Below the pieces are notes generated by a model. The model worked only from the letters and a program-made list of their open reading frames with translations, was not told the origin of the DNA and did no database searches. DNA of 64,000 nucleotides from Vicinamibacterales bacterium (GTDB lineage Bacteria > Acidobacteriota > Vicinamibacteria > Vicinamibacterales > UBA8438): positions 1,731,762-1,795,761 of the forward strand of contig OZ252227.1 in assembly GCA_965249175.1 (NCBI GenBank). The letters are read 5' to 3'. Each line of letters opens with the position of its first letter. Positions within the stretch are counted from its first letter, which is position 1. The position numbers were made by a program, and so were the translations under genes. Below are positions 1 to 64,000 of this stretch, piece after piece.

Positions 1-1053
1 TGTGAGGTCGCGAAACCGGACCTCGCGGGCCGGCGCGCCCGTGGCCGCGCGCGTGCCCGACGACAAATCCTCCAGACCCATGGTCGACTCGAGGCGGAGC
101 ACCGCCGCGACCGGCGCGGACGCGCCGTCGATGGCGAAGTTGAATCCGCCGAACGCGATCATCGAGGTGCCGATCGCCGTCTGGGCGAACACGACGACCT
201 CGGCGAGCGTCAGCGTGCCCGCCGCCGCGGCACTGGCGAGCGACCAGAACACGACGACGTTGGCGCTGATCACGATCAGTAGACTCCACAGGACCGGCCG
301 TTCGCGCAGACGGGTCGCCGCGTACTGAAGGTCGTGCAGCCGGGTGCGACTGGCGACGAACCTGGCGATCGTCCAGTCCGCGAGGCCGAACAGACGGAGC
401 TCCTTGCTGGCCGGTGGGTCGACGGCCAGACGGTAGGCATAGTCGGCGTCGCGCTGGGCGCTGCGGACCTCGTCGGTGTTCCGGTCGCGCCAGACCGTGC
501 TTTCCCGCAGCAGCCAGTGCGTCGCGCCCCACCCACCCGCCAGCACGATCGGCGCCCACCAGGCATACGCCGCGAGCACGACGGCAGACGACAGCCCCGC
601 GATCAGCCCGACCAGACCGCCCGCGATGAAGTCCATCGAGACGAAGAGCGGCGGGCCGGTCATGCCGAGGTCGAACTCGCGCGCCACCGTGAGGTCGCTC
701 GCGAGGGCCGGCTTCTCGAGATGTGCGATCCCGCGCGGGCGCGCGCACGCCTCGGTCAGGTGGTCGTATAGCCAGGCGGCCGTTCGGTCACCGAGGTTCG
801 CGCTCACGGCCTGGTGAATGGGCGTGAGAATCTGGAGGAGAACGAACACGACGCCGACGAGCGTCAGCGCGCCTGCCAGCCCGGCGCCGGCCTGCACGGC
901 GCCGACGAGGAGGCCCATCGCGATGGCGAAGGCGGCGGGGAGGCTGCCTCGCAGGAGGAGAACGGCCCACCACACGTAGGCGAGCGGGCCATCGGCCCGT
1001 GGCAGGACGCTGAAGAACTTCCACTCGTTTCGCGCGCGCAAACGCCGAAGCAC
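1..1053 (-). CDS. ABC transporter, fused permease/ATP-binding protein (N-terminal part; runs off the window start)
   Basis: Not in the ORF track because it has no stop in the window. Translated by hand from GTG 1053: VLRRLRARNEWKFFSVLPRADG..., with several hydrophobic helices, ending EVRFRDLT, which resembles the start of an ABC nucleotide-binding domain. In-frame TAA upstream at 1078-1080. Confidence 0.75.
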   Translation of the reverse strand, partial: MLRRLRARNEWKFFSVLPRADGPLAYVWWAVLLLRGSLPAAFAIAMGLLVGAVQAGAGLAGALTLVGVVFVLLQILTPIHQAVSANLGDRTAAWLYDHLTEACARPRGIAHLEKPALASDLTVAREFDLGMTGPPLFVSMDFIAGGLVGLIAGLSSAVVLAAYAWWAPIVLAGGWGATHWLLRESTVWRDRNTDEVRSAQRDADYAYRLAVDPPASKELRLFGLADWTIARFVASRTRLHDLQYAATRLRERPVLWSLLIVISANVVVFWSLASAAAAGTLTLAEVVVFAQTAIGTSMIAFGGFNFAIDGASAPVAAVLRLESTMGLEDLSSGTRAATGAPAREVRFRDLT

Positions 1054-1390
1054 TAGTGCACCGCCGTCGAGATCGGGTTACGGATCGGGTTCGCAGCGCG
1101 CCCAGGCGCAAGGCGCCGCGACGAAGGAATACTGGACGTATTTCGAGGAACGGCACCGCCGCGGCTGGGTGTGCTGCGGGCGCGAGGCGTGACCCGATCT
1201 CGACGGCGGTGCACTTAGTCCTCCGAGTCATCCAACCTCAGTCGTCGGGTCGGCTGGTCATTGTAGCCCCGCTCGGTCCGCCTGCTAGGCCCGCAACCGG
1301 TCATATATGCTCCGGGTCAGCATCTATCATCTATAAAACATCAGTATGTAGATCATCACTAAGAGTAATGAAACTGTAATTACTATAACC

Positions 1391-1421
1391 TTGACTGTAG
1401 GTGGACCAGGATTGATAGAAT
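1391..1421 (+). promoter_or_regulatory. Putative sigma70 promoter of the ilv operon
   Basis: TTGACT (1391-1396) and TGa-TAGAAT extended -10 (1413-1421), 19-nt spacer, downstream of an AT-rich tract and upstream of the leader peptide. Confidence 0.5.
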
Positions 1422-1454
1422 GTCTCGAGCAGGCGCGCTGGCGCCGAGGGAGTC

Positions 1455-1541
1455 ATGACATTTTTGGGCACGCGGCCTATTCGCGTCATTCTCATCAGAG
1501 TTAGCACGGTCGGCGTCATGACGCCGGCCGCAAGCGGATGA
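1455..1541 (+). CDS. ilv attenuator leader peptide, 28 aa (MTFLGTRPIRVILIRVSTVGVMTPAASG)
   Basis: SD-like GAGGGAG just upstream, cluster of Ile/Val/Leu codons, followed by antiterminator/terminator; directly upstream of ilvD. Confidence 0.8.
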   Translation: MTFLGTRPIRVILIRVSTVGVMTPAASG

Positions 1542-1575
1542 TGCACCCAACAGACAACAGTACCGAGGGACAAGG

Positions 1576-1606
1576 GCCATCATCCGACGCGGGTGATGGC
1601 TTTTTT
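1576..1606 (+). terminator. Attenuator (intrinsic) terminator
   Basis: GCCATCA-TCCG-acg-CGGG-TGATGGC hairpin followed by T6, ending 5 nt before the ilvD ATG. CGGATGATG (1535-1543) is the exact reverse complement of CATCATCCG (1578-1586), giving an antiterminator. Confidence 0.85.
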
Positions 1607-1611
1607 GCGTT

Positions 1612-3276
1612 ATGAGCAGACGACGTAGCGCCGCAATCACCGAGGGCCCGTCTCGCGCACCGGCCCGCGCCATGCTGAAGGCGGTCGGGTTTACCGACGC
1701 CGACCTCCGCCGCCCCCTTATCGGCGTGGCGAATACGTGGACCGAGATCGGCCCCTGCAACTACCACTTGCGGGAGCTGGCGGCGACAGTCAAGGACGGC
1801 ATCCGAGCGGCCGGTGGCACACCGATGGAGTTCAACACGGTGTCGATCTCGGATGGCATCACGATGGGCAGCGAGGGGATGAAGGCCTCGCTCGTCAGTC
1901 GCGAGATCGTGGCGGACTCTATAGAGCTCGTGGCGCGTGGCAACCTGTTCGACGGCTTGGTGGTGCTGGTCGGCTGCGACAAGACGATCCCCGGCGGCGT
2001 CATGGCACTGGTGCGACTCGATATCCCGGGGCTGGTCCTCTACGGCGGATCGATTGCGCCGGGGCGGTGGGAGGGACGCGACGTCACGATTCAGGACGTC
2101 TTCGAGGCGGTCGGGACCCATGCCGCGGGCAAGATGACCGACGAGCAGTTGTGCGCCCTCGAGGACGTCGCGTGCCCGGGAGCCGGTGCGTGCGGCGGGC
2201 AATTCACCGCCAACACGATGTCGACCGTCTGCGAGCTGCTCGGCGTCTCGCCCATGCACGCCAATGGGGTGCCGGCGCTCGTCGCGGAGAAAGACGCGGT
2301 CGCGCGCCAGGCGGGCGAGCTCGTGATGCGGCTGGTCGAGACCGACCTCCGGCCCCGTCAGATCGTGACCAGCGCGGCGCTCGAGAACGCCGTCGCGGCC
2401 GTGGTCTCCACGGGGGGGTCGACGAACGCGGTCCTGCACCTCCTGGCAATTGCTTGCGAGGCGCGTGTCCCGCTGGCCATCGATGACTTCGACCGGATCA
2501 GCTCGCGGGTGCCACTGCTGGCCGATCTCAAGCCGAGCGGGCGTTTCGTCGCCACCGATCTGTATCGCGCGGGTGGCATTGGCCTGGTGGCGAAGCGTCT
2601 CCACGAGGCGGGCATTCTCCAGGCGGATGCCCTCACCGTCACCGGGCGGACGATCGGTGAGGAAGCCGCCGCCGCGTCGGAAACCGCCGATCAAGAAGTG
2701 GTGCGACCGCTCGCCGACCCGATAACACCAACGGGAGGACTGGTGGTCCTCAAGGGTAATCTCGCACCGGACGGCTGCGTGGTGAAGGTCGCCGGCCATG
2801 CGCCGGCGCGGCACCGGGGGCCCGCGCGGGTTTTCGACAGCGAGGAGGCAGCGTTCGAGGCCGTTGAACAGGGACGGATCCAGGCGGGCGATGTCGTCGT
2901 GATCCGATACGAAGGTCCGCAGGGCGGTCCCGGCATGCGCGAGATGCTGGCCGTGACGGCGGCGATTGTCGGTGCCGGTCTCGGGGAGTCGGTGGCGTTG
3001 CTCACCGACGGTCGTTTCTCGGGCGCGACCCGGGGGATGATGGCCGGGCATGTCGCCCCGGAAGCTGCCACAGGTGGGCCGATCGCCATCGTTCGCGACG
3101 GCGACTCAATCGTGTTCGACGAGCAGAACCGCGTCCTCGAGATCGAGGTGAGCGACGCGGAGATCGCCTCGCGGCTCGCGGACTGGAAAACGCCGGCGCC
3201 GCGGTTCACGACCGGCGTCATGGCCAAGTACGCGCGCCTCGTCTCGTCGGCGGCGACGGGCGCCGTGACGGGGTAG
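1612..3276 (+). CDS. ilvD: Dihydroxy-acid dehydratase
   Basis: 554 aa; motifs PCN, GCDKTIPG, CPGAGACGGQFTANTM, GGSTNAVLHL, TDGRFSG. Confidence 0.97.
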   Translation: MSRRRSAAITEGPSRAPARAMLKAVGFTDADLRRPLIGVANTWTEIGPCNYHLRELAATVKDGIRAAGGTPMEFNTVSISDGITMGSEGMKASLVSREIVADSIELVARGNLFDGLVVLVGCDKTIPGGVMALVRLDIPGLVLYGGSIAPGRWEGRDVTIQDVFEAVGTHAAGKMTDEQLCALEDVACPGAGACGGQFTANTMSTVCELLGVSPMHANGVPALVAEKDAVARQAGELVMRLVETDLRPRQIVTSAALENAVAAVVSTGGSTNAVLHLLAIACEARVPLAIDDFDRISSRVPLLADLKPSGRFVATDLYRAGGIGLVAKRLHEAGILQADALTVTGRTIGEEAAAASETADQEVVRPLADPITPTGGLVVLKGNLAPDGCVVKVAGHAPARHRGPARVFDSEEAAFEAVEQGRIQAGDVVVIRYEGPQGGPGMREMLAVTAAIVGAGLGESVALLTDGRFSGATRGMMAGHVAPEAATGGPIAIVRDGDSIVFDEQNRVLEIEVSDAEIASRLADWKTPAPRFTTGVMAKYARLVSSAATGAVTG

Positions 3277-3302
3277 GGGACGACGACGGTAGAGCTGACA
3301 GC

Positions 3303-5024
3303 ATGTCCAACATGAGAACGGGCGCCCAGATCATCTGGGAAGCGCTGGTCCGCGAGGGCGTCACGACCGTGTTCGGTTATCCGGGCGGCGCGATCCTTCC
3401 CGCGTATGACGCGCTGCTCGACTATCCCATCCGGCACGTCCTCGTGCGCCACGAGCAGGGTGCGACGCACATGGCGGACGGCTACGCACGTGCGGGCGGC
3501 GGTGTGGGTGTCGCGGTGGCGACGTCGGGTCCCGGCGCGACCAACATGGTGACCGGCATCGCGACGGCGATGCTCGACTCGTCACCGATCCTCTGCATCA
3601 CCGGGCAGGTCGGCAGCAAGCTCATCGGGTCGGACGCGTTTCAAGAGACGGATGTGACCGGTGTCACGCTGCCGATCACCAAGCACAACTACCTGGTGAC
3701 CGAGACCGAGGAGATCGCCCCGACCATCCACGAGGCGATGTACGTGGCGCGTTCCGGGCGCCCGGGCCCGGTGCTGGTCGACATCACGAAGGACGCGCAG
3801 CAAGGATCGGCCGAGCTCGAGTTGGATCTCGGCGACGTGACGCTGCCTGGCTACCGTCCCAACCTGCGGGCATCGCAGGCCGAGTACCGGCGGGCCGCGA
3901 ACCTGATCAATCGCGCCAAGCGACCGGTGATCCTGGCCGGCCATGGCGTGCTGCTATCGGGGACCATGGGGCCGGTGCGCGAGCTGGCGGAGCGCGCCAA
4001 CATCCCGATCGCGATGACGCTGCTCGGCATCGGCGGCGTCCCGGCCCAGCATCCCCTCAACATGGGGATGATGGGGATGCACGGCGAGTCGTGGGTGAAC
4101 GCCGCCATCCAGGAAGCCGACTTGCTGCTGGCGCTCGGGATGCGGTTCGACGACCGGGTGACCGGTAACGTGAAGACGTACGCGCCGAACGCCCGCAAGA
4201 TTCACGTCGATATCGACCCCGCGGAGTTCAACAAAAACGTCGCGGTCGATGTCGCGCTCACCGGCGATCTGGCGGCCGTCCTCGACGACCTCGGGCCGCT
4301 CGTCGAGTCGGGTGACCGCGCGGCCTGGCTCGCTACCATCCACGAGATGAAGGGCGACGTCGCGGTCCGCGACATCCAGAACATGCCCGACAGCGGGCAT
4401 CTCTACGCGGCTCACGTGATCAACGACATCTGGCGGCTGACCGATGGGAAGGCGGTTGTCGTCACCGACGTCGGCCAGCACCAGATGTGGGAGGCGCAGT
4501 ACTACCACCACAGCGAGCCGCGGACGCTGATCACCTCGGGGGGGCTCGGCACGATGGGGTTCGCGCTGCCGGCCGCGATCGGCGCCAAGCTCGCGCGCCC
4601 CGACGCCGAGGTCTGGGTCGTCGCCGGCGACGGCGGGTTCCAGATGACCATGGCCGAGCTGGCGACGATTGCGCAGGAGGGCATCAAGATCAACGTCGCC
4701 ATCATCAACAACGGCTTTCTCGGGATGGTGCGGCAATGGCAGGAGTTCTTCTACGAACGACGCTACGCGGCCACGCCGCTGCTGAGCCCCGACTTTGCCA
4801 AGCTCGCCGAGTGCTTCGGCCTGGCCGGCGCGACGGTCAAAACGCGAGCGGCGGTCGGGCCGGCGGTGACCGCGGCGCGCGAGGACGAGCGGACCGTCGT
4901 CATTGATTTCCAGGTGGAGCAGGAGGACACCGTCTACCCGATGGTGCCGGCCGGCGCCGATCTGCACAAGATGATCCGGCGGCCGAGCGCGGCGCCGATC
5001 GTGGAAACCGCAGACGATGAGTGA
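3303..5024 (+). CDS. ilvB: Acetolactate synthase large subunit
   Basis: VFGYPGGAIL, RHEQGA, DVGQHQMW, SGGLGTMGF, ThDP motif GDGGFQM...NN. Confidence 0.96.
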   Translation: MSNMRTGAQIIWEALVREGVTTVFGYPGGAILPAYDALLDYPIRHVLVRHEQGATHMADGYARAGGGVGVAVATSGPGATNMVTGIATAMLDSSPILCITGQVGSKLIGSDAFQETDVTGVTLPITKHNYLVTETEEIAPTIHEAMYVARSGRPGPVLVDITKDAQQGSAELELDLGDVTLPGYRPNLRASQAEYRRAANLINRAKRPVILAGHGVLLSGTMGPVRELAERANIPIAMTLLGIGGVPAQHPLNMGMMGMHGESWVNAAIQEADLLLALGMRFDDRVTGNVKTYAPNARKIHVDIDPAEFNKNVAVDVALTGDLAAVLDDLGPLVESGDRAAWLATIHEMKGDVAVRDIQNMPDSGHLYAAHVINDIWRLTDGKAVVVTDVGQHQMWEAQYYHHSEPRTLITSGGLGTMGFALPAAIGAKLARPDAEVWVVAGDGGFQMTMAELATIAQEGIKINVAIINNGFLGMVRQWQEFFYERRYAATPLLSPDFAKLAECFGLAGATVKTRAAVGPAVTAAREDERTVVIDFQVEQEDTVYPMVPAGADLHKMIRRPSAAPIVETADDE

Positions 5025-5604
5025 GCGGACGCGGCACACCTTCGTCGTCTACGTCGAGGACAAGCCGGGCGTGCTCAACCGCGTCGCCTCGCTGTTTCGA
5101 CGGCGCGGCTTCAACATCGATTCGCTGACGGTCGGCCACGCCGAGACGCCCGAGGCCTCGCGCATGACGGTGGTCGTCGACACCGACGCGATCGGCGCGC
5201 GGCGTCTCGAGGCCAACCTGTACAAGCTGGTCAACGTGCTCCGCGTCCGCGACATCACGTCGGTGCCCGCCGTCTTTCGCGAGTTGGCCATGATCAAGGT
5301 GACCGCGACCGCGGAGACGCGGACGCACATCATGCAGCTGGTCGATGTCTTCCGGGCCCGGGTGGTCGACGTGGCGCCCGATTCCGTCGTGGTCGAGACG
5401 ACCGGAACGGAAGCCAAGATCAAGGGGCTCCTCGAGGTGTTGCGTCCGTACGGGATCGTCGAGTTGGTGCGCACGGGTCGAGTCGGGATGACTCGTGGGC
5501 CGCACAGCGTGATGGTCGATGCAGCGGAGGCGCCGAGCACCCGTGTTTCTGATGGTGACGTCGACGCGGACGGGGAGGACCCCAACGTGTCGTACTCCGT
5601 GTAG
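5017..5604 (+). CDS. ilvN: Acetolactate synthase small (regulatory) subunit
   Basis: ACT domain [25 protein letters not shown]; overlaps the end of ilvB. Confidence 0.93.
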
Positions 5605-5632
5605 AACAAGGAACGTAACCCAAGGACGAGGA

Positions 5633-6646
5633 ATGGCGACGATCAACTACGACGACTCGGCGGATCTCGGACTCATCCAGGCGAAGAAGGTGGCGGTGTT
5701 TGGGTATGGATCGCAGGGCCATGCGCACGCCCTCAATCTCAAGGACAGCGGCGTCGAGGTGCAAGTGGCGCTGCACGCGGGCAGTCGATCGAGGGCCAAG
5801 GCGCAAGCCGAGGGCCTGACCGTCGTGGCCGGCGGCGATGCGGCGGCGTGGGCCGACGTCGTGATGATGCTGACTCCCGACACGACGCAGGCCGGCATTT
5901 ACACGGAGCAGATCGCGCCGCACCTCAGCGCCGGCAAGATGCTGATGTTCGCCCACGGTTTCAACATCCGCTTCAAGACGATTCAGCCGCCGGCCGACGT
6001 CGATGTCACCCTCATCGCGCCGAAGGCGCCCGGGCACCGCGTGCGCGAGGTGTTCCTCGAAGGCGGCGGCACGCCGGCGCTCATCGCCGTGGAACAGGAC
6101 GCCACCGGTGGTGCCAAGGCGTTGGCCCTCTCCTACGCGAAGGCCCTCGGGCTGACGCGCGCCGGCGTCATCGAGACGACGTTCGCGGAAGAGACCGAGA
6201 CCGACCTCTTCGGCGAGCAGACCGTCCTGTGTGGCGGCGTGAGCGCCCTCGTCAAGGCCGGGTTCGAGACGCTGGTCAAGGCGGGCTACCAGCCGGAGGT
6301 GGCCTACTTCGAGTGCATGCACGAGCTGAAGCTGATCGTCGACCTCTTCTACCGCGGCGGGCTGAACTACATGCGCTACTCCGTGAGCGATACGGCGGAG
6401 CACGGCGACTACACCGGCGGTGCGCGTATCGTCACCGACGAGACGCGGGCGGCGATGCAGCAGATTCTCACCGAGATCCAGGACGGCACCTACGCGAAGA
6501 AGTGGATAGCAGAGGACGAGGCGGGCCGGCCGTGGTTCATGGCGCAGCGCAAGGCGGAGCAGGAGCACCCGATCGAGGAGGTCGGGGCGAAGCTGCGCGC
6601 GATGATGCCGTTCCTCGACGCGGTAACGCTCAAGGAGCACGTGTAG
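5633..6646 (+). CDS. ilvC: Ketol-acid reductoisomerase
   Basis: [44 protein letters not shown]. Start moved to ATG 5633 (MATINYD) after a SD. Confidence 0.97.
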
Positions 6647-6647
6647 T

Positions 6648-6702
6648 CGTAGCGCAGGACTCGAACCCACACGCTCCCGTAGCGCGGGACTTCAGTCCCG
6701 CG
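6648..6702. repeat. GTAG-type REP-like repeats
   Basis: CGTAGCGCAGGACT... and CGTAGCGCGGGACTTCAGTCCCGCG hairpin between convergent genes; related copies at 41531-41580 and 47722/49200. Confidence 0.7.
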
Positions 6703-7387
6703 AACGCACCGCCGTCGTGATCCACCGGACGATCGCGTCCTGCACGACCGCATAGCCCTCGTCGGGCGTCGGGGACTTCGCACCGCGCACCTTCAGCGAG
6801 TGGTCGCCGCCCTCCACGACGTGGAGCGTCGCCTGCGAGCATCCCTCGATGACCGGTCGGAGCTCGTCCGGCGATCCGAACGCGTCGCGGCTCCCCTGCA
6901 CGAACAGCATCGGGGAGCCGATTGACGGCAGGTGCGCCGCGCGCAGCCGTTCGGGACGGCCCGGCGGGTGCAGCGGGTATCCAAGAAAGACCAGGCCCGC
7001 GACGCCCAGGTCGTCGTCGGCCGCCGCGACGGCCTGCGACGCAATCCGCCCGCCCATCGATTTGCCGCCGACGATGAGCCGGTCCGCCGCGCTCCCGACC
7101 TCGGCGCGCGTCGTCGTGATCGCCGCCGTGTAGCACGCCTCGAGCCGCGGGGCCGGGTCGGGCGCGCGGCGTCCACGTTCCATGTACAGGAAGTTGAAGG
7201 TCACCACGTCGAGCCCGCGTTCGGCGAGGCCACGCGCGAAGGCGGTCATGAACGGATGGGTCTGCGGCGCGCCCGCGCCGTGGGCCAGGATGAGCGTCGC
7301 ACCGATCGTCGTGCGTGCCGTGGCCGGGTAGGCGAGCGCCCCCACCGCGTCGCCGGACGGCAAGGCGATCGAGAAGGGGCTAGCCAT
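6692..7387 (-). CDS. Alpha/beta hydrolase family protein
   Basis: LAHGAG, nucleophile GGKSMGG, LGYPLHPPG, QGSRDAFG, GGDH. Start MASPF coupled by TAATG overlap to the upstream gene. Confidence 0.85.
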   Translation of the reverse strand: MASPFSIALPSGDAVGALAYPATARTTIGATLILAHGAGAPQTHPFMTAFARGLAERGLDVVTFNFLYMERGRRAPDPAPRLEACYTAAITTTRAEVGSAADRLIVGGKSMGGRIASQAVAAADDDLGVAGLVFLGYPLHPPGRPERLRAAHLPSIGSPMLFVQGSRDAFGSPDELRPVIEGCSQATLHVVEGGDHSLKVRGAKSPTPDEGYAVVQDAIVRWITTAVRSRD

Positions 7388-8046
7388 TACTGTCGCGCCG
7401 CGAGGAACCGTCCCGCGGCCTCCCGAAACTCGTCGGTCCATTCGTGACCGCCGTCGAAGACGAGTGAGTCAACGGGCGCCTGGGCGGTCAGGAACGACAG
7501 GTCCGCGTCCATCTTGGCGTCGGTGTACCACTCGTCGGTGCGGCCGCGCCCGACCAGGACCGGGGGCCAGTCGATCGCCTGGTCGTGCCGGAGCTCCGGT
7601 GGCAGATCACCGCCGAGCACGATGAGGCCGTGGCACTTCTTCGCGACACGCGTCGCGGCGCGATACGCCATGGCGACGCCTTGTGAGAACCCCGCATAGA
7701 CGAGGGGGTCGCGCACCTCGTACTCCGCGGTGACCTGCGCGAGGACCGCGGCGACATAGGCCAGGTTGTCGGCGATCGCCTGGTCGCGGTCCTGCCGCGT
7801 CATCCAGCTTCCGACGACGTGGTTGCGAGACGCGCTATAGAAGCGGTGGAGCGCCTGGACCGAAACCCGCAGCCAGCGCTCGCTTCCGGGTATCCCGTCG
7901 AGCTCCGCCAAGTGGCGCTCGGCGTGCTCGGCGTAGCCATGGAAGCCGACCAGCATCGGCGCCGGCCCAGTGCCGTCGGGCTGGCCGACGACATAGCGTC
8001 CATGCGTCGACGTTTCGATGAGATGGACCCGCGGCACGGTCGTCAT
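7387..8046 (-). CDS. Phospholipase/carboxylesterase-type alpha/beta hydrolase
   Basis: FHGY, GFSQG nucleophile elbow, D and H (FDGGH) triad residues. Confidence 0.85.
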   Translation of the reverse strand: MTTVPRVHLIETSTHGRYVVGQPDGTGPAPMLVGFHGYAEHAERHLAELDGIPGSERWLRVSVQALHRFYSASRNHVVGSWMTRQDRDQAIADNLAYVAAVLAQVTAEYEVRDPLVYAGFSQGVAMAYRAATRVAKKCHGLIVLGGDLPPELRHDQAIDWPPVLVGRGRTDEWYTDAKMDADLSFLTAQAPVDSLVFDGGHEWTDEFREAAGRFLAARQ

Positions 8047-8122
8047 CCCGCGCGCCTTCGTGTCGGTGGTCACGCCACGGTATTCTAAGGGGACTGGATG
8101 GCAAGGATGAAAGGAACGGCAG

Positions 8123-8617
8123 ATGCCTCGGATTGAGTTCCAGCAGCTCCCGGAAGACGCGCGTGTCTGGATCTTCTCGGCCGAGCGCCCGCTCGATCGC
8201 GACGAGCAGGCACGGGTGATGGCCGACGTCGACGCGTTCATCGACCAGTGGGGCGCACACACCGTGCCGCTGACCGCGGGGCGAGAGCTGCGTTACGACC
8301 AGTTTCTGCTCGTGGCGGTGGACCAGCGCGCGGCCGGACCATCCGGGTGCTCCGTCGACGCGCTGGTGCGGCAGATGAAGGGACTCGAAGCGGAGCTGGG
8401 GGTCGAGCTCGTCAACCACGCGCCGGTGCTCTATCGCCGTGGGCAGACGATCGAACGGGTGCCCCGTGCGGCGTTCGCCGATCTCGCGGCCACCGGCGTC
8501 GTCAGCCTGGAGACGACGGTGTTCAACAACACGCTCACCAGTCTTGGCGACGTGCGCGCAGGTCGGTGGGAAGTGGCGGCCGCGGAGTCGTGGCACGCCC
8601 AGGCGTTCTTTGCTTGA
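8123..8617 (+). CDS. Conserved hypothetical protein
   Basis: 164-aa ORF with SD and genome-like codon use (ARVWIF..., SGCSVD motif); function not assignable. Confidence 0.65.
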   Translation: MPRIEFQQLPEDARVWIFSAERPLDRDEQARVMADVDAFIDQWGAHTVPLTAGRELRYDQFLLVAVDQRAAGPSGCSVDALVRQMKGLEAELGVELVNHAPVLYRRGQTIERVPRAAFADLAATGVVSLETTVFNNTLTSLGDVRAGRWEVAAAESWHAQAFFA

Positions 8618-8631
8618 CTCCGCAGAAGGGT

Positions 8632-10257
8632 CTATCGCTTCAGGTAGCGGACCGCCGATCGGGCGCCGTCGATGGCGGCGCTCATGATGCCACCCGCGTA
8701 TCCCGCGCCTTCGCCGATCGGGTACAGGTTCTCGAACCCGTTGGCCACTGAAGTGTCGCGGTCGCGTAGGAGACGGATCGGACCCGAGCTGCGTGATTCC
8801 AGACCGACCAGTAAGCCGGCTGCAGAGCTGAAACCGGAAATCGAACGCTCGTATTGCTGGAGGGCGCGCCCGATGGCGTCCCGGGCTACGGCCGGCAACA
8901 GCGTGTCGATCCGCCCGGGGCATGTGCCAAACGTGTAACTCGAGTGCCGTGGTCTGGCCGTGAGCCGTCCGGCGAGAAAGTCGTCGGCGCACTGCGCGGG
9001 CGCCGTGTAGTCGCCCCCGCCCGCCTCGAAGAAGCGGCGCTCCAGCGTCTCCTGAAAATCCTCACCGGCGAACGGCCCGGCACCGTACTCGTCCGGCCCG
9101 AAGGTGGTGACGAGCGCGGCATTGGCCCACGGCGACGAGTGCCTGGAGTTGCTCATGCCATTGGTGCACAACAGGCCGGGCACGTTCGTGCTGGCGACGA
9201 TCTGGCCGCCGGGGCACATGCAGAACGAGTGGCTGGCCGGCGTGCCCTCGCCCGCCCTGCACACCAGGTTGTAGTACGCGGGACCGAGCGAGGCGCCTTC
9301 AGGTCCCTCGCCGTAGCGGCCGCGATCGATCAATTCCTGCGGATGCTCGATCCGCACACCGAGTTGGAACGGCTTGGCAGCAACCTGCACGCCCTGGGTG
9401 TGAAGCGCACGCACGCTGTCCCGCGCGCTGTGGCCGAGCGCCAGGAACAGCGCGTCGCACGGCATCTCGCCGGCGGACGTGCGGACCGCCCGCACCCACC
9501 GCGGGGCGCGCTCTGTGACGACCAGGCCGTCGAGCCGCGTGTTCCAATGGAACCGTACGCCGAGCGATTCCATCCGGCCTCGGAGGACGGGCAGGATCCG
9601 ATGGAGGCGGTCGGTGCCGATATGAGCCCGCGAATCGTAGAGGATCTCGGGCCCCGCGCCGCAGGCGACCAGCTCTTCGAGGCATGGGACTTCTAGCGGA
9701 TCGTCGACGCGCGTGTACAGCTTGCCGTCGGAGTAGGTGCCGGCTCCCCCCTCGCCGAACAAAAGGTTGGACTCGGCGTTCGGCTCGCGGGTGCGATGAA
9801 AGCGACCCACGTCCGCGCCGCGCTGCCCGATCGCGCCGCCGCGGTCGATCAGAGTAACGGCGATGCCGTTGGTGCCGAGGACCAGCGCGGCATAGAGACC
9901 GGCCGGGCCGGTCCCGACGACCACAACACGTTCCGCTCGACGTCCGGCCGTCGGATCCGTGACGAGGAAGCTCGCGGCCGGGGGAGCCTCGACGACACGA
10001 CCCGCCCGTACCGCGGCGTCGAAACGGGCGCCGTGGTACGCCGTGTCGACCACCATGTCCGCGTGCACGATGAAGCGCAGGCGGCGGGTCGGCCCGTGCC
10101 GGCGAGCATCCACCGACCTCCGGGCGATGCGCACGCCGCGCACACGCTCCGGCTCGATGCCGCAGGCCGTGGCGGCTCGATCGCGGAGCACGCTCTCGGG
10201 TTCGTCCAGTCCCATCTCGAGGTTGAGCACGCGCCATGTGCGCGCGGGTGGGGTCAC
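8632..10257 (-). CDS. FAD-dependent oxidoreductase (uncharacterised family)
   Basis: GTGPAGL Rossmann motif, FGEGGAGTYSDGKL, FCMCPGG, GEGAGYAGGIMSAAIDG. Confidence 0.88.
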   Translation of the reverse strand: MTPPARTWRVLNLEMGLDEPESVLRDRAATACGIEPERVRGVRIARRSVDARRHGPTRRLRFIVHADMVVDTAYHGARFDAAVRAGRVVEAPPAASFLVTDPTAGRRAERVVVVGTGPAGLYAALVLGTNGIAVTLIDRGGAIGQRGADVGRFHRTREPNAESNLLFGEGGAGTYSDGKLYTRVDDPLEVPCLEELVACGAGPEILYDSRAHIGTDRLHRILPVLRGRMESLGVRFHWNTRLDGLVVTERAPRWVRAVRTSAGEMPCDALFLALGHSARDSVRALHTQGVQVAAKPFQLGVRIEHPQELIDRGRYGEGPEGASLGPAYYNLVCRAGEGTPASHSFCMCPGGQIVASTNVPGLLCTNGMSNSRHSSPWANAALVTTFGPDEYGAGPFAGEDFQETLERRFFEAGGGDYTAPAQCADDFLAGRLTARPRHSSYTFGTCPGRIDTLLPAVARDAIGRALQQYERSISGFSSAAGLLVGLESRSSGPIRLLRDRDTSVANGFENLYPIGEGAGYAGGIMSAAIDGARSAVRYLKR

Positions 10258-10349
10258 GTGACACCGTCCGCGAAACTTGGCCGTATCCTCGTGTCAGGGC
10301 GGATCATCGAGAAGGGCCAATCGGGAGACCCGACGAACCCTAAAAGAAA

Positions 10350-10390
10350 TGGTCGGGGCGCCCGGATTTGAACGGAGGACTTCCTGCTCC
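10350..10390 (-). repeat. att site: duplicated 3' half of tRNA-Pro
   Basis: 41 bp matching 30339-30379 with one mismatch (T-arm), spanning the anticodon loop to CCA. Confidence 0.9.
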
Positions 10391-10487
10391 GAAACAAGGG
10401 CCAACGCTGATCACAATAGATCAGACCGCGCTTTTACATGCGAATCCTGATCAGACCTGGTCAGTTCAAGACGCTACATTCGGAATC

Positions 10488-10665
10488 TGTCGCACATCGT
10501 CGCACACGGAGCCCGGACCAGACGCACAGGACTTAAAAAAGCTACACCGGGATCGACACTGGGCCGAAACTCCAACGTTTTGTTGGGGTTTCGGCCCTTC
10601 TTTTGGCTGGCGTTGGGTGCTCTTGGGTGGGGTAGCGACACTCTTTGGGCACACTTTGGGCACAC
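10488..10665 (+). repeat. Tandem short repeats, putative integrase arm-type sites
   Basis: GTCGCACA twice (10489-10506), matching AACGTCGCACA twice at 30236-30257; TTTGGGCACAC twice (10644-10665). Confidence 0.55.
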
Positions 10666-11051
10666 CCGTACAATCCGGCAGTCCGCTCATTCATCCACCG
10701 ATAACCACAGCGATGGGTATAGCCGTGCCCGGGCAGGCTGATCGAGATTCCTCGAACTCCGAGCGCCTCGCAGATGGGGGCGTAGAATCGCTTCTCGCTC
10801 AAGGCCTCGGGTCCCGAGCCGTGCATGTTCACGACGACCGGGGCGCTCGGATCGGCGCTGCCGTAGGTGAAGTACTCGATCTTCTGGCCGTCGTGGGAGG
10901 TCGCATACTTCCCACCGTCCGCATCGAGTCCTGCAGCATCGAACGGTGTCTGCCCTTTGTGCTTCAGATAGAGGCCCCAGAGCGTGAGGGCAAGGAGCCC
11001 GACGCTGGCCACGGCGACGATCCAGAGGATGATCTGAAGGATGGTTATCAT
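10542..11051 (-). pseudogene. Membrane-anchored alpha/beta hydrolase, N-terminal fragment
   Basis: TM anchor then DGQKIEYFTYG...VVVNMHG...ISLPGHG; similarity stops before any nucleophile motif, near the island end. Confidence 0.6.
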
Positions 11052-11178
11052 TTTTCGTGGGTACTGCGCCCGAGACCGTTGGGACTTGGGTCGGCGGTCC
11101 GAGATCTGGATGAATCTGCAGAACCAGTGGGACCTCTGGCACGCCGCGCGCGCGATGCGCCGCGCGTCGTAGACCGCC

Positions 11179-12666
11179 TTATCGCGCAGCATTCACCAGC
11201 GTGCCGAACGCCGCTTCGAGGTTGGCGTTCGCGTCTTCTAGCTTCGCGCGCGTCTCGCCCAGCCAACGACGGCTTCCGTCGACCTCGGCGCGGTGGTCGC
11301 CGAGCATGCGCGTCACCTCCTCCGGCTGTGGACCGCCGAGACCGCGGCGGCTCGTCACCATCTCTTCCGGATCGAGGGCGGCCTGGATGAGTGCGACATC
11401 GATCGGCAGCGGCTCGCCAGATGCCTCTTGATAGAGGTGCCGCAGCTCGTCCGGCGTCAACTCCTTCGGTCGCTTGCCGTTTGCCCGCCCGTACTCGGTG
11501 ATCTCCGATGCGTAGTGATGACCTTCGCGGAACGGAATCTCGGCATGGCGGAGGAGCGTGTCGGCCACCTCGGTCATCGTCGAATAGTCGGCGTCGACCT
11601 CGGCGAGCGAGCGCTCGGGATTGACGACCAAGCCGTTCACGATATCGGCGTAGAGCGTGTACATCTGCCGCGCCTTGGCGACCGTTTCGAGGAGCTGCGC
11701 GCCGCTCCGATAGTCGGTCATTCCAGAGTTGGTGTTGTGCGCGATGAGAAAGACCGTCTGAGCATCGCCGATGATCGTGCTGCTCAAACGGCGCAGCGCC
11801 TCGAGCGTGCTCGGGTTGCGCTTCTGCGGCATGATGCTGCTGATGCCGGTCAGCGACCGGTCGAGCAGCAGCCACGGCAACGGGTCGTGATACTGCGTGT
11901 GAACGTCCTCGCTGAACTGACCGACAGTCACGGCCGATATCGACAGTGCCGAGGCGACCTCGGTCTTCGAGTCGACGGAGGAGATGTGGTTGGCGTCGTA
12001 CGAATTGACGACCGTGCCGTCGAAGCCGAGCACCTCGGCTAACCGCTCGCGGTCGAGCGGGAAGCCGGACGTGCCCAACGCCGCCGCGCCGAGCGGGCTC
12101 AGATTGACCCGGACGTACGCCTCCTGGAGCCGAGCCGCGTCCCGGTCGAGACCGGACGCTAGCGCCAGCAGATAGTGCGCGAGCGAGGTCGGCTGGGCCT
12201 GCACGCCGTGCGTGTAAGCCGGGATGATCGTCCCGGTGTGCTGCTCGGCGAGCGCGAGCAACGCATCGCGCGGCGCGAGCATCGCGTCGTACGTCTCCAG
12301 CAGCGCCTCCCGCGTGGCGAGCCGACGGAAGGTTGAGCCGATGTCCTGCCGGCTCCGGCCGGTGTGGAGCCGTGAAGCATCGCGCCCCGCTACCTCGACC
12401 AGCCGCGCCTCGAAGACGAGGTAGTCGGACGATCGGCGGGCGTCGGGCTTCGCCTGCTCATCGATGACCGTCTCGATGCCGGCCGCAATCGTCCCCGCCA
12501 ACGGCGTCGGCACGAGACCTACCTCTTCCAGCATCACGATCGACGCCTTATTAATCTCGCCGAGGTGGTGGAAGTCGTCGTGCTCGGTCTGCGCCCGCGC
12601 AGGGCTGGCGATGGCGACGGCACCGAGGGCCACCGGAAGGACAACGGCGAGATGAAATCGGGACAT
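11179..12666 (-). CDS. Argininosuccinate lyase-like protein with N-terminal signal peptide
   Basis: LHTGRSRQD, PAYTHGVQAQP, signature SSIMPQKRNP, IPFREGHH; N-terminus MSRFHLAVVLPVALGAVAIASPARA-Q. Confidence 0.85.
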   Translation of the reverse strand: MSRFHLAVVLPVALGAVAIASPARAQTEHDDFHHLGEINKASIVMLEEVGLVPTPLAGTIAAGIETVIDEQAKPDARRSSDYLVFEARLVEVAGRDASRLHTGRSRQDIGSTFRRLATREALLETYDAMLAPRDALLALAEQHTGTIIPAYTHGVQAQPTSLAHYLLALASGLDRDAARLQEAYVRVNLSPLGAAALGTSGFPLDRERLAEVLGFDGTVVNSYDANHISSVDSKTEVASALSISAVTVGQFSEDVHTQYHDPLPWLLLDRSLTGISSIMPQKRNPSTLEALRRLSSTIIGDAQTVFLIAHNTNSGMTDYRSGAQLLETVAKARQMYTLYADIVNGLVVNPERSLAEVDADYSTMTEVADTLLRHAEIPFREGHHYASEITEYGRANGKRPKELTPDELRHLYQEASGEPLPIDVALIQAALDPEEMVTSRRGLGGPQPEEVTRMLGDHRAEVDGSRRWLGETRAKLEDANANLEAAFGTLVNAAR

Positions 12667-12674
12667 GACGTCTC

Positions 12675-13091
12675 CTAGTTGCGCGTGACGTGCGCCGCGA
12701 CCGCGAGCCAACGGCCATCGCGACGGGCCCACACGTCGGTGTAGCGCCCCGAGGCCGCGCTACCGTTCGCTGTCGTATACGTCGTCTGCGCGTGAACGAT
12801 CGCGAAGTCGCCCATCACCTGAATCTCGACGTCGCGAGCGGCGAGATTGGAAATGGTGACCGGCTGCGCCGTGATCTCGAGAAACCGCGTCTTGTCGACG
12901 TATGAGCCGTCGCCGAGCGACGCGTGGAAATCGTCGGCTAAGATCTCTCGAAATCGGTCGACGTCGGAGTGCTGGACCGAGTCGATGTAGGCCTGGTTGA
13001 GCTCTCGCAACGCGTCGACATCGGATTGGGCGCTCACGCTTGAGACCCCCAGTAGACAAATGACCAGCAGGACGGCCATAGCCCGCATCAT
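12675..13091 (-). CDS. NTF2-like (DUF4440-type) exported protein
   Basis: Signal peptide ending VSA-Q; ILADDF...DG..., GRYTDVWARRDGRW pattern. Confidence 0.8.
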   Translation of the reverse strand: MMRAMAVLLVICLLGVSSVSAQSDVDALRELNQAYIDSVQHSDVDRFREILADDFHASLGDGSYVDKTRFLEITAQPVTISNLAARDVEIQVMGDFAIVHAQTTYTTANGSAASGRYTDVWARRDGRWLAVAAHVTRN

Positions 13092-13914
13092 ACTGCCGTG
13101 GGGCGGTCGCGACCGATAGATGCCTGAACCGATGGCGCAAACCCCTATGAGAAGGCGACTTTGCGGCCGTCGAGCAGATCGCATGTGAGGTAGAGGCAGC
13201 GATCGAGCCAGATCCGCGCGTGCGTCGCCTCGCGCACGAGGGCTCCGCCCGCGATCGACACCGCTTCCAGGCGTGCTGTATCGGCGAGGCAGATCGGACG
13301 GTGTACGAGTCCCTGCTTGGGAAGTATGTCCGGGAGGACGACGGCGAGCAGGGAAGTGGCACGCCGTCGGAGGACCCAGCGTGAGCGCGGTGATGGCACC
13401 ACGGGACGGGGGACGGGCGGTCGGCCGCGATGTCTGCTCTGTTGCCCGCGTTGCCGCGTCGCCTGGCATGCCGCGCAGAAGGCGGCCACCGTGACGGCGC
13501 TCGTCGACCTCCTGACGCGCGCGTGGACGTTGGCCCACGCGCTGCAATGCGGGCCCGCGAGAGGGTCATCGGCGGACGGCTGATCCTCTATTAGAGACCG
13601 GGGCTCCCAAGCCCCGACGGGGACGCCGTCCCGATGTCTCTGGCTCCTTGGCTCGGCGCTCGGCCCGTCTGAGATCGCGGCCCAGGGCTGGACATGGGCG
13701 GTGCGGACGCGCCCCGACGGGACGCGGAGTGCGTCGTCGTTGGCCAGTGGGGTCACTGGTTGGCCGGGTCGTGATGCCGACCCTCCAATTTAGGGCGGGT
13801 CAGATTCCGTGGAACCTCATGGCGCCAGGGAGGTTGTCGCCTGCCCACGTCGGACTGCCCGCCTGGCACGACTCTTGGAAACGTTTCCGTGCTCCCCGCA
13901 TCTTAGGGGGCCGT

Positions 13915-14421
13915 GTGTCCATCCATCACCTCACACCCGTTGACTCTGCACACGACGGGAAATTCGCTCACGCGCTGATCGCCGCTGGCGTCCGCACGCG
14001 GGCGCTCGCCGAAGAGGAACGGCCCGTCCCGCAGCCCCGGGCGCGTCGCTTTGCCGCCCGAGTGTCGCTCCGCTATCGGGTCCGTGGCGCTTCTGCGTGG
14101 TCGCCGGGTATCACGGACAACGTGAGCCGCACGGGCGTGCTCTTCCGCACCGATGCCCCGCGCTTGCCCCAGCCCGGCGCAGAGCTGGAGCTGGTGCTGG
14201 AAACGCCGACGCCGAGCCCGCCGGGGCGACCGGACGTGGTCACCGCCCGGGGCGCCGTCGTGCGCGTGACCCACGACCCCCGGCTGCCGGAGATGCTGCC
14301 GGGCGTGGCCGTGGCCGTCGAGTGGCGCGCCCCATTTGCGCGGACAGGCTGCCCGGGTCTACATCCGGCCGAGATCCCGGCCGATAGAGCGGGCACGACC
14401 CGTACGGTGACGGATGGATAG
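13915..14421 (+). CDS. PilZ-domain protein
   Basis: RxxxR (RFAAR) and NxSxxG (NVSRTG) motifs; GTG start after AGGGGG chosen, start uncertain. Confidence 0.7.
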   Translation: MSIHHLTPVDSAHDGKFAHALIAAGVRTRALAEEERPVPQPRARRFAARVSLRYRVRGASAWSPGITDNVSRTGVLFRTDAPRLPQPGAELELVLETPTPSPPGRPDVVTARGAVVRVTHDPRLPEMLPGVAVAVEWRAPFARTGCPGLHPAEIPADRAGTTRTVTDG

Positions 14422-15159
14422 AATGTTCAGGCGACAAGCAGACCGCGCTCCGAGAGCCCGCCCGCTGAGGGTGGTCGAGCCGACACGGAGCGCACCGGTA
14501 CAGGCCCACGAGGCTGGGCCAGCCACCAGGCCGACCCTTCGACTCGGCACCTCGATCGTCATCAAAGGACACCTGTCGGCCTCGGAGGACCTGACCATCC
14601 ACGGCCATTTCGAGGGCGAGATCGAGGTGCGCGGGCATACGGTGACGGTGGGGAATGACGCGGAGGTCGAGGCGCCGATTCACGCCAAGGGCGTCGTGAT
14701 TGAGGGCGCCGTGCGCGGGGACGTGACCGCCATCGACCGTGTCGAGATCCGAGGGTCGGGACGGCTGGACGGGGCCGTCCTGGCGCCCCGGATCGCCGTG
14801 GCGGCCGGCGCGCATGTGCGGGGGACGGTCGAGACCCGGGCCCTCGACGACGCCGCGCAGCCCCCGGAGAACGCGGCGCTACGATCGGTGAACGACCGTG
14901 GCCGCGCGCAGAAGAGCCCGGCTGCGTAGCTCCTGCCCCCGACGGCCCGTCCCGCAGCCCCGGGCGCGTCGCTTTGCCGCCCGAGTGTCGCTCCGCTATC
15001 GGGTCCGTGGCGCTTCTGCGCGGTCGCCGGGTATCACGGACAACGTGAGCCGCACGGGCGTGCTCTTCCGCACCGATGCCCCGCGCTTGCCCCAGCCCGG
15101 CGCAGAGCTGGAGCTGGTGCTGGACACGCCGACGCCGAGCCCGCCGGGGCGACCGGACG

Positions 15160-15161
<2 letters not shown>
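14019..15161 (+). repeat. About 220-bp direct repeat (14019-14238 and 14942-15161) of the PilZ core flanking the bactofilin gene
   Basis: Near-identical text; only two substitutions noticed by eye. The second copy ends at the IS3 terminus. Confidence 0.88.
14414..14929 (+). CDS. Bactofilin (polymer-forming cytoskeletal protein)
   Basis: Beta-helix repeats LGTSIVIKGHL...LTIHGHFEGEI...VIEGAVRGDV...RIAVAAGAHVRG. Confidence 0.88.
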   Translation: MDRMFRRQADRAPRARPLRVVEPTRSAPVQAHEAGPATRPTLRLGTSIVIKGHLSASEDLTIHGHFEGEIEVRGHTVTVGNDAEVEAPIHAKGVVIEGAVRGDVTAIDRVEIRGSGRLDGAVLAPRIAVAAGAHVRGTVETRALDDAAQPPENAALRSVNDRGRAQKSPAA

Positions 15162-17111
<1,950 letters not shown>

Positions 17112-17313
17112 CTCGATCTCAAGCGCGCTTCTTTTGTGCCGCTTGTCAGTCGAGAGACAAAACAACGTGTGGAGCATTTACTTCCTCGGCTCGTGACGTG
17201 ATGAAGGCCCATGTCCTCATGATGGGAAGCAACAATTTGCCGAGCGCGGAAGGACTCAACGTGCTATCAGGCGCGCTGCTTCAACCTACGTCCTAGTCTT
17301 TCAGCAGGCCGCC

Positions 17314-17658
17314 TCATTGCCTATGCTCATTGGAGGCAGGTACCCAGCCCCCGTGAACATTGCCGTACGCATTCGCGGCGGTCGTGCAGTGATATATTGC
17401 GTAGCCCCACGGATTGGCTTCACCTTTTTCCACGAACAGCCACTGCACCTTTCGCCGTACGTCAGCAATGATCTCTGTCCCGCGTGTCGTTGAGTCGTCT
17501 ACCAGCAGTTCAAGCGTGATCACGCTCTTGCGGGGTGGCGACACGCGAGCGACGATTGGAAATGGAGGTTCCTCAGTATCGAACGATCCGTAACTGAGTG
17601 CGATGTGTTCGTCGTCTGGAGAAACCACTCCATCGACAATGTCGAGACGGGAACGCAT
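17314..17658 (-). CDS. Hypothetical protein in a low-GC patch
   Basis: 114-aa ORF with normal composition; no recognisable motif. Confidence 0.4.
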   Translation of the reverse strand: MRSRLDIVDGVVSPDDEHIALSYGSFDTEEPPFPIVARVSPPRKSVITLELLVDDSTTRGTEIIADVRRKVQWLFVEKGEANPWGYAIYHCTTAANAYGNVHGGWVPASNEHRQ

Positions 17659-17785
17659 CGCTGTCGCCTATGCCGACGGTAAATTTGACGCGAATCATCT
17701 TTTTGGTCGGCTCCGTTATCTCACACGAAATGTCGTTGAAGCCAGCACGCCCCCGCGCTAACCCCCGTCCCCGTTGAACCGCCTG

Positions 17786-19117
17786 GGCTCTTCCGGCTTT
17801 TGGGTGGCGGACGACGCCATCGAGGGTGGGCGTGAGTAGATGTAGCATCCCGGCATGCAGGACCGTGACTTGTATGCCCAGCTTCTCGGACTCGAACCAC
17901 CATGGGAAGTCGTCGAGGTGGACATCTCGATGCAAGACCACTCGGTGCAGGTGTTTGTGGCCCTCAGGCCGGATGCATCGACGCCGTGCCCGGAGTGTAG
18001 TGAGCCCTGCCCGCGCCACGACACCCGGACGCGGTCGTGGCGACACCTTGACACGATGCAATACAAGACCATGCTCGTGGGGGAGATTCCTCGAATCGAA
18101 TGTCCGTCGCATGGGATCAGACAGCTGAAGGTGCCCTGGGCGGCCCCCCGGTCTCGCTTCACCGCCCTCTTCGAGTGTCTGGTCATCGAATGGCTGCAGC
18201 ACGCCAGTATAAAAGCCGTCGCCGAGCTGCTCGCCCTGAGCTGGGACCAGGTGGCGGGCATCATGGAGCGCGCGGTGGCCCGCGGTCTCGCCCGCCGTCA
18301 GCTCTCGGTGCCCAAGGTCGTGGGCGTTGATGAGACCTCGTTCCAGCAGCGGCATGAGTACGTGACGGTTGTGTGTGATCCCGGGCGGGCGGCGGTCCTG
18401 TTCGTCTCGGACGGCCGCTCGGCGGAGTCGCTCAGCGGCTTCTTCGACCCGCTCACCGCCTCGGAACGGGCCCGCATCGAGGCGGTCGCGATGGACATGT
18501 CGGGCGCCTACCTGAGCGCGGTCACCCGGGCGTTGGGGCCGGCCGCGCACGAGCGGATTGTCTTCGACAAGTACCACCTCGCCAGCCTGTTGGGCGATGC
18601 GGTGAACAAGGTCCGGCGTGAAGAGCACAAAACGCTGCTAGAGCAACACGACGAGCGCCTCAAGGGCACGCGGCATCTCTTCCTCATGAATCCCTGGAAC
18701 ATGTCGCGGGCGCAGACGGCCGAGCTGACGCAGCTCAAGTCCAGCAACCTCAAGGTCGCCCGAGCCTGGGCCATCAAGGAAACGTTTATGGACGCCTTCG
18801 CGTTTCGCCAACCCAAACGGGCGGAGCGGGCGTTGAAGGAGGTACTCGCCTGGATGGCACGCTCGCGCCTGGCACCCATGATCCGCGCCGCACGGACCGT
18901 CCGACGACATTTCGACGGGGTCATCAACGCCATCATCAGCGGCATCACGAACGCGACCGCCGAGGCCATCAACTCACGCATCCAGTGGATCAAGAAACAG
19001 GCCGCGGGCTTTCGCAGCCGGGAGCGGTTCCGCCAGGCCATCTACTTCCACCTCGGACGCCTGGACCTGTACCCGGATGAAGCACATACTCTTGCCCACC
19101 CGAATTCCTGAAGCGCC
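17786..19117 (+). mobile_element. ISL3-family insertion sequence (transposase 17855-19111)
   Basis: Zn-finger CPEC...WRHLD, GVDE, AMDM, FDKYH, NATAEAINSRIQ; IRs GGCTCTTC / GAAGCGCC; 8-bp TSD ACCGCCTG (17778-17785; right copy split by the next IS). Confidence 0.93.
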
Positions 19118-19123
19118 ACCGCC

Positions 19124-20555
19124 GGGGATGTCCCGTGCGCTGTTGAAACTCAGCGGCGGCTCGGTTCACGACTACGCAACCATCGCTGACGACTCCCCGA
19201 GGCCCAGCCGCGCGTCGCGCGCTCGGAGGGCCGCGACGAGGGCCGGCATATCTTTGCACCCTTTCACCCGACGGAACCCCTTCGCCGCTTCGAGCACCCC
19301 GGCGGCCACCCAGCGCAGCACCATCGTCCCACCGCGCCAACGCTTCACATTCCGTTTCACATGGCGGGTGCGGCTGAGCAGACTCTCAATGGCATTCGTG
19401 GTGGCGAGCGATCGTTGGAGGCGCTCCGACAGCCCCAGGCCGAGCACGGTCAGGGTGTCGTCGAGTCCTTCCCGCACGCTGGCGGCTGCACTCGGGTAGT
19501 CGGTGTCCAAGCGACGCGCGAGGTCCTGCAGCAGACGCGTCGCCGTCTTGACGTGGCGGTTCGTATAGGCGCGCGTGAGGATCGCCTGCACCCACGGCCG
19601 CTGCGCCTCGGGGAGATGCTCCAGGATGTTCCGGCCCTTATGCACTTGACACCGTTGCACGACGGCCGCCCGGCCGAACGTCTGGGTCACCGCGGCGTCG
19701 AGGGCCTTCGCCCCATCGACGATCACCAGGAGGCTCCGGTCGGTGCGAAGTCCGCGGCTCATGAGATTGGTCAACAGCCCCTGACAGACCGTCGCATTCT
19801 CGGTGGCCCCTTCCCAGAGGCCAAGCGGATGGTTGGTGCCCGATTTATCGATGCCCAGGGCGACCACGATACAATGGCTGCCGACGTGCACCCCATCGAT
19901 CAGCAGTACGGCCAGGTCGAGGTTGTCGAGCGGCGTCGCGCGCCACGCGTCCAACTGCGCCTGGGTCTGCGCCACAAAGCGTCGACTGACCGCACTCTTG
20001 CTCGTGCCCCGCGTGGTGATCTCCGCGCCGAGCGGCTCGAGACTCCGCGCATACTGGCGGGTCGCGACGCCGATGAGCCTCTGGTCGACGACCCGCCGGT
20101 TCAGCGGGTCCGCATCCGTGAACGCCCGCACGGTCGGCAGCGGCACCTCCGTGCCGGCGCGGCGGGCACGCGGGCGCCGAATCGCGACCTTGCGCCCGCC
20201 CAACACGACCTGACTGGGGGCATGCCCGGCCCGGTACGCCCGTCGCGCCGCTTGATGCGCATACCGTGGCCCACACACCGCCGCCCGATCCTCTTCGAGC
20301 ATGGCCTCGAGCACCTTCAGGCCCGAGGCCACGACCAGCTCCTGGAGCTCAGCCTCGGTATCCATCAGGATCTCGACCAACGGGAGGTGGCGCACCGACG
20401 GGGATTCCGATTGGCGACGACGAGTGACTGTGCGAGACTGCTGCTTCATGGCGGCTCCTTGCTGGGAGGCTTGCACCTCGGTTTAGTCACCGGTCGTATA
20501 GCACGACCAGTGAAGAGCCGCCGCTTCAAATTTCAACAGCTACTGGGACATCCCC
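19124..20555 (-). mobile_element. IS256-family insertion sequence (transposase about 19172-20449)
   Basis: IDG, VDG, QRCQVHK motifs; IR GGGGATGTCCC...GCTGTTGAAA; 8-bp TSD CCACCGCC (19116-19123 and 20556-20563). Confidence 0.93.
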
Positions 20556-20618
20556 CCACCGCCTGTCGGTCCGCGGTAGGCTAGGCATCTCACCGTTCGT
20601 CGTCGTGGTCGGAGAATA

Positions 20619-20855
20619 GTGATGACTCGACGTTACGTGTACCTCATCGCGGTCGCCATGCTCGTGGCGGTTACCACTGTGCCGATCTACGCGCAGCAGG
20701 AGTACATCGATGAGCTGCGGGCGCTGGCAAACCAAGGGATTGCCGCCGCGCAAAACGACCTCGGGGTTAAATACGCCACCGGCGCCGACCACGACGCGCG
20801 CGAACCTCGCGGCGCACTGGCAGTGGCGATACAGCCGGCTCGAGAACGACTGTAA
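20619..20855 (+). pseudogene. Exported Sel1-repeat protein, N-terminal fragment
   Basis: Signal peptide (IYA-Q) then LRALANQGIAAAQNDLGVKYATG, a single Sel1-like repeat, then degenerates. Confidence 0.65.
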
Positions 20856-21021
20856 TCACACGTACGACCTTCTCATCCAAGCGCTCGCCGACGTGCAGAG
20901 CTACCGGGAGATGACGCACGCGCTTCTCGACGCCCTGCACAATGCCAACAAATTGGCGAAGCGTCACCGCGACACCATGAACCGGCTGCGAAAGGAACGA
21001 CAGGAAGGGCAAAAATCATGA
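20710..21021 (+). CDS. Small hypothetical helical protein, possibly phage-like (true start uncertain)
   Basis: C-terminal part ...YDLLIQALADVQSYREMTHALLDALH... looks coding; the N-terminal part overlaps the Sel1 fragment. Confidence 0.3.
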   Translation: MSCGRWQTKGLPPRKTTSGLNTPPAPTTTRANLAAHWQWRYSRLENDCNHTYDLLIQALADVQSYREMTHALLDALHNANKLAKRHRDTMNRLRKERQEGQKS

Positions 21022-21170
21022 AAACAGAACGGACTGAGTACATCCTCGATCCCGCTTTCTGCAGCACGGGGCTGCGACACCCTCCGCCTCGCCTCGCCTC
21101 GTGTTGAACGCCCCCCTCGTAGGCGGTAGAATCAGCGTCTCCGTCACATCGTCGCTCTTAGGAGGCAGCA

Positions 21171-22448
21171 ATGACGAAAAGCCAATTCCGTGAGTTTTTG
21201 TTCGGAGCGAAACACCTTACCGGACTGCTGGTCGCAGCAGCTACGGTCGCCGTACTCCTTTTCATGGAAGTTGGTGCCGTTGGACAAGAAACTCAGTTCC
21301 CGGTCGACGGTGAACACAGTGTGTCGGCGCTGCCAGAGACTCAGGAGGCGCCGGGATATAACCCGACGACCCCAGCAAAAGTTGAGCTGGGAAGGCTGCT
21401 GTTCTGGGACCCGCTGTTGTCGGGACCCCAAGACGTAGCCTGCGCGACGTGCCATCATCCCATAAACGGCTATGCGGAGGACCGCGACCTGTCGCTCGGC
21501 GTGACGGGCACCGGCCGGGGCCGCTTCCGGCGTGACGGGCATCTCGTCAAACGCAATAGTCCGACGGTTCTGAACGTTGCTTTCAACGGCATCGATGAAT
21601 CGGGCCGCTACGACCCGGCGACTGCGCCGGCGTTCTGGGACAATCGCATCAGGAGCCTCGAATCGCAGGCGCTCGAACCGCTCAAGTCGTTTGAGGAAAT
21701 GCGAGGGGACACCTACCCGGAGGATGAGGCTCTCGCGAGAGTGGTGGCGAAGCTCCAGGCCAACGCCGAGTACCCGAGCCTGTTCGCCGGGGCCTTCGGC
21801 AGTGAACAGCCGGTCACCGCGGAAAACCTAGGCAGGGCGATAGCGGCGTTCATGCGGTCGCTGCTGGCCAACAACTCGCCGTTCGACCGCTACATGCGCG
21901 GCGACCGCAGCGCCATGACGACGGAACAGGTCAGAGGAATGCAGCGCTTCGAGGAGATCGGGTGCATCAGGTGCCACAACGGGCCCATGTTCTCCGATTA
22001 CAAACTGCATGTCATGGGCGTGCCCGACAACCCCGCTCTTGCATCAGGTGCCACAACGCCCGCCTCCGACGGAGGCGCGCAGAACCCTCCTTGCCCGGCA
22101 GCTCCTGGGGAGCCGCGTACTGATGCGTCCCGAGCAGCGTGCGACAGCTATGCGTTTCGCACGGCGTCGCTGCGAAACCTCGAATTGACCTTCCCATACG
22201 GGCACAATGGCATGTTCAGGACGCTGAACGCCGTCGTGGGGTTCTATGAATCCACCATCGCCGGGGAGTCCCGGAACCCGAACGTCCCCTACGAGGAGCT
22301 CGATCAGCGGCTTCGCGAGTTGCAGAACGTGGACGAAGAAGACGTGGATCTGATCGAGTTTTTAATTGCTCTGAGCGATGGGTCGTTCGACCGGACGATT
22401 CCCGAGCGCGTACCGAGCGGCCTGCCCGTCGGCGGAAACATTCAATAG
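21171..22448 (+). CDS. Di-heme cytochrome c peroxidase/MauG-family protein
   Basis: Two CxxCH (CATCH, CIRCH), ELGRLLFWDPLLS, RNSPTVLN, FWD, FRTASLRN, PYGHNG. Confidence 0.9.
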   Translation: MTKSQFREFLFGAKHLTGLLVAAATVAVLLFMEVGAVGQETQFPVDGEHSVSALPETQEAPGYNPTTPAKVELGRLLFWDPLLSGPQDVACATCHHPINGYAEDRDLSLGVTGTGRGRFRRDGHLVKRNSPTVLNVAFNGIDESGRYDPATAPAFWDNRIRSLESQALEPLKSFEEMRGDTYPEDEALARVVAKLQANAEYPSLFAGAFGSEQPVTAENLGRAIAAFMRSLLANNSPFDRYMRGDRSAMTTEQVRGMQRFEEIGCIRCHNGPMFSDYKLHVMGVPDNPALASGATTPASDGGAQNPPCPAAPGEPRTDASRAACDSYAFRTASLRNLELTFPYGHNGMFRTLNAVVGFYESTIAGESRNPNVPYEELDQRLRELQNVDEEDVDLIEFLIALSDGSFDRTIPERVPSGLPVGGNIQ

Positions 22449-22526
22449 AGCAGAGTACGCGCCGTCGTGGTAGGCTGCGAGCTTTTAAACGCCCAAATTT
22501 TGAGGCATAGCGATTGGAGGACTCAC

Positions 22527-23219
22527 ATGAAACCGATCTCTCTGTTTGTACTCGGCGTAATGACGGTTGCGATGAGCGCGCCGGCGCAGGCGCAGGTCTA
22601 TGAGGAGCGCCGGACCGATACGAAAGACCCCATCGAAAAGCCGTTGCTCGCCGCTCCGAACGCGGCTATGGCCAGGAACGCCACGGTCGTTAAGTGGATT
22701 CGGAATCCGGCGAAGAGTCCGGAGGATGACGTCACGGCTGCCGACTTTACGTTTGAAGTTTTGAGGCCCGGCCCCGGCCGTATGATCTGCTACGACCTGA
22801 CCGGCTGGCCTGGAGAGCGGCCGTGGTCGGTGGAGTGCGTTAGCAGCGACGCCAACATGGCGCGCATCGCGCAGAATCGAGCGTTCGCGGAGATGGGGGC
22901 CAAGGCCCAGCCACTGCTGGCAGTGGCCAGTGGAGGCAGGGCCGCCGGGCGTCCTGTCTTGTCGAGCAGCGGCACCGGAGGGATTAGGGAGCTGGTTGTG
23001 GCCGCCGGGGAAGACGGAACGCGTGAGCTGCCCGAAGTCGGGACCATTTGGTATAACCTCCGGGGCGACAGCCAGGACACCGCCATCTGGCACACGTTTA
23101 TCGGCATGCCGAACTTCATGGCGGACGAAGTCGGACTGCCGAATGTTCGCGACGCGGGCGGCGCCTGGCTGATGTTTGAGGGCACGCCGGACGCCCACAT
23201 CATGATAAATGGCCGATAA
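22527..23219 (+). CDS. Exported hypothetical protein
   Basis: GGAGG SD, signal peptide (AQA-Q), two Cys, C-terminal HIMI motif. Confidence 0.7.
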   Translation: MKPISLFVLGVMTVAMSAPAQAQVYEERRTDTKDPIEKPLLAAPNAAMARNATVVKWIRNPAKSPEDDVTAADFTFEVLRPGPGRMICYDLTGWPGERPWSVECVSSDANMARIAQNRAFAEMGAKAQPLLAVASGGRAAGRPVLSSSGTGGIRELVVAAGEDGTRELPEVGTIWYNLRGDSQDTAIWHTFIGMPNFMADEVGLPNVRDAGGAWLMFEGTPDAHIMINGR

Positions 23220-23331
23220 CCGGCAGAGAGTTTCTCGGCCTCGGGGTTTTTGACCACGAATCAGGGGAGGTGTGTGACACCTTCCCCTGATTTCCCGCAG
23301 GTTGGGAATGACTTCGCTTTGCGTGAGCTTT

Positions 23332-23673
23332 ATGAAATATCTACTGATAGGTCTTCTTGCCTCCGCTCTTCTTGCCTCCGCCACGATGTTTGCAACCCAG
23401 AGCAGACAGACGTTCTCAGGCACGATCACCGATGACGAGTGCCCCAGCGCCGATCATTCCGGAATGCGGATGGGGTCGACCGACGCTGCCTGCGCCATCG
23501 CTTGCGTCGATGACCACACCGTCGAGTTCGTTTTGTTTGACGGCGAACAAACCTATCTGTTGAGCGACCAGGACAAATCAAGAGAGTTTGCCGGAATGAA
23601 AGTAGCAGTCGTCGGCACGTGGGACTCCACGACCCAGACGATCCAGGTCAATTCAATGGTCGCGGCCAACTGA
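23332..23673 (+). CDS. Small exported Cys/His-containing protein
   Basis: Signal-like N-terminus; FSGTITDDEC...H...CAIAC pattern. Confidence 0.65.
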   Translation: MKYLLIGLLASALLASATMFATQSRQTFSGTITDDECPSADHSGMRMGSTDAACAIACVDDHTVEFVLFDGEQTYLLSDQDKSREFAGMKVAVVGTWDSTTQTIQVNSMVAAN

Positions 23674-23721
23674 CCCATCGATCCTCCCGGCATCCACACG
23701 GTTTTCGAATATTTCCTCATC

Positions 23722-23997
23722 CTACTTGAATTCCATCATGACCTCTGGCGTCGGGGCACCGAAGCTCGTGCCGCGCTTGACCGCGCGAACTAGCGCCCTA
23801 GTTAACCCTGCCGGTGCATGGCCATGAATAAGTGGACCCCAGGACATGACAAAGTCGATGTAGGATTGGCCGTCTTCGTCCACCAAGCATGCACCGTGCG
23901 CCCGCCGGATAAACGGCGGGGTACCGCCTACTGCCGAGAACGCTCGGACCGGGCTGTCGACACCGCCTGGTAAGATTCGTTTGGCTCGATTCGACAT
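23722..23997 (-). pseudogene. hemL: Glutamate-1-semialdehyde aminotransferase, N-terminal fragment
   Basis: [20 protein letters not shown]...[16 protein letters not shown]...GTSFGAPT then stop; about 90 codons of a protein normally over 400 aa. Confidence 0.85.
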
Positions 23998-24055
23998 GCC
24001 AAAATTGAGCCAGGCTGGTGTGGATGGGCGAGTGCCGGTGGATGGGGGTTGGCGG

Positions 24056-24523
24056 ATGAAGAGAGTTGGAACTGCAGGGTGTGTCGGATTGATGGTGACG
24101 TGTGTCTCAGTATTCGGACTGGCAGCTGAGACAGGGACTGGTGTGGTAATCCGTACCGGCGTGCAAGAGGTAACCAGTTCAGTGCTCGATGGGGTGTTCA
24201 CTGCCGCGCAGGCGCGCCGGGGTCGGCGAGTCTACAATAGAGATTGCGAATCATGTCACGGCCTTGAGCTGGAAGGCGGTGAAATGGCTCCTAGTATAGC
24301 TGGTAGCGAATTCATAGGATTTTGGACCGAGTTCCCGGTCGGTTCACTGTTCGAGAGAATTAAGGTGTCTATGCCAGAAGATGGGCCTGGGCGGCTCACG
24401 GATGAGGAATACGTTGACGTTGTGGCGTATTTGCTCGACGCTAATAGCTACCCGGCTGGCGATCAGGAACTGCCGGCTGAAAAGGTTGCTCTCGATGCAA
24501 TCATGATTGTCGCGGCTGAGTGA
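24056..24523 (+). CDS. Exported monoheme cytochrome c
   Basis: Signal peptide; [18 protein letters not shown]; Met in SMP as likely distal ligand. Confidence 0.88.
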
Positions 24524-24895
24524 AGAACTGTTCTTTGGATTTCTAAAACTTTGTGAAGGTTGGCAAGCTTCCGGTGGGGGGTGCTCTTAACTTGTTCGTC
24601 AGGTTCTCTGACAGCCTCGGGTCGCACCAGCTCAGGTGAGTTCATCGTTCCTTCTACGGACTCGCATTGCTGGGGGTAGGTGAGCGACGGGCGCGTGGCG
24701 CCGGCGGAGGAATCCGCCGTTCCCGAATCCACGAATCCCGATGCACGACACCCGGACAGACGGGCCGCTCCTGCCACGTGCGGCTTCGGCCCGCCACGTG
24801 TTGGATGTAGGTAGACTGTGGTGTAACTAGATGGACAACAAAGACTTAGCAACGCGTGTGGGGCTCACCAAGGATCTCAGCGGGAAGCGCCCCCG

Positions 24896-25540
24896 ATGGC
24901 TCACCCGTCCGTCGCCGACGGGGAGCCGCACGGTCCAGCACCCGCAGCGGTCGCGCCGTCGGTCGGAGACTCGTCACTTCCCGACGGGACGTCCCCTGGT
25001 GCGATGACGCCTCGCTCTGCCGGCGAGCCAGACACGTTGCCGCTGACGTGGTGCAAGAAATGTGAGGCAGACGTCTTGCCCTCGGGCAAGGGGAAGTGTC
25101 CCCGCTGCGGCATCTTCCTGCGTCAGAACTTCGTCGCCCGCCGCCACCCAGTCAACGTCCTACGCCGCGATGCGTTGCTCGCGGAGCTGGTAGCGGAGTT
25201 CACCCCAGGCACAATCCTCGAACGGTCGAACTGTGCACACCTGGCCGCGACGTTGGAACAACTAGAAGTGATGAAACCCGGCTCGACGGAATGGCAACGG
25301 CTTGTCACCGTGGCGCAGACACTCGGCGCCACGCTGCACGACGAGCGGTCGCGTGAGCCGCGCACCCCGACCACCTTCGACGGGATGTCGGCCTCCGAAC
25401 TCGCCGACCGCGCAGAGCAGGTGGCGACGCGCCTGCGGGAGATCGCCGACCGTGAGGCCGAGAGCGCGACCGTCGTGGCCAAGGCTGTCGCAGACGCCAA
25501 CAGCCAGGACTGCCCGAGCACGGCACCACGGCCATCCTGA
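24896..25540 (+). CDS. Hypothetical Zn-ribbon protein, possibly phage-derived
   Basis: CKKC...CPRC pairs followed by helical region. Confidence 0.5.
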   Translation: MAHPSVADGEPHGPAPAAVAPSVGDSSLPDGTSPGAMTPRSAGEPDTLPLTWCKKCEADVLPSGKGKCPRCGIFLRQNFVARRHPVNVLRRDALLAELVAEFTPGTILERSNCAHLAATLEQLEVMKPGSTEWQRLVTVAQTLGATLHDERSREPRTPTTFDGMSASELADRAEQVATRLREIADREAESATVVAKAVADANSQDCPSTAPRPS

Positions 25541-25567
25541 AGCGCCACGACGAGAAAGGACCCAGCC

Positions 25568-25747
25568 GTGGACACGACACGCGAAGACCTCATCGCCGAA
25601 TTGGCTACGCTCGAGCAGATGCTCGAGCACCGCGTGGCCATCGTCCGGGTCATTGTGGACGGAACCGGCAACGAGATTGGCCGCCTACATCGCGGCGGAT
25701 TCGTTTCACCCGGTGACTCGCGCACGAGCGAGTCGCAAGGTTCCTGA
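25568..25747 (+). CDS. Small hypothetical protein (59 aa)
   Basis: GTG start after GAAAGGA SD; not in the ORF track; translated by hand MDTTREDLIAELATLEQML... Confidence 0.45.
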   Translation: MDTTREDLIAELATLEQMLEHRVAIVRVIVDGTGNEIGRLHRGGFVSPGDSRTSESQGS

Positions 25748-25749
25748 GG

Positions 25750-26157
25750 CTAGAAGGACCATCGGACGAGCCAAGAGCGGTCGTCGGAGTCGCAGACCGT
25801 TCCGGGTCGTCGCCGCAGATGGCGAGGCCGCCCGAGAGGTGTCGTCATCCGCCACGGCGGCTGCGAGAGCAGCGTCCCATCAAGGCGCCGGCGAGGGCGT
25901 GGCGATGGGAACTCACCGAAAGGGCCCCTTCCGTAACCGCCAACTATGGGGCGAGAATGTGTGGCGTAGAGATGGGGCCCGTTTGACGGCGCGTGGTAGA
26001 CGAATCGGTAGGGTGCGAGGATCGCGGCCGCTTGGGCCGGGGTGAGCGTGCCGGTCCGAGACAACGGTTTCCCCAGGTCGGCGTTCGTGTAGACGCGCGA
26101 CTGGCTGAAGACCGGGGACGCGACGAGCAGCGCGATGGCGAGTGGGGTGAGTCTCAA
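25750..26157 (-). CDS. Exported hypothetical protein
   Basis: Signal peptide MRLTPLAIALLVASPVFS then VYTNADL. Confidence 0.5.
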   Translation of the reverse strand: MRLTPLAIALLVASPVFSQSRVYTNADLGKPLSRTGTLTPAQAAAILAPYRFVYHAPSNGPHLYATHSRPIVGGYGRGPFGEFPSPRPRRRLDGTLLSQPPWRMTTPLGRPRHLRRRPGTVCDSDDRSWLVRWSF

Positions 26158-26207
26158 GCCCTGGTGTCCTCTGCGCGCTCACCTTAACCGGACAATAGCC
26201 GCAGGTG

Positions 26208-27310
26208 TCACGGCGTTTCCGACACCGCGACGAAGTGACGCCCGGTATTCGCGAAGGATTGTTCGGCCCTGAGCGGAATCTCGAAGCGAGCGACCGGCTC
26301 CGCTTCGGGTGGCGCTAGCCGCATCAGGCTCCAGGCGGCGAAGCCGGTGACAAGAACGGCGATCACAAGGACGCTGAAGGCCGCCACCGGTCGTTGCCAG
26401 AACTGCAACGGTTGGGCGACGACCGCTTCTGACGGCGTAGCGACCGATGTCTCGAACGCGCCCTCCATCGCCAGCCGCACGGCCGACATGTCCCCGGCGC
26501 GGCGTTTCGCGTCCTTGTGCAGGCAAATGCGGAGCGCCTGCTGCGTGCTGTTGGTCACGTCGCCCGGAAGCGCGCTCCAGTCGGGCTCGTCCCGAAACAC
26601 CGACACCAGCGTGTCCGACACATCGTCCCCGACGAACACCTTCCGCCCGATCAGCATCTCAATGAACACCACGCCAAAGGCCCACACGTCGGCCCGTTTG
26701 TCCACGACCTTGCCTTTGGCTTGCTCCGGTGCCATATACGCCGCCGTCCCGATCACCATCCCCATCTGCGTCGCGGCCGCTGTGAGGGAGATGGTCGGTG
26801 AGGCCGAGACACCGGGGTTGCTTGCGTCCGGCTGAAACGCCTTCGCCAAGCCGAAGTCGAGCACTTTGACCGTGCCGTCCGGCTTGAGCTTGATGTTCGC
26901 TGGCTTCAAGTCGCGGTGGATGATTCCTTGCTCATGTGCCGCTTCGAGCGCCTCGGCGATCTGTCTGGCGATGGGCAGGGCTTCGTCGATGGGGATCGGT
27001 CCCTGGGCGATGCGGTCCGCCAGCGTCGGCCCCTCGATGAGCTCAAGGACCAGTGCCTGGGCACCGTCCGACTCCTCGAGCCCGTAGATGCTGCCGATGT
27101 TCGGGTGGTTCAGCGACGCGAGGACTTTGGCTTCGCGCTGGAACCGACCGAGCCGCTCGGGGTCGTTGGCGAACAGGTCGGGCAAGACCTTGAGGGCCAC
27201 GTCCCGGTCGAGCTTCGTGTCGCGGGCGCGGTAGACCTCGCCCATCCGCCGGCGCCGATCTGGGCGGCGACTTCGTAGACGCCAAGGCGAACGCCAGGCG
27301 TGAGAGGCAT
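26208..27310 (-). pseudogene. Ser/Thr protein kinase, frameshifted in the Gly-rich loop and truncated after the TM helix
   Basis: IGAGG / MGEVY split across frames at about 27245; [19 protein letters not shown] motifs; stops shortly after the TM segment. Confidence 0.88.
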
Positions 27311-27489
27311 GAACTGGTGCCGATTATAGCGGGGTCAACGCGGGCAGGCGGCGTATAGTAGACGGAGCGTCGGTCGTGAAACAGCACGAACCGACGCCCC
27401 TAAGCGCGTCAGCAGCGCCAACTGCCGACGGCCTGCCGCAGATTATCCCTCAGCACCGCAGACCGACGGCTCCACAGCAAGGAGGCTGT

Positions 27490-28764
27490 ATGAGAACCCG
27501 AACCCTACCCAACGGGCGCTCCGTCAACGTGCGAGACAACGGCGGCTTGAAGAAGCGTTGCGGTTGCCCCCGCCGTCAGTGGTCGAAGTGTGCCCATCCG
27601 TGGCACTTCGGCTTCAAATACGACGGCAGAGAGTGGCGATACTCGCTCGACAAGATCGCGAGCCTACGCGGAGAGCGGAAACCGAGAGCGAAGAGCGACG
27701 CATTGGCGCTCGCCGACCGCCTACGGAGCGACATCCGAAGTGGCATCGACACGGTCGGACATCCGGCACCTGCGTCGCCTTCGACCGATCTGACGTTCGG
27801 GGACATCTGCGATCTCTATCTAGCGGAACACGTGCACGTCCCGACGCGACGCTCTCGTGCCGCCAGGGAGATCGAGTATCTGCTCGGTCACTGGCGACGA
27901 GCGGAGGTGCCTGCCGCAAACGGCGCGACCATTCGCGTCGAGGACAAGCCGCTCGACTCGATAACGACGGCCGACATCGAGCACGTGCGGAACGCGCGTC
28001 GCGCTGCGGCTCGGACGGCCCGTCGTGCCTGGGACATCTATCAGGCGGCGGTTGATCGGGGCGAGACGGCCGAGCGACCTGTCCTCCCGCGTCCCACTGT
28101 GAAGGGTGGCGAGGTTGCCACCAACCGGGCTTTGGGGCGGCTGCGCCACTTGTTCGGGTGGGCTATCAGGAAGGGCCACACGGACCACACGCCATTCAAG
28201 CGCCACGGGCAGACCGTGATCTCGCTGGAGAGCAAGGTCGAGCGACCCAGGCGACGACGACTAGAACCGGGCGAGGAGGCGCGGCTCCTTGAACACGCGC
28301 AGCCCCATCTTCGGGCGCTCATCGTCGGGATGTTGGAGACCGGGTGTAGACCCGGCGAGCTACTGGCGCTGACTTGGGGACAAGTCCGCTGGACGGAGAA
28401 CGTGCTCTGTTTCTCCGACGACACCACGAAGACAGCCGTCGCCCGGACGATTCCCATCTCGCAGCGGCTTCGGGCCGAGTTGGAGATGCGTCGCACTGAC
28501 CCGAAGGGCCAGTCGTTCCCGCCGAGCGCGTGCGTCTTCGGCAACGAGGTCGGAGAGCGCGTCAAGTCGGTCAGGAAGGCGTGGACAAAGACCTGCCAGC
28601 GCGCCGGGATCGACGGGCTCCACCTCCACGATTTGCGTCGCGAGTTTGCCTCGCAGTTGCAGGAGGCCGATGTCGTCTCACCGCATGAGGTCGCGACCTG
28701 GCTCGGTCATAGCAATATCAGCACGACGAGCCGGTATCTCTCTACGACGACGGCGGGAGGGTGA
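27490..28764 (+). CDS. Tyrosine integrase; last 38 codons displaced to 30186-30300 by an IS256 insertion
   Basis: GGAGG SD; catalytic R (TGCRPGE), K, HDLR, LGH, Y (TTSRY); TSD shows the original frame continues ...TAGHLHHTLKK...ETT. Confidence 0.9.
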   Translation: MRTRTLPNGRSVNVRDNGGLKKRCGCPRRQWSKCAHPWHFGFKYDGREWRYSLDKIASLRGERKPRAKSDALALADRLRSDIRSGIDTVGHPAPASPSTDLTFGDICDLYLAEHVHVPTRRSRAAREIEYLLGHWRRAEVPAANGATIRVEDKPLDSITTADIEHVRNARRAAARTARRAWDIYQAAVDRGETAERPVLPRPTVKGGEVATNRALGRLRHLFGWAIRKGHTDHTPFKRHGQTVISLESKVERPRRRRLEPGEEARLLEHAQPHLRALIVGMLETGCRPGELLALTWGQVRWTENVLCFSDDTTKTAVARTIPISQRLRAELEMRRTDPKGQSFPPSACVFGNEVGERVKSVRKAWTKTCQRAGIDGLHLHDLRREFASQLQEADVVSPHEVATWLGHSNISTTSRYLSTTTAGG

Positions 28765-30185
28765 GCTAATCTTAGTTGAAAATTGAAACGGCTCCAGACC
28801 CTGTGGTGTGATGACGTTGCAAAAGACGGACATCACCCCACGAGAGAGAGGAGCCACGATGAGTGTCCTACGTGCTGTCAGGAAGCGCAAGAAAGTTCGC
28901 AAGCTGGGCTCGGTCAACATCATTCACCGCGAGGCCTACGCGGATCTGGAGCTGGACGCGAAGGTGGAGCTGATCCGCTCGCTGGTTCCCCTGGGCCTGA
29001 TGCATGTGCAGGAGTTGCTCGACCAGGAGGTGACGGCGCTGGCGAGCGAGCGCTACGTCCGGAAGGACGCGTCGGTCGGTGGACGCCGTCACGGCAGTAA
29101 CCCTGGGACGGTGGGTCTCGCGGGGCAGCGCGTGCCGATTCGCGTGCCCCGGATTCGTCGCCTCGCAGGGAGCGAGATTCCGCTGCGGTCGTATGCGGCG
29201 TTGCATGACGACCGCGAGGTGGACGACGCGCTGCTGCGACGGGTGCTCTACGGGATCTCGTGCCGCAACTACGCGGCGGCCGCGGCGGCGATTCCCGGGG
29301 CGATCGGGCTGTCGAGTTCGACGGTGTCCCGGGGGTTCATCCAGGCCAGCGCGGCGCAGCTACGGGCGTTCCAGGAGCGGGACCTATCCGATGAGGACGT
29401 GGTGGCCGTGTTCCTGGACGGCAAGACGTTCGCTGACGCGACGATGGTCATCGCGCTAGGCATCACGCTGTCTGGGGAGAAACGCTTCCTGGGCTTCGTC
29501 GAAACGGACACGGAGAACGCGACGGTGCTCACACCGTTCCTGCGGTCGTTGGTCGAGCGGGGCCTCGACCTCTCCCAGGGTGTGCTGGTCATCCTCGATG
29601 GCGGCAAGGGGCTCCGCACGGCCGTCCGGAAGGCCTTCCGGGGCCGGGCCCTGGTCCAACGGTGCCAGTGGCACAAGCGCGAGAACGTGGTGAGCTACCT
29701 GGCCAAGCACGAGCAGGCGGTGTGGCGTCAGCGTCTCCAGCGAGCGTACAACCGGCCGGACTACGACGAGGCCCTCGGTGCGCTCGAGACGCTCCACGGC
29801 GAGTTGGACGAGCGGAACCAGTCGGCGGCTGACAGCTTGGCGGAAGGCCTGGACGAAACCCTGACGTGACATCGATTGGGCGTGTACGGAGTGCTGGGCC
29901 GGTCGCTGAAGACGACGAACTGTCTGGAGTCGGTCAATGCGCTGGTCGAGGAACGCTGCGCGAAGGTAGATCACTGGCAGAGCTCGAGCCAACGCCACCG
30001 CTGGCTGGCGACCGCCCTCCTGGACATCGAACCGCGCTTACGAAGGGTGAGGGGCTACCGCCACCTTCCCACGCTTCGGGCCGCATTGAAGCGAGAACTG
30101 AAGATCGACACGACGACGTCGAAGAAGCAGGCCGCGTAAGCCATCGGGAGCCGTGGAGAGTTTCAACTAAGAATGGGCTTGACTC
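28757..30185 (+). mobile_element. IS256-family element, copy 1 (transposase has a premature TGA at 29867)
   Basis: IRs containing TCTTAGTTGAAA; 8-bp TSD GACGGCGG (28749-28756 and 30186-30193); FLDG, ILDG, QRCQWHK. Confidence 0.93.
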
Positions 30186-30338
30186 GACGGCGGGCCATCT
30201 GCATCACACGTTGAAGAAACTGGAGAAATCCCGAAAACGTCGCACAAACGTCGCACAAAGACCGTCGGAAAAAGAATCGGTTGACTCCGAGACGACTTAG
30301 AGCCAGCCGGAACCCCTTGCCGGTTCAAGGAGTTAAAG

Positions 30339-30415
30339 TGGTCGGGGCGCCCGGATTTGAACCGAGGACTTCCTGCTCCCAAAGCAGGCGCGCTACCAGG
30401 CTGCGCCACGCCCCG
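30339..30415 (-). tRNA. tRNA-Pro(TGG)
   Basis: CGGGGCG acceptor stem, D arm, CCTGC-TT-TGG-GA-GCAGG anticodon arm, TTCAAAT loop, encoded CCA. Confidence 0.97.
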
Positions 30416-30509
30416 TCCTCCAGTCAGAATACTTGGTTCCCCAAGTCCTTGCCTGCAACTGGTTCCAGGTCCATCATGGGCGTACTTGGATGAGCGCGAG
30501 GAGGATCAG

Positions 30510-31544
30510 ATGAGCCATCGATGTCTCGCTGCGTTGTTTTCCGTGATCGCGGTCACCGCGTTGTCAGCCATTCCTGTCGCGGCGCAGACCGCTCCGCAGA
30601 CCCCGTGGGGCCATCCGGATCTCCAGGGCGTGTGGGACTACCGCACCCTCACACCCCTCCAACGGCCCGAGGAGTTAGGAGATAAGGAGTTTCTGACAGA
30701 GGAAGAGGCGGCGACCCTCGAACGACGCACCTTGGATAGAGAGGCAGAGCTGTTGAATCGCCCCGCGGTGAGAACCAGGGCGGGTGCCAACGTTGACGTT
30801 GGGGAAGAGGGGGCGCTTGGCGCGTACAACAACCTCTGGCTCGACCGAGGGACCACCGCAATCGGGACGAGGCGCACGTCGCTGATCGTGGACCCGCCTG
30901 ATGGGCGACTGCCTCCCTTGACGGCGGAGGCGCAGCGCCTCGCCGAGTCGCCCGAAGCTCAGCGCATTGCGCTCGTGCGCCGTGGAGCACGTCCTGCCGC
31001 CATCTGGGCAGACCTCGACGCCGGGGATCGGTGCATCCAGCACGCCAAGGCCGGCCCGCCCATCAGCACGGGTGGCTACAACAACAACATCCAGCTGTTT
31101 CAGACCCCTGACTACGTCGCCATCCTCAACGAGCAAAACCATGATGTGCGCGTCGTGCCGCTGGATGGGCGACGGCACGTGAGGCCCCAGATTCAGCAGT
31201 GGATGGGCGACTCGCGCGGCCACTGGGAAGGCGACACGCTCGTCGTGGAAACCATCCACTTCAACGGAAAACACGACCAGATCGGGCGGCCACTGCTAAG
31301 TACCGGCGAGCACCTGTCGCTGGTCGAACGCTTCACGCGCACCGGTCCAGAGGCATTGCTCTACGAATACACGGTCACCGATCCCACGATCTGGACGACG
31401 TCATGGACTGCGCAGTACCCCATGAAACAGAACCCAGACTTGATCTACGAATTCGCGTGCCACGAGGGGAACTACGGTATGACCAACATGCTCGCCGGGT
31501 CCCGCGCGGAGGAGAAGGCCGCTGCACAAGCCGCAAAAGAATGA
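30510..31544 (+). CDS. Exported uncharacterised protein (PWGxPDLQG...GHWEGDTL...ACHEGN family), paralog 1
   Basis: Signal peptide; motifs shared with 35679-36686 and 62555-63307. Confidence 0.85.
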   Translation: MSHRCLAALFSVIAVTALSAIPVAAQTAPQTPWGHPDLQGVWDYRTLTPLQRPEELGDKEFLTEEEAATLERRTLDREAELLNRPAVRTRAGANVDVGEEGALGAYNNLWLDRGTTAIGTRRTSLIVDPPDGRLPPLTAEAQRLAESPEAQRIALVRRGARPAAIWADLDAGDRCIQHAKAGPPISTGGYNNNIQLFQTPDYVAILNEQNHDVRVVPLDGRRHVRPQIQQWMGDSRGHWEGDTLVVETIHFNGKHDQIGRPLLSTGEHLSLVERFTRTGPEALLYEYTVTDPTIWTTSWTAQYPMKQNPDLIYEFACHEGNYGMTNMLAGSRAEEKAAAQAAKE

Positions 31545-31588
31545 TTGGTGCACTGCTCAATCTGGCACGGCGGAAAGCCAAACTGCGA

Positions 31589-31786
31589 CTACCGATTATT
31601 GGGCTTCTTCCTGGACAGGCCCACGCCGATCACCAGGAACACGAACCACACCACATAGAGCGGGAACCACGCAGACCACCACGCGTCGCCACCAACCCCT
31701 AGGACGTACCGATTGAACAGGTTGAGAACCAGGGAGATCGACAGGCCGGTCGAGCCCATGAGGACGAACGGGTGTTTCTTTGCCAT
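31589..31786 (-). CDS. Small two-TM membrane protein
   Basis: 65 aa, two hydrophobic segments, basic termini. Confidence 0.55.
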   Translation of the reverse strand: MAKKHPFVLMGSTGLSISLVLNLFNRYVLGVGGDAWWSAWFPLYVVWFVFLVIGVGLSRKKPNNR

Positions 31787-31926
31787 ATGAGGTCACTCGT
31801 CTGATATCGGTCGCGTAGAGAGGCCCGGAGTAGGTAGACGGCATCGAGACGGCCGGCATCCCGAGACCCAAAGTCGCCGTGGTATGCGCGCGGCGACGTC
31901 ACCAATCGGTAGTGTCCTACAGGACA

Positions 31927-32622
31927 CTAGGTTGGGCGTTCGATACCCAACAGCATGAAGACCAGGAGCGGGAAGTCCGATGTGAAGTGCGCCACGATGA
32001 GGCCAAGGAGGTTCCGCCGCCACAGAAACAGTCCGGAGTAGAGAAGACCTGCGGCTGTCGAAGCGACGACCAGGTTGAGTCCACCCCACCAATGCATCGC
32101 CCCGAAGGCGATCGACGACATCAGCACGGCTGCCGTTACGCCCACGTGCTTCCTCAGCACGGTGATTGCATAGCCGCGCCACACAACTTCTTCGATTGGA
32201 GCGAACGCTGAGAGCAAGGCGAATCCGTAAAGCAGGGCTCCCCATCGGGGCATAAGCCCTGGCGGGGTTGAGGCCGGAATGATGGGCTCCAGAACCGTGA
32301 ACAGCACGGCAGCGAACACGAGGATCCCCACCCCAAGTAGGACACCGAGGAGTCCTTCGCGCACCCACCCTCGGCTCGTCAACCCGATGTCGCCGAACGT
32401 CCTTCCGGACCGAGACAGCGATCGGATGACCACAAAGAGGATGAGGTACTGACTGGGTGCACCCGTCAGAAACGCAAATTTCTGATGGGTGGAAAACGAA
32501 ACTCCGCTCAACAGAAAGAGCACCGGTTGGGTCAGTGGTACAGCGGCGAGCACGAGAAGTACGGTTCGCACCTCCGATCGCACTACCGTCTCTCGACCTC
32601 CCGGATAACCCCTCGGAATCAC
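31927..32622 (-). CDS. CPBP/Abi (CAAX-type) intramembrane metalloprotease
   Basis: EEVVWRGY, FGAMH, H motif; multiple TM helices. Start uncertain. Confidence 0.88.
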   Translation of the reverse strand: MIPRGYPGGRETVVRSEVRTVLLVLAAVPLTQPVLFLLSGVSFSTHQKFAFLTGAPSQYLILFVVIRSLSRSGRTFGDIGLTSRGWVREGLLGVLLGVGILVFAAVLFTVLEPIIPASTPPGLMPRWGALLYGFALLSAFAPIEEVVWRGYAITVLRKHVGVTAAVLMSSIAFGAMHWWGGLNLVVASTAAGLLYSGLFLWRRNLLGLIVAHFTSDFPLLVFMLLGIERPT

Positions 32623-33183
32623 CTACGACGTCGAATGAACCGTCAGCTCGACGGCGTCGATGTCGACCGTGTTGGCGTTCTGAGTGAGTCGTACGCCGAC
32701 GGCTCCGGCACTGAAATCGGCGGCACTGAGGGTGCTGCCCCACATGTCGGTGTCGCTGCCCACGCTCGTAAACGTGGTGCCGGCGCACCCGGTGGCACCG
32801 GACACCGAGGCGATGGATGTCGAATTGCCGATGAGCACCCCGCCGTCGGTCAACTGAACGGTGTTGACGCCGCCCGGGCTTTTGTATTTGACGCGAAGCA
32901 GAACGCCGACCACCGTCGCGCCCGCGGGAAGCGTGAACGGCGGAAAGGTGAAATGGGCCCACGAACCGGCGATGACACCGCCCGTACAGTTGCTGTTGGG
33001 TGGCCCAAGCGGGTTGGCGTTTGGCGGAAACGGTGTCCAATCCGCATTGTTCTTCACTGACCAACCGGACGCGTATTGCGCTTCCGACGATGCTTCCGCC
33101 GGCCCGCTCGACCCCCGTGTGAACCACCACCACAGGAAGAGCAGGAGCAGGATGAAGAGGATGATGATCGCAGCGATGCTCAT
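32623..33183 (-). CDS. Membrane-anchored hypothetical protein with Gly/Thr-rich beta domain
   Basis: N-terminal hydrophobic anchor ending WWWF, two Cys. Confidence 0.6.
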   Translation of the reverse strand: MSIAAIIILFILLLLFLWWWFTRGSSGPAEASSEAQYASGWSVKNNADWTPFPPNANPLGPPNSNCTGGVIAGSWAHFTFPPFTLPAGATVVGVLLRVKYKSPGGVNTVQLTDGGVLIGNSTSIASVSGATGCAGTTFTSVGSDTDMWGSTLSAADFSAGAVGVRLTQNANTVDIDAVELTVHSTS

Positions 33184-33317
33184 GTCGTTACCCGTACCGA
33201 GGCCGAAACCAAGACCATCCACGGTCGATTCCGTGCGCGTCGTTGCGCATCGATCTTCCGTGCCGTGGGGTCCACAATAGCAAATCGCGTCTCACGCCAC
33301 CACGTCGTCGCAGTCGG

Positions 33318-34721
33318 TCATGTCCCCTGTTCGACGCTGCTCGTGTCGGCGTCGCGCCGGCACAGCTTGTCGGTCACCCCGGCGGTGAAGAGGTCGCCGC
33401 AGACGTTCACCGCGCTACGCGACATATCCAGCAAACGATCCATCGGCAGGATGATACCGATCACGCCCGGCGGAATACCGAACAGCGTGAGCACATCCTG
33501 AATCACCTTCACGCTGCCGCCAGGGACGCCGGGGGTGCCGACCGAGTACAGCACGATCAACGCGGCGATGCTGACGAGCGTGCCGACCGTCACGGTGACG
33601 CCGGCGGACTCGCCGAACAGCGAAATCAGGAACACGATCGCCATGACCTGATACACGCTGGTGCCGTCCATGTTGACGGTGGCGCCCAGCGGCACAGTGG
33701 TGCGGGCGATCTCCGGGGCGACGCCAAAGTTTTCCTCGGCGGCCTTCATCGTGTAGGGCATCGCGACCGACGAACTGGCGGTGGAAAAGGTAATGAGCAC
33801 CGGCTCACGCACGGCGCGCGCAATCTGCCGCAGCGTCATCCCGCGCATCACCTTGGTTGCCGCAGCGTAGAGGATCATCGGCGTGAGCAGGCCGATGTAG
33901 ATCGCCAGCGCGAAACCGATCATGGCGAACATGGCCGTCACGCTCCGCTGCTTGACGATCGCGTCGAACATGAAACCAAACGTCGCGAACGGCACCAGGA
34001 TCATGGTCCACGACAGCAGCCGGAGAAACAGGCCCATGCCGTATTCGGCCATCCGCACCGCAAGTCTGGCCCCCTCGACCATCGCGCCCTCCGCCATGTT
34101 GAGGATGGCCATGGTGCCCACCCCGACCGCGACCGCGATCGTGATGATCTGGAGCAGGTTGCCCTCCAGGAACGGGTTGATGAGGTTGCCCCGCGGGATC
34201 ATCTCGCGGAGGATGGCCATCGCGCCCGGCGGGCCGGTCGTCACCGGCAGCTCACCCGCCGATGCCACCGTGGCCGCGACGAGTCTGGCGTCCACCATCG
34301 CGGTGGCGAGCGGCATCAGCACCGAGGCCAGCACCGCGCCGACGGTGACCGCCAATACCGTCGTGCAGGCATACGTGGCGATGGCGGTGAGCCCGACGCG
34401 CCTCACCGCACCCAGATCGCTGTTGCTCACGATGCCGACGAATACCGACAGCGCCACGACCGGAGGGACCAGCAGGTTGATGAAGATCAGGAACACGGTC
34501 CCGAACCTCAGCGTCACCCCGTTGAGCGCCGTCGCCGCTCGTGGGAACAGCCCCAGATCGAACGCCAGAAATCCCACCAGTGGCGCCAGCGCCATCGCGA
34601 TCAGCGCCTGCTTCCACAGCTGGGCGGCGAGCATCCAGCGCACCAGCACGAAGAGCTGCTCCGGAAAACCACCAACCACACCCGCGAGGGGGTTGTCGCG
34701 CTTCTCACGCATTGCGGTCAA
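33318..34721 (-). CDS. Dicarboxylate/amino acid:cation symporter (DAACS)
   Basis: FSTASSS, PLGATVNMDG, DRLLDMSRSAVNVCGD. Confidence 0.93.
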   Translation of the reverse strand: MTAMREKRDNPLAGVVGGFPEQLFVLVRWMLAAQLWKQALIAMALAPLVGFLAFDLGLFPRAATALNGVTLRFGTVFLIFINLLVPPVVALSVFVGIVSNSDLGAVRRVGLTAIATYACTTVLAVTVGAVLASVLMPLATAMVDARLVAATVASAGELPVTTGPPGAMAILREMIPRGNLINPFLEGNLLQIITIAVAVGVGTMAILNMAEGAMVEGARLAVRMAEYGMGLFLRLLSWTMILVPFATFGFMFDAIVKQRSVTAMFAMIGFALAIYIGLLTPMILYAAATKVMRGMTLRQIARAVREPVLITFSTASSSVAMPYTMKAAEENFGVAPEIARTTVPLGATVNMDGTSVYQVMAIVFLISLFGESAGVTVTVGTLVSIAALIVLYSVGTPGVPGGSVKVIQDVLTLFGIPPGVIGIILPMDRLLDMSRSAVNVCGDLFTAGVTDKLCRRDADTSSVEQGT

Positions 34722-34816
34722 CTGACGTCCACGGAGGGAGGGCCATCGAAGGGAGTGATCATACAGGCGGCATCATCGTGAGAACCGGACAGCCGACGGT
34801 TCCGTATACACCAGCG

Positions 34817-35554
34817 ATGAAGGCCCACTCCCCGCTCCGCCTGCTGCCGGTTCTGTTCGCCATCGCCCTGCACGGCTGCGTGGACATCATCCTCGATCAG
34901 GAGAGCGTCTACGGGTCGGGAACGATCGGCGAGGAGACCTACACGTTCACCGATCTGGCCGGTGTCCACCTGTCGACGCTCGGCGAGCTGGACATCCGTC
35001 TTGGGGATCGGGAGGAGCTCAGAATCGAAACCGACGACAACCTGCTGCCCTATTTCGAGGCGGAGCAGGTCGGCGACGTCCTGAGAATCCGTGGCCGGCG
35101 AGGTGTCAGGCTGCGGCCGTCCGCAGAGGTCCGCTATACCCTCACCGTGGGGTCCCTCGAGCATATCGCGCTCTCCAGCAGCGGGAACGCGCACGCGCCT
35201 GCACTATCGGCGGACCGCTTCGAGGTCGACATCACCAGCTCCGGCGACCTGTCGATGGAGCGCATCGACGCCGATGCACTCGACATCGGCATCAGTAGTT
35301 CCGGCAACGTCACGATTCATGACGGCGCGGTCGAGGAGCAGGACATCCGCATCAGCAGCTCTGGGGACTACGACGGCGAATCCGTGCGGAGTGGCCATGC
35401 CACCGCCCGGCTGAGCAGCAGCGGGAGCGCGCGGCTGTGGGTGGAGGAGTCGCTCGACGCGAGGCTGAGCAGCAGTGGATCCGTCTACTACGCCGGTGAG
35501 CCCCAGGTATCCGACAGCCGCAGCTCGTCCGGTCGCGTGCGGCGCATTCGCTGA
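34817..35554 (+). CDS. Lipoprotein with DUF2807 / adhesin-head-like beta-helix
   Basis: Lipobox-like LHGC; IETDDNLL; repeated SSSG units; GSVYY.GEP. Confidence 0.8.
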   Translation: MKAHSPLRLLPVLFAIALHGCVDIILDQESVYGSGTIGEETYTFTDLAGVHLSTLGELDIRLGDREELRIETDDNLLPYFEAEQVGDVLRIRGRRGVRLRPSAEVRYTLTVGSLEHIALSSSGNAHAPALSADRFEVDITSSGDLSMERIDADALDIGISSSGNVTIHDGAVEEQDIRISSSGDYDGESVRSGHATARLSSSGSARLWVEESLDARLSSSGSVYYAGEPQVSDSRSSSGRVRRIR

Positions 35555-35678
35555 CGGCCCCCCTCGTCAACCCTGATCCATCGCGGACAGCCCGGCCTAT
35601 TGCGCTACGGCGCGACCAGGTCCATCATTGCCTAGGCCTACATGGGCGACGGTCGGATGTCCGAATGAGGAGGGTCAG

Positions 35679-36686
35679 ATGAGCCATCGATGTCTCGCCG
35701 TGGTGTTGATCGTGATCGGCGTCGTGGCGCTTGCGCCGGTATCCGCAGCGGCTCAGTCCGCGAACACGACGGCCGCGACTCGGACGGCGTGGGGCGACCC
35801 CGCGCTACAGGGCATCTGGGACTTTCGCTCCATCACGCCGCTCCAGCGGCCCGAGGAGTTCTCGGACCGCGAGTTCCTGACCGCGGAAGAGGCAGCCAAC
35901 CTCGAACAAGCGACCGCGGACCGAGAGGCTGAGCTACTGAATCGCCCGGCCCAACGGACCGAGGCCGGCGGCAACGTCGACCGCGGTGAGAACGGGGCGC
36001 TCGGCGCCTATAACGATTTCTGGCTGGACCGCGGGACCACGACCCAGGGGAACCGGCGCACGTCGCTGATCGTGGACCCGCCAAACGGACGGATGCCGCC
36101 GGTCACGGCGGACGCCCAGCGGCGCCGGGACGCGCGCGCGGAGTATCGCCGGGAGCATCCCGCCGATTCGTGGGAGGATCGCGGCCTGAATGACCGGTGC
36201 ATGTTCACCACCGGATTGCCGATGGTCCCGAGCGCATACAACAACAACGCCCATGTGTTTCAGACGCCGGATCACGTCGCGATCCTCATCGAGATGACCC
36301 ACACCCTGCGCGTCATCCCGCTGGACGGGCGTCCGAGACGCGACGAGCCGATCCGGCAGTTCGTGGGGGATTCGCGCGGCCACTGGGAGGGCGACACCCT
36401 GGTTGTCGAGACGATGCATTTCAACCGGTTGACCGGCGTGCGGGGATCCACTCCCAACGCGCGTCTGGTCGAGCGCTTCACGAGGGTCGGCCCCGACACC
36501 CTCGACTACGCGTTCACGGTGGAGGATTCCGACACGTGGACGAGCCCCTGGACGGCGCGGGTGGAGCTGATGCGGACCGACGAGCCGCTCTACGAGTATG
36601 CCTGCCACGAAGGGAACTACTCGATGGAGGGGATTCTCGCGGGTGCGCGTGCGGACGAGCGCGAGGCCGCCGAAGGCTCACGGTAG
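35679..36686 (+). CDS. Exported uncharacterised protein, same family as 30510, paralog 2
   Basis: Signal peptide (AAA-Q); WGDPALQGIWD, GDSRGHWEGDTLVVET, YEYACHEGNY. Confidence 0.85.
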   Translation: MSHRCLAVVLIVIGVVALAPVSAAAQSANTTAATRTAWGDPALQGIWDFRSITPLQRPEEFSDREFLTAEEAANLEQATADREAELLNRPAQRTEAGGNVDRGENGALGAYNDFWLDRGTTTQGNRRTSLIVDPPNGRMPPVTADAQRRRDARAEYRREHPADSWEDRGLNDRCMFTTGLPMVPSAYNNNAHVFQTPDHVAILIEMTHTLRVIPLDGRPRRDEPIRQFVGDSRGHWEGDTLVVETMHFNRLTGVRGSTPNARLVERFTRVGPDTLDYAFTVEDSDTWTSPWTARVELMRTDEPLYEYACHEGNYSMEGILAGARADEREAAEGSR

Positions 36687-36728
36687 CCAAAGCGCGCACG
36701 GCGCGCGGGGGATTGGGCGAAGCCCCAT

Positions 36729-37409
36729 CTAATAAGTGACGAGATAGTAACCGAGCTTGATGTACTCGTTGTTGACCGTGATCAGGCCGTCCTCGTGGCG
36801 CCACCAGTTCGTCGCGTCGAACGACGCGTACGGGGCCGGCGTCATCTGCAGGGTGTGGGGGGAGGCCTCGAACACCCGACCGAAGATCCAGCGCGCCCGC
36901 CGCGTATGGAACGCACTCGTCACGAGCGCGAGCGGTCCATCGGCGCGTCGCTCGTCGAGGTAGCGCTTGACGGTCAGCGCCTCGTCATAGGTCGACGTGA
37001 CGCCGTACTCCTCACCCAGAACCACGATGGCAGAGCGCGGTACCCCGTAGAGCTCCAGCGTCATGACGAGTATCTCGGTGTGGCTCGGGAGGGGCCTGGC
37101 TCGCTGCGCCTCGGTCATCCTCACGTGACACACGAGCACGACCTGTGCGAGCCCCCGCTTGTAGAGCTCGGCAACCCGACGCGGGCGCTCTTCAGTGTCG
37201 CCTGCAAGCAATACCACGAACTCGGACGGCGTCAGCGCGTCCTCGACGACGAGGAACTCGGCCGCGGTTTGCAGAATGGCCGCGCGTGACACCCACAACG
37301 CCACAACGAGACCGGCGGCGACGGCTAGTCCAACCAGCACGGTTCGACGTCGAAACGGATTGAACCTGCCGCGTGTGGAGGGACTCGTCGTCTTGGGCCT
37401 CGCTGTCAC
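36729..37409 (-). CDS. YdcF/DUF218-family protein
   Basis: N-terminal TM; VVLLAG, STYDEA, LVTSAFHTRRA; GTG start overlapping the upstream TGA. Confidence 0.85.
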   Translation of the reverse strand: MTARPKTTSPSTRGRFNPFRRRTVLVGLAVAAGLVVALWVSRAAILQTAAEFLVVEDALTPSEFVVLLAGDTEERPRRVAELYKRGLAQVVLVCHVRMTEAQRARPLPSHTEILVMTLELYGVPRSAIVVLGEEYGVTSTYDEALTVKRYLDERRADGPLALVTSAFHTRRARWIFGRVFEASPHTLQMTPAPYASFDATNWWRHEDGLITVNNEYIKLGYYLVTY

Positions 37410-38149
37410 CGATACAGTGGGTTCGGGTGATCGAACCGGCAACCCGCGTCCCATTCCGAACGCTGGTTGCCGTGGGCGGGCACTCCGCCCGCGTCCTTGA
37501 GCAGTCGCGCGAAATGCAGCAGGTTCCAGGTCATGAACGTGGTGTTGCGGTTGGTGAAGTCGTTCTCCGGCCCGCCCGAGCCCTCGTCGAGATACGAAGG
37601 CCCCGGGCCCGCCTCACCGAGCCACGCGGCGTCCGCCTGCGGCGGGATGGCGTAGCCGAGGTGTTGCAGCGAGTACAGGATGTTCATCGCGCAGTGCTTC
37701 GCGCCGTCCTCGTTCCCGGTGATGAGGCAGCCACCGACGCGACCGTAGTAGGCGTATTGGCCTTGCGCGTTGAGCAGATGCGAGGCCGCGTAGAGCCGTT
37801 CGATGGCCCGGGTGCAGACGGACGTCTTCTCGCCGAGCCAGATGCTCGACCCGACGACGAGGATATCGGCGGCCAGCACTTTCTCCAGGATCGGAGGCCA
37901 CTCGTCATGGTCCCACCCATGTTCGCGCATGTCCGGGTAGACGCCGGGCGCGATATCGAAATCGACCGGTCGCAGGACCTCGACACGCACCCCGTTCTTC
38001 TCCATGATGGCGCGCGAGATCCCGATCAGGCCCTCGGTGTGAGACAGCTCGGGGCTCCGCTTGAGCGTGCAGTTGAGGAAAATCGCCGAGAGGTCCTGAA
38101 AGTCCCAGCGGCTGGTGGCGCACAAGCGCTCCTGCGCGTCGTTGAGCAT
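37406..38149 (-). CDS. Flavodoxin-like NADPH-dependent FMN reductase family protein
   Basis: NCTLKRSP..SHT, ADILVVGSSIWLG, TGNEDG. Confidence 0.85.
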   Translation of the reverse strand: MLNDAQERLCATSRWDFQDLSAIFLNCTLKRSPELSHTEGLIGISRAIMEKNGVRVEVLRPVDFDIAPGVYPDMREHGWDHDEWPPILEKVLAADILVVGSSIWLGEKTSVCTRAIERLYAASHLLNAQGQYAYYGRVGGCLITGNEDGAKHCAMNILYSLQHLGYAIPPQADAAWLGEAGPGPSYLDEGSGGPENDFTNRNTTFMTWNLLHFARLLKDAGGVPAHGNQRSEWDAGCRFDHPNPLYR

Positions 38150-38165
38150 GAGGGGCTCCTCTCCG

Positions 38166-38708
38166 TCAGCGCCGATGGTCGAAGACGTGCTCGACTTCGA
38201 CCGTCATGATGCCGCCGCCAAGCTCGGTGACGTTGTCACCCGCGAGGCGCTCACCCAACGCGCCGAACCGGGCGTCGACCTCGGGTGGCTGTGGCGGCAG
38301 GGGAAACTGCACGAGGATGCGCACCTGACCGGTCGGCCACCTGAACGTGTTGATGCGCGTCCAGAACTGACCGTCCAGTACCGCCGCGCGGCCCGTCTCC
38401 ATCAGGTTGGCCGCCGGCCATTCTTCCGCCGGCGCCGTCTCGGCAAGCTCGTGGGTTACCCGGTAGTTGACGTGGGCGCCATCCGGCAAATCCGTCGATC
38501 CCTCGACCCACAGCTCGCGCCACTCGGACCGATGGCCGACGTTGAGCTGGACCGCCTCGCCGCCTGTTCCCGCGGCACCGGCAGGCTCGCCGCTCTCGCT
38601 CGTCGGCCCGCACGCGCCGCCCGCGACGGCGGTCATCATCATGGCGAGACAGGCGAGGCGATCCCGGACGCGTCGCATCACGCCGGGGATTATAATCTCG
38701 GCGCTCAC
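38166..38708 (-). CDS. Hypothetical lipoprotein
   Basis: Hydrophobic stretch ending GGAC then spacer; GSTDLPDGA motif. Confidence 0.55.
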   Translation of the reverse strand: MSAEIIIPGVMRRVRDRLACLAMMMTAVAGGACGPTSESGEPAGAAGTGGEAVQLNVGHRSEWRELWVEGSTDLPDGAHVNYRVTHELAETAPAEEWPAANLMETGRAAVLDGQFWTRINTFRWPTGQVRILVQFPLPPQPPEVDARFGALGERLAGDNVTELGGGIMTVEVEHVFDHRR

Positions 38709-38737
38709 CTCTGTGCGCCAATCGTGGGCCCTCTGCC

Positions 38738-39250
38738 ATGGTCGACAGACGTCCCATCGTCGGCGTGATGGGCTCGCACGACGAGCCTCACACGACGCGC
38801 GCCAGCCAGCTCGGCGCGTGGATCGCGCGCGAGGGATACCATCTGCTGACCGGTGGTGGCGCAGGCGTCATGGAGGCAGTGACGCAGGCGTTCGTCGCGG
38901 TGATGCCTCGCCGTGGCCTCGCGATCGGCGTCGTTCCTGGCCCCGCGTCGACGGAGTACCCGAATGCGTCGGTCGAGGTCCCCGTCTACACCCATCTCGA
39001 CCACATGGGTCGAGAGGGTGACCACCCGGCGTCGCGCAACCACATCAACGTGCTCACGGCGTGGGTGGTCGTCATCCTGCCGGGCGGCGAGGGCACCGCG
39101 AGCGAGGCGCGTCTGGCACTGCGCTACGGGCGCCCGGTGATTGCGTATCTGGACCGGCGGTCGGATGTGCGGGGACTGCCCGCGGACATCCCGCTCGAGC
39201 CGCGCTTCGAACGGGTCCAGGCCTTCGTCAAAGAGGCGTGCCGGCGCTAG
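38738..39250 (+). CDS. LOG/SLOG-family protein (Mo-cofactor-carrier-like)
   Basis: VGVMGS, LTGGGAGVMEA, SRNHINV, LPGGEGTASE. Confidence 0.85.
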   Translation: MVDRRPIVGVMGSHDEPHTTRASQLGAWIAREGYHLLTGGGAGVMEAVTQAFVAVMPRRGLAIGVVPGPASTEYPNASVEVPVYTHLDHMGREGDHPASRNHINVLTAWVVVILPGGEGTASEARLALRYGRPVIAYLDRRSDVRGLPADIPLEPRFERVQAFVKEACRR

Positions 39251-40525
39251 TCAGGTCGCCAGGCGTTTGCGCACCGCGGCCAGCTGCACTGCGGTCACGA
39301 ACAGCGGCATCGCCCGGTCGATCTCCTCGAGCGACGAGAAGGTGGGTGCCAGCCGGATGTTGTGATCCTCGGGATCGCGTCCGTACGGGAAGGGCGCGCC
39401 GGCCGGCGTGAGCTTCAGCCCGGCCTCACCCGCCAGCCGCACCGTGTCGGTGGCGACCCCCCGCGGCGTCTCGAACGAGATGAAATAGCCGCCGCGCGGC
39501 GTGGACCACGTCGCGATGCCGTCGGCTCCGAGCCCGTCGCGGAGATGCCGGAGCACCAGCTCGAACTTCGGACGCACGATGGCGGCGTGCCGGCGCATGT
39601 GCGCGCGGAGGCCGTCCGCATCCTTGAGGAAGCGAATATGGCGAAGCTGATTCAGCTTGTCCGGGCCGATGGTCTGGACCGCGAGGCGCGCCGTGAAGGC
39701 GGCCAGGTTCGCCGGCGAGGCCGCCATGAACGAGACACCGGCGCCGGCCCGGGTGACCTTCGACGTCGACCCGAACACCACGACGCTGTCGGCTGTCCCC
39801 GCGGCGCGGCAGCGCTCGAGCACGTTGGCGAGCACTGGCGGGTCGTCGTCCAGGTCGTGCATGGCGTAGGCGTTGTCCCAGATAATGCGGAAGTGTGGTC
39901 CCGCAATCGTCGCCAGCCGCGCAAACCGGTCGACCACGGCGTCGGAGTAGACCTCACCTGAGGGATTGGAATACTTCGGGACGCACCAGATTCCCTTGAT
40001 GTGGGGGTCCGCACCAACGAGTGCCTCGATCTGATCCATGTCGGGACCGTCGGCGCGCATCCGCACGTTGATCAGCTCGAAGCCCAGCTCCTGGGTGATC
40101 GCGAAGTGGCGGTCATATCCCGGCACGACGCAGAGAAACTTGAGGACGCCCTCCTCCCGGCGCCACGCGGTCTCCGGCCCGAGCGGCCCATGGAGCCACG
40201 CGCCCAGCAGGTACTGATACATCAGGGTGAGGCTGGAGTTCCCGCCGGCGATGACCTCCTCGGGCTGAACGTCGAGCAGGGCGCCGCCGAGGGCGCGTGC
40301 GCCCGCGAGGCCGGTCAGACCGCCGTAGTTCCGCGCGTCGACACCGTCCGAGATGAAGTCGCCGTCGATCACGTGCTCCATCGCATCGGAGAGCGCCAGT
40401 TGCTCCGCGCTCGGCTTGCCGCGCGTCAGGTCGAGGCGGAGACCGTGGCGGCGATGCTCGCCGTAACGCGTCGAGAGGGCACGCTGTCGCGCCGCGAGCT
40501 CATCGTGGCTCAGATCGTCGAGCAT
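39251..40525 (-). CDS. PLP-dependent aminotransferase class I/II (aspartate aminotransferase-like)
   Basis: [41 protein letters not shown]. Confidence 0.9.
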
Positions 40526-40563
40526 GGCGTGGTCCAAGGAGTGGTCACTATAATGACACGGCC

Positions 40564-43653
<3,090 letters not shown>

Positions 43654-43657
<4 letters not shown>

Positions 43658-44853
43658 GGCAGCACACCCGTGTCGCGCGCCGCGCCGACGATGGCGCCGA
43701 GGGCCGCGTCGAGGTCGGCCTGCGCGTGCGTGGCCATGGGCGCGATGCGGAGTCGCGCCGTGCCATCGGGCACGGTCGGCGGTCGGATTGCCGGGATGAG
43801 GACGCCGCGTTCGAGCAGGAGGCGGCTCATGCGCATGGCGCGCGCGGTGTCCCCGACCAGCAGCGGCAGAATCGGCGAGACGCTCGGGCCGAGGCGGAAT
43901 CCAGCCACGCTCAGGTCGTCGCGGAGGTGCTCCGCGTGCGACCACAGACGCGCACGACGCTCGGGTCCGTTGATGACGAGGTCGACCGCCACGCGCGCGG
44001 CGGCGACGACGGGGGGTGGCAATGCTGTCGTGTAGACGAACGGCCGTGCTGCATTGATCAGCCAGTCGATCAGCGCCTGACTACCCGCCACGAAACCACC
44101 GAGGGCCCCCAGCGCCTTGCTCAATGTGCCGATCTGCACATCCACCTCGTCGGCCAGGCCGGTGTGTTCCACCAGTCCACCGCCGCGCGGGCCGAAGACG
44201 CCCGTGGCGTGCGCCTCGTCCACGATGACCCAGGCGTCCCGGCGTCGTGCCACCTCGACGATCGACTCGAGCGGCGCCAGATCGCCATCCATGCCGAAGA
44301 GCGTCTCGGTGACGATCGCTCGCTGGGCGGCCGCCGGCGACGCGGCCAACAGCGCATCGAGATGATCGACGTCGGCGTGACGATAGACGTGGATCGCCGC
44401 GCGCGACAGGCGACAGCCGTCGATGAGGCTCGCGTGGTTCAGCGCGTCGCTGAAGATCGCGTCCGCCGGACCCATGAGCGCTGGGAGCACGCCGATGTTG
44501 GCGTGGTACCCCGACGAGAACAGTACCGCCGCGTCGGTGTGCTTGAGGGCGGCGAGCGCTGCCTCGAGGTCGGCGTGCGCCGCGGTCGACCCAGCGATGA
44601 GCCGAGCGGAGCCTGCACCCGCACCGGCGGCGGCGGCCGCTTCGGCGGCGGCGCGCGTCACGGCCGGATGGGTCGCCAGGCCCAGATAGTCGTTCGAGGC
44701 GAGCTGAATGATGGGACGTCCGTCGATTGTCGTGGATGGGGCCGGCCCGGCGTCGAGCGTTCGCAGGCGCCGGCGCAGGCCGCGACCGTCCTGGGCCGCG
44801 AGCCGGTCGCTCAACACCCTATCGAGCCGCGACCGTGGGGGTGCTCCGATCAT
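43654..44853 (-). CDS. bioF: 8-amino-7-oxononanoate synthase
   Basis: SNDYLGL, FSSGYHAN, DALNHASLIDG, DEAHATG, GTLSKALG, IRPPTVP. Start 44853 or 44862. Confidence 0.94.
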
Positions 44854-45057
44854 CGGCCGCATCGTACCACTGTGTTGGAGTCCCCCGGGGTCGATGGCGC
44901 AGCGCTCAGTGTGGGGTAGCGCTCGTCGTTGAGCAGCTCGCCAACCTGCAGCCGGTTCGCCGACCCCACCGCTCGTGCACTGTCGCGGGCGATGCGTTCG
45001 GCGCCACCTGTGTCCTTTCGGGCATGATAGGGACCGCGGCGGAGAGGGGAGGCAGCC

Positions 45058-45477
45058 ATGACGAACAACGCGGGTCGCGTCGCGACGGTGCTGGTGCTGG
45101 CCGCATGGGGTGTGGCCTGCGCGGCTGCCGGTGCGCAAGGTGAGAAGCTTGACATTGACGAGCTGAAGCAGCAGCTCGACTCCGGCGCCACGATGCTGCT
45201 CATCGATGTGCGGGAAGAGCACGAGATCGCGAGTGGGTCCATTCCCGGTGCGATTCACATCCCGGTCGGCGACCTCGAAGCGCGCATGGCCGACATCCCG
45301 AAGGACATTCGGCTCGTCTTCTTTTGAAATGGCGGAGGCCGGAGCTCCCGGGCGAAGGAGCTCTTCACCGCGAACGGATACGAGACGGTCGAGTTCTGCG
45401 CGCTGAACGACTGGAAGGCGAGGGGCTACGAGCTGGGCGAGACGGCGAAGCCGAGGCCGGGGCGCATCCGGCCCTGA
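45058..45477 (+). CDS. Exported rhodanese-domain protein, probable selenoprotein (TGA at 45325-45327)
   Basis: IDVRE...IPGAIHIP...LVFF-TGA-NGGGRS: the TGA is at the catalytic Cys position (CxxGxRS). The frame continues with the rhodanese C-terminus to TGA 45475. Confidence 0.8.
45332..45371 (+). promoter_or_regulatory. Candidate bacterial SECIS stem-loop
   Basis: GAGCTCC (45342-45348) / GGAGCTC (45357-45363), loop CGGGCGAA, 14 nt after the UGA; lower GCGG/CCGC stem. Confidence 0.6.
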
Positions 45478-45503
45478 ACGGTTTTGCAGTGAGCCCTGTT
45501 ACC

Positions 45504-45640
45504 CGGGGCCTGCCGGCCGCGCACATCCCTCCAGAAACCGGCTCGCCTCGGGGCGCGTCGTGCCGCTTTCAGGGAGGCGGTGCTTCGTCTCGCCAAAGGC
45601 AGACGGTTTCTTCTGGGATGTGCGCGTCCAGCAGGCCCCG
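45504..45640. ncRNA. Unassigned long imperfect hairpin (candidate structured RNA or palindromic element)
   Basis: Hand pairing gives a nearly continuous rod across 137 nt in an intergenic region; strand and expression unknown. Confidence 0.4.
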
Positions 45641-45802
45641 ACACGGCCCCTGTGGGCTGCAGGACTGTCGTCATCCGGATACACTCCGTTGCCCGCCCTT
45701 CTGGACAGACGGCCTGGTCCGTTGCGCAGATCTGCACATGAACTGGGCTGACACGCGTGACGATAGTGGTTGGCAAGCGGTTTGCTCGAGTACGATGTCT
45801 CG

Positions 45803-47701
45803 ATGCGAGCGTCGCGGGTCGTTACTGTCGTCATCGCCGTTGTGCTAGCCGCCGTCGGGGCCCGGCAGCTCCAGGGTCAGACTCCGCCTGAGGCGCCTGC
45901 CAGCATCGGCGACATGATTCCCCTCACGGCCCTTGCCGCCGATCAACACGGCTTGGCCCTGTGGAACAACACCGACGGAGTGCTCGAGGCGATGAAGACG
46001 GGGCACGACACGAGTTGGACGACATGTTCGAACTCCGCTCCGTTCTACCTTGCCACGCGCGATCACTCCACACTCGACGCGGCCTCATCGGCGGGCCTTC
46101 GTGCGGCACCGGTCATCGACGGTCTCGACGGATTGACGGATGCGCTGGCGACGAACGGCTTCGCGACGACCGATGTGACGCTCGGGTGGAGCGCGCAGTC
46201 CCTCGGCGCCGACATCGAGGGTGACGACTGGCTCTTCGATGCGACGACCGGGGTGGAGCGGCGCTACTACACTGGCGGTCTGCTGACGCTGAGCGTAGGC
46301 GGCGAGCCACTCGCGACCGCACCGATGGCGCGGACCACGTTCACCATCACGTACAACGACCTTGCAGACTGCACGGACGACACCGTGGCACTCGCGACAG
46401 ACGCTGCGCTCCTCGAGAACGGCGCCGCGACCAGCACGGAACTGGTACAGGCGGTGGCGACGGCGCTCATCGACGACCTCGCGGGGAACGGGTTCAGCTT
46501 CGCGGTTGCCTCGCTGACAGTGACCGAGTCGGCGGCGACTGCATCGGCGTTCAGTGAATCGGGTCGCACCGGCGTGTTTCTCGAAGCCGCGTCCGGAAGC
46601 GCCGCGGTCAGCGCGCCCTGGTCGTGCGAGCTGGGCATTGACGAGGACGACTCCACGCACGACTGGACGCTCGTCTGGTCCGAAGACGAGCTGCCGACGA
46701 ACGGCCCGCTCCAGCTGAAGGTCGTGGCCGTCACGCACCCGGACTCCGACGATGCGTCGGACGGGGATCCGGGCGAGGACGAAGGTGCGGACTCCACGCC
46801 CGGCAGGGTCACGCTGACCGTGTTCGATGACAGCGCGCCGACGACGGGTGTCGTGGTCGACGTGGACTTCCCAGCGGCGAAGGGCGAGGCCCGCGGGACC
46901 GTCGATCTGACGATACAACCGGGCAACGAATACCGCGTCACAGTGGGGCACAGTGGCGGCACCGGTCGCGACTATCAGCTCGGTGTGAGTCACGACGGAT
47001 TACTCCTGGGCCAGACGGATCTGCGGTATTCGACCGGCCGTAGCCAGGACTGGGGCATCGAGGCGGGCGAGAACGCGACCGTCACGCTCGAGCTGGCAAC
47101 CGACGCGGCCGTGGCGGCGGCCACGGTGACGTCTGCGCACGAGTCGTCCACGATGGCGACGTCCGTGTTCGTGACGATCATCGACCCAGCCACACGCGAG
47201 ATCGTCAGCGGTCCCACCAACGTTGAGCTCGCGCCCGGCGTGCCGCAGAGCATCAGTGTCCAGAACGTCGGCGCGGCACGTCGTCTCATCGCGCAAGTCG
47301 ACCCGGACGGCGTCTTCCGCATCCGGCGGACGGATGGCGACGGCAAGCTCTACACACGACCCTGTCCGGCGCGGACCGCGCTCGCCTCGGCCACGCTGTC
47401 GACGGTGCAGACCGAGATCTTCACTCCCATATGCTCGGGATGTCACGGCGGGTTCAATCCGCGTGGGGGCCTCAATCTCCAGGAGGGGCAGTCGTTCTCC
47501 AACCTGGTTAACATCCAGAGCTCGCAGACCGCTATGAGTCGCGTCGTGCCCGGCGACCCCGATGCGAGTTACATCGTGCACAAGCTCGAGGGGCGAGCGG
47601 GCATTGCCGGCAGCCGGATGCCGCAGGGCGGGCCGTTCCTCTCGGACGCCTTCATAGCGTTGGTGCGCGCCTGGATTCAGTCAGGCGCCGAGGACAACTG
47701 A
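45803..47701 (+). CDS. Large exported acidic protein with C-terminal c-type heme domain
   Basis: Signal peptide; Thr/Ala/Asp-rich beta regions; IFTPICSGCHGG...SRMP at the C-terminus. Confidence 0.78.
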   Translation: MRASRVVTVVIAVVLAAVGARQLQGQTPPEAPASIGDMIPLTALAADQHGLALWNNTDGVLEAMKTGHDTSWTTCSNSAPFYLATRDHSTLDAASSAGLRAAPVIDGLDGLTDALATNGFATTDVTLGWSAQSLGADIEGDDWLFDATTGVERRYYTGGLLTLSVGGEPLATAPMARTTFTITYNDLADCTDDTVALATDAALLENGAATSTELVQAVATALIDDLAGNGFSFAVASLTVTESAATASAFSESGRTGVFLEAASGSAAVSAPWSCELGIDEDDSTHDWTLVWSEDELPTNGPLQLKVVAVTHPDSDDASDGDPGEDEGADSTPGRVTLTVFDDSAPTTGVVVDVDFPAAKGEARGTVDLTIQPGNEYRVTVGHSGGTGRDYQLGVSHDGLLLGQTDLRYSTGRSQDWGIEAGENATVTLELATDAAVAAATVTSAHESSTMATSVFVTIIDPATREIVSGPTNVELAPGVPQSISVQNVGAARRLIAQVDPDGVFRIRRTDGDGKLYTRPCPARTALASATLSTVQTEIFTPICSGCHGGFNPRGGLNLQEGQSFSNLVNIQSSQTAMSRVVPGDPDASYIVHKLEGRAGIAGSRMPQGGPFLSDAFIALVRAWIQSGAEDN

Positions 47702-47745
47702 GCGCGCCCCGCGTACGTCGTCGTAGGGCGAGGCTTCAGCCTCGA

Positions 47746-49165
47746 GAGGGTGAGCTAATCTTAGTTGAAAATTGAAACGGCTCCAGACCCTGTGGTGTGA
47801 TGACGTTGCAAAAGACGGACATCACCCCACGAGAGAGAGGAGCCACGATGAGTGTCCTACGTGCTGTCAGGAAGCGCAAGAAAGTTCGCAAGCTGGGCTC
47901 GGTCAACATCATTCACCGCGAGGCCTACGCGGATCTGGAGCTGGACGCGAAGGTGGAGCTGATCCGCTCGCTGGTTCCCCTGGGCCTGATGCATGTGCAG
48001 GAGTTGCTCGACCAGGAGGTGACGGCGCTGGCGAGCGAGCGCTACGTCCGGAAGGACGCGTCGGTCGGTGGACGCCGTCACGGCAGTAACCCTGGGACGG
48101 TGGGTCTCGCGGGGCAGCGCGTGCCGATTCGCGTGCCCCGGATTCGTCGCCTCGCAGGGAGCGAGATTCCGCTGCGGTCGTATGCGGCGTTGCATGACGA
48201 CCGCGAGGTGGACGACGCGCTGCTGCGACGGGTGCTCTACGGGATCTCGTGCCGCAACTACGCGGCGGCCGCGGCGGCGATTCCCGGGGCGATCGGGCTG
48301 TCGAGTTCGACGGTGTCCCGGGGGTTCATCCAGGCCAGCGCGGCGCAGCTACGGGCGTTCCAGGAGCGGGACCTATCCGATGAGGACGTGGTGGCCGTGT
48401 TCCTGGACGGCAAGACGTTCGCTGACGCGACGATGGTCATCGCGCTAGGCATCACGCTGTCTGGGGAGAAACGCTTCCTGGGCTTCGTCGAAACGGACAC
48501 GGAGAACGCGACGGTGCTCACACCGTTCCTGCGGTCGTTGGTCGAGCGGGGCCTCGACCTCTCCCAGGGTGTGCTGGTCATCCTCGATGGCGGCAAGGGG
48601 CTCCGCACGGCCGTCCGGAAGGCCTTCCGGGGCCGGGCCCTGGTCCAACGGTGCCAGTGGCACAAGCGCGAGAACGTGGTGAGCTACCTGGCCAAGCACG
48701 AGCAGGCGGTGTGGCGTCAGCGTCTCCAGCGAGCGTACAACCGGCCGGACTACGACGAGGCCCTCGGTGCGCTCCACGGCGAGTTGGACGAGCGGAACCA
48801 GTCGGCGGCTGACAGCTTGGCGGAAGGCCTGGACGAAACCCTGACGTTACATCGATTGGGCGTGTACGGAGTGCTGGGCCGGTCGCTGAAGACGACGAAC
48901 TGTCTGGAGTCGGTCAATGCGCTGGTCGAGGAACGCTGCGCGAAGGTAGATCACTGGCAGAGCTCGAGCCAACGCCACCGCTGGCTGGCGACCGCCCTCC
49001 TGGACATCGAACCGCGCTTACGAAGGGTGAGGGGCTACCGCCACCTTCCCACGCTTCGGGCCGCATTGAAGCGAGAACTGAAGATCGACACGACGACGTC
49101 GAAGAAGCAGGCCGCGTAAGCCATCGGGAGCCGTGGAGAGTTTCAACTAAGAATGGGCTTGACTC
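47746..49165 (+). mobile_element. IS256-family element, copy 2, inserted in a REP
   Basis: Near-identical to 28757-30185; open transposase frame to 49119; 8-bp TSD AGCCTCGA (47738-47745 and 49166-49173). Confidence 0.93.
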
Positions 49166-49195
49166 AGCCTCGACTCGCTAGACTGAAGTCCTGCG

Positions 49196-50707
49196 CTACG
49201 TACCTGGGCTCACGTCTTTGTTCGGGCTCGACGTCAGCAGCGTCGCCACCACTCCGGCGACCAGCGCCACCGCGAACGAAGGCGCCAGCTCTTCCGCGCG
49301 CGCCAGCAGCGGCCCCCACCCTGGAATGAGCGGCACCGCGAACTTGAAGAACGGGATCGCGACGATGCCGCTGATCATGGATGCCAGCGCGCCGTGGACG
49401 TTGTAGCGTGGCCAGGCCAGCGAGAGGATCATCATCGGGCAGAACGTGGCGGCAATACCGGAGAATCCAAAAATCACGTACCAGAAGATCGTCCGATCCG
49501 GCGCGACCAGCGACACGACGATGGCGATCGCCAAGGCGACGAGTCCGAGCCCGACGGTGACGCGGCGGGAGAGCCGGGTGAGGGTCCGGTCGGACCGCGT
49601 GACGCCGCCCACCTGCTGATAGACGTCTCGTGTGACCGCGCTCGATGCGACGACGAGCAGCGAGTCGATGGTCGACATCGTCGCGGCGAGGACGGCGGCG
49701 ACGTACATCCCGATAATGGCGGTCGGGAAGAGGGAGCGCACCAGCACAGGCATGACGAGCTCGCCGTCCGCACCGAGCGTGACCGCGAAGCTCCCCCCGT
49801 CGCCGACGAGGATCGCGCGTCCGAACAGCCCGGCGAGTACCGCCCCGGTGTCAGTGAGCAGTGTGAACGCGATCGCGATCCACCGGCCGGTGCGGATGTC
49901 GCGGTCGCCGCGGATCGAGATGAAGCGCACGAACACTTGCGGCGAGCCCAGAAACCCGAGACCGATCGCCGCGTAGCTCACGAGCGTCAGCACGTTCGGC
50001 CACGTAGCCCCCCCCGGGCCCCAGAGACTGAGCAGCGTCGGATCGAGCGCTCCGATCGCCGTCTGGAGTCCGCCCTCGCCAAGGGACGCAGCGGCCGCGA
50101 GCGGCAGCACGACCAGTCCCACGAGCATGACCAGGCCTTGCACCAGATCCGACCAGGCGACCGCGAGGAATCCGCCGGACCACGTATAGGTGACGACGAT
50201 GCCGAACCCGACGAGCACGCCGGCGTAGTAGTTCCACGCCAGAAAGCTACCAAACGCTTTGCCTGTGGCGTCGATCTGCGCGCTGACGTAGATGGTGACG
50301 AAGCCGGCGAGTGCAGTCGCCGCGACCCATCGGAGCGCGCGCGCCCAGCGCTCCGCGTCTGGGCCGCCCGCGAAGCGTCCGACCAGATAATCCGGGATGG
50401 TGATCGCGTCGTAGCGGTCGGCGGCGGCCTTGAACGGTCGCGCCATCAGGAACCACCCGCCCGCGACACCGAGGAGCTCGCCGGCGACGACCCACAGTGC
50501 GGGCACGCCGACCGTGGCGCCAAGGCCGGTCAGGCCGAGATACAGCCAGGCCGACTCTCCGGTCGCGCGCGCGGAAAACGCGGCAACCCAGGGCCCGAGC
50601 TGCTTGCCGCCGACGTAGTAGTCACTCAGCGTGTGGACGCGCCGCGAGGCGAAGAGCCCGATCAGCAGGAGGATGCCGAAGTAGGCGGCGATGACGACGT
50701 ACTGCAT
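49196..50707 (-). CDS. putP: Sodium/proline (SSS family) symporter
   Basis: DYYVGG, SARATGESAWLYLG, YVSAQ, GGFLAVAWSDLVQG, GFLGSPQVFVRF, AATMSTIDS. Confidence 0.85.
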   Translation of the reverse strand: MQYVVIAAYFGILLLIGLFASRRVHTLSDYYVGGKQLGPWVAAFSARATGESAWLYLGLTGLGATVGVPALWVVAGELLGVAGGWFLMARPFKAAADRYDAITIPDYLVGRFAGGPDAERWARALRWVAATALAGFVTIYVSAQIDATGKAFGSFLAWNYYAGVLVGFGIVVTYTWSGGFLAVAWSDLVQGLVMLVGLVVLPLAAAASLGEGGLQTAIGALDPTLLSLWGPGGATWPNVLTLVSYAAIGLGFLGSPQVFVRFISIRGDRDIRTGRWIAIAFTLLTDTGAVLAGLFGRAILVGDGGSFAVTLGADGELVMPVLVRSLFPTAIIGMYVAAVLAATMSTIDSLLVVASSAVTRDVYQQVGGVTRSDRTLTRLSRRVTVGLGLVALAIAIVVSLVAPDRTIFWYVIFGFSGIAATFCPMMILSLAWPRYNVHGALASMISGIVAIPFFKFAVPLIPGWGPLLARAEELAPSFAVALVAGVVATLLTSSPNKDVSPGT

Positions 50708-50747
50708 AGGGCGGAGGTCGGAGGCTGGAGGAGTGTAGCCCGGGCTG

Positions 50748-50957
50748 CTAGGGATGAGGGTCGCCGACCTCGGCATCCGGATCGGCGGCTGCCGGCGGGT
50801 GGGGGCCGCGTGAAAAGCGGCCCGCCCGCCGGAGCGCGTCGCGCAGGACGAACTCGATCTGGCCGTTCAGACTGCGCAGGTCGTCGTTCGCCCAGCGCTG
50901 GAGCGCCTGAAGCACTGCGGGGTCGATCCGCAGGAGAAACGCCTTGCGTTGCGCCAC
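50748..50957 (-). CDS. Arc/ribbon-helix-helix DNA-binding protein
   Basis: RKAFLLRIDP...LQRWA...RSLNGQIEFVL. Confidence 0.8.
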   Translation of the reverse strand: MAQRKAFLLRIDPAVLQALQRWANDDLRSLNGQIEFVLRDALRRAGRFSRGPHPPAAADPDAEVGDPHP

Positions 50958-50967
50958 TAGACTGCCG

Positions 50968-51837
50968 CTACTGATGAATCGTGCCGGTGTTCATCACCGG
51001 CTGCGTCGCCCGGTCGCCGCAGAGCACGACGAGGAGGTTGCTCACCATGTTCGCTTTCCGTTCCTCGTCGAGGTCGACGATGCGCCCGGCCGAGAGCTTC
51101 TCGAGGGCCATCTCGACCATCCCGACCGCGCCTTCGACGATGAGCTGGCGCGCCGCAATGATCGCGCCCGCCTGCTGGCGCTGGAGCATCGCCGACGCGA
51201 TTTCGGGCGCGTAGGCCAGGTGCGTGATCCGCGCTTCGATGGTCTCCACACCGGCCGTGTCGAGCCGCGCCTGGATCTCCTTCTTGAGATGCGCCGCGAT
51301 GTCGGCCGTGTCGCCACGAAGCGACAACTCGCCGTCCTTATGTGTGTCATAGGGGTAACGTGTCGCCAGGTCCCGCACCGCCGCCTCGCTCTGCACGTGG
51401 ACGTAGTGCTCGTAGTCATCGACCTCGAACAGCGCCTCCGCGGTATCGACGACCTTCCACACGACGACCGCGGCGATCTCGATCGGATTGCCGTCCGTGT
51501 CGTTCACCTTGCTCCGTTCGGTCTCGAAGTTGCGCACGCGGAGCGACACCGCTTTCTTCGTGTAGAACGGGTTGGCCCACCGCAGGCCCGGGTCACGCAC
51601 GGTGCCGACATACTTTCCGAAGAGCTGGAGCACGCGCCCCTGGTTGGGGTTGACGACGAACAGGCCCGCGAGACAGAGGACGTCGAGCACGACGACACCG
51701 ATACTGCCAAAGACGAGCCCGCCCGAGCCGTCCTGGATGCCTGCGATGAAGAACAGGACCGCCAGCGGCAGGATCGGCAGCAACACGCCAAGCGGGAGCC
51801 AACCCGACATCGCCGTGAGGCGTTGTTCTCTGAGCAT
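50968..51837 (-). CDS. SPFH/band-7 domain membrane protein
   Basis: Two N-terminal TMs, [40 protein letters not shown]; GGAGG SD before 51837. Confidence 0.92.
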
Positions 51838-52113
51838 GATGTTCTCCTCCCATGTATATCCACACGAACCGGCGCATGCCGGGTGGTCAGTGTCTGCCCG
51901 CCTATCTCGCCACGGCCATGCTGCGGAGCAGTCCGTCCACGGCCTTTGTCGTACGTCGCTCGATCGCCCATCCGCACACCGGGGCGACGACGGCCCACGG
52001 CGCAACCCAGAGGAGGCTGAGCCAGGGCACCTGCATGCCGCTCAGGTTGGCGCCGACCAGGAGGGCCAGTGAGAGCCCCGGCGGGAAGAGATAGACGAAC
52101 GCCTTCCGCCCTG

Positions 52114-52149
52114 GAGAGATTTCATATAGATATCATAATGAAATCTCTC
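52114..52149. promoter_or_regulatory. Perfect 12-bp inverted repeat, candidate operator
   Basis: GAGAGATTTCAT - 12 nt - ATGAAATCTCTC, AT-rich, between divergent genes. Confidence 0.6.
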
Positions 52150-52316
52150 GGACGCGTCAACCAAGTCATGCTCGCTGGGTCTGGGCGCGCGGGAGTGGCT
52201 CCGCCGGCCCTACCGTTGCGCAACCCCGGGTGGGCACCTAAGATTGCTCGCTGGCGACCCGCCGGGGGGCGCTACAGACGACGTTGGCTTCGGCGTCAAG
52301 TCAGGGAGATCGACAG

Positions 52317-53369
52317 ATGGATGACAAGAAGGTTGAGGAGTTGGCCTTTCGCGTAATTGGTGACATGGGCGGTTCGTTTGTGATGGCGCTCGGTCACATC
52401 GGCGATCGGCTCGGGTTGTTCGCGGCGATGGCTGGCGCCGGGCCGCTCACGTCGTCCGAGTTGGCCGCGAAGACCAATTTGAACGAGCGCTACGTTCGGG
52501 AATGGGCGAAGGCGATGGTGGCCGCCGAGTACGTCGACTATGAGCCGGAATCCCAGCGATACGTGATGACGGACGAGCAGGCGTTCGTGCTGGCGAACGA
52601 CGACAGCCCGATGTCAGTCGGTGGTGGCCTGCACTTCACCACGCCGTCCATGTACAACGTCCCGAAGGTGATGAAGGCGTTTCGCGAGGGTGGGGGAGTC
52701 TGCTACAACGAGATCGGAGACGAGATCCCGGAAGGAATCGAGCGCTTCTTCCGGCCGGGGTATGTCCATTTCCTGGCGAAGGATTGGATCGGGGCGTTGC
52801 CGGGTATGGTAGACCGCCTGACTCGCGGCGGCGCCGTCGTCGACATCGGTTGTGGTCGGGGGCAATCGACTGTCGCGATGGGGCGCGCCTACGGAAACTC
52901 GACGATCCTGGGCGTCGACAACCATGCTGAGAGCATCGCGTATGCGCGGGACATGGCCGCGCGCGAGGGGCTGGGCAACGTGACGTTTCTCGAGGCACCT
53001 GCCGATCGACTGCCAAGCGACCAGACGTTCGACCTGGCGTGTAGCTTCGACTGTATCCACGACATGGTGGATCCCGTAGGAACCCTCACCGCGATCCGTG
53101 GGGCGCTCGCCGACGACGGGATCTACTTCTGGTCCGAACCGAACGGGTCGGACAAGCCCGACGAGAATCGGAACATCCTCGGTCGTCTGTTCGCGTCGAT
53201 CAGCCCGCTGCATTGCATGACCGTCTCGCTCTGTCACAAGGGCGAAGGGCTGGGCACGTTGATCGGCGAACGCGGCGCGCGGGCGCTGGCTGAGTCCGCG
53301 GGCTTCTCGTCCTTCGAGAAAGTCGCGATCGACAACCCGTTCAACCAGTTCTTCGCGCTCCGTGGCTAG
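52317..53369 (+). CDS. SAM-dependent methyltransferase with N-terminal winged helix (Rv2258c-like)
   Basis: IGDRLGLF, ERYVREW, VVDIGCGRG, FDCIHDMVDP, LHCMTVSL. Confidence 0.88.
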   Translation: MDDKKVEELAFRVIGDMGGSFVMALGHIGDRLGLFAAMAGAGPLTSSELAAKTNLNERYVREWAKAMVAAEYVDYEPESQRYVMTDEQAFVLANDDSPMSVGGGLHFTTPSMYNVPKVMKAFREGGGVCYNEIGDEIPEGIERFFRPGYVHFLAKDWIGALPGMVDRLTRGGAVVDIGCGRGQSTVAMGRAYGNSTILGVDNHAESIAYARDMAAREGLGNVTFLEAPADRLPSDQTFDLACSFDCIHDMVDPVGTLTAIRGALADDGIYFWSEPNGSDKPDENRNILGRLFASISPLHCMTVSLCHKGEGLGTLIGERGARALAESAGFSSFEKVAIDNPFNQFFALRG

Positions 53370-54837
53370 CAGCCCGTGGTGAAAACGCCCTTTCGTAGGT
53401 CGAGGGGCATGTGTTCGTGACACCGTGTCATAAGGTCGAGAAACGACGAGTGCGGCAGATCTTGCGCATCTCGCGCCCACGCGGGCGATACGAGGGTCCA
53501 GAGGCGGCCAAGATCAGCGATCAAGGCCTCGAAGACGGCGACCGCGCGGCCTTGGAGGCTCCGCGGCGTGCCGACGCCCGTCAGCTGCCGCATGAGGAGC
53601 CCAAGATTGAACCCGCAGACGTGCACAAGCACGCGCTTGAGGATGTTGGGATGCCCACGCAGATGCACCCGGCGCAGCCGCCCGGTCTCGTAGAGATGCG
53701 CGTTGGGGCGTTCGAGCAACTCGCCCCGCCGTCGCAGCAGCCGTTGCCCACGCGTGCCCCGAATGCGCCGACGGTTCGCGTACACGGCGTCGCGCGCCGC
53801 CGCCTTGCCTGTCCAGTTGCGTCGCCCGCGGTCCGGCTCCGAAACATAACTGCGCACGCCGAGCGCGGCGAACGCCACCATCGTCTCGTTACTGTGATAC
53901 CCCTTGTCCCCGACGACCTCGGCGATACCGGCGCCGGCCGGCAGGACGGCTTCGACGTGGTCGGCCGCCGTGATCAGGGTCTCGACCATCGTCGTCGTAT
54001 CGCCGTCGTCGGCATCCTGCACGGTGACGCCGACGATGGCCCCCGTCTCCAGGTCCACCGCATGCTCCGCGGTGTGCGCCAAGTGCGTGCGCCCGTCCTT
54101 CAGCTTCGTGATCTTCGCGTCCGGATCCTGCGGATGCGTCCAGTCGTCGTTGGAGCCTTTCTTCTTCCGTTTCCGGTCGAACCGGGCCAGCTCAGCGCGG
54201 GTCGGCGTGACGATGCCGGACGCCTCGGCCAGCCCGGTCAGAAACGCCTCGTAGCCTTCGCCCGTGTCCCGGCGCACGATACTCCGCAATGCGGCGTTCG
54301 CTTCCAACGTCGTGGCATCGATGCCGAGGGTCCGCCCGGTCACGAGCTGGGCGTCGGCCAGTTGCTGCAGCACCCACGTGAACACCGCTTGATGGGTCTC
54401 GACGTCGATCAGGCGCCGGGTGCGCGACAGCGTCGAGTGATCCGGCGGCGCCTCGTGCAGCTCGAGGTCCAGAAACTGCCGGATGCTCAGCGAATCGGCC
54501 GCCCGCCACGCGATCGCCCGCTCCGAGTCCAGCCCTTCGAAGTAGCCGAGCATCAGCAGCCGGAAGTACCGCCCCGGCGCCAGACTCGGACGACCGACGC
54601 CGTCCGCGTAGAACGGCGCGCATTGCGCCTCGACGAACGCGTCGAAGCCCGTGTCATCGAGGATCCGATTCAATCGCTGATAGAACGGATGCGCCGCACT
54701 GCGAGGCAGGTCGCTGGTGGGAACCCACATCGATGCTTGCCGCGCCCGGCGTCGTCGTTTGCCCATCGCCATGCGCGACAGTGTAGTACGCGGGATCGAT
54801 CGTGTCGATCCCTAATAGGGACTTTCACCACGGGCTG
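53370..54837 (-). mobile_element. IS1182/IS5-like insertion sequence (transposase 53366-54772)
   Basis: 15-bp perfect IR CAGCCCGTGGTGAAA; CTAG duplicated on both sides; GRPS, PPDHSTLSRTR, IDAT, GDKGY motifs. Family assignment is approximate. Confidence 0.88.
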
Positions 54838-54843
54838 CTAGCA

Positions 54844-56193
54844 CTAGCCGAGGACGGCGCGGATGGAATCGGCGAGGATATCGACGGCGCGGTCGAGCTG
54901 CTCGGTGGAGATGACGATCGGCGGGGCGAGGAGATAGGTGTCAGCCTTGACGCGGCTGAAGAGCCCGCGTTCGATCGTCGCACGGTTGACCGCGAGCCCG
55001 ATTCCCCGCTTGGCCGGGAACGACCGCTTCGTGGCCCGGTCCTCCACCAGCTCGACGGCGCACATCAGCCCCCTGCCGCGAATGTCGCCGACGTGCGGGT
55101 GACCGGACAGCGCGGCGGTCAACCGGTCGAAGAGGTAGGTGCCCTTGTCCGCGGCCATTGCCGGAAAGCCCTCGTCGTCGATGATCTGGAGGGTCCGTAG
55201 CGCGACGGCGCACCCGACCGGGTGCGCACTGTACGTATACGCGTGCATCCACGGACGCCCGTCCTCGCGAAGCGTGTCCGCGATGGCGTCGCTGATGCCG
55301 ATGCCGCCGAACGGGAAATACCCTGATGTGACCGCCTTGGCGAACTGCACGATGTCTGGTTCGATGCCCCAGTGATCGAGCGCAAACAGCCGCCCGGTAC
55401 GCCCAAAGGCGGTGATGACCTCGTCCGCCACCAGCAGCACGTCGTGGCGGCGGCAGATCTCACGGATGCGCGGGAAGTAATCGTCCGGTGGCACGATCAC
55501 CCCCCCGGCACCTTGCACCGGTTCGGCGATGAACATCGCGACGGTGTCCGCGCCTTCGCGCTGGATCAGCCGATCGAGCTCGTCGGCCGCGGCGACCCCA
55601 GGGCTCACCCCGGACGGTGCCTGGTAGCGATAGGGATACGGCGACGGGATGTGGAAGAAGCCGGGCATCCGTGGTTCGAACAGCGGCCAGTACGCGCTCA
55701 GCCCACTGGCGCTCATGGCCGCGAACGTGACGCCGTGATACCCCTCGAGGCGAGAGATGACCTTCGTCTTGGCGGGCCGTCCACGCAGCTTCCAGTACGC
55801 CCTGGCCATCTTGACGCTGCTTTCCGTCGCTTCGCCGCCGCCGCTCGTAAAGAAGAAATGGTTGATTGATGGGTAGCAGATGGCGGCCAGGCGCTCAGCC
55901 AATTCGATCGCTCGCGCATTCGAGCTGCCGGAATAGCCAGAGAAATAGGCCAGCGTGCTGGCCTGGTCGCGCATGACGTCAGCGAGCTCGTGGCGGCCGT
56001 GTCCGGCGGTGACGTTCCAGAGGCCGGAGAGACCGTCGAGATACTCGCGCCCATCGGCATCGGTGACGACGCATCCCTGGCCGGAGACCCACACGCGGCC
56101 GCCCTCGTGAACGGCAGCGTCGTGCAGTGGGTGGATCAGATGCGCGCGGTCGCGCGCCAGGAGCTCGGCGTTGGTGGTGGTTGGGATCGTCAT
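54844..56193 (-). CDS. Class III aminotransferase (omega-amine:pyruvate type)
   Basis: DGLSGLWNV, GGGEA, GYHG, AEPVQGAGG, DEVITAFGRTG, AKAVTSGY, HAYTYSAHP. Confidence 0.9.
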   Translation of the reverse strand: MTIPTTTNAELLARDRAHLIHPLHDAAVHEGGRVWVSGQGCVVTDADGREYLDGLSGLWNVTAGHGRHELADVMRDQASTLAYFSGYSGSSNARAIELAERLAAICYPSINHFFFTSGGGEATESSVKMARAYWKLRGRPAKTKVISRLEGYHGVTFAAMSASGLSAYWPLFEPRMPGFFHIPSPYPYRYQAPSGVSPGVAAADELDRLIQREGADTVAMFIAEPVQGAGGVIVPPDDYFPRIREICRRHDVLLVADEVITAFGRTGRLFALDHWGIEPDIVQFAKAVTSGYFPFGGIGISDAIADTLREDGRPWMHAYTYSAHPVGCAVALRTLQIIDDEGFPAMAADKGTYLFDRLTAALSGHPHVGDIRGRGLMCAVELVEDRATKRSFPAKRGIGLAVNRATIERGLFSRVKADTYLLAPPIVISTEQLDRAVDILADSIRAVLG

Positions 56194-56290
56194 CTGTCGT
56201 CCGGAGTGCCTGAATGGAGCGTTACCCCATGCTATCCTACCGAATCTTCACACCCGAACGAGGCCCGCGCGGTAAAGGAAGGGGCATCCC

Positions 56291-57145
56291 ATGAGGCGCT
56301 TGAGTCTGGTCCTGGTCGTCACGTTGGTGGTCGTTGCTGCCGCGGCATCTGCGCACGCGCAGGGCGTCACGAAGTACGTCCGCTACGAGCACAATGGCAC
56401 GACCTCGTATGGCGTCCTCGAAGGTGACACGATTCATCAGCTCAGTGGCAACGTCTTCGAGTCACCACAACGCACCGGCACGACGGTCGAGATGGATCAG
56501 GTGACGCTCCTTCCTCCGAGCGAGCCGCAAAAAGTGATTGCCGCGGGACTCAACTACCGCAGTCACATCGGGCAGCAGAACCCCGCGGAGTACCCTGGTT
56601 TGTTCGACAAGCATGCGACGTCGCTGATCGGGCACGAGGCCGAGATTACCTACTACGAGGATGCGACCAACCTGCACTTCGAAGGTGAGATGGTGCTGAT
56701 CATCGGCAAGGAAGCGAAGAATGTCTCGGTCGCCGACGCCCCCGACTACATTTTTGCCGTGGCGCCGGGAAACGACATCAGCGAGCGGGTCTGGCAGGGA
56801 AGCGACCTCCAGTGGTTTCGCGCGAAGGGCGCCGACACCTTTGGCCCCGTCGGCCCGGTCATGGTGCGCGGCGTGAACTACGACGACTTGTTGCTCGAGA
56901 CCCGGGTCAACGGCGAGGTCCTGCAGTCTCAGCGCACGAAGGACCTGCTATTTGACTCGTCGTTTCTCGTCAGCTACATCAGCCGGTATGTGACGCTGTA
57001 CCCGGGGGATATGGTCTTCACGGGCACTCCCGGGAGCACCTCGGCCATGCAACCCGGCGATGTCGTCGAGGTCGAGCTCGAGGGCGTCGGCGTCCTCAGC
57101 AACCAGATCGGCCCCAAGGGCGGGCGACGGACGAACGAGCAGTAG
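56291..57145 (+). CDS. Fumarylacetoacetate hydrolase-family protein with signal peptide
   Basis: MRRLSLVLVVTLVVVAAAASAHA-Q; FEGE, NDISER, AKGADTFGPVGP, TGTP. Confidence 0.88.
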   Translation: MRRLSLVLVVTLVVVAAAASAHAQGVTKYVRYEHNGTTSYGVLEGDTIHQLSGNVFESPQRTGTTVEMDQVTLLPPSEPQKVIAAGLNYRSHIGQQNPAEYPGLFDKHATSLIGHEAEITYYEDATNLHFEGEMVLIIGKEAKNVSVADAPDYIFAVAPGNDISERVWQGSDLQWFRAKGADTFGPVGPVMVRGVNYDDLLLETRVNGEVLQSQRTKDLLFDSSFLVSYISRYVTLYPGDMVFTGTPGSTSAMQPGDVVEVELEGVGVLSNQIGPKGGRRTNEQ

Positions 57146-57275
57146 GAGACGCCGCGCACGCGACGGAGTCGTCTGAAGGCGGTCGGGTTCGTATCCTCTG
57201 TTAGTATGGGTGCAGTATGGCTCCGTCTCGGGGCGCCTGTGCCCCGACCTATTCCGTGAGAGGTGGGCGTTGAAG

Positions 57276-58556
57276 ATGTCATTTCCCAAGGTGCTCGCGA
57301 TCGTTGTCACCCTCAGCCTCGGCCTCGGTGTGTCGGCGAGCGCAGAGGAGGCCGCCGGCGTGCCGACGTTCACGAAGGACGTCGCGCCGATTTTCTTCGA
57401 CAACTGCGTGTCGTGCCACCGGACCGGCGAGTTCGCGCCGATGTCGCTGATGACCTACGACGATGCTCGCCCGTGGGCGCGCGCCATCAAGCAGCGTGTC
57501 GAGGCTCGCGAGATGCCACCCTGGTACGCGGAGCCGGGTCATCAGACCTACGTCAACGACGCCAGCCTCAGCGATGATCAAGTCCAGACGATCGCCGCGT
57601 GGGTGGACGGCGGCGCGCCGCGCGGCGACGCCGGCGATTTGCCGGTTGCGCCCGAGTTTGCGGCGGATTGGACGATTGGCGAGCCCGACGCTGTTTACAG
57701 CATGCTCGAGTCGTTCGACGTGCCTGCCGACGGGACGGTGCCGTATGTCTACTTCACCATTCCGACCAACGTGCCGCACGACAAATGGATCAAGGCAGTC
57801 GAGATTCGTCCCGGCGATCGGCGCGTCGTTCACCACGTCATCGCTACGATGCAGAGCCCCGACCCGGAGTTCCCGCCGTCGCCGGGGCCTCGGCTGACGC
57901 TGAGCCCAAGTGGTCGGGGTGGCAACGTGCTGGGGAGCAATTCGCTCGCCGGCACCGTGCCGAACAAGTTCGGCGCGACCTTCCCCGACGGCGTGGCCTT
58001 GAAGATGGAAGCCGGTACGGAGATCGTGTTTCAGATGCACTACACGACGATCGGCGAGGCCGCGTCCGATCAGACGAGCGTCGGACTGATTTTCCAGGAC
58101 GAGGAGCCAACGTGGGAGGCCGGCGGCGGCATCGTCATCAACCCGCGGTTCGCCATCCCCGCCGGGGCCGAGAGCCACGAGGTGCGGGCGGAGCAGGAGT
58201 TGAAAGAGGACACATACCTCACCGACATGACGCCGCACATGCACTCACGCGGCAAGGCGTTCTCCTATACAGCCGTCTATCCGGACGGGACCGAGGAGAT
58301 TCTCCTGAACGTGCCGAACTACACCTTCGACTGGCAGCTGACGTACGAGTTCGCCGAGCCCAAGCTGCTGCCGGCCGGCACGAAGCTCGTGGGGATCGCG
58401 CATTTCGACAACTCCGTCAACAACCGCGCGAATCCCGATCCGACCGCCGAGGTCCGCTGGGGCGATCAGACATGGGAAGAGATGATGATCGGCTTCTACG
58501 GCACCCTGAGTGCGGAGGACATGAATAAGCGCACCACGACCCAGAACCAGCAGTAA
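57276..58556 (+). CDS. Exported cytochrome c / copper type II monooxygenase-like fusion, paralog A
   Basis: Signal peptide, CVSCH, VHH, QMHY, HMH, FDWQ, WEEM. Confidence 0.8.
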   Translation: MSFPKVLAIVVTLSLGLGVSASAEEAAGVPTFTKDVAPIFFDNCVSCHRTGEFAPMSLMTYDDARPWARAIKQRVEAREMPPWYAEPGHQTYVNDASLSDDQVQTIAAWVDGGAPRGDAGDLPVAPEFAADWTIGEPDAVYSMLESFDVPADGTVPYVYFTIPTNVPHDKWIKAVEIRPGDRRVVHHVIATMQSPDPEFPPSPGPRLTLSPSGRGGNVLGSNSLAGTVPNKFGATFPDGVALKMEAGTEIVFQMHYTTIGEAASDQTSVGLIFQDEEPTWEAGGGIVINPRFAIPAGAESHEVRAEQELKEDTYLTDMTPHMHSRGKAFSYTAVYPDGTEEILLNVPNYTFDWQLTYEFAEPKLLPAGTKLVGIAHFDNSVNNRANPDPTAEVRWGDQTWEEMMIGFYGTLSAEDMNKRTTTQNQQ

Positions 58557-58611
58557 GCCGCTCGACCGCGAGAGTGCGGGCGAGCAGGTCCTGTCGAGGA
58601 GCCCGTTGCTG

Positions 58612-60000
58612 ATGCCGATGACGAAGTCATTGAAAGTGACGCTCGCCGGAGCGGCCGTCGTCATAGTCGCGCTCCCGGGCGTCGCGGTCGCCGCGGAGGC
58701 TGCGCCCGCCGAAGCGCGCGCGGACGACGTGACGTACGCCGAGGACGTGGCGCCGATCATCTTCAACAACTGTCTGGTGTGTCACCGTCCCGGCCAGGTC
58801 GCGCCGATGCCATTCCGCGACTACAAGGAAACGCGGCCATGGGCGCGCGCGATCAAGGACAAGGTGCAGTCGCGCGAGATGCCGCCGTGGTTTGCCGATC
58901 CGCAGTACGGCGAGTGGCTGAACGACCGCCGGCTCAGCCAGGAGCAGATTGACACGATCGCCGCCTGGGTCGACGCCGGTGCCCCGATGGGCGAGGCGTC
59001 CGACATCCCGGAGCCGCCGATGTTTTCGGACAACTGGGCGCTCGGCGATCTTGGCGACCCGGATCTCATCGTCCCGATGCCGGTGACCGTCGAGGTGCCG
59101 GCTGATGGCGAGGAGGGCTACCAGCAGTTCTACGTGAAGAACGACCTCACGGAAGACAAGTTCATCAAGGGCATCGAGGTGCGGCCGGGCAATCGCGCCG
59201 CCGTGCATCACGCCGTCATCGACATGGCCAGGCTCCCGCCGTGCTCCGAGCTCGACGACCGCGGCCAGCTCACGCCGGTGCCGGACTGCGAACGGGACGA
59301 CGGCGGACAACAGTTCGTCTTCTCGCGCGAGAGCTATAAGCTGATCGGCTACGCACCCGGTAAGGGCTTTCAACGATACCGCGAGGGCACGGGCAAGCGG
59401 ATCAGCCCGGGGTGGTATTACCGCTTCGACCAGCACTACACGCCCATCGGCACGTCTCAGACCGACCGCACCGAGATCGGCTTCTGGTTTCACGACCAGC
59501 CGGTGCAGACGGAAATGATTCAGAAGATGGTGAGCGGGAGTGGCGCCTTCATCGCGGAGAGCACAGAGGTCGTCGCGTCCGAGGGACAGCGGCGCCCACG
59601 CGTGCCGAACATTCCTCCGAACGCCGGCGACTGGAAGCTGGTCGCGACCACCCCGTTCGCCGAGGACATCACGCTCTTCGCGTTGGCCCCGCACATGCAC
59701 CTGCGCGGCAAGGACATGCGGTATGTCCTGGTCCGGCCGGACGGCTCGGAGGAGACGCTTCTGAGCGTGCCGCGCTACGACTTCAACTGGCAGCTCTTCT
59801 ATGAGCTGGTCGAGCCGATCGCGATCGAGGCCGGCAGCAAGCTCATGACCGTCGGTCACTTCGACAACTCGATCAAGAACCGCTACAACCCGGCGCCCGA
59901 CAGCGAGGTCTACTGGGCCGAGCAGAGCTGGGACGAGATGTTCAACGGGTTCTACGAATACTCCGTGGCCATGACCGCCAAGCCGTCCACCGAGAACTGA
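58612..60000 (+). CDS. Exported cytochrome c / copper type II monooxygenase-like fusion, paralog B
   Basis: Signal peptide, CLVCH, VHH, DQHY, HMH, FNWQ, WDEM. Confidence 0.8.
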   Translation: MPMTKSLKVTLAGAAVVIVALPGVAVAAEAAPAEARADDVTYAEDVAPIIFNNCLVCHRPGQVAPMPFRDYKETRPWARAIKDKVQSREMPPWFADPQYGEWLNDRRLSQEQIDTIAAWVDAGAPMGEASDIPEPPMFSDNWALGDLGDPDLIVPMPVTVEVPADGEEGYQQFYVKNDLTEDKFIKGIEVRPGNRAAVHHAVIDMARLPPCSELDDRGQLTPVPDCERDDGGQQFVFSRESYKLIGYAPGKGFQRYREGTGKRISPGWYYRFDQHYTPIGTSQTDRTEIGFWFHDQPVQTEMIQKMVSGSGAFIAESTEVVASEGQRRPRVPNIPPNAGDWKLVATTPFAEDITLFALAPHMHLRGKDMRYVLVRPDGSEETLLSVPRYDFNWQLFYELVEPIAIEAGSKLMTVGHFDNSIKNRYNPAPDSEVYWAEQSWDEMFNGFYEYSVAMTAKPSTEN

Positions 60001-60029
60001 CGAGCGACAACTTCCCCGGAACGCGCCCC

Positions 60030-60725
60030 ATGACGCGGCGAATCCTGCTCGTCATCGCCTTGCTTGGTGCGTGCGCACTCTGGCTCCCGGCTTCGCTCGC
60101 CGCCCACCCGATGGAGGGCCAGAACGCCGCTTTCGTCCAGGGTGTCGATGGCCCGGTACCAGGTCCGTTCATGTATCTGGGCGCGAAGCACATGGTAACG
60201 GGCTACGATCACTTGCTCTTTCTGGTCGGCGTGATCTTCTTTCTCTATCGCCTCCGCGATGTCGTCCTTTACGTCAGCCTGTTCACAATCGGTCACAGCA
60301 TCACGTTGCTGGCGGGCGTACTCGGCGGTCTGGAAGTGAACGCGTACGTGATCGACGCCGTTATCGGCCTCTCGGTCTGTTACAAGGCCTTCGAGAACAT
60401 CGGTGGCTTCGAGCGCGTGTTCAAGATACGGCCGAACACGCGAATCGCCGTGCTGGTCTTCGGGCTGTTTCACGGTCTCGGGCTCGCAACAAAGCTGCAG
60501 GAGTTCACCGTGACGGCCAACGGTCTGGTGACCAACATACTGAGCTTCAACGTAGGGGTGGAGATCGGGCAGATCCTCGCGCTCACGGGCGTACTGATTG
60601 CGATGACGTACTGGCGCACCCGCCCAAGTTTCTTTCGCCACGCGTTTGCGACGAACGCCCTGCTGATGACGGGTGGGTTCGTCCTGACGGCCTACCAGGT
60701 ATTTGGGTTCGTCTACTATCCCTGA
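60030..60725 (+). CDS. HupE/UreJ-family membrane protein
   Basis: Signal ending AAH, GYDHLLFL, FTIGHSITL, FGLFHGLG, FNVGVEIGQ. Confidence 0.88.
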   Translation: MTRRILLVIALLGACALWLPASLAAHPMEGQNAAFVQGVDGPVPGPFMYLGAKHMVTGYDHLLFLVGVIFFLYRLRDVVLYVSLFTIGHSITLLAGVLGGLEVNAYVIDAVIGLSVCYKAFENIGGFERVFKIRPNTRIAVLVFGLFHGLGLATKLQEFTVTANGLVTNILSFNVGVEIGQILALTGVLIAMTYWRTRPSFFRHAFATNALLMTGGFVLTAYQVFGFVYYP

Positions 60726-60727
60726 GC

Positions 60728-61312
60728 ATGGCTGACGCGCCGACGCCTCGAACCCAGCCGGCATCGGTCGGGAGAATTGCCGCTGCCGCGGTGGTGGCAT
60801 TCCTCGTGGCCGCGCTGGTGTTCGTGGGCGCGGTATTACCCGCGGAGTACGGGACGGACCCGCTCGGTACCGGCGAGCTGCTCGGACTCCTCGCGTTGGC
60901 GCAGGTGGCGGCGATTTCCGCGGAAACCGGCGAGTATCGCCTCGATGCGGCCGAGCTCGTCGTGCGCCCGTCCGAGTGGGTCGAATACACGTATCGCATC
61001 GAGCAGGGCGCCAGCATGCTGTACTCGTGGGAAGCCACCGGCCCGGTGAGCTACAACTTCCATAGTGCGCCGGACGGGGCGCCGCCGGGGTACGCCGAGA
61101 GCTTCGACGCTCAGGAGAGCGACGCGGCGCACGGCAGCTACAACGCGCCGTTCACCGGCGTGCATGGGTGGTATTGGGAGAACCTCGGCGCGTCCGAGGT
61201 GACCATCACGTTGAGCACGGCGGGGTTCTACGCCGACGCGCACGAAGCGCGCGATCGCGTCGACGGGTATCATTCGCTCACGGATCTCCGTGGAAACCTG
61301 GTTCAAGACTGA
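60728..61312 (+). CDS. Membrane-anchored His-containing hypothetical protein
   Basis: TM, LPAEYGTDP.G, NFH, APFTGVHGWYW. Confidence 0.72.
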   Translation: MADAPTPRTQPASVGRIAAAAVVAFLVAALVFVGAVLPAEYGTDPLGTGELLGLLALAQVAAISAETGEYRLDAAELVVRPSEWVEYTYRIEQGASMLYSWEATGPVSYNFHSAPDGAPPGYAESFDAQESDAAHGSYNAPFTGVHGWYWENLGASEVTITLSTAGFYADAHEARDRVDGYHSLTDLRGNLVQD

Positions 61313-61336
61313 CCGATGCATCGAAGGGGAAAGCTC

Positions 61337-62491
61337 ATGACTATTCGCACACCGCTCGCGTTGGGCGTCGCCGTCGTTGGCCTTGTGATCGCGAGTACCT
61401 GCGGGCACGGCCACCTGTCCGCGGCCGCGAATGCCGGCGTCGGGCCGGAGCTCGAGTCGACCGGGCCGATCACGTTCAGTCCTGACGGCACGCTGTTCGT
61501 CGCCGACAACCGCGCCGCCGCGATCTACGCCCTCGATTTGGCCGCACATGGGTCGGGGGCCTCGCCCGGGACAAAGAGCGTGCCCGCCGTCGATCAGCAG
61601 ATTGCCGCGCTCCTCGGCACCGATGCGCGCGAGATCCAGATCGCCGATCTGGCGGTCAACCCCGTGTCGCGCAACGCGTTCGTCTCGGTGTCGCGTGGTC
61701 GCGGCGCCGGCGCCCGGCCGGTCCTCGTCCGGATCGACGGCGCGGGTCAGCTGGAGGTCATCGCGCTTGGCGACGTGGCGTACACGATGGTCGAGCTGCC
61801 GAACCCACCTGACGCGGCGCCCAGCGCCGACGGCGATCGGCCGGTGCCGCGACGTGACGGGAGTTGGCTCGCGAACGGTCGCGTGCGGATGCAGACGGTG
61901 ACCGACATGGCTTACGTCGACGGGCAGCTCTTCATCGCCGGCCTGTCCAACGACGAGTTCTCGTCGAAGCTGCGCTCGGTCACCTATCCGTTCGGCGAGG
62001 CGAGCGCCGGCGCCAGCGTGGAGATCTGGCATGCCGCGCACGGGCAGTTCGAGACCGAATCGCCGGTCTACACGTTCGTGCCCTACGACGTCGACGGCGA
62101 GCAGAGCCTGATTGCCGGCTACCTCTGCACGCCGCTGGTCAAGTTCCCGATCGCGGACCTGAAACCTGGGGCCAAGGTGATGGGGAAGACCATCGCCGAG
62201 CTGGGCAACCGCAATCGGCCATTAGACATGATCGTCTACGAGAAGGGCGGCCGCGACTATCTGTTGATGTCGAACACCAGCCGCGGCGTGATGAAGATTC
62301 CGACCGAGGGGTTCGGGGCGTCGTCGGTGACCGAGCCGGTCGGCGGCGGTGGCACCGCCGGTGCCGCCTACGAGACAGTGTCGCAGATGACCGGGGTCGA
62401 GCAGCTGGACCTGCTCGACGACATGCACGCCATCGTCATCGCGCGCGATGATGCGGGGGTCGCGAACCTCGAGGCGGTGGCGCTCCCGTAG
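61337..62491 (+). CDS. Exported hypothetical protein, beta-propeller-like
   Basis: Signal peptide; GPITFSPDGTLFVAD-type blades; YLCTPLV, NRPLDM. Confidence 0.72.
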   Translation: MTIRTPLALGVAVVGLVIASTCGHGHLSAAANAGVGPELESTGPITFSPDGTLFVADNRAAAIYALDLAAHGSGASPGTKSVPAVDQQIAALLGTDAREIQIADLAVNPVSRNAFVSVSRGRGAGARPVLVRIDGAGQLEVIALGDVAYTMVELPNPPDAAPSADGDRPVPRRDGSWLANGRVRMQTVTDMAYVDGQLFIAGLSNDEFSSKLRSVTYPFGEASAGASVEIWHAAHGQFETESPVYTFVPYDVDGEQSLIAGYLCTPLVKFPIADLKPGAKVMGKTIAELGNRNRPLDMIVYEKGGRDYLLMSNTSRGVMKIPTEGFGASSVTEPVGGGGTAGAAYETVSQMTGVEQLDLLDDMHAIVIARDDAGVANLEAVALP

Positions 62492-62554
62492 GCGCGGACG
62501 TCGAGAAGCCACGCGAGACGATGACTGGGGTGTGTCCCGGTCGTCGCATTCCAC

Positions 62555-63307
62555 ATGAGCTCGAGAGCCGTCGCTGCGTTGTGCGCGTTGCTGATTGGGG
62601 CGGTGAGCGTCGTGGACCCGGCCGCCGCGGGCCAAGGGCGGGGTGCGATCGCATCCGCGTATCGCGCGCCGCGCACGGCGGATGGACAGCCCGACATCTC
62701 CGGCATCTGGACCAATGACACGCTGACGCCGCTCGAGCGGCCGACCCGGCTCGGTGACAAGGAGAACATGAGCCCATACAGTCGCGGCATCACCCGCGGC
62801 GTGCCCGGCTCGACGATTCCGAACACCTACAACACTGGCAATCACATCTTCCAGACGCCTCACTACATCGTCATCCTCTACGAGATGGTGCGCGAGCCGC
62901 GCATCGTCCCGCTCGGCAATCGGCCGCCGCTCCATTCGGAGATCCGGCAATGGATGGGTGATGCGCGGGGGCACTGGGAAGGCGAGACGCTCGTCATCGA
63001 GACGACGCACTTCACCGAGCAGGGGTGGATCACACCCAACCAGAACGCGGGACGGATGCACGGTGTGCCGGTGAGCCGCCGGCTTCGCACGGTCGAGCGG
63101 TTTACCAGGGTCGCGCCGCACGTGCTCGACTGGCAGGTGCGTATCGAGGATCCCAACGTCTACACGCAGCCGTGGACGCTCCTGCTGCCGTTAAAGCGCG
63201 ACATGAGCTACGACCTCTTCGAGTACGCCTGCCGTGAGGGGAACCGCGCGGTGACGGGGATTCTCGGCGGGGCCCGCCACGTCGAACGCCTGCAGGGGCG
63301 ACGCTAG
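62555..63307 (+). CDS. Third ACHEGN-family paralog, internally shortened (possible pseudogene)
   Basis: GQPDISGIW and GHWEGETLVIET present; central segment of the paralogs missing; motif reads ACREGN. Confidence 0.65.
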   Translation: MSSRAVAALCALLIGAVSVVDPAAAGQGRGAIASAYRAPRTADGQPDISGIWTNDTLTPLERPTRLGDKENMSPYSRGITRGVPGSTIPNTYNTGNHIFQTPHYIVILYEMVREPRIVPLGNRPPLHSEIRQWMGDARGHWEGETLVIETTHFTEQGWITPNQNAGRMHGVPVSRRLRTVERFTRVAPHVLDWQVRIEDPNVYTQPWTLLLPLKRDMSYDLFEYACREGNRAVTGILGGARHVERLQGRR

Positions 63308-64000
63308 GCCAGGGCGGCCAGCGTGGCGACCAGCAGGCGATAAAAGCGGCCGACGGACTCGATCTGCACGCGCTCGTCCGGCGAGTGCGGGAACTCGATC
63401 ACCGGGCCAAACGAGATCATGTCCATCCCCGTGATCTTCTGGCCGATGATGCCGCACTCGAGACCGGCGTGAATCGCTTTCACCTCCGGGGCTGAGCCGA
63501 GCTCCCGCTGATGCACCGTCTTCACGACGCTCAGCAGATGTGAGTCGAGGTTGGGCTTCCACCCCGGGTAGGCGGGGCTCTCGTGAATCGTCGCGCCGGC
63601 CAGCAGACCGGTCGCGCGAATACGGCGGCGGAGCGCCTCGAGGGCGGCGTCAATCGACGAGCGACTGCTCGTTGTGATCACCAGCGAGCCGTTGTCCGGC
63701 TTCACGGTTGCGAGGTTGGTGCTGGTCTCGACGAGGTCCGGGATGTCGTAGCTCATTGCCTCGACGCCGTGCGGGAGGCTCGTGACGAGGCGGAGCACCG
63801 TTGCCGTGGTGTCGGCGTCCCACGTGGTGGTGTGGGCGTCTCGGTTCTCCTCTTCCTCCTTCACTGCCAACTGCATGTTGGGATCGGCCGGGCGGTACTC
63901 ATTCCGCACCCGCGCGAGCTCCGCCTCGATCGCCGCGACCACCGCGTGGCGCTCGCCACCATCGACGACGAGCGTGGCAAACGCTTCACGCGGGATCGCG
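63304..64000 (-). CDS. pepD: Aminoacyl-histidine dipeptidase (M20), C-terminal part
   Basis: AIPREA, VETSTNLA, YPGWKP, IHAGLECG, SFGP, HSPDE. Confidence 0.9.
   Translation of the reverse strand, partial: AIPREAFATLVVDGGERHAVVAAIEAELARVRNEYRPADPNMQLAVKEEEENRDAHTTTWDADTTATVLRLVTSLPHGVEAMSYDIPDLVETSTNLATVKPDNGSLVITTSSRSSIDAALEALRRRIRATGLLAGATIHESPAYPGWKPNLDSHLLSVVKTVHQRELGSAPEVKAIHAGLECGIIGQKITGMDMISFGPVIEFPHSPDERVQIESVGRFYRLLVATLAALA

Follow-up and report, generated by a model that had tools for sequence, protein, structure and literature searches.

A gene for a selenium-dependent enzyme of the rhodanese fold very probably lies in the stretch of DNA analysed here, a window of 64,000 nucleotides from contig OZ252227.1 of a Vicinamibacterales bacterium. 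The segment 45058-45477 is best read, with a probability of about 0.86, as encoding a secreted single-domain rhodanese with a catalytic selenocysteine (Sec), made as a precursor of 139 residues. An earlier sequence-only reading had proposed a gene with an in-frame TGA at this place, and the elements it described are all present there. The gene is on the plus strand, as are all its features described below, and one reading frame runs from the ATG at 45058 to the TGA at 45475-45477. Translation, Pfam matches, orthologues and dN/dS agree on a complete selenoprotein gene of 139 codons with the predicted Sec at codon 90. A Shine-Dalgarno-like GGGGAGG, read from the sequence at 45046-45052, stands 5 nt ahead of the ATG. 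Codon 90 (45325-45327) is the sole in-frame TGA, and since the gene's own terminator is also TGA, UGA is not generally reassigned. Furthermore, no in-frame start codon occurs 3' of codon 90, so that the segment is not a split gene, and a separate downstream gene was ruled out.

When a Cys is put at codon 90, the Rhodanese homology domain PF00581 spans the TGA as a profile match over residues 33-111 (45154-45390), with an E-value of 3.5e-15 and 56.7 bits (gathering threshold 22.2). The 89-residue truncation alone yields a partial match, which covers profile positions 2-65 of 102. Two proposals of the sequence-only reading are borne out in this way: the domain is completed in frame past the TGA, and the TGA falls exactly at the active-site Cys in alignment with solved rhodaneses, LVFF-U-NGGGRS of the window aligning with FYC-GGGFRS of PDB 6mxv and with FC-QVGLR of 3nta. 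Among solved sequences, 6mxv_A comes nearest (E 3.3e-21). In the alignment, codon 90 provides the catalytic residue of the loop U-N-G-G-G-R-S, a six-residue loop of the C-X4-R-S type, for which the family form is U/C-x-x-G-x-R-[SA]-S. Six-residue C-X4-R-(S/T) loops mark sulfurtransferases, whereas the seven-residue C-X5-R loop is that of Cdc25 and arsenate reductases. Additionally, the AF2 model of P0060, an orthologue with Cys in place of Sec, is confident (pLDDT > 90) from roughly residue 31 up to the C-terminal end and poor over residues 1-30; its top Foldseek matches are all rhodanese domains, at an rmsd of 1.5-2.2 Å.

The TGA is maintained across a broad set of relatives. In a tblastn-confirmed scan with one genome per species, it occupies the same codon in 18/18 close relatives among Vicinamibacteria and Terriglobia MAGs, and amino-acid conservation continues past it in all of them. 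A family-alignment scan likewise found TGA in 79 of the 80 best related loci (79 assemblies), these being the best-scoring matches listed, from Vicinamibacteria and Terriglobia of the Acidobacteriota; the remaining locus, L361 from Terriglobales, has TGC. A family in which homologues never have TGA, which the sequence-only reading had named, together with a lack of Sec machinery in the genome, as the outcome that would speak against it, is thus not what was found. A third Sec clade is represented by P0122 (locus L370), on a contig of 56% GC, where the TGA is followed by NGGGRSSRAAELF...FCPLNDWKAKGY. Coding constraint was compared on the two sides of the TGA in 20 sequences. The 40 codons after it have a mean pS of 0.66 and pN of 0.23, and for the 44 codons ahead of it the values are 0.62 and 0.22. 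Purifying selection is the same on both sides, the pS and pN values being indistinguishable. The 20 x 40 codons after the TGA contain no in-frame stop, the other two frames containing 13 and 22, and GC3 in this part is 0.94.

These results bear on a rival reading, in which the TGA arose by plain nonsense mutation or by an error in sequencing, and the segment is a pseudogene or a gene for an 89-residue product. Nonsense TGA codons do occur in the window, as in an IS256-family transposase copy (28787-30139) that has one at 29867, and gene callers do take the rhodanese TGA for a stop. Such a history is extremely improbable here, given that the same TGA recurs in those 79 loci across two classes, in assemblies from many independent studies, that purifying selection is undiminished 3' of it, and that RNA structure on that side is conserved as well. 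A scan of the window for TGA codons flanked by coding-like frames returned only the rhodanese gene and the broken IS256 transposase. The intact IS256-family copy at 47797-49119 has Leu where the other copy has its TGA.

The public databases reflect the treatment of this codon as a stop. Among 53 database homologues, 52 are gene-caller products of 86-111 aa that end in ...LVFF, and entry P0001 is exactly the 89-aa truncation of the window gene, just as had been predicted for a standard gene caller. No full-length U-containing relative was present among the protein database matches to the window rhodanese. Full-length orthologues with Cys and a signal-like N-terminus were recovered by searching 1.84 billion representatives exhaustively with a profile. 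Cys stands at the Sec site in P0060, P0063, P0064, P0071, P0076, P0092, P0151, P0158 and P0195, and most of the full-length Cys orthologues have the same C-terminal tail. The correspondence is close in P0071, which reads IFY-C-QGGGRASR (codon TGT) vs VFY-U-QGGGRASR in the Sec forms of Terriglobia. Generic rhodaneses also have Cys at the position of Sec90, and two forms from forest soil, P0010 (TCG) and P0055, have Ser. The alternation of Cys and TGA anticipated for aligned homologues therefore exists, for instance in P0071, P0060 and the TGC locus L361.

A candidate bacterial SECIS hairpin is located at 45341-45364, in keeping with the earlier observation of a stem-loop at SECIS distance. It starts 13 nt after the UGA and, counted from the U of UGA, pairs G17-C24 with G33-U40. 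The 8-bp stem (GGAGCUCC/GGAGCUCU) closes an 8-nt apical loop, CGGGCGAA, at 45349-45356, with a UGA-loop spacing of 21 nt and a folding energy of -13.4 kcal/mol. In the bSECIS model (PMC13188914), the loop has 3-9 nt with a G at its position 1 or 2, the stem has 4-16 bp, the UGA is 16-37 nt away, and the MFE is at most -7.5 kcal/mol. The window hairpin fits this model in every respect. Variant B, the second form in Vicinamibacteria (CGAGCCUCC...GGAGCUC, -9.3 kcal/mol), fits the model too. In Terriglobia, variant C is an unrelated hairpin at the same place, GCGCGC-GUC-GCGCGC, which has a 17-nt spacing, the loop GUC and an energy of -14.1, and it also fits. A search of the window with Rfam gave no SECIS match, and the hairpin is no more stable than dinucleotide shuffles of the GC-rich sequence (z-scores between -1.3 and +0.8). 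Since these z-scores are not significant, the support for the hairpin comes from comparative data and not from thermodynamics.

The comparative data are stronger, and they support a probable role of the hairpin as a SECIS. In 14 Vicinamibacteria sequences, the synonymous sites of the arm codons are nearly frozen: GCC at +6 in 8/8, TCC at +7 in 14/14, GCG at +10 in 10/10, GAG at +11 in 14/14, CTC at +12 in 14/14 and TTC at +13 in 13/14. Invariance at synonymous sites is found in five of the six arm codons vs 0/61 other codons (Fisher p = 6e-7). These 61 codons have a mean synonymous identity of 0.50, and both loop codons vary as well. Covariation is seen as well: Arg at +5 is CGG when +6 is Ser AGC (5 sequences) and the rare CGA when +6 is Ala GCC (9 sequences), so that GAGC is still free to pair with GCUC. 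In L370, the pair G18-C39 is replaced by A-U, a compensatory exchange that arose from two synonymous codon replacements (CGG to AGA, CTC to CTT). Moreover, 7 of the 8 codons from +3 to +10 are fully invariant in Terriglobia, and no other run of this kind in the gene is as long. The Ser form P0010 is without the hairpin. The Cys form P0071, in a contig of 47% GC, still folds a similar one, either as the relic of a SECIS or by chance. As a counterpoint, the motif R-A/S-S-R-A itself favours self-complementary codons. Directly 5' of the UGA, the Phe codon TTT (45322-45324) is invariant in 14/14 Vicinamibacteria sequences, and the Phe codon before it varies (TTC in 9, TTT in 5). A codon-context constraint is a possible explanation for the invariant TTT.

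SelA, the synthase specific to the Sec pathway, is present in the lineage. It was sought with a GC-biased DNA pattern for GDKLLGGPQAG, derived from an alignment of the Escherichia coli and Aquifex proteins, and the pattern matched SelA genes of Acidobacteriota, Vicinamibacterales among them. One Acidobacteriota SelA used as query then gave at least 80 Acidobacteriota SelA loci, and the 5 SelA proteins tested score 523-540 bits, all above the TIGR00474 equivalog cut-off of 268. SelA and the TGA rhodanese occur together in at least 23 assemblies among the matches listed, and five chromosome records hold both genes (OZ244051.1, OZ242279.1, OZ219745.1, OZ220718.1 and OZ242205.1). Acidobacteria have been on record as Sec users since 2006 (PMC1794560). 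As for other places, tblastn with E. coli queries detected no SelA, SelB or SelD in the window or in L001-L086, and Rfam detected no tRNA-Sec in the window. In addition, none of selB, selD and tRNA-Sec was found within about 10 kb of selA in Acidobacteriota.

The reading of UGA90 as Sec is supported as the probable one, and it has to be weighed against read-through by a non-Sec system. The UGA could be read by a suppressor (allo-tRNA) or by a tRNA-Sec-like tRNA-Cys, with insertion of Ser, Cys or another residue. Mukai et al. (PMC5389517) describe irregular allo-tRNAs of Acidobacteria as possible missense or nonsense suppressors. They also describe selC* tRNA-Cys that might decode UGA in phyla other than Acidobacteria, from which selC* is not reported. 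The natural Ser forms (P0010 and P0055) and Cys forms indicate that such residues are found at this site in the Sec-rhodanese family. Nevertheless, a general suppressor would extend the rhodanese gene beyond its own TGA end, and SelB-dependent decoding has its hallmark in a hairpin that is conserved at a specific position and agrees with the bSECIS model, as here. With the co-occurrence of SelA and the TGA rhodanese gene added to these points, decoding by a non-Sec system is very improbable, and Sec at position 90 is retained in what follows.

The protein is predicted to be exported by a Sec-type signal peptide. The N-terminus of the window protein, MTNNAGRVATVLVLAAWGVACAAAGA|QGEK, contains a single Arg and a hydrophobic core, with A-G-A next to Q27, and the predicted SPase I signal peptide comprises 26 aa (45058-45135), with the cut after A-G-A by a heuristic assignment. 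The same tripartite features, judged by this heuristic, are present in 53/53 homologues, in agreement with the N-terminal signal (AGA-Q) of the sequence-only reading: 1-6 Lys/Arg, a hydrophobic stretch whose Kyte-Doolittle values average 2.1-3.2 over 12 aa, A/V-x-A/G and then Q. The character of the segment is conserved and its sequence poorly so. Conserved character without conserved sequence is typical of signal peptides. Two other routes were considered and rejected. A lipoprotein, with GVAC as the lipobox, does not agree with the lack of conservation of Cys21 among homologues, and Tat export does not agree with the absence of a conserved twin-arginine motif among them. It is also conceivable that the Sec protein is not released, being either held in the inner membrane by an uncleaved signal anchor or left in the cytoplasm. 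The occurrence of Cys21 (GVAC) within the h-region of the window protein and the long n-regions of some homologues could be taken in this sense. This outcome is improbable in view of the small residues at -3 and -1 followed by Q in every homologue and the h-region of about 12-18 residues, which is typical of cleaved signals; with Cys21 unconserved there is no lipobox, and the twin-arginine consensus is absent. A cleaved and released protein is the preferred reading.

Beyond the active site, two further features characterize the family. The first is Cys114 (TGC, 45397-45399), which is located 24 residues past Sec in the alignment of loci and aligned forms. It is conserved in 79/79 scorable loci of the best 80 and in 19/20 aligned Sec, Cys and Ser forms, and it is absent from the generic rhodaneses L019-L028. 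A rule of joint loss of Sec and Cys114 was rejected: P0010 has Ser at both positions, its relative P0055 retains the second Cys, and the two make for weak evidence. The AF2 model of P0060 places the two Cys directly after strands 88-92 and 112-116. The sheet order of the rhodanese fold is 1-5-4-2-3. Because these two strands would be neighbours in that order, an Se-S bond is plausible in terms of the model, and Cys114 may possibly partner Sec90 in a selenenylsulfide. The second feature is the C-terminal tail KPRPGRIRP (45448-45474), recognized from the alignments and the orthologue model. Its motif in the family is P-x-x-G-x-I-x-P, and the P0060 model is confident here, with pLDDT values of 90 or more. 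Gene neighbourhoods were also compared. Synteny is confined to Vicinamibacteria (PF12897 aminotransferase, SSF symporter, Band_7 and class-III aminotransferase), and no neighbour gene is common to Vicinamibacteria and Terriglobia, so that gene context is silent on the substrate.

A working scheme can be assembled from these features. Comparative data support its first steps: the mRNA would fold past UGA90 into the SECIS hairpin, which would recruit SelB with Sec-tRNA(Sec), as in bacteria, in a lineage that has SelA, and the UGA would be read as Sec. Judged from sequence features, the signal peptide (residues 1-26) would then direct the precursor across the inner membrane, where signal peptidase I would cut after A-G-A. 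The further steps are more speculative. In the periplasm of the diderm acidobacterium, the selenolate would take sulfane sulfur (or selenium) from thiosulfate or a persulfide and hand the bound atom to an acceptor. Alternatively, an intramolecular Se-S cycle with Cys114 would make the protein a periplasmic redox or sulfur-trafficking enzyme resembling PspE. A periplasmic role in S/Se transfer, as proposed in the sequence-only reading, or in redox chemistry is possible. A stronger proposal makes the family a functional class of its own, namely periplasmic redox enzymes that work with two residues (Sec90...Cys114) on a rhodanese scaffold. They would run through an intramolecular selenenylsulfide cycle and would not be plain sulfurtransferases, and the conserved C-terminal tail could serve in docking a partner. 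This proposal is doubtful at present. If true, it would open the possibility that persulfides, polysulfides or selenium species are reduced or trafficked outside the cytoplasm of soil Acidobacteriota.

The gene has consequences for annotation and for the biology of its carriers. Public entries of the window clade are truncations that are unnamed or called 'hypothetical protein'. The mis-annotation is systematic, as it affects at least 79 assemblies and more than 50 protein clusters, in which the entries are truncated to 88-106 aa and the true product would have 126-140 aa. No NCBIfam model captures the Sec-rhodanese family, and pipelines will therefore go on truncating it. A conserved selenoprotein, predicted to be extracytoplasmic, is added to Vicinamibacteria and Terriglobia, both abundant soil lineages, and it would imply a need for selenium in those members that carry it. 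Moreover, the family offers a natural series of Sec, Cys and Ser on one small scaffold, on which the preference for selenium in the active site of a rhodanese may be investigated.

The relation of the window protein to known Sec-containing rhodaneses can be defined in some detail. Zhang and Gladyshev reportedly predicted a Sec-containing COG0607 rhodanese in 2005. The 'Sulfurtransferase COG0607' selenoprotein has appeared in surveys since 2005-2008 (PMC2398784, PMC9312934, PMC13188914), and Sec-containing rhodaneses are now catalogued in five 'forms' (PMC13188914). The premise of the sequence-only reading that Sec-for-Cys rhodaneses are known from such surveys is confirmed by two of these sources (PMC13188914, PMC2398784). 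By survey criteria, PF00581 and the motif, the window protein would file under form 2 (UxxG), of which MBM9537886.1 is the published representative. Like COG0607/form 2, it has a single PF00581 domain with the predicted Sec at the catalytic Cys position; its U-N-G-G fits UxxG, and it is identified in the same way, by paired Cys and Sec forms, a bSECIS and homologues with TGA. Form 2 is described in reviews with no mention of a signal peptide, a second conserved Cys, a C-terminal tail or a distribution in Acidobacteriota, all of which are found or, for the signal peptide, predicted in the window clade. Form 3 and form 5 were examined and rejected. Form 3, rhodanese_LYCAU (NF041203, '(seleno)protein'), is of similar size (126 positions) and matches residues 14-113, but at 38.6 vs 115 bits, and its motif is CxU vs UxxG here. 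TsoB (NF045694, form 5) shares a rhodanese domain with Sec; it is a 572-position rhodanese/DsbD fusion-like protein with two Sec (UxxxxU), and the score is 20.5 vs 805 bits. As for export, the selenoprotein table of PMC13188914 includes DsbA-like proteins, substrate-binding proteins and a TonB-dependent receptor, which are extracytoplasmic as judged from their names. With such families already named among selenoproteins, export is not unprecedented.

The closest functional analogy may be with PspE, to which weak matches were obtained (NF007627, E 1.3e-06; PDB 2jtq, E 3e-06). PspE of Escherichia coli is a periplasmic single-domain rhodanese with thiosulfate sulfurtransferase activity. Both proteins have a small single rhodanese domain, a cleavable Sec-type signal peptide (predicted here) and a six-residue loop. 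PspE differs in having Cys and not Sec, and it has a single Cys, whereas the window family adds a second Cys and the C-terminal tail and is without the 'GG' that is usual after strand 5. Membership as a PspE equivalog was rejected at 28.5 vs 102 bits (NF007627) and 24.4 vs 126.3 (TIGR02981). The window protein may thus, by analogy, work like PspE without belonging to it. Nothing is overturned by these comparisons, as Sec-for-Cys rhodaneses and exported selenoproteins were already catalogued; the new part is the un-annotated clade.

On the 5' side of the rhodanese gene (45058-45477, +) lies a biotin synthesis cluster with genes on both strands (40357-44850), which consists of bioB (40357-41526, +), a bioD-like gene (41523-42380, -), bioA (about 42281-43651, -), and bioF (about 43654-44850, -). 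This cluster separates the rhodanese gene from the PF12897 aminotransferase gene, whereas the two adjoin directly in other Vicinamibacteria. A listed minus-strand ORF at 43654-45258, which overlaps the rhodanese start, is bioF over-extended upstream. On the 3' side, a gene at 45770-47701 (+) encodes a protein of 643 aa whose N-terminus is hydrophobic and whose C-terminal part carries a CSGCH (CxxCH) motif. Pfam assigns it to no family, and NCBIfam gave just a faint match. Among the relatives, the gene occurs beside the rhodanese gene only in locus L001 and, as a partial copy, in L002; it appears to be an insertion separating the rhodanese from its usual neighbour.

Between the two genes, a long and very stable hairpin (45504-45640, +) starts 27 nt 3' of the rhodanese stop codon. 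Its 40-nt arms are 85% complementary, with a folding energy of -97.8 kcal/mol (z = -7.1 versus shuffles). The hairpin is nearly identical in L001 and absent from L002; no second copy was found within the window, and Rfam gave no credible match. It may act as a terminator or, alternatively, form the leader of the gene for the 643-aa protein that follows.

Other gene arrangements are seen in relatives. Locus L370 (104-1504) belongs to the third Sec clade; there, the 3' end of a PLP-dependent enzyme gene and the rhodanese gene share 4 nt, which suggests translational coupling; the enzyme matches Pfam Pyridoxal_deC and, additionally, the SepSecS family. Such an overlap is not seen in the window. 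Furthermore, one Vicinamibacterales chromosome record, OZ253576.1, carries the rhodanese gene twice, at 87,744 (L308) and 6,415,440 (L309), close to opposite ends of the record. The two copies may represent a real duplication or overlapping ends of a circular assembly.

The window also bears a load of mobile elements. An IS256-family transposase gene at 28787-30139 (+) contains an in-frame TGA at 29867 (ETLT*HRLGVYG), and it is an ordinary nonsense pseudogene, because the intact copy at 47797-49119 (+) has Leu at this position. A tRNA-Pro(TGG) gene (30339-30415, -) follows the interrupted copy shortly after. Two ALIL pseudoknots (RF01497), the element responsible for frameshifting in insertion sequences of the IS3 family, sit in a lower-GC stretch at 15489-15605 (+, 108.5 bits) and 16666-16782 (-, 87.7 bits), and a DUF772/DDE transposase gene lies at 53369-54811 (-).

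Directly 5' of the Sec-UGA, the Phe codon (45322-45324) reads TTT in all 14 Vicinamibacteria sequences compared (the window, L001-L012 and L081); in Terriglobia the corresponding codon is TAC (6/6). TTC is the favoured Phe codon of the genome, yet TTT stands before the UGA, and this fixed choice may reflect a codon-context requirement for Sec insertion.

Orthologues lacking Sec occur in two forms. In the forest-soil proteins P0010 (loci L084-L086) and P0055, the catalytic Sec/Cys position is Ser (TCG) and the SECIS hairpin is missing; the second Cys is likewise Ser in P0010 and is retained in P0055. Both may have lost rhodanese activity or taken on another role. A trypsin-like protease gene adjoins the Ser-form rhodanese gene. 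The other form has Cys, encoded by TGT in P0071 (L289, 938-1378; contig of 47% GC). The P0071 gene retains the GC-rich codons CGT GCG TCG CGC, from which a hairpin of the Terriglobia type still folds, possibly a fossil SECIS that has outlasted a recent switch from Sec to Cys.

Follow-up and report, generated by a model that had tools for sequence, protein, structure and literature searches.

Among the palindromic interspersed repeats of bacteria, the ERIC (or IRU) sequences of the Enterobacteriaceae and Vibrio are imperfect palindromes of about 127 bp that lie in transcribed intergenic regions. In some hosts they are present in low to moderate numbers, and the long RNA hairpin to which they give rise can alter the stability of the flanking mRNA. 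The Correia (or NEMIS) elements of Neisseria have a size of about 100-160 bp and are co-transcribed. The REP sequences, which have RAYT (Y1) transposases as partners, have been divided over GTAG and CGTC super-families (PMC3733652). A search of the literature returned no paper on such repeats in the Acidobacteria. The acidobacterial hairpin analysed here probably belongs to an old family of palindromic interspersed repeats, non-coding and lineage-restricted, that would formerly have spread as a non-autonomous element.

The window (the whole stretch of 64,000 nt that was analysed, from a Vicinamibacterales bacterium) carries this hairpin of 137 nt at positions 45504-45640 (CGGGGCCTGCCGGCCGCGCACATCCCTCCAGAAACCGG...CGGTTTCTTCTGGGATGTGCGCGTCCAGCAGGCCCCG), where it constitutes copy A of the repeat family. 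According to RNAfold all 137 nt form a single rod, at -95.3 kcal/mol on the plus strand versus -61.1 +/- 3.9 kcal/mol for 200 dinucleotide-preserving shuffles (z -8.8; 0 of the 200 as good), and at -91.6 kcal/mol (z -8.6) on the minus strand. The three stems named in the earlier note on this DNA are all present: 45504-45513 (CGGGGCCTGC) pairs with 45631-45640 (GCAGGCCCCG), 45518-45529 (CGCGCACATCCC) with 45615-45626 (GGGATGTGCGCG) and 45533-45540 (AGAAACCG) with 45604-45611 (CGGTTTCT). The description of the hairpin as unlike the local REPs likewise holds. An inverted-repeat finder ranked it third by length in the window. Another inverted repeat, with arms of 110 nt that are 75% complementary, was observed at 16018-16251, between two matches to the ALIL (IS3 frameshift) pseudoknot on opposite strands (15489-15605, plus; 16666-16782, minus), an arrangement that suggests two head-to-head copies of the IS3 family.

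The location is intergenic, as had been claimed. The hairpin begins 26 nt past the TGA stop codon (45476-45478) of a rhodanese gene (45058-45478, plus strand), which has an in-frame TGA (Sec) at 45325-45327 and matches Pfam Rhodanese with E 3.6e-15 when that TGA is read as U (Sec). Some 160 nt separate the end of the hairpin from the following gene (45803-47701, plus strand). The protein encoded there is large and exported, and its C-terminal part weakly matches a cytochrome c domain (PSCyt1, E 0.0019, under the curated cut-off). In this spacer, about 20 nt upstream of the start of the heme-protein gene, TGGCAA-N5-TTGC at 45771-45785 is a good match to the sigma-54 -24/-12 consensus, and about 40 nt further upstream there is a perfect 10-bp palindrome, GCAGATCTGC (45726-45735). 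Both the block and the palindrome are partly conserved in the related genome G001, in which the -12 element reads TTGT. Within 45300-45900 neither a sigma-70-like promoter nor a U-tract terminator was found, and a T-run after the hairpin stem is absent on either strand. The Infernal/Rfam search proposed in the earlier note assigned 45504-45640 to no family, whether at the gathering score or at E<=10, and returned chance matches only.

A BLAST search of the source genome (G000; 6.64 Mb, one contig, 66.6% G+C) with the element as query revealed seven more full copies, 73-82% identical, which brings the total to eight, and about four truncated ones that keep the left arm only. The covariance model R1, built from the alignment of the eight copies (A1), recovers exactly these eight at 102-144 bits, together with one decayed copy; copy A is the top match with 144 bits. 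The model was run on 40 relatives first and then on all 104 species genomes of the taxonomic family. Copies were found in G001 (11) and G002 (about 12), which belong to the same genus as the source genome, and in G008 (about 22), which belongs to another genus, and in none of the other 100 genomes of the family, nor in 16 genomes from other families of the order. An exact-pattern scan with model check yielded true copies in the GTDB contigs, in records of Vicinamibacterales bacterium only, and no copies but chance matches in the JGI metagenome contigs and IMG/VR. The copies measure 115-135 nt, are non-coding and multi-copy, and occupy unlinked sites. The family is real, small and very narrowly distributed, being found in four genomes of two Vicinamibacterales genera. 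Of the identities considered in the earlier note, that of a palindromic mobile relic is supported by these numbers (eight full copies here, 11 to about 22 in each of three relatives) and by the dispersed, intergenic location of the copies. The suspicion of a high-copy repeat was right as to the repeat but not as to the copy number, which is low, and homologues with co-varying stems, the lack of which had been envisaged, do exist.

The limits of the element follow from an alignment of 30 copies with 50-nt flanks from four genomes. Similarity among the aligned copies begins and ends with a family core of about 123 nt that spans YGCCGG to CCGGCR and that in copy A runs from 45511 to 45633 on the plus strand (5'-TGCCGG...CAGCA-3'). 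In most copies one end, 5'-YGCCGGYCGCGCACATCCC..., is the inverse complement of the other, ...GGGATGTGCGCGRCCGGCR-3', so that the element has terminal inverted repeats. A generic half-site of 19 nt, CACATCCC-N3-AGAAACCG, is found inverted on the two arms, with the N3 forming a 3x3 internal loop in most copies. In copy A the left half-site is CACATCCC-TCC-AGAAACCG (45522-45540, plus strand), made up of columns that are invariant or near-invariant in A1 and in an alignment of 52 copies; the right half-site, CGGTTTCT-TCT-GGGATGTG (45604-45622, plus strand), is its inverted copy. The asymmetric apical domain of about 60 nt (45541-45603 in copy A, plus strand) makes the element directional and is the part in which three subfamilies differ. 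The tip hairpin of this domain varies (loop near CUUUCAG), and towards the 3' side there is the best-conserved block of the family, TCTCGCCAAAGGCAGACGGTTTCTT, to which the right half-site belongs. A long variant of the family in G002 (L150; C45, ~690-1010) has about 170 extra nt nested in the apical domain; its half-sites are 263 nt apart and the whole 320 nt form one hairpin of -169 kcal/mol.

Beyond the core the flanks are unrelated between copies, yet within each copy they are mutually complementary for 3-11 bp more. In copy A this private outer stem pairs CGGGGCC (45504-45510) with GGCCCCG (45634-45640). Pairing was evaluated over 44 non-orthologous copies by comparing the Watson-Crick cells with those obtained when partners were swapped between copies. 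The outer stem reached 80% vs 52% (z 17), the core 87% vs 74% (z 16) and the apical domain, where covariation is weak, 55% vs 49% (z 5).

In gene contexts derived from a simple ORF and GC3 gene call, some 49 of the 50 copies adjoin the 3' end of a gene, in non-coding DNA, the stop codon usually being 0-40 nt away (contexts, with E for the element: >E< 17, >E> 13, <E< 9, <E> 1, one side undefined 10). The copies avoid divergent promoter regions (1 of the 40 contexts that could be classified) and occur freely in either direction with respect to transcription (19 sense, 12 antisense). The genes beside them are not related to each other and encode, for instance, a dihydrolipoyl dehydrogenase (lpdA)-like protein, AccB/AccC, an HtrA-like protease, an SDR, a Kef-type antiporter and PQQ enzymes. 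A convergent-gene spacer in G008 (L158; C1:1965380-1965680) contains a different long hairpin of about 150 nt, and its counterpart in G001 holds the element studied here; it seems that sites of this kind are colonised time and again, by palindromic elements that are not related to each other.

The position just behind the selenoprotein gene, to which the earlier note had drawn attention, was confirmed, but not a link to that gene. Since the copies lie behind unrelated genes, and in either orientation, nothing ties the element to selenoprotein synthesis, and the same grounds make it improbable that the element is a novel ncRNA or regulates this gene in cis. A bacterial SECIS must, moreover, come directly after the UGA. 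The nearness of copy A to the selenoprotein gene is coincidental. An intrinsic terminator was also considered and rejected, given the missing U-tract and the situation of copy C, which fills 131 of the 158 nt from the stop codon of an accB-like gene (2469101) to the ATG of accC (2469260). These genes encode the biotin carboxyl carrier and the biotin carboxylase, respectively. As copy C lies between the two and must be read through, efficient termination by the element is incompatible with this gene order, at least in the orientation of copy C.

All eight copies in the source genome have an orthologue in G001 (flanks conserved, 85-97% identity). The site of copy D is filled in the other genus as well, behind the same orthologous gene, where the arms are conserved inside an otherwise unalignable spacer. 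Among non-orthologous pairs the closest is 87-89% identical and the median is 67%; no near-identical paralogues were encountered among the pairs compared. Three copies of G001 occupy sites that are empty in G000, none of the nine G002 copies checked is common to G000, and at least six sites that are filled in G002 or G001 are empty in G000. At one of these three G001 sites (L035) G002 keeps 18 out of 18 nt of the left end of the element, which implies that the element was deleted there. As at least one of the presence/absence differences is a deletion, some of the supposed gains may be losses. Three copies private to G002 look like gains, judging from the compact gene junctions that they interrupt; long, imperfect duplications of the junction flank them, away from the hairpin. 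Taken together, the comparisons show vertical inheritance at many sites, gain at some and loss by deletion at others. Decay is evident too: 41 of the 52 copies still fold at z < -3, and about a fifth no longer fold, with about eight copies decayed to background.

In general, no target-site duplication was detected. Direct repeats at the base of the hairpin amount to 0-1 nt in most copies, and the best direct match between the 70-nt flanks is 6.8, against 6.6 for mismatched flank pairs; short target duplications may have been erased by age. A parent IS, sought as matching separated ends 0.06-6 kb apart in G000 and by pattern search in the relatives, was not found, and the solo arms in the relatives are remnants of deletion or duplication. 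The lack of a parent and of paralogues over 89% identical indicates that the copying activity has ceased and, with no recent copies at hand, mobility is deduced from the distribution. An old interspersed element, subject to gain and loss and without current activity, is what these patterns describe.

Some copies are found close to IS elements. Copies B and D face each other (G000:C1:1533985-1552401) at a distance of 18.4 kb in the source genome and 1.3 kb in G001. The gap in G000 contains one ISL3, four IS256-type and two IS110-type transposase genes and acts as a trap for IS elements; the segment in G001 consists of 1.3 kb of unrelated accessory genes. A composite transposon bounded by B and D was rejected in view of these contents; other close pairs of copies enclose unrelated genes as well. 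By the orthologue of copy G in G001 (L149; C7:842800-847000, ~1430-1720) there is an IS91-like (Y2) insertion, beyond which there is an inverted duplicate of the last 127 nt of the SDR gene and of half the hairpin, which places the hairpin at the junction of an inverted duplication. That the hairpin is an end of this IS91-like element was rejected, since other copies of the IS lack the hairpin.

Between G000 and G001 the element has diverged by 10.8% (96 of 893 positions) and the neighbouring third codon positions by 17.7%; for the four best-aligned loci these values are 7.6% and 12.7%, respectively. The slower divergence of the element is driven by copies A and E, with copy H showing the opposite, over about 900 positions in all. 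Copy A is the most conserved, with 4 of 131 positions differing (3% vs 21% at third codon positions), in an intergenic spacer that is only partly alignable on both sides of it. In the main stem, the orthologue pairs display three compensated double changes, G-C to C-G in copy D (paired columns 20/214), A-T to G-C in copy G (25/209) and T-A to C-G in copy F (9/225), versus roughly 18 single changes. The slower divergence and the compensated changes speak for some constraint on pairing, and it is likely, as far as such comparisons go, that the hairpin fold is constrained to some extent. Alternatively, a mutational process may rewrite one arm after the template of the other. Template switching during replication of quasi-palindromes has this effect; it makes inverted repeats more homogeneous and can lengthen them (PMC7202029, PMC8794818, PMC13100816). 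At one locus (L110) the right flank of the element, CTCATCACCAC, repeats the native left flank, GTGGTGGTGAG, in inverted form for 10 out of 11 nt; the empty site contains nothing that corresponds to this right flank. This flank, a single case, would fit arm-copying by template switching.

We consider the following course of events, proposed from comparisons between genomes, the most plausible one. The element would have spread in the past as a non-autonomous element that was copied in trans by an enzyme recognising either the two half-sites or the folded hairpin, an activity that would since have ceased. The surviving copies would represent those landings where a long stem-loop was harmless, just behind stop codons. 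Upon transcription of the upstream gene, a very stable stem-loop would arise in the 3' untranslated or intercistronic RNA, and this may shield the upstream mRNA against 3' exonucleases in the manner of REP and ERIC; an effect of the hairpin at mRNA 3' ends is conceivable. Selection on the fold, replication template switching from arm to arm, or a combination of the two may have preserved the palindrome and lengthened its base outwards into the flanks. That either orientation occurs and that the conserved half-sites are symmetric suggests that the element was recognised as DNA while it spread; its place behind genes suggests that it was later tolerated, or put to use, as an RNA stem-loop.

A different reading, according to which the hairpin is a domesticated cis-acting RNA element, overlaps with this explanation and differs from it only in claiming a present function. 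The 3'-end or intercistronic stem-loop would be under selection and would stabilise the upstream mRNA, set a processing site or insulate convergent or adjacent transcription units, copy A then serving the transcript of the Sec-rhodanese gene. The location at gene 3' ends, the avoidance of divergent promoter regions and the compensated pair changes between orthologues are in line with such a function, and so is the 97% identity of copy A between G000 and G001 next to 79% for third codon positions and flanks that align only in part. The mismatches that remain in the stem also lean towards G-U on the transcribed strand, with 19 GU and 21 AC for sense copies and 7 and 23, respectively, for antisense copies (element plus strand). 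This difference is marginal, however (Fisher p about 0.05), and driven by a few related copies. The free orientation makes a general sequence-specific recognition of the RNA impossible, roughly one copy in five no longer folds, deletion removes sites with nothing replacing them, and a U-tract is lacking. A present function of the family as RNA is thus conceivable but, in our estimation, rather unlikely.

The conservation of the half-sites on both arms across two genera, with an outer stem and tip that vary, could also mean that the element is in the first place a site at the DNA level. The half-sites, a cruciform or a single-stranded hairpin would be bound by a protein of the host or of a mobile element, for example a nucleoid protein, a recombinase or an HUH (Y1/Y2) transposase, which would make the element a REP/BIME-like substrate rather than a classical cut-and-paste MITE. 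The absence of target-site duplications, as in HUH-type and DEDD-type elements, and the free orientation agree with this proposal. Several copies, furthermore, have mobile or repeated DNA as neighbours: B and D flank the IS nest described above, copy G lies 100 nt from an IS91-type Y2 fragment, and copy E is found beside multi-copy repeats. All four carrier genomes have Y1 transposase genes (PF01797), and so do G006 and G013, from which the element is absent; no such gene adjoins any copy, and the only one in G000 is interrupted by an in-frame TGA (G000:2320177-2320482). Other copies of the IS91-like element come without this hairpin, and a candidate binding protein was not found. We regard a DNA site of this kind as unlikely to be the main explanation. 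The IS200/IS605-type Y1 transposase itself is strongly expanded in some of these genomes, with 52 matches in G001 and 61 in G013, of which about 40 and about 50, respectively, have an identical score and an open frame of 152 aa.

Yet another scenario would replace transposition by template switching. The hairpin would spread and grow through template switching in replication or repair, new copies being templated insertions with variable donor flanks and long target duplications, and not as a transposase-driven MITE; its base would grow by inverted copying of the flanks, and copies such as A would since have been co-opted in the Vicinamibacterales, under purifying selection, as mRNA 3'-end stem-loops that do not depend on a U-tract. 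We judge this scenario to be quite improbable.

An independently transcribed small RNA family (6S-like, Y-RNA-like or another trans-acting ncRNA) with several paralogous genes would account for the rod-like fold, the conserved core, the co-varying stems and a plus strand that always outscores the minus strand (although by construction, the model having been built on the plus strand), but is hardly credible in view of the absence of an Rfam match, of a promoter-like site and of a terminator, the location of the copies 0-40 nt past stop codons or between cistrons, where there is no space for signals of their own, their occurrence in both orientations relative to the flanking genes, the many decayed or truncated copies, and mismatches without an overall strand bias. 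Over all pairs there are 142 G-T vs 104 A-C mismatches, an excess that stems from poorly defined apical pairs; sorted by transcription direction, the main stem contains 48 G-U vs 31 A-C, so that a wobble-pair strand bias is absent overall and marginal after sorting. The candidate of a 6S-like RNA, raised in the earlier note, is excluded: the Rfam 6S family has no match at this locus even at E<=10, and the canonical 6S RNA of the genome (RF00013) is found elsewhere (G000:1233508-1233695, 67.4 bits). The only sequencing runs that contain the locus, four in number, show an even depth over genes as well as contigs of more than 100 kb, and therefore look like DNA; the depth peak over the hairpin in these runs is the sum over the repeat copies.

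The wider importance of these results is small. A candidate novel ncRNA and a supposed link with selenoprotein expression are removed, and an undescribed family of long palindromic repeats is added for a poorly studied soil phylum. Each copy has a complementary stem base of its own, and the base of the L110 copy could serve as a natural example of palindrome growth. The presence of several unrelated families of long hairpins behind genes in these genomes bears on the question of how transcripts end in high-G+C bacteria without U-tract terminators. For annotation purposes, the covariance model can be used to tell these repeats from genuine RNA genes.

Among the known systems, ERIC/IRU, Correia/NEMIS and REP/BIME come closest. 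Compared with ERIC/IRU, the acidobacterial element is of similar size (~125 nt), is an imperfect palindrome over its whole length and occurs in either orientation in intergenic regions or behind genes, a similarity of size, architecture and position only. As in ERIC, some copies are orthologous between species and others lineage-specific. ERIC insertions, however, duplicate TA, whereas no duplication is detectable for the acidobacterial element; the host is an acidobacterium, and the stem base is private to each copy. The Correia/NEMIS elements are similarly short and non-coding, have long inverted repeats, lie near genes, form a hairpin and have no known parent IS, but they occur in hundreds of copies, with TA duplication and with promoter and IHF sites, none of which was seen in the element studied here. 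With REP/BIME it shares the extragenic palindromic character, the location at gene 3' ends or between convergent genes, the absence of target duplications and compensated changes that preserve the structure; for REP, a part in stabilising mRNA has been proposed. In contrast, REPs are 20-40 nt long with a GTAG or CGTC head, occur by the tens to hundreds and are found flanking a RAYT gene. The element under study is 3-5 times longer, starts with YGCCGG, has 8-22 copies and is unlinked to Y1 genes, so that a Y1/RAYT partnership is unsupported.

The features of a MITE that are found comprise the terminal inverted repeats, the small size, the non-coding, dispersed and multi-copy nature and the presence/absence polymorphism; a target-site duplication and a full-length IS with matching ends are lacking. 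A comparison is offered by the window itself, which at 1053-1215 contains an unrelated hairpin of about 163 nt (-135 kcal/mol for 1040-1230) with seven copies in the genome, 83-95% identical, each flanked by CTAG/TAG, the signature of an IS630-type MITE. Both families are small, non-coding and multi-copy and have terminal inverted repeats and a hairpin, but the CTAG/TA flanks and the identity of up to 95% of the IS630-type family have no equivalent in the family studied here. An integron attC site was also considered and rejected: the ends misfit the R-box consensus (RYYYAAC...GTTRRRY), and the copies are dispersed over the chromosome, not arrayed. Membership in the ERIC, Correia or REP families is not supported, the likeness to ERIC and Correia serving as description only. 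With private stem bases and a lack of target duplications as its unusual traits, the element is best filed as a previously undescribed family within the palindromic interspersed repeats and MITE-like elements.

Follow-up and report, generated by a model that had tools for sequence, protein, structure and literature searches.

A tandem gene pair of a soil acidobacterium predicted to encode PHM/DBM-type copper monooxygenases with a fused heme c domain

Two adjacent genes of a soil acidobacterium raise the question of whether a bacterial enzyme can carry both a heme and the two-copper site of PHM and dopamine beta-monooxygenase (DBM), and of whether the genes that follow the pair belong to the same system. 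The genes lie in a 64-kb stretch of DNA, the whole of which is referred to here as the window, and a sequence-only reading had proposed that they encode cytochrome c-fused copper monooxygenases of a new system, together with a metal permease and two partner proteins. We consider it moderately probable that the two products, A and B, are periplasmic PHM/DBM-type copper monooxygenases with a fused heme c domain, with PAM-like chemistry the likeliest, that the next two genes form a HupE_UreJ_2-D module, and that the last gene, E, is unrelated.

Paralogs A and B

Paralog A (positions 57276 to 58556, plus strand) is an open reading frame of 426 amino acids. Paralog B (58612 to 60000, plus strand) has 462 amino acids when read from ATG 58612, which is probably the start because the database representative is also 462 amino acids long; the open reading frame itself runs from TTG 58606, and residues of B are numbered from that codon. 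The two are paralogs with 41% identity (E 1e-107), each with an N-terminal hydrophobic signal segment in hydropathy plots, and CxxCH, MPPW, HH, HY, HxH, and a C-terminal EM occur once in each. In A, the heme motifs are CVSCH at residues 44 to 48 (nt 57405 to 57419) and MPPW at 80 to 83, and those of the copper core are HH at 186 to 187 (nt 57831 to 57836), HY at 255 to 256, HMH at 321 to 323 (nt 58236 to 58244), and EM at 402 to 403 (nt 58479 to 58484). The counterparts in B are CLVCH at 56 to 60 (nt 58771 to 58785) and MPPW at 92 to 95, followed by HH at 201 to 202 (nt 59206 to 59211), HY at 277 to 278 (nt 59434 to 59439), HMH at 363 to 365 (nt 59692 to 59700), and EM at 444 to 445 (nt 59935 to 59940). 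All six motifs are invariant in an alignment of 33 family sequences, and about 110 of 120 family members, drawn from 82 loci, have the same set; this conservation is far beyond chance. Rather than being unique to this genome, A and B are members of a very large bacterial family (21,854 cluster representatives) that has a Pfam domain and for which we found no published study or characterization. In all 22 adjacent same-strand tandem pairs found, the A-type gene comes first and the B-type gene second, and this fixed order suggests a division of labor, with the two paralogs acting as a heterodimer or catalyzing successive steps.

Assignment to the PHM/DBM type is supported by the Pfam C-domain of B, by top structural matches that are all to DBH or PHM, and by the alignment of the HxH motif. 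B passes the cut-off for Cu2_monoox_C (PF03712; 29.7 bits against 23, E 5.4e-7), and matches to this domain at E ≤ 1 are found in 32 of the 33 family members. A itself has no Cu2_monoox_C match at E ≤ 0.01, and because its Pfam matches are weak ones to cytochrome c, its placement among PHM-like proteins depends on its homology to B. The N-terminal catalytic domain PF01082 is matched by only one of the 33 members (E 0.18), and a profile of the N-terminal catalytic domain, compared with PDB sequences, found neither PHM nor DBH nor any significant match. An AF2 model of B (pLDDT 75.6, pTM 0.75) has the two-domain beta-sandwich fold of the PHM/DBM catalytic core; its best 31 Foldseek matches in the PDB are all DBH or PHM, each with probability 1.0, E from 1.8e-13 to about 1e-9, 309 to 343 aligned columns, and TM scores normalized to the target of 0.35 to 0.63, with DBH chain 4zel_A at the top (E 1.8e-13).

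As to the metal ligands, H363 and H365 of B, the HxH pair of CuM (HMH), align to the HTH motif of DBH at chain index 373 and 375, which are H412 and H414. The candidate CuM methionine is M445, in an invariant DEM motif 80 residues past H365, and is placed by motif and spacing; the candidate CuH ligands, HH201/202 and H277, are invariant and unique and are placed by fold match, motif order, and spacing. From each ligand to the next there are 75, 86, and 80 residues in B; the corresponding figures are 68, 66, and 80 for A, 64, 70, and 70 for PHM, and 70, 79, and 73 for DBH. A and B resemble PHM in the two-domain beta-sandwich fold modeled for B (Foldseek E about 1e-12), the Cu2_monoox_C domain of B, the HH...H / HxH...M order with similar spacing, and their secreted or extracytoplasmic nature. 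They differ from it in being bacterial and periplasmic, in a predicted covalently fused c-type cytochrome domain that PHM lacks, in presumably not using ascorbate, and in sequence, with identities of only 15 to 18% and an N-domain that PF01082 does not recognize. The group of DBH/DBM, tyramine beta-monooxygenase, and MOXD1 provides the best structural match of B and has the HxHL.G+ motif in common with it, but A and B have neither the DOMON domain nor the dimerization domain, and a predicted heme c domain is in place instead.

The invariant motifs support a predicted class-I-like c-type heme domain in both A and B, although sequence matches to it are weak. Pfam Cytochrome_CBB3 and Cytochrom_C score 19 to 20 bits, under cut-offs of 21 to 27, and weak Pfam cytochrome matches recur in 32 of the 33 family members. 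The PDB matches of a heme-domain profile are weak (E 0.18 to 1.1), and all are to c-type cytochromes or heme c sites, in cytochrome c6, hydrazine synthase alpha, and a protein resembling cytochrome c-550; in the model of B the helices of this region span residues 44 to 55, 73 to 89, and 112 to 123. Supply of single electrons by a heme to an extracytoplasmic copper monooxygenase has precedents in the cytochrome domain of cellobiose dehydrogenase, which serves LPMO, and in cytochrome b561, which serves PHM and DBM. In A and B, by contrast, the predicted heme is c-type and on the same polypeptide, and the likeness is mechanistic, with no homology. The sequence-only reading holds for what it observed in the paralogs, namely, the signal peptide, the single CxxCH, and the candidates for all six copper ligands, and its PHM/DBM assignment and putative cytochrome c fusion are supported.

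The downstream genes

A, B, and the three genes after them are all plus-strand open reading frames with GC3 values of 0.80 to 0.89, separated by 49 bp (A-B), 29 bp (B-HupE), 2 bp (HupE-D), and 3 bp (D-E), in agreement with the spacing of 2 to 55 bp noted earlier. There are no terminator-like sites on the plus strand between genes A to E, which together with gaps of 2 to 29 bp suggests one transcript. Upstream, a gene for a secreted fumarylacetoacetate-hydrolase-family protein with a signal-like N terminus (56291 to 57145, plus strand; Pfam FAA_hydrolase, E 4e-56, with Rv2993c-like_N) ends 130 bp before A and may be cotranscribed with it; its position ahead of B is conserved in the closest relatives alone (loci L001 to L003 and L082 to L084).

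The first gene after B (60030 to 60725, plus strand) encodes a membrane protein of 231 amino acids with several transmembrane segments, a putative metal permease, which matches HupE_UreJ_2 (PF13795; 186 bits, E 4.5e-55). Canonical HupE_UreJ (PF04955) reaches 17.8 bits and fails its cut-off of 23, and this weak match indicates a distant relationship. Identification as a HupE/UreJ protein thus stands for the HupE_UreJ_2 family and not for the canonical one, and the nickel/cobalt precedent invoked for it applies by name only. With the Ni/Co permeases of PF04955 it shares a signal peptide followed by His-Pro (the peptide ends between AA and HP) and an H-x-G-x-DH-like motif, here H54-x6-H61 (KHMVTGYDH), but it belongs to the sister family PF13795, for which no functional study was found, and in this lineage is always paired with D; no hydrogenase or urease genes lie near it.

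Protein D (60728 to 61312, plus strand; 194 amino acids, GC3 0.83 in frame) was described as a His-containing anchored protein, and it does have one N-terminal transmembrane helix and, across an alignment of homologs (of which there are 1677), invariant H112, H146, and YAESFD. Its AF2 model has a periplasmic beta-sandwich domain (jelly-roll, GOLD-like) with only generic beta-sandwich matches. In loci L087 to L091, HupE-D pairs are found with no PHM-like gene, beside an ECF sigma factor or ilv genes instead, and D is therefore the constant downstream partner of HupE and not of the monooxygenases. We conclude that HupE_UreJ_2 and D are a self-standing membrane module, probably with a role in metal handling, that has been repeatedly recruited beside PHM-like metalloenzymes.

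Protein E (61316 to 62491, plus strand) has 391 amino acids, or 384 if read from 61337 as in its homologs, and is a secreted or anchored member of a family of at least 7005 homologs without a Pfam domain. A propeller-like fold had been proposed for it and finds no support in Pfam or the PDB, where neither E nor its family profile has a match. The order A-B-HupE-D-E is found only in near-identical genomes, where E is 93% identical; a homolog at 66% identity lies at another location with no PHM or HupE gene nearby, E is absent from all 80 genome loci, and L001 to L003 have neither A nor E. E is probably an unrelated neighbor, and its membership in the system is doubtful.

These observations bear on a more skeptical explanation, that A and B are real enzymes and HupE_UreJ_2, D, and E are all functionally unrelated downstream genes. 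The occurrence of HupE-D and of E homologs elsewhere, and the restriction of the full gene order, fit this view, yet 28 of 82 loci have HupE_UreJ_2 beside PHM-like genes, in two independent arrangements, either co-directional downstream or divergent upstream, the divergent form often with a fused N-terminal domain. In addition, a scan of metagenome loci from PAL-like lyase genes (see below) found HupE_UreJ_2 in 53 of 57 and a PHM-like gene in 26 of 33, and the gaps and lack of terminators point to cotranscription. We therefore regard the absence of any functional connection as somewhat unlikely. Of the partners first suggested, HupE_UreJ_2 recurs and its linkage is not unique to this genome, D goes with HupE, and E probably drops out.

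Likely chemistry of the family

The most informative neighbor is found in other Vicinamibacterales, in which the A/B family clusters with a PAL-like lyase, mirroring the PHM-PAL pairing. This six-bladed NHL propeller (neighbor family c5) is encoded in 18 of 82 genome loci, in 16 of them no more than three genes from a PHM-like gene, and a full-length alignment of its profile to rat PAL (3fvz) covers about 250 residues (E 3e-26). H585, Y654, H690, R706, and H786 of rat PAL correspond to invariant H150, Y217, H256, R271, and H347 of c5, such that all three zinc-binding histidines are kept, as are the Tyr and Arg needed for catalysis. The lyase departs from the PAL domain of PAM in being a separate secreted protein, encoded by its own gene and not as a fused domain, and in having Gly in place of the calcium ligand D787. 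The clustering supports PAM-like two-step chemistry, as predicted from these sequences, for that clade of Vicinamibacterales. However, the PAL-linked loci represent one fairly narrow clade (PAL-like proteins 68 to 92% identical), whose monooxygenases are only 45 to 47% identical to B of the window, and tblastn with c5 representatives finds no PAL-like gene in the 64-kb window. The pair described here lacks the lyase, and its substrate may differ from that of the PAL-linked clade.

In PHM, the carboxylate of peptidyl-glycine is anchored by R240 (two residues before HxH) and by N316 and Y318 (after the Met). In the ligand-anchored alignment of 33 sequences, the position of R240 is occupied by A, T, S, I, Q, or W, those of N316 and Y318 by N/I/Q (Met+2) and F/W/Y/L (Met+4), and none of the three is conserved; an invariant R367 and nearly invariant K369 past HxH could be substitute anchors. 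The proposal of hydroxylation or amidation thus gains from the PAL-like genes clustered elsewhere, but not from the window, which has none, nor from the PHM anchors.

An alternative is that A and B are DBM/TBM-like hydroxylases of small molecules, acting without a lyase on, for example, the benzylic or aliphatic C-H bonds found in amines or other catabolic substrates, with PQQ dehydrogenases oxidizing the alcohol product and their cytochrome c domains returning two electrons to the monooxygenase heme. PQQ dehydrogenases are indeed found in 36 of 82 loci (no more than three genes away in 31, adjacent in 18); those in L081 and L085 have a cytochrome c domain as well, and a small cytochrome c is encoded upstream in L081. 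Furthermore, DBH is the top structural match, the PHM carboxylate-binding residues are not conserved, and, like the window, the tandem loci of Blastocatellia have no PAL-like gene; there the pair is followed by a DUF1579 lipocalin-like protein that would suit a small hydrophobic ligand. Nonetheless, the window contains no PQQ dehydrogenase either (nor a DUF1579 or c4 gene), no substrate-specific residue is given by the sequence, and in another clade the close association with PAL-like genes argues for carbinolamide chemistry. We judge small-molecule hydroxylation unlikely. It is highly improbable that A and B are instead periplasmic proteins of redox metabolism or copper handling (for example, a copper buffer, or an electron sink linked to peroxide or acting as an oxidase) that reuse a PHM-like fold, for although many relatives have an N-terminal AhpC/TSA redoxin domain (with the database name thiol-disulfide isomerase), linking the family to thiol/peroxide redox, and the association with a putative metal permease fits, the full set of candidate CuH and CuM ligands is invariant, including the Met specific to O2 activation in this enzyme class, and the PAL-like neighbor keeps its catalytic residues, implying a hydroxylated product to cleave.

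We therefore favor copper monooxygenases reduced through their own heme. Each mature protein would consist of a monoheme cytochrome c domain, class-I-like and about 100 residues long, with CxxCH and, as the likely sixth heme ligand, the Met of MPPW, followed by a two-beta-sandwich catalytic core, in which His-His and the His of HY would form CuH, for electron transfer, and HxH and the Met of EM would form CuM, for O2 activation. A periplasmic donor, perhaps a PQQ dehydrogenase acting through its cytochrome domain or else a soluble cytochrome c, would reduce the heme, and single electrons would pass from the heme to CuH, doing the job of ascorbate in eukaryotes; O2 bound at CuM would then allow hydroxylation of a C-H bond of a periplasmic substrate. 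Given the PAL-like zinc lyase clustered in the related clade, the likeliest chemistry for the family would be alpha-hydroxylation beside an amide nitrogen followed by N-C cleavage, and by analogy with PAM this is most likely an oxidative dealkylation or amidation. The bacterial family would thereby combine a c-type cytochrome with the copper core known from the animal enzymes that amidate peptides and hydroxylate dopamine.

Paired heme-fused PHM/DBM-like proteins in a seven-gene cluster

Seven closely spaced + strand genes occupy positions 56291-63307 of the window, with GC3 values of 0.80-0.89 across the cluster. These encode a secreted fumarylacetoacetate-hydrolase-family (FAH) protein (56291-57145), the paralogs A (57276-58556; 426 aa) and B (58612-60000, with the ORF start at TTG 58606; the database representative has 462 aa), a HupE_UreJ_2 (PF13795) membrane protein (60030-60725), D (60728-61312; 194 aa), E (61316-62491; 391 aa), and F (62555-63307; 250 aa). 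The intergenic gaps are 130 (FAH-A), 49 (A-B), 29 (B-HupE), 2 (HupE-D), 3 (D-E), and 63 bp (E-F), no terminator-like site was found on the + strand between FAH and F, and NCBIfam gave zero matches for A, B, HupE, D, E, and F. The N-terminus of the FAH protein is signal-peptide-like and the protein may thus be periplasmic, which is unusual for its family; the position of its gene directly upstream of a monooxygenase gene is kept in loci L001-L003 and L082-L084. Farther upstream, the interval between Band_7 and aminotransferase genes holds an HTH-methyltransferase gene (52284-53369) and, on the minus strand, a DDE transposase gene (DUF772/DDE_Tnp_1; 53366-54772). At L082 and L084, which are closely related, a single 130-aa gene stands in place of these, and the 52284-54772 segment resembles an insertion specific to this strain.

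A and B share 41% identity, and both carry a signal segment at the N-terminus and exactly one copy each of CxxCH, MPPW, HH, HY, HxH, and a C-terminal EM, confirming what a sequence-only reading had reported of the two paralogs. B matches the Pfam C-terminal domain of copper type II ascorbate-dependent monooxygenases (29.7 bits; curated threshold, 23), and 32 of 33 aligned relatives match it at E<=1. The best 31 PDB matches of an AlphaFold2 model of B, computed with a 33-sequence alignment as input (pLDDT 75.6, pTM 0.75), are all human dopamine beta-hydroxylase (DBH) or rat PHM, with E values of 1.8e-13 to ∼1e-9, probabilities of 1.0, and 309-343 aligned columns; subsequent matches are unrelated and weaker by about four orders of magnitude. 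With a C-domain sub-profile, for which the DBH match is weak, the family segment aPHmHlrGk aligns with sqlHtHltGr of DBH at chain index 373/375, which, with a construct offset of 39, we take to be the CuM histidines H412/H414. The six candidate ligands (HH and the His of HY for CuH; HxH and the Met of EM for CuM) and the heme motif are invariant across the 33-sequence alignment, and about 110 of the 120 family members drawn from 82 loci retain them; ligand order and spacing in A and B are similar to those of PHM and DBH. The N-terminal catalytic domain is not recognized by sequence, its sub-profile matching nothing among PDB sequences, and neither full-length B nor the full family profile gave a useful match there. 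Pfam scores for the cytochrome domain fall under the thresholds, and PDB matches to the heme-domain profile are solely to c-type cytochromes or heme c sites (E 0.18-1.1). The domain architecture, fold class, ligand conservation, and gene linkage are established by these analyses, and the core interpretation of A and B as heme-fused PHM/DBM-like copper monooxygenases holds.

Family extent and conserved neighbors

Searched with a family profile, 1.84 billion cluster representatives yielded 21,854 proteins with E<=1e-3, 5,329 of them with E<=1e-30; the closest relatives are in the Vicinamibacterales and Blastocatellia (both Acidobacteriota). Many more distant members carry an AhpC/TSA redoxin domain N-terminal to the heme and copper core (for example, P0361, P0384, P0401, P0416, P0444, and P0459), which accounts for such database names as "thiol-disulfide isomerase." Some redoxin-bearing members have further modules, including alpha/beta-hydrolase, ankyrin repeats, EF-hands, a BlaR1-type M56 sensor, and a 3-keto-disaccharide hydrolase domain. 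Literature searches on bacterial PHM-like and PAL-like proteins, PF03712, PF13795, and HupE_UreJ_2 returned nothing relevant, which does not itself prove unpublished status, and no paper characterizing any member was found; as far as our search could tell, the family is annotated in databases yet unstudied.

Genes were called in the 82 loci and their products clustered. HupE_UreJ_2 is present in 28 loci and lies within two genes of the monooxygenase in 27 of them. Two arrangements occur, one downstream and co-directional (the window, L001, and L002, and additionally L003 as detected by tblastn and L082-L084) and the other upstream and divergent, often with an additional fused N-terminal domain. 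Adjacent same-strand family pairs are always ordered A-type then B-type (22 of 22), and the tandem in the window thus reflects a long-conserved layout and did not arise by recent duplication. Among 80 genome loci, D is found only in the three closest relatives. The D family nonetheless has 1677 homologs, and D lies directly 3' of a HupE_UreJ_2 gene in every context examined. Because such pairs also occur where ilv genes or an ECF sigma factor are the neighbors and no PHM-like gene is close by, HupE-D is a self-standing module. The periplasmic domain of D models as a generic jelly-roll or GOLD-like sandwich for which a fold search gave no informative match; cupredoxin-, CopC-, and PCuAC-like matches were absent, and a copper chaperone role is therefore unsupported. 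D also lacks similarity to the N-terminal domain fused to HupE elsewhere and to a 187-aa gene following the Blastocatellia pairs.

The family of E is highly conserved, with at least 7005 homologs that are 57-98% identical, no assigned function, and no Pfam domain. Only in genomes whose E shows 93% identity does the order A-B-HupE-D-E recur; a 66% identical homolog is at a different genomic location, and E is probably not a partner. The five-gene system proposed from the sequence alone contracts to the two enzymes and the recurrent HupE_UreJ_2(-D) module, and the propeller-like fold suggested for E found no counterpart, in that the E family profile matched nothing in PDB or Pfam. E as a diverged PAL-like propeller was rejected, as it shows no similarity to the NHL propeller cluster c5 described below. 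H239, H242, and C271 are invariant in the E family, and in L085 and L086 the E homolog is followed by an uncharacterized gene of 406-414 aa.

The position of HupE_UreJ_2, D, and E next to A and B could be merely coincidental, a possibility we take seriously without considering it probable: HupE-D pairs that have no PHM-like gene nearby and the relocated E homolog are in keeping with it, and the recurrence of HupE_UreJ_2 beside PHM-like and PAL-like genes and the short, terminator-free gaps speak against it.

Several further associations were seen. F (secreted, no Pfam match) has paralogs a few kb or less from PHM-like genes in several loci that otherwise differ (L004, L005, L043, L047, L070, L092, and L093), with several copies in L047. 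In Blastocatellia (L014-L042 and L081), the genes follow a conserved order of a TPP enzyme (c8), c7, a small cytochrome c or PQQ dehydrogenase, A-type, B-type, and DUF1579 (c1), followed on the opposite strand by a glyoxalase-fold protein (c12). The clade nearest to the window's B (L004-L011 and L064; 52-55% identity) has a single PHM-like gene followed by a large CBM9-like/DUF5916 protein (c6), with a MacB/FtsX-type permease (c9) or a TonB-dependent-like outer-membrane barrel (c10) upstream.

A putative PAL-like lyase in related Vicinamibacterales

One Vicinamibacterales clade keeps the order DUF1579 (c1), NHL propeller (c5), HupE_UreJ_2 on the opposite strand, a small secreted protein (c4), and the monooxygenase. 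The c5 product, a secreted six-bladed propeller, is encoded in L043-L078 (e.g., L070:5753-6892) and in metagenome loci L092-L171. Its profile matches the PAL domain of rat PAM (3fvz) in one stretch of ∼250 residues (E 3e-26). Counting along the printed alignment, with numbering fixed by the full-length PAM row 5wm0_A, the Zn ligands H585, H690, and H786 of rat PAL correspond to invariant c5 residues H150, H256, and H347, and the catalytic Y654 and R706 to invariant Y217 and R271. Metagenome contigs were also scanned reciprocally, starting from PAL-like genes. HupE_UreJ_2 is immediately downstream of the PAL-like gene in 53 of the 57 loci that had sufficient sequence, and in 26 of 33 a monooxygenase is encoded no more than 6 kb away. 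A second pair is present in some loci, a convergent monooxygenase and PAL-like gene; in L137:3979-6809, L119:7131-9149, and L045:9400-11576, on the opposite strand, the PHM-like gene is directly upstream of a shorter PAL-like gene, the domain order of eukaryotic PAM. We considered c4 as a Gly-terminated precursor peptide and rejected this, as its mature part is ∼100 aa with two invariant Cys, and a C-terminal Gly is not conserved.

Within that clade, the linkage independently supports PAM-like chemistry, in which a lyase would cleave the hydroxylated product, as well as a functional connection with HupE_UreJ_2. Identity between the window's B and the PAL-linked monooxygenases is only 45-47%, and the 64-kb window contains none of c5, c1, c4, or a PQQ dehydrogenase. 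This last absence also speaks against the view that A and B form a DBM-like hydroxylase coupled to PQQ dehydrogenases, which the Blastocatellia gene order would accommodate but which we consider rather unlikely.

Proposed mechanism and implications

In the mechanism we propose, the heme c (His/Met) would take electrons from a periplasmic donor and reduce CuH, CuM would activate O2 and hydroxylate a C-H bond, and HupE-D may handle a metal for the monooxygenases. The glycine-carboxylate anchor residues of PHM are not conserved in the 33-sequence alignment, and the PAL-linked enzymes may therefore bind substrates differently from PHM. That A and B are not monooxygenases and have a redox or copper-handling role instead could draw on the redoxin domain of many relatives and on the nearby putative metal permease, but is improbable given the invariant ligands and the PAL-like neighbor with its retained catalytic residues. 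Our tentative proposal, which may well prove wrong, is that soil Acidobacteriota have a periplasmic counterpart of PAM, with a cytochrome c-driven PHM-type monooxygenase, a separate PAL-type zinc lyase, and a dedicated HupE_UreJ_2 copper/zinc transporter performing ascorbate-free oxidative N-dealkylation or C-terminal amidation, of which the window's A and B would be a lyase-free, two-subunit branch.

PHM, DBM, and TBM are eukaryotic, ascorbate-dependent copper enzymes. In a review of PAM (PMC6529398), eukaryotic lineages are the only ones covered and PAM is presented as the sole catalyst of amidation. The present family, with more than 20,000 bacterial sequence clusters, appears from its sequences to have a fused cytochrome c in place of ascorbate, and in one clade lies beside a putative lyase with the full PAL catalytic set. 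The gain for the window itself is smaller, because it contains no PAL-like lyase; the main interest is the PAL-like linkage in other genomes, and HupE_UreJ_2 and its partner D are for the first time set in a functional context. If the function holds, the family would be an accessible bacterial system for studying how electrons pass between the two coppers, a matter long debated for this enzyme class, aided by a built-in, spectroscopically visible electron donor, and it could supply ascorbate-free catalysts for peptide amidation. It would also bear on the origin of the PHM-PAL pairing: if the periplasmic PAM reading is true, this partnership would exist in bacteria, with relevance to how PAM arose, and the family would include an ascorbate-independent amidating enzyme.
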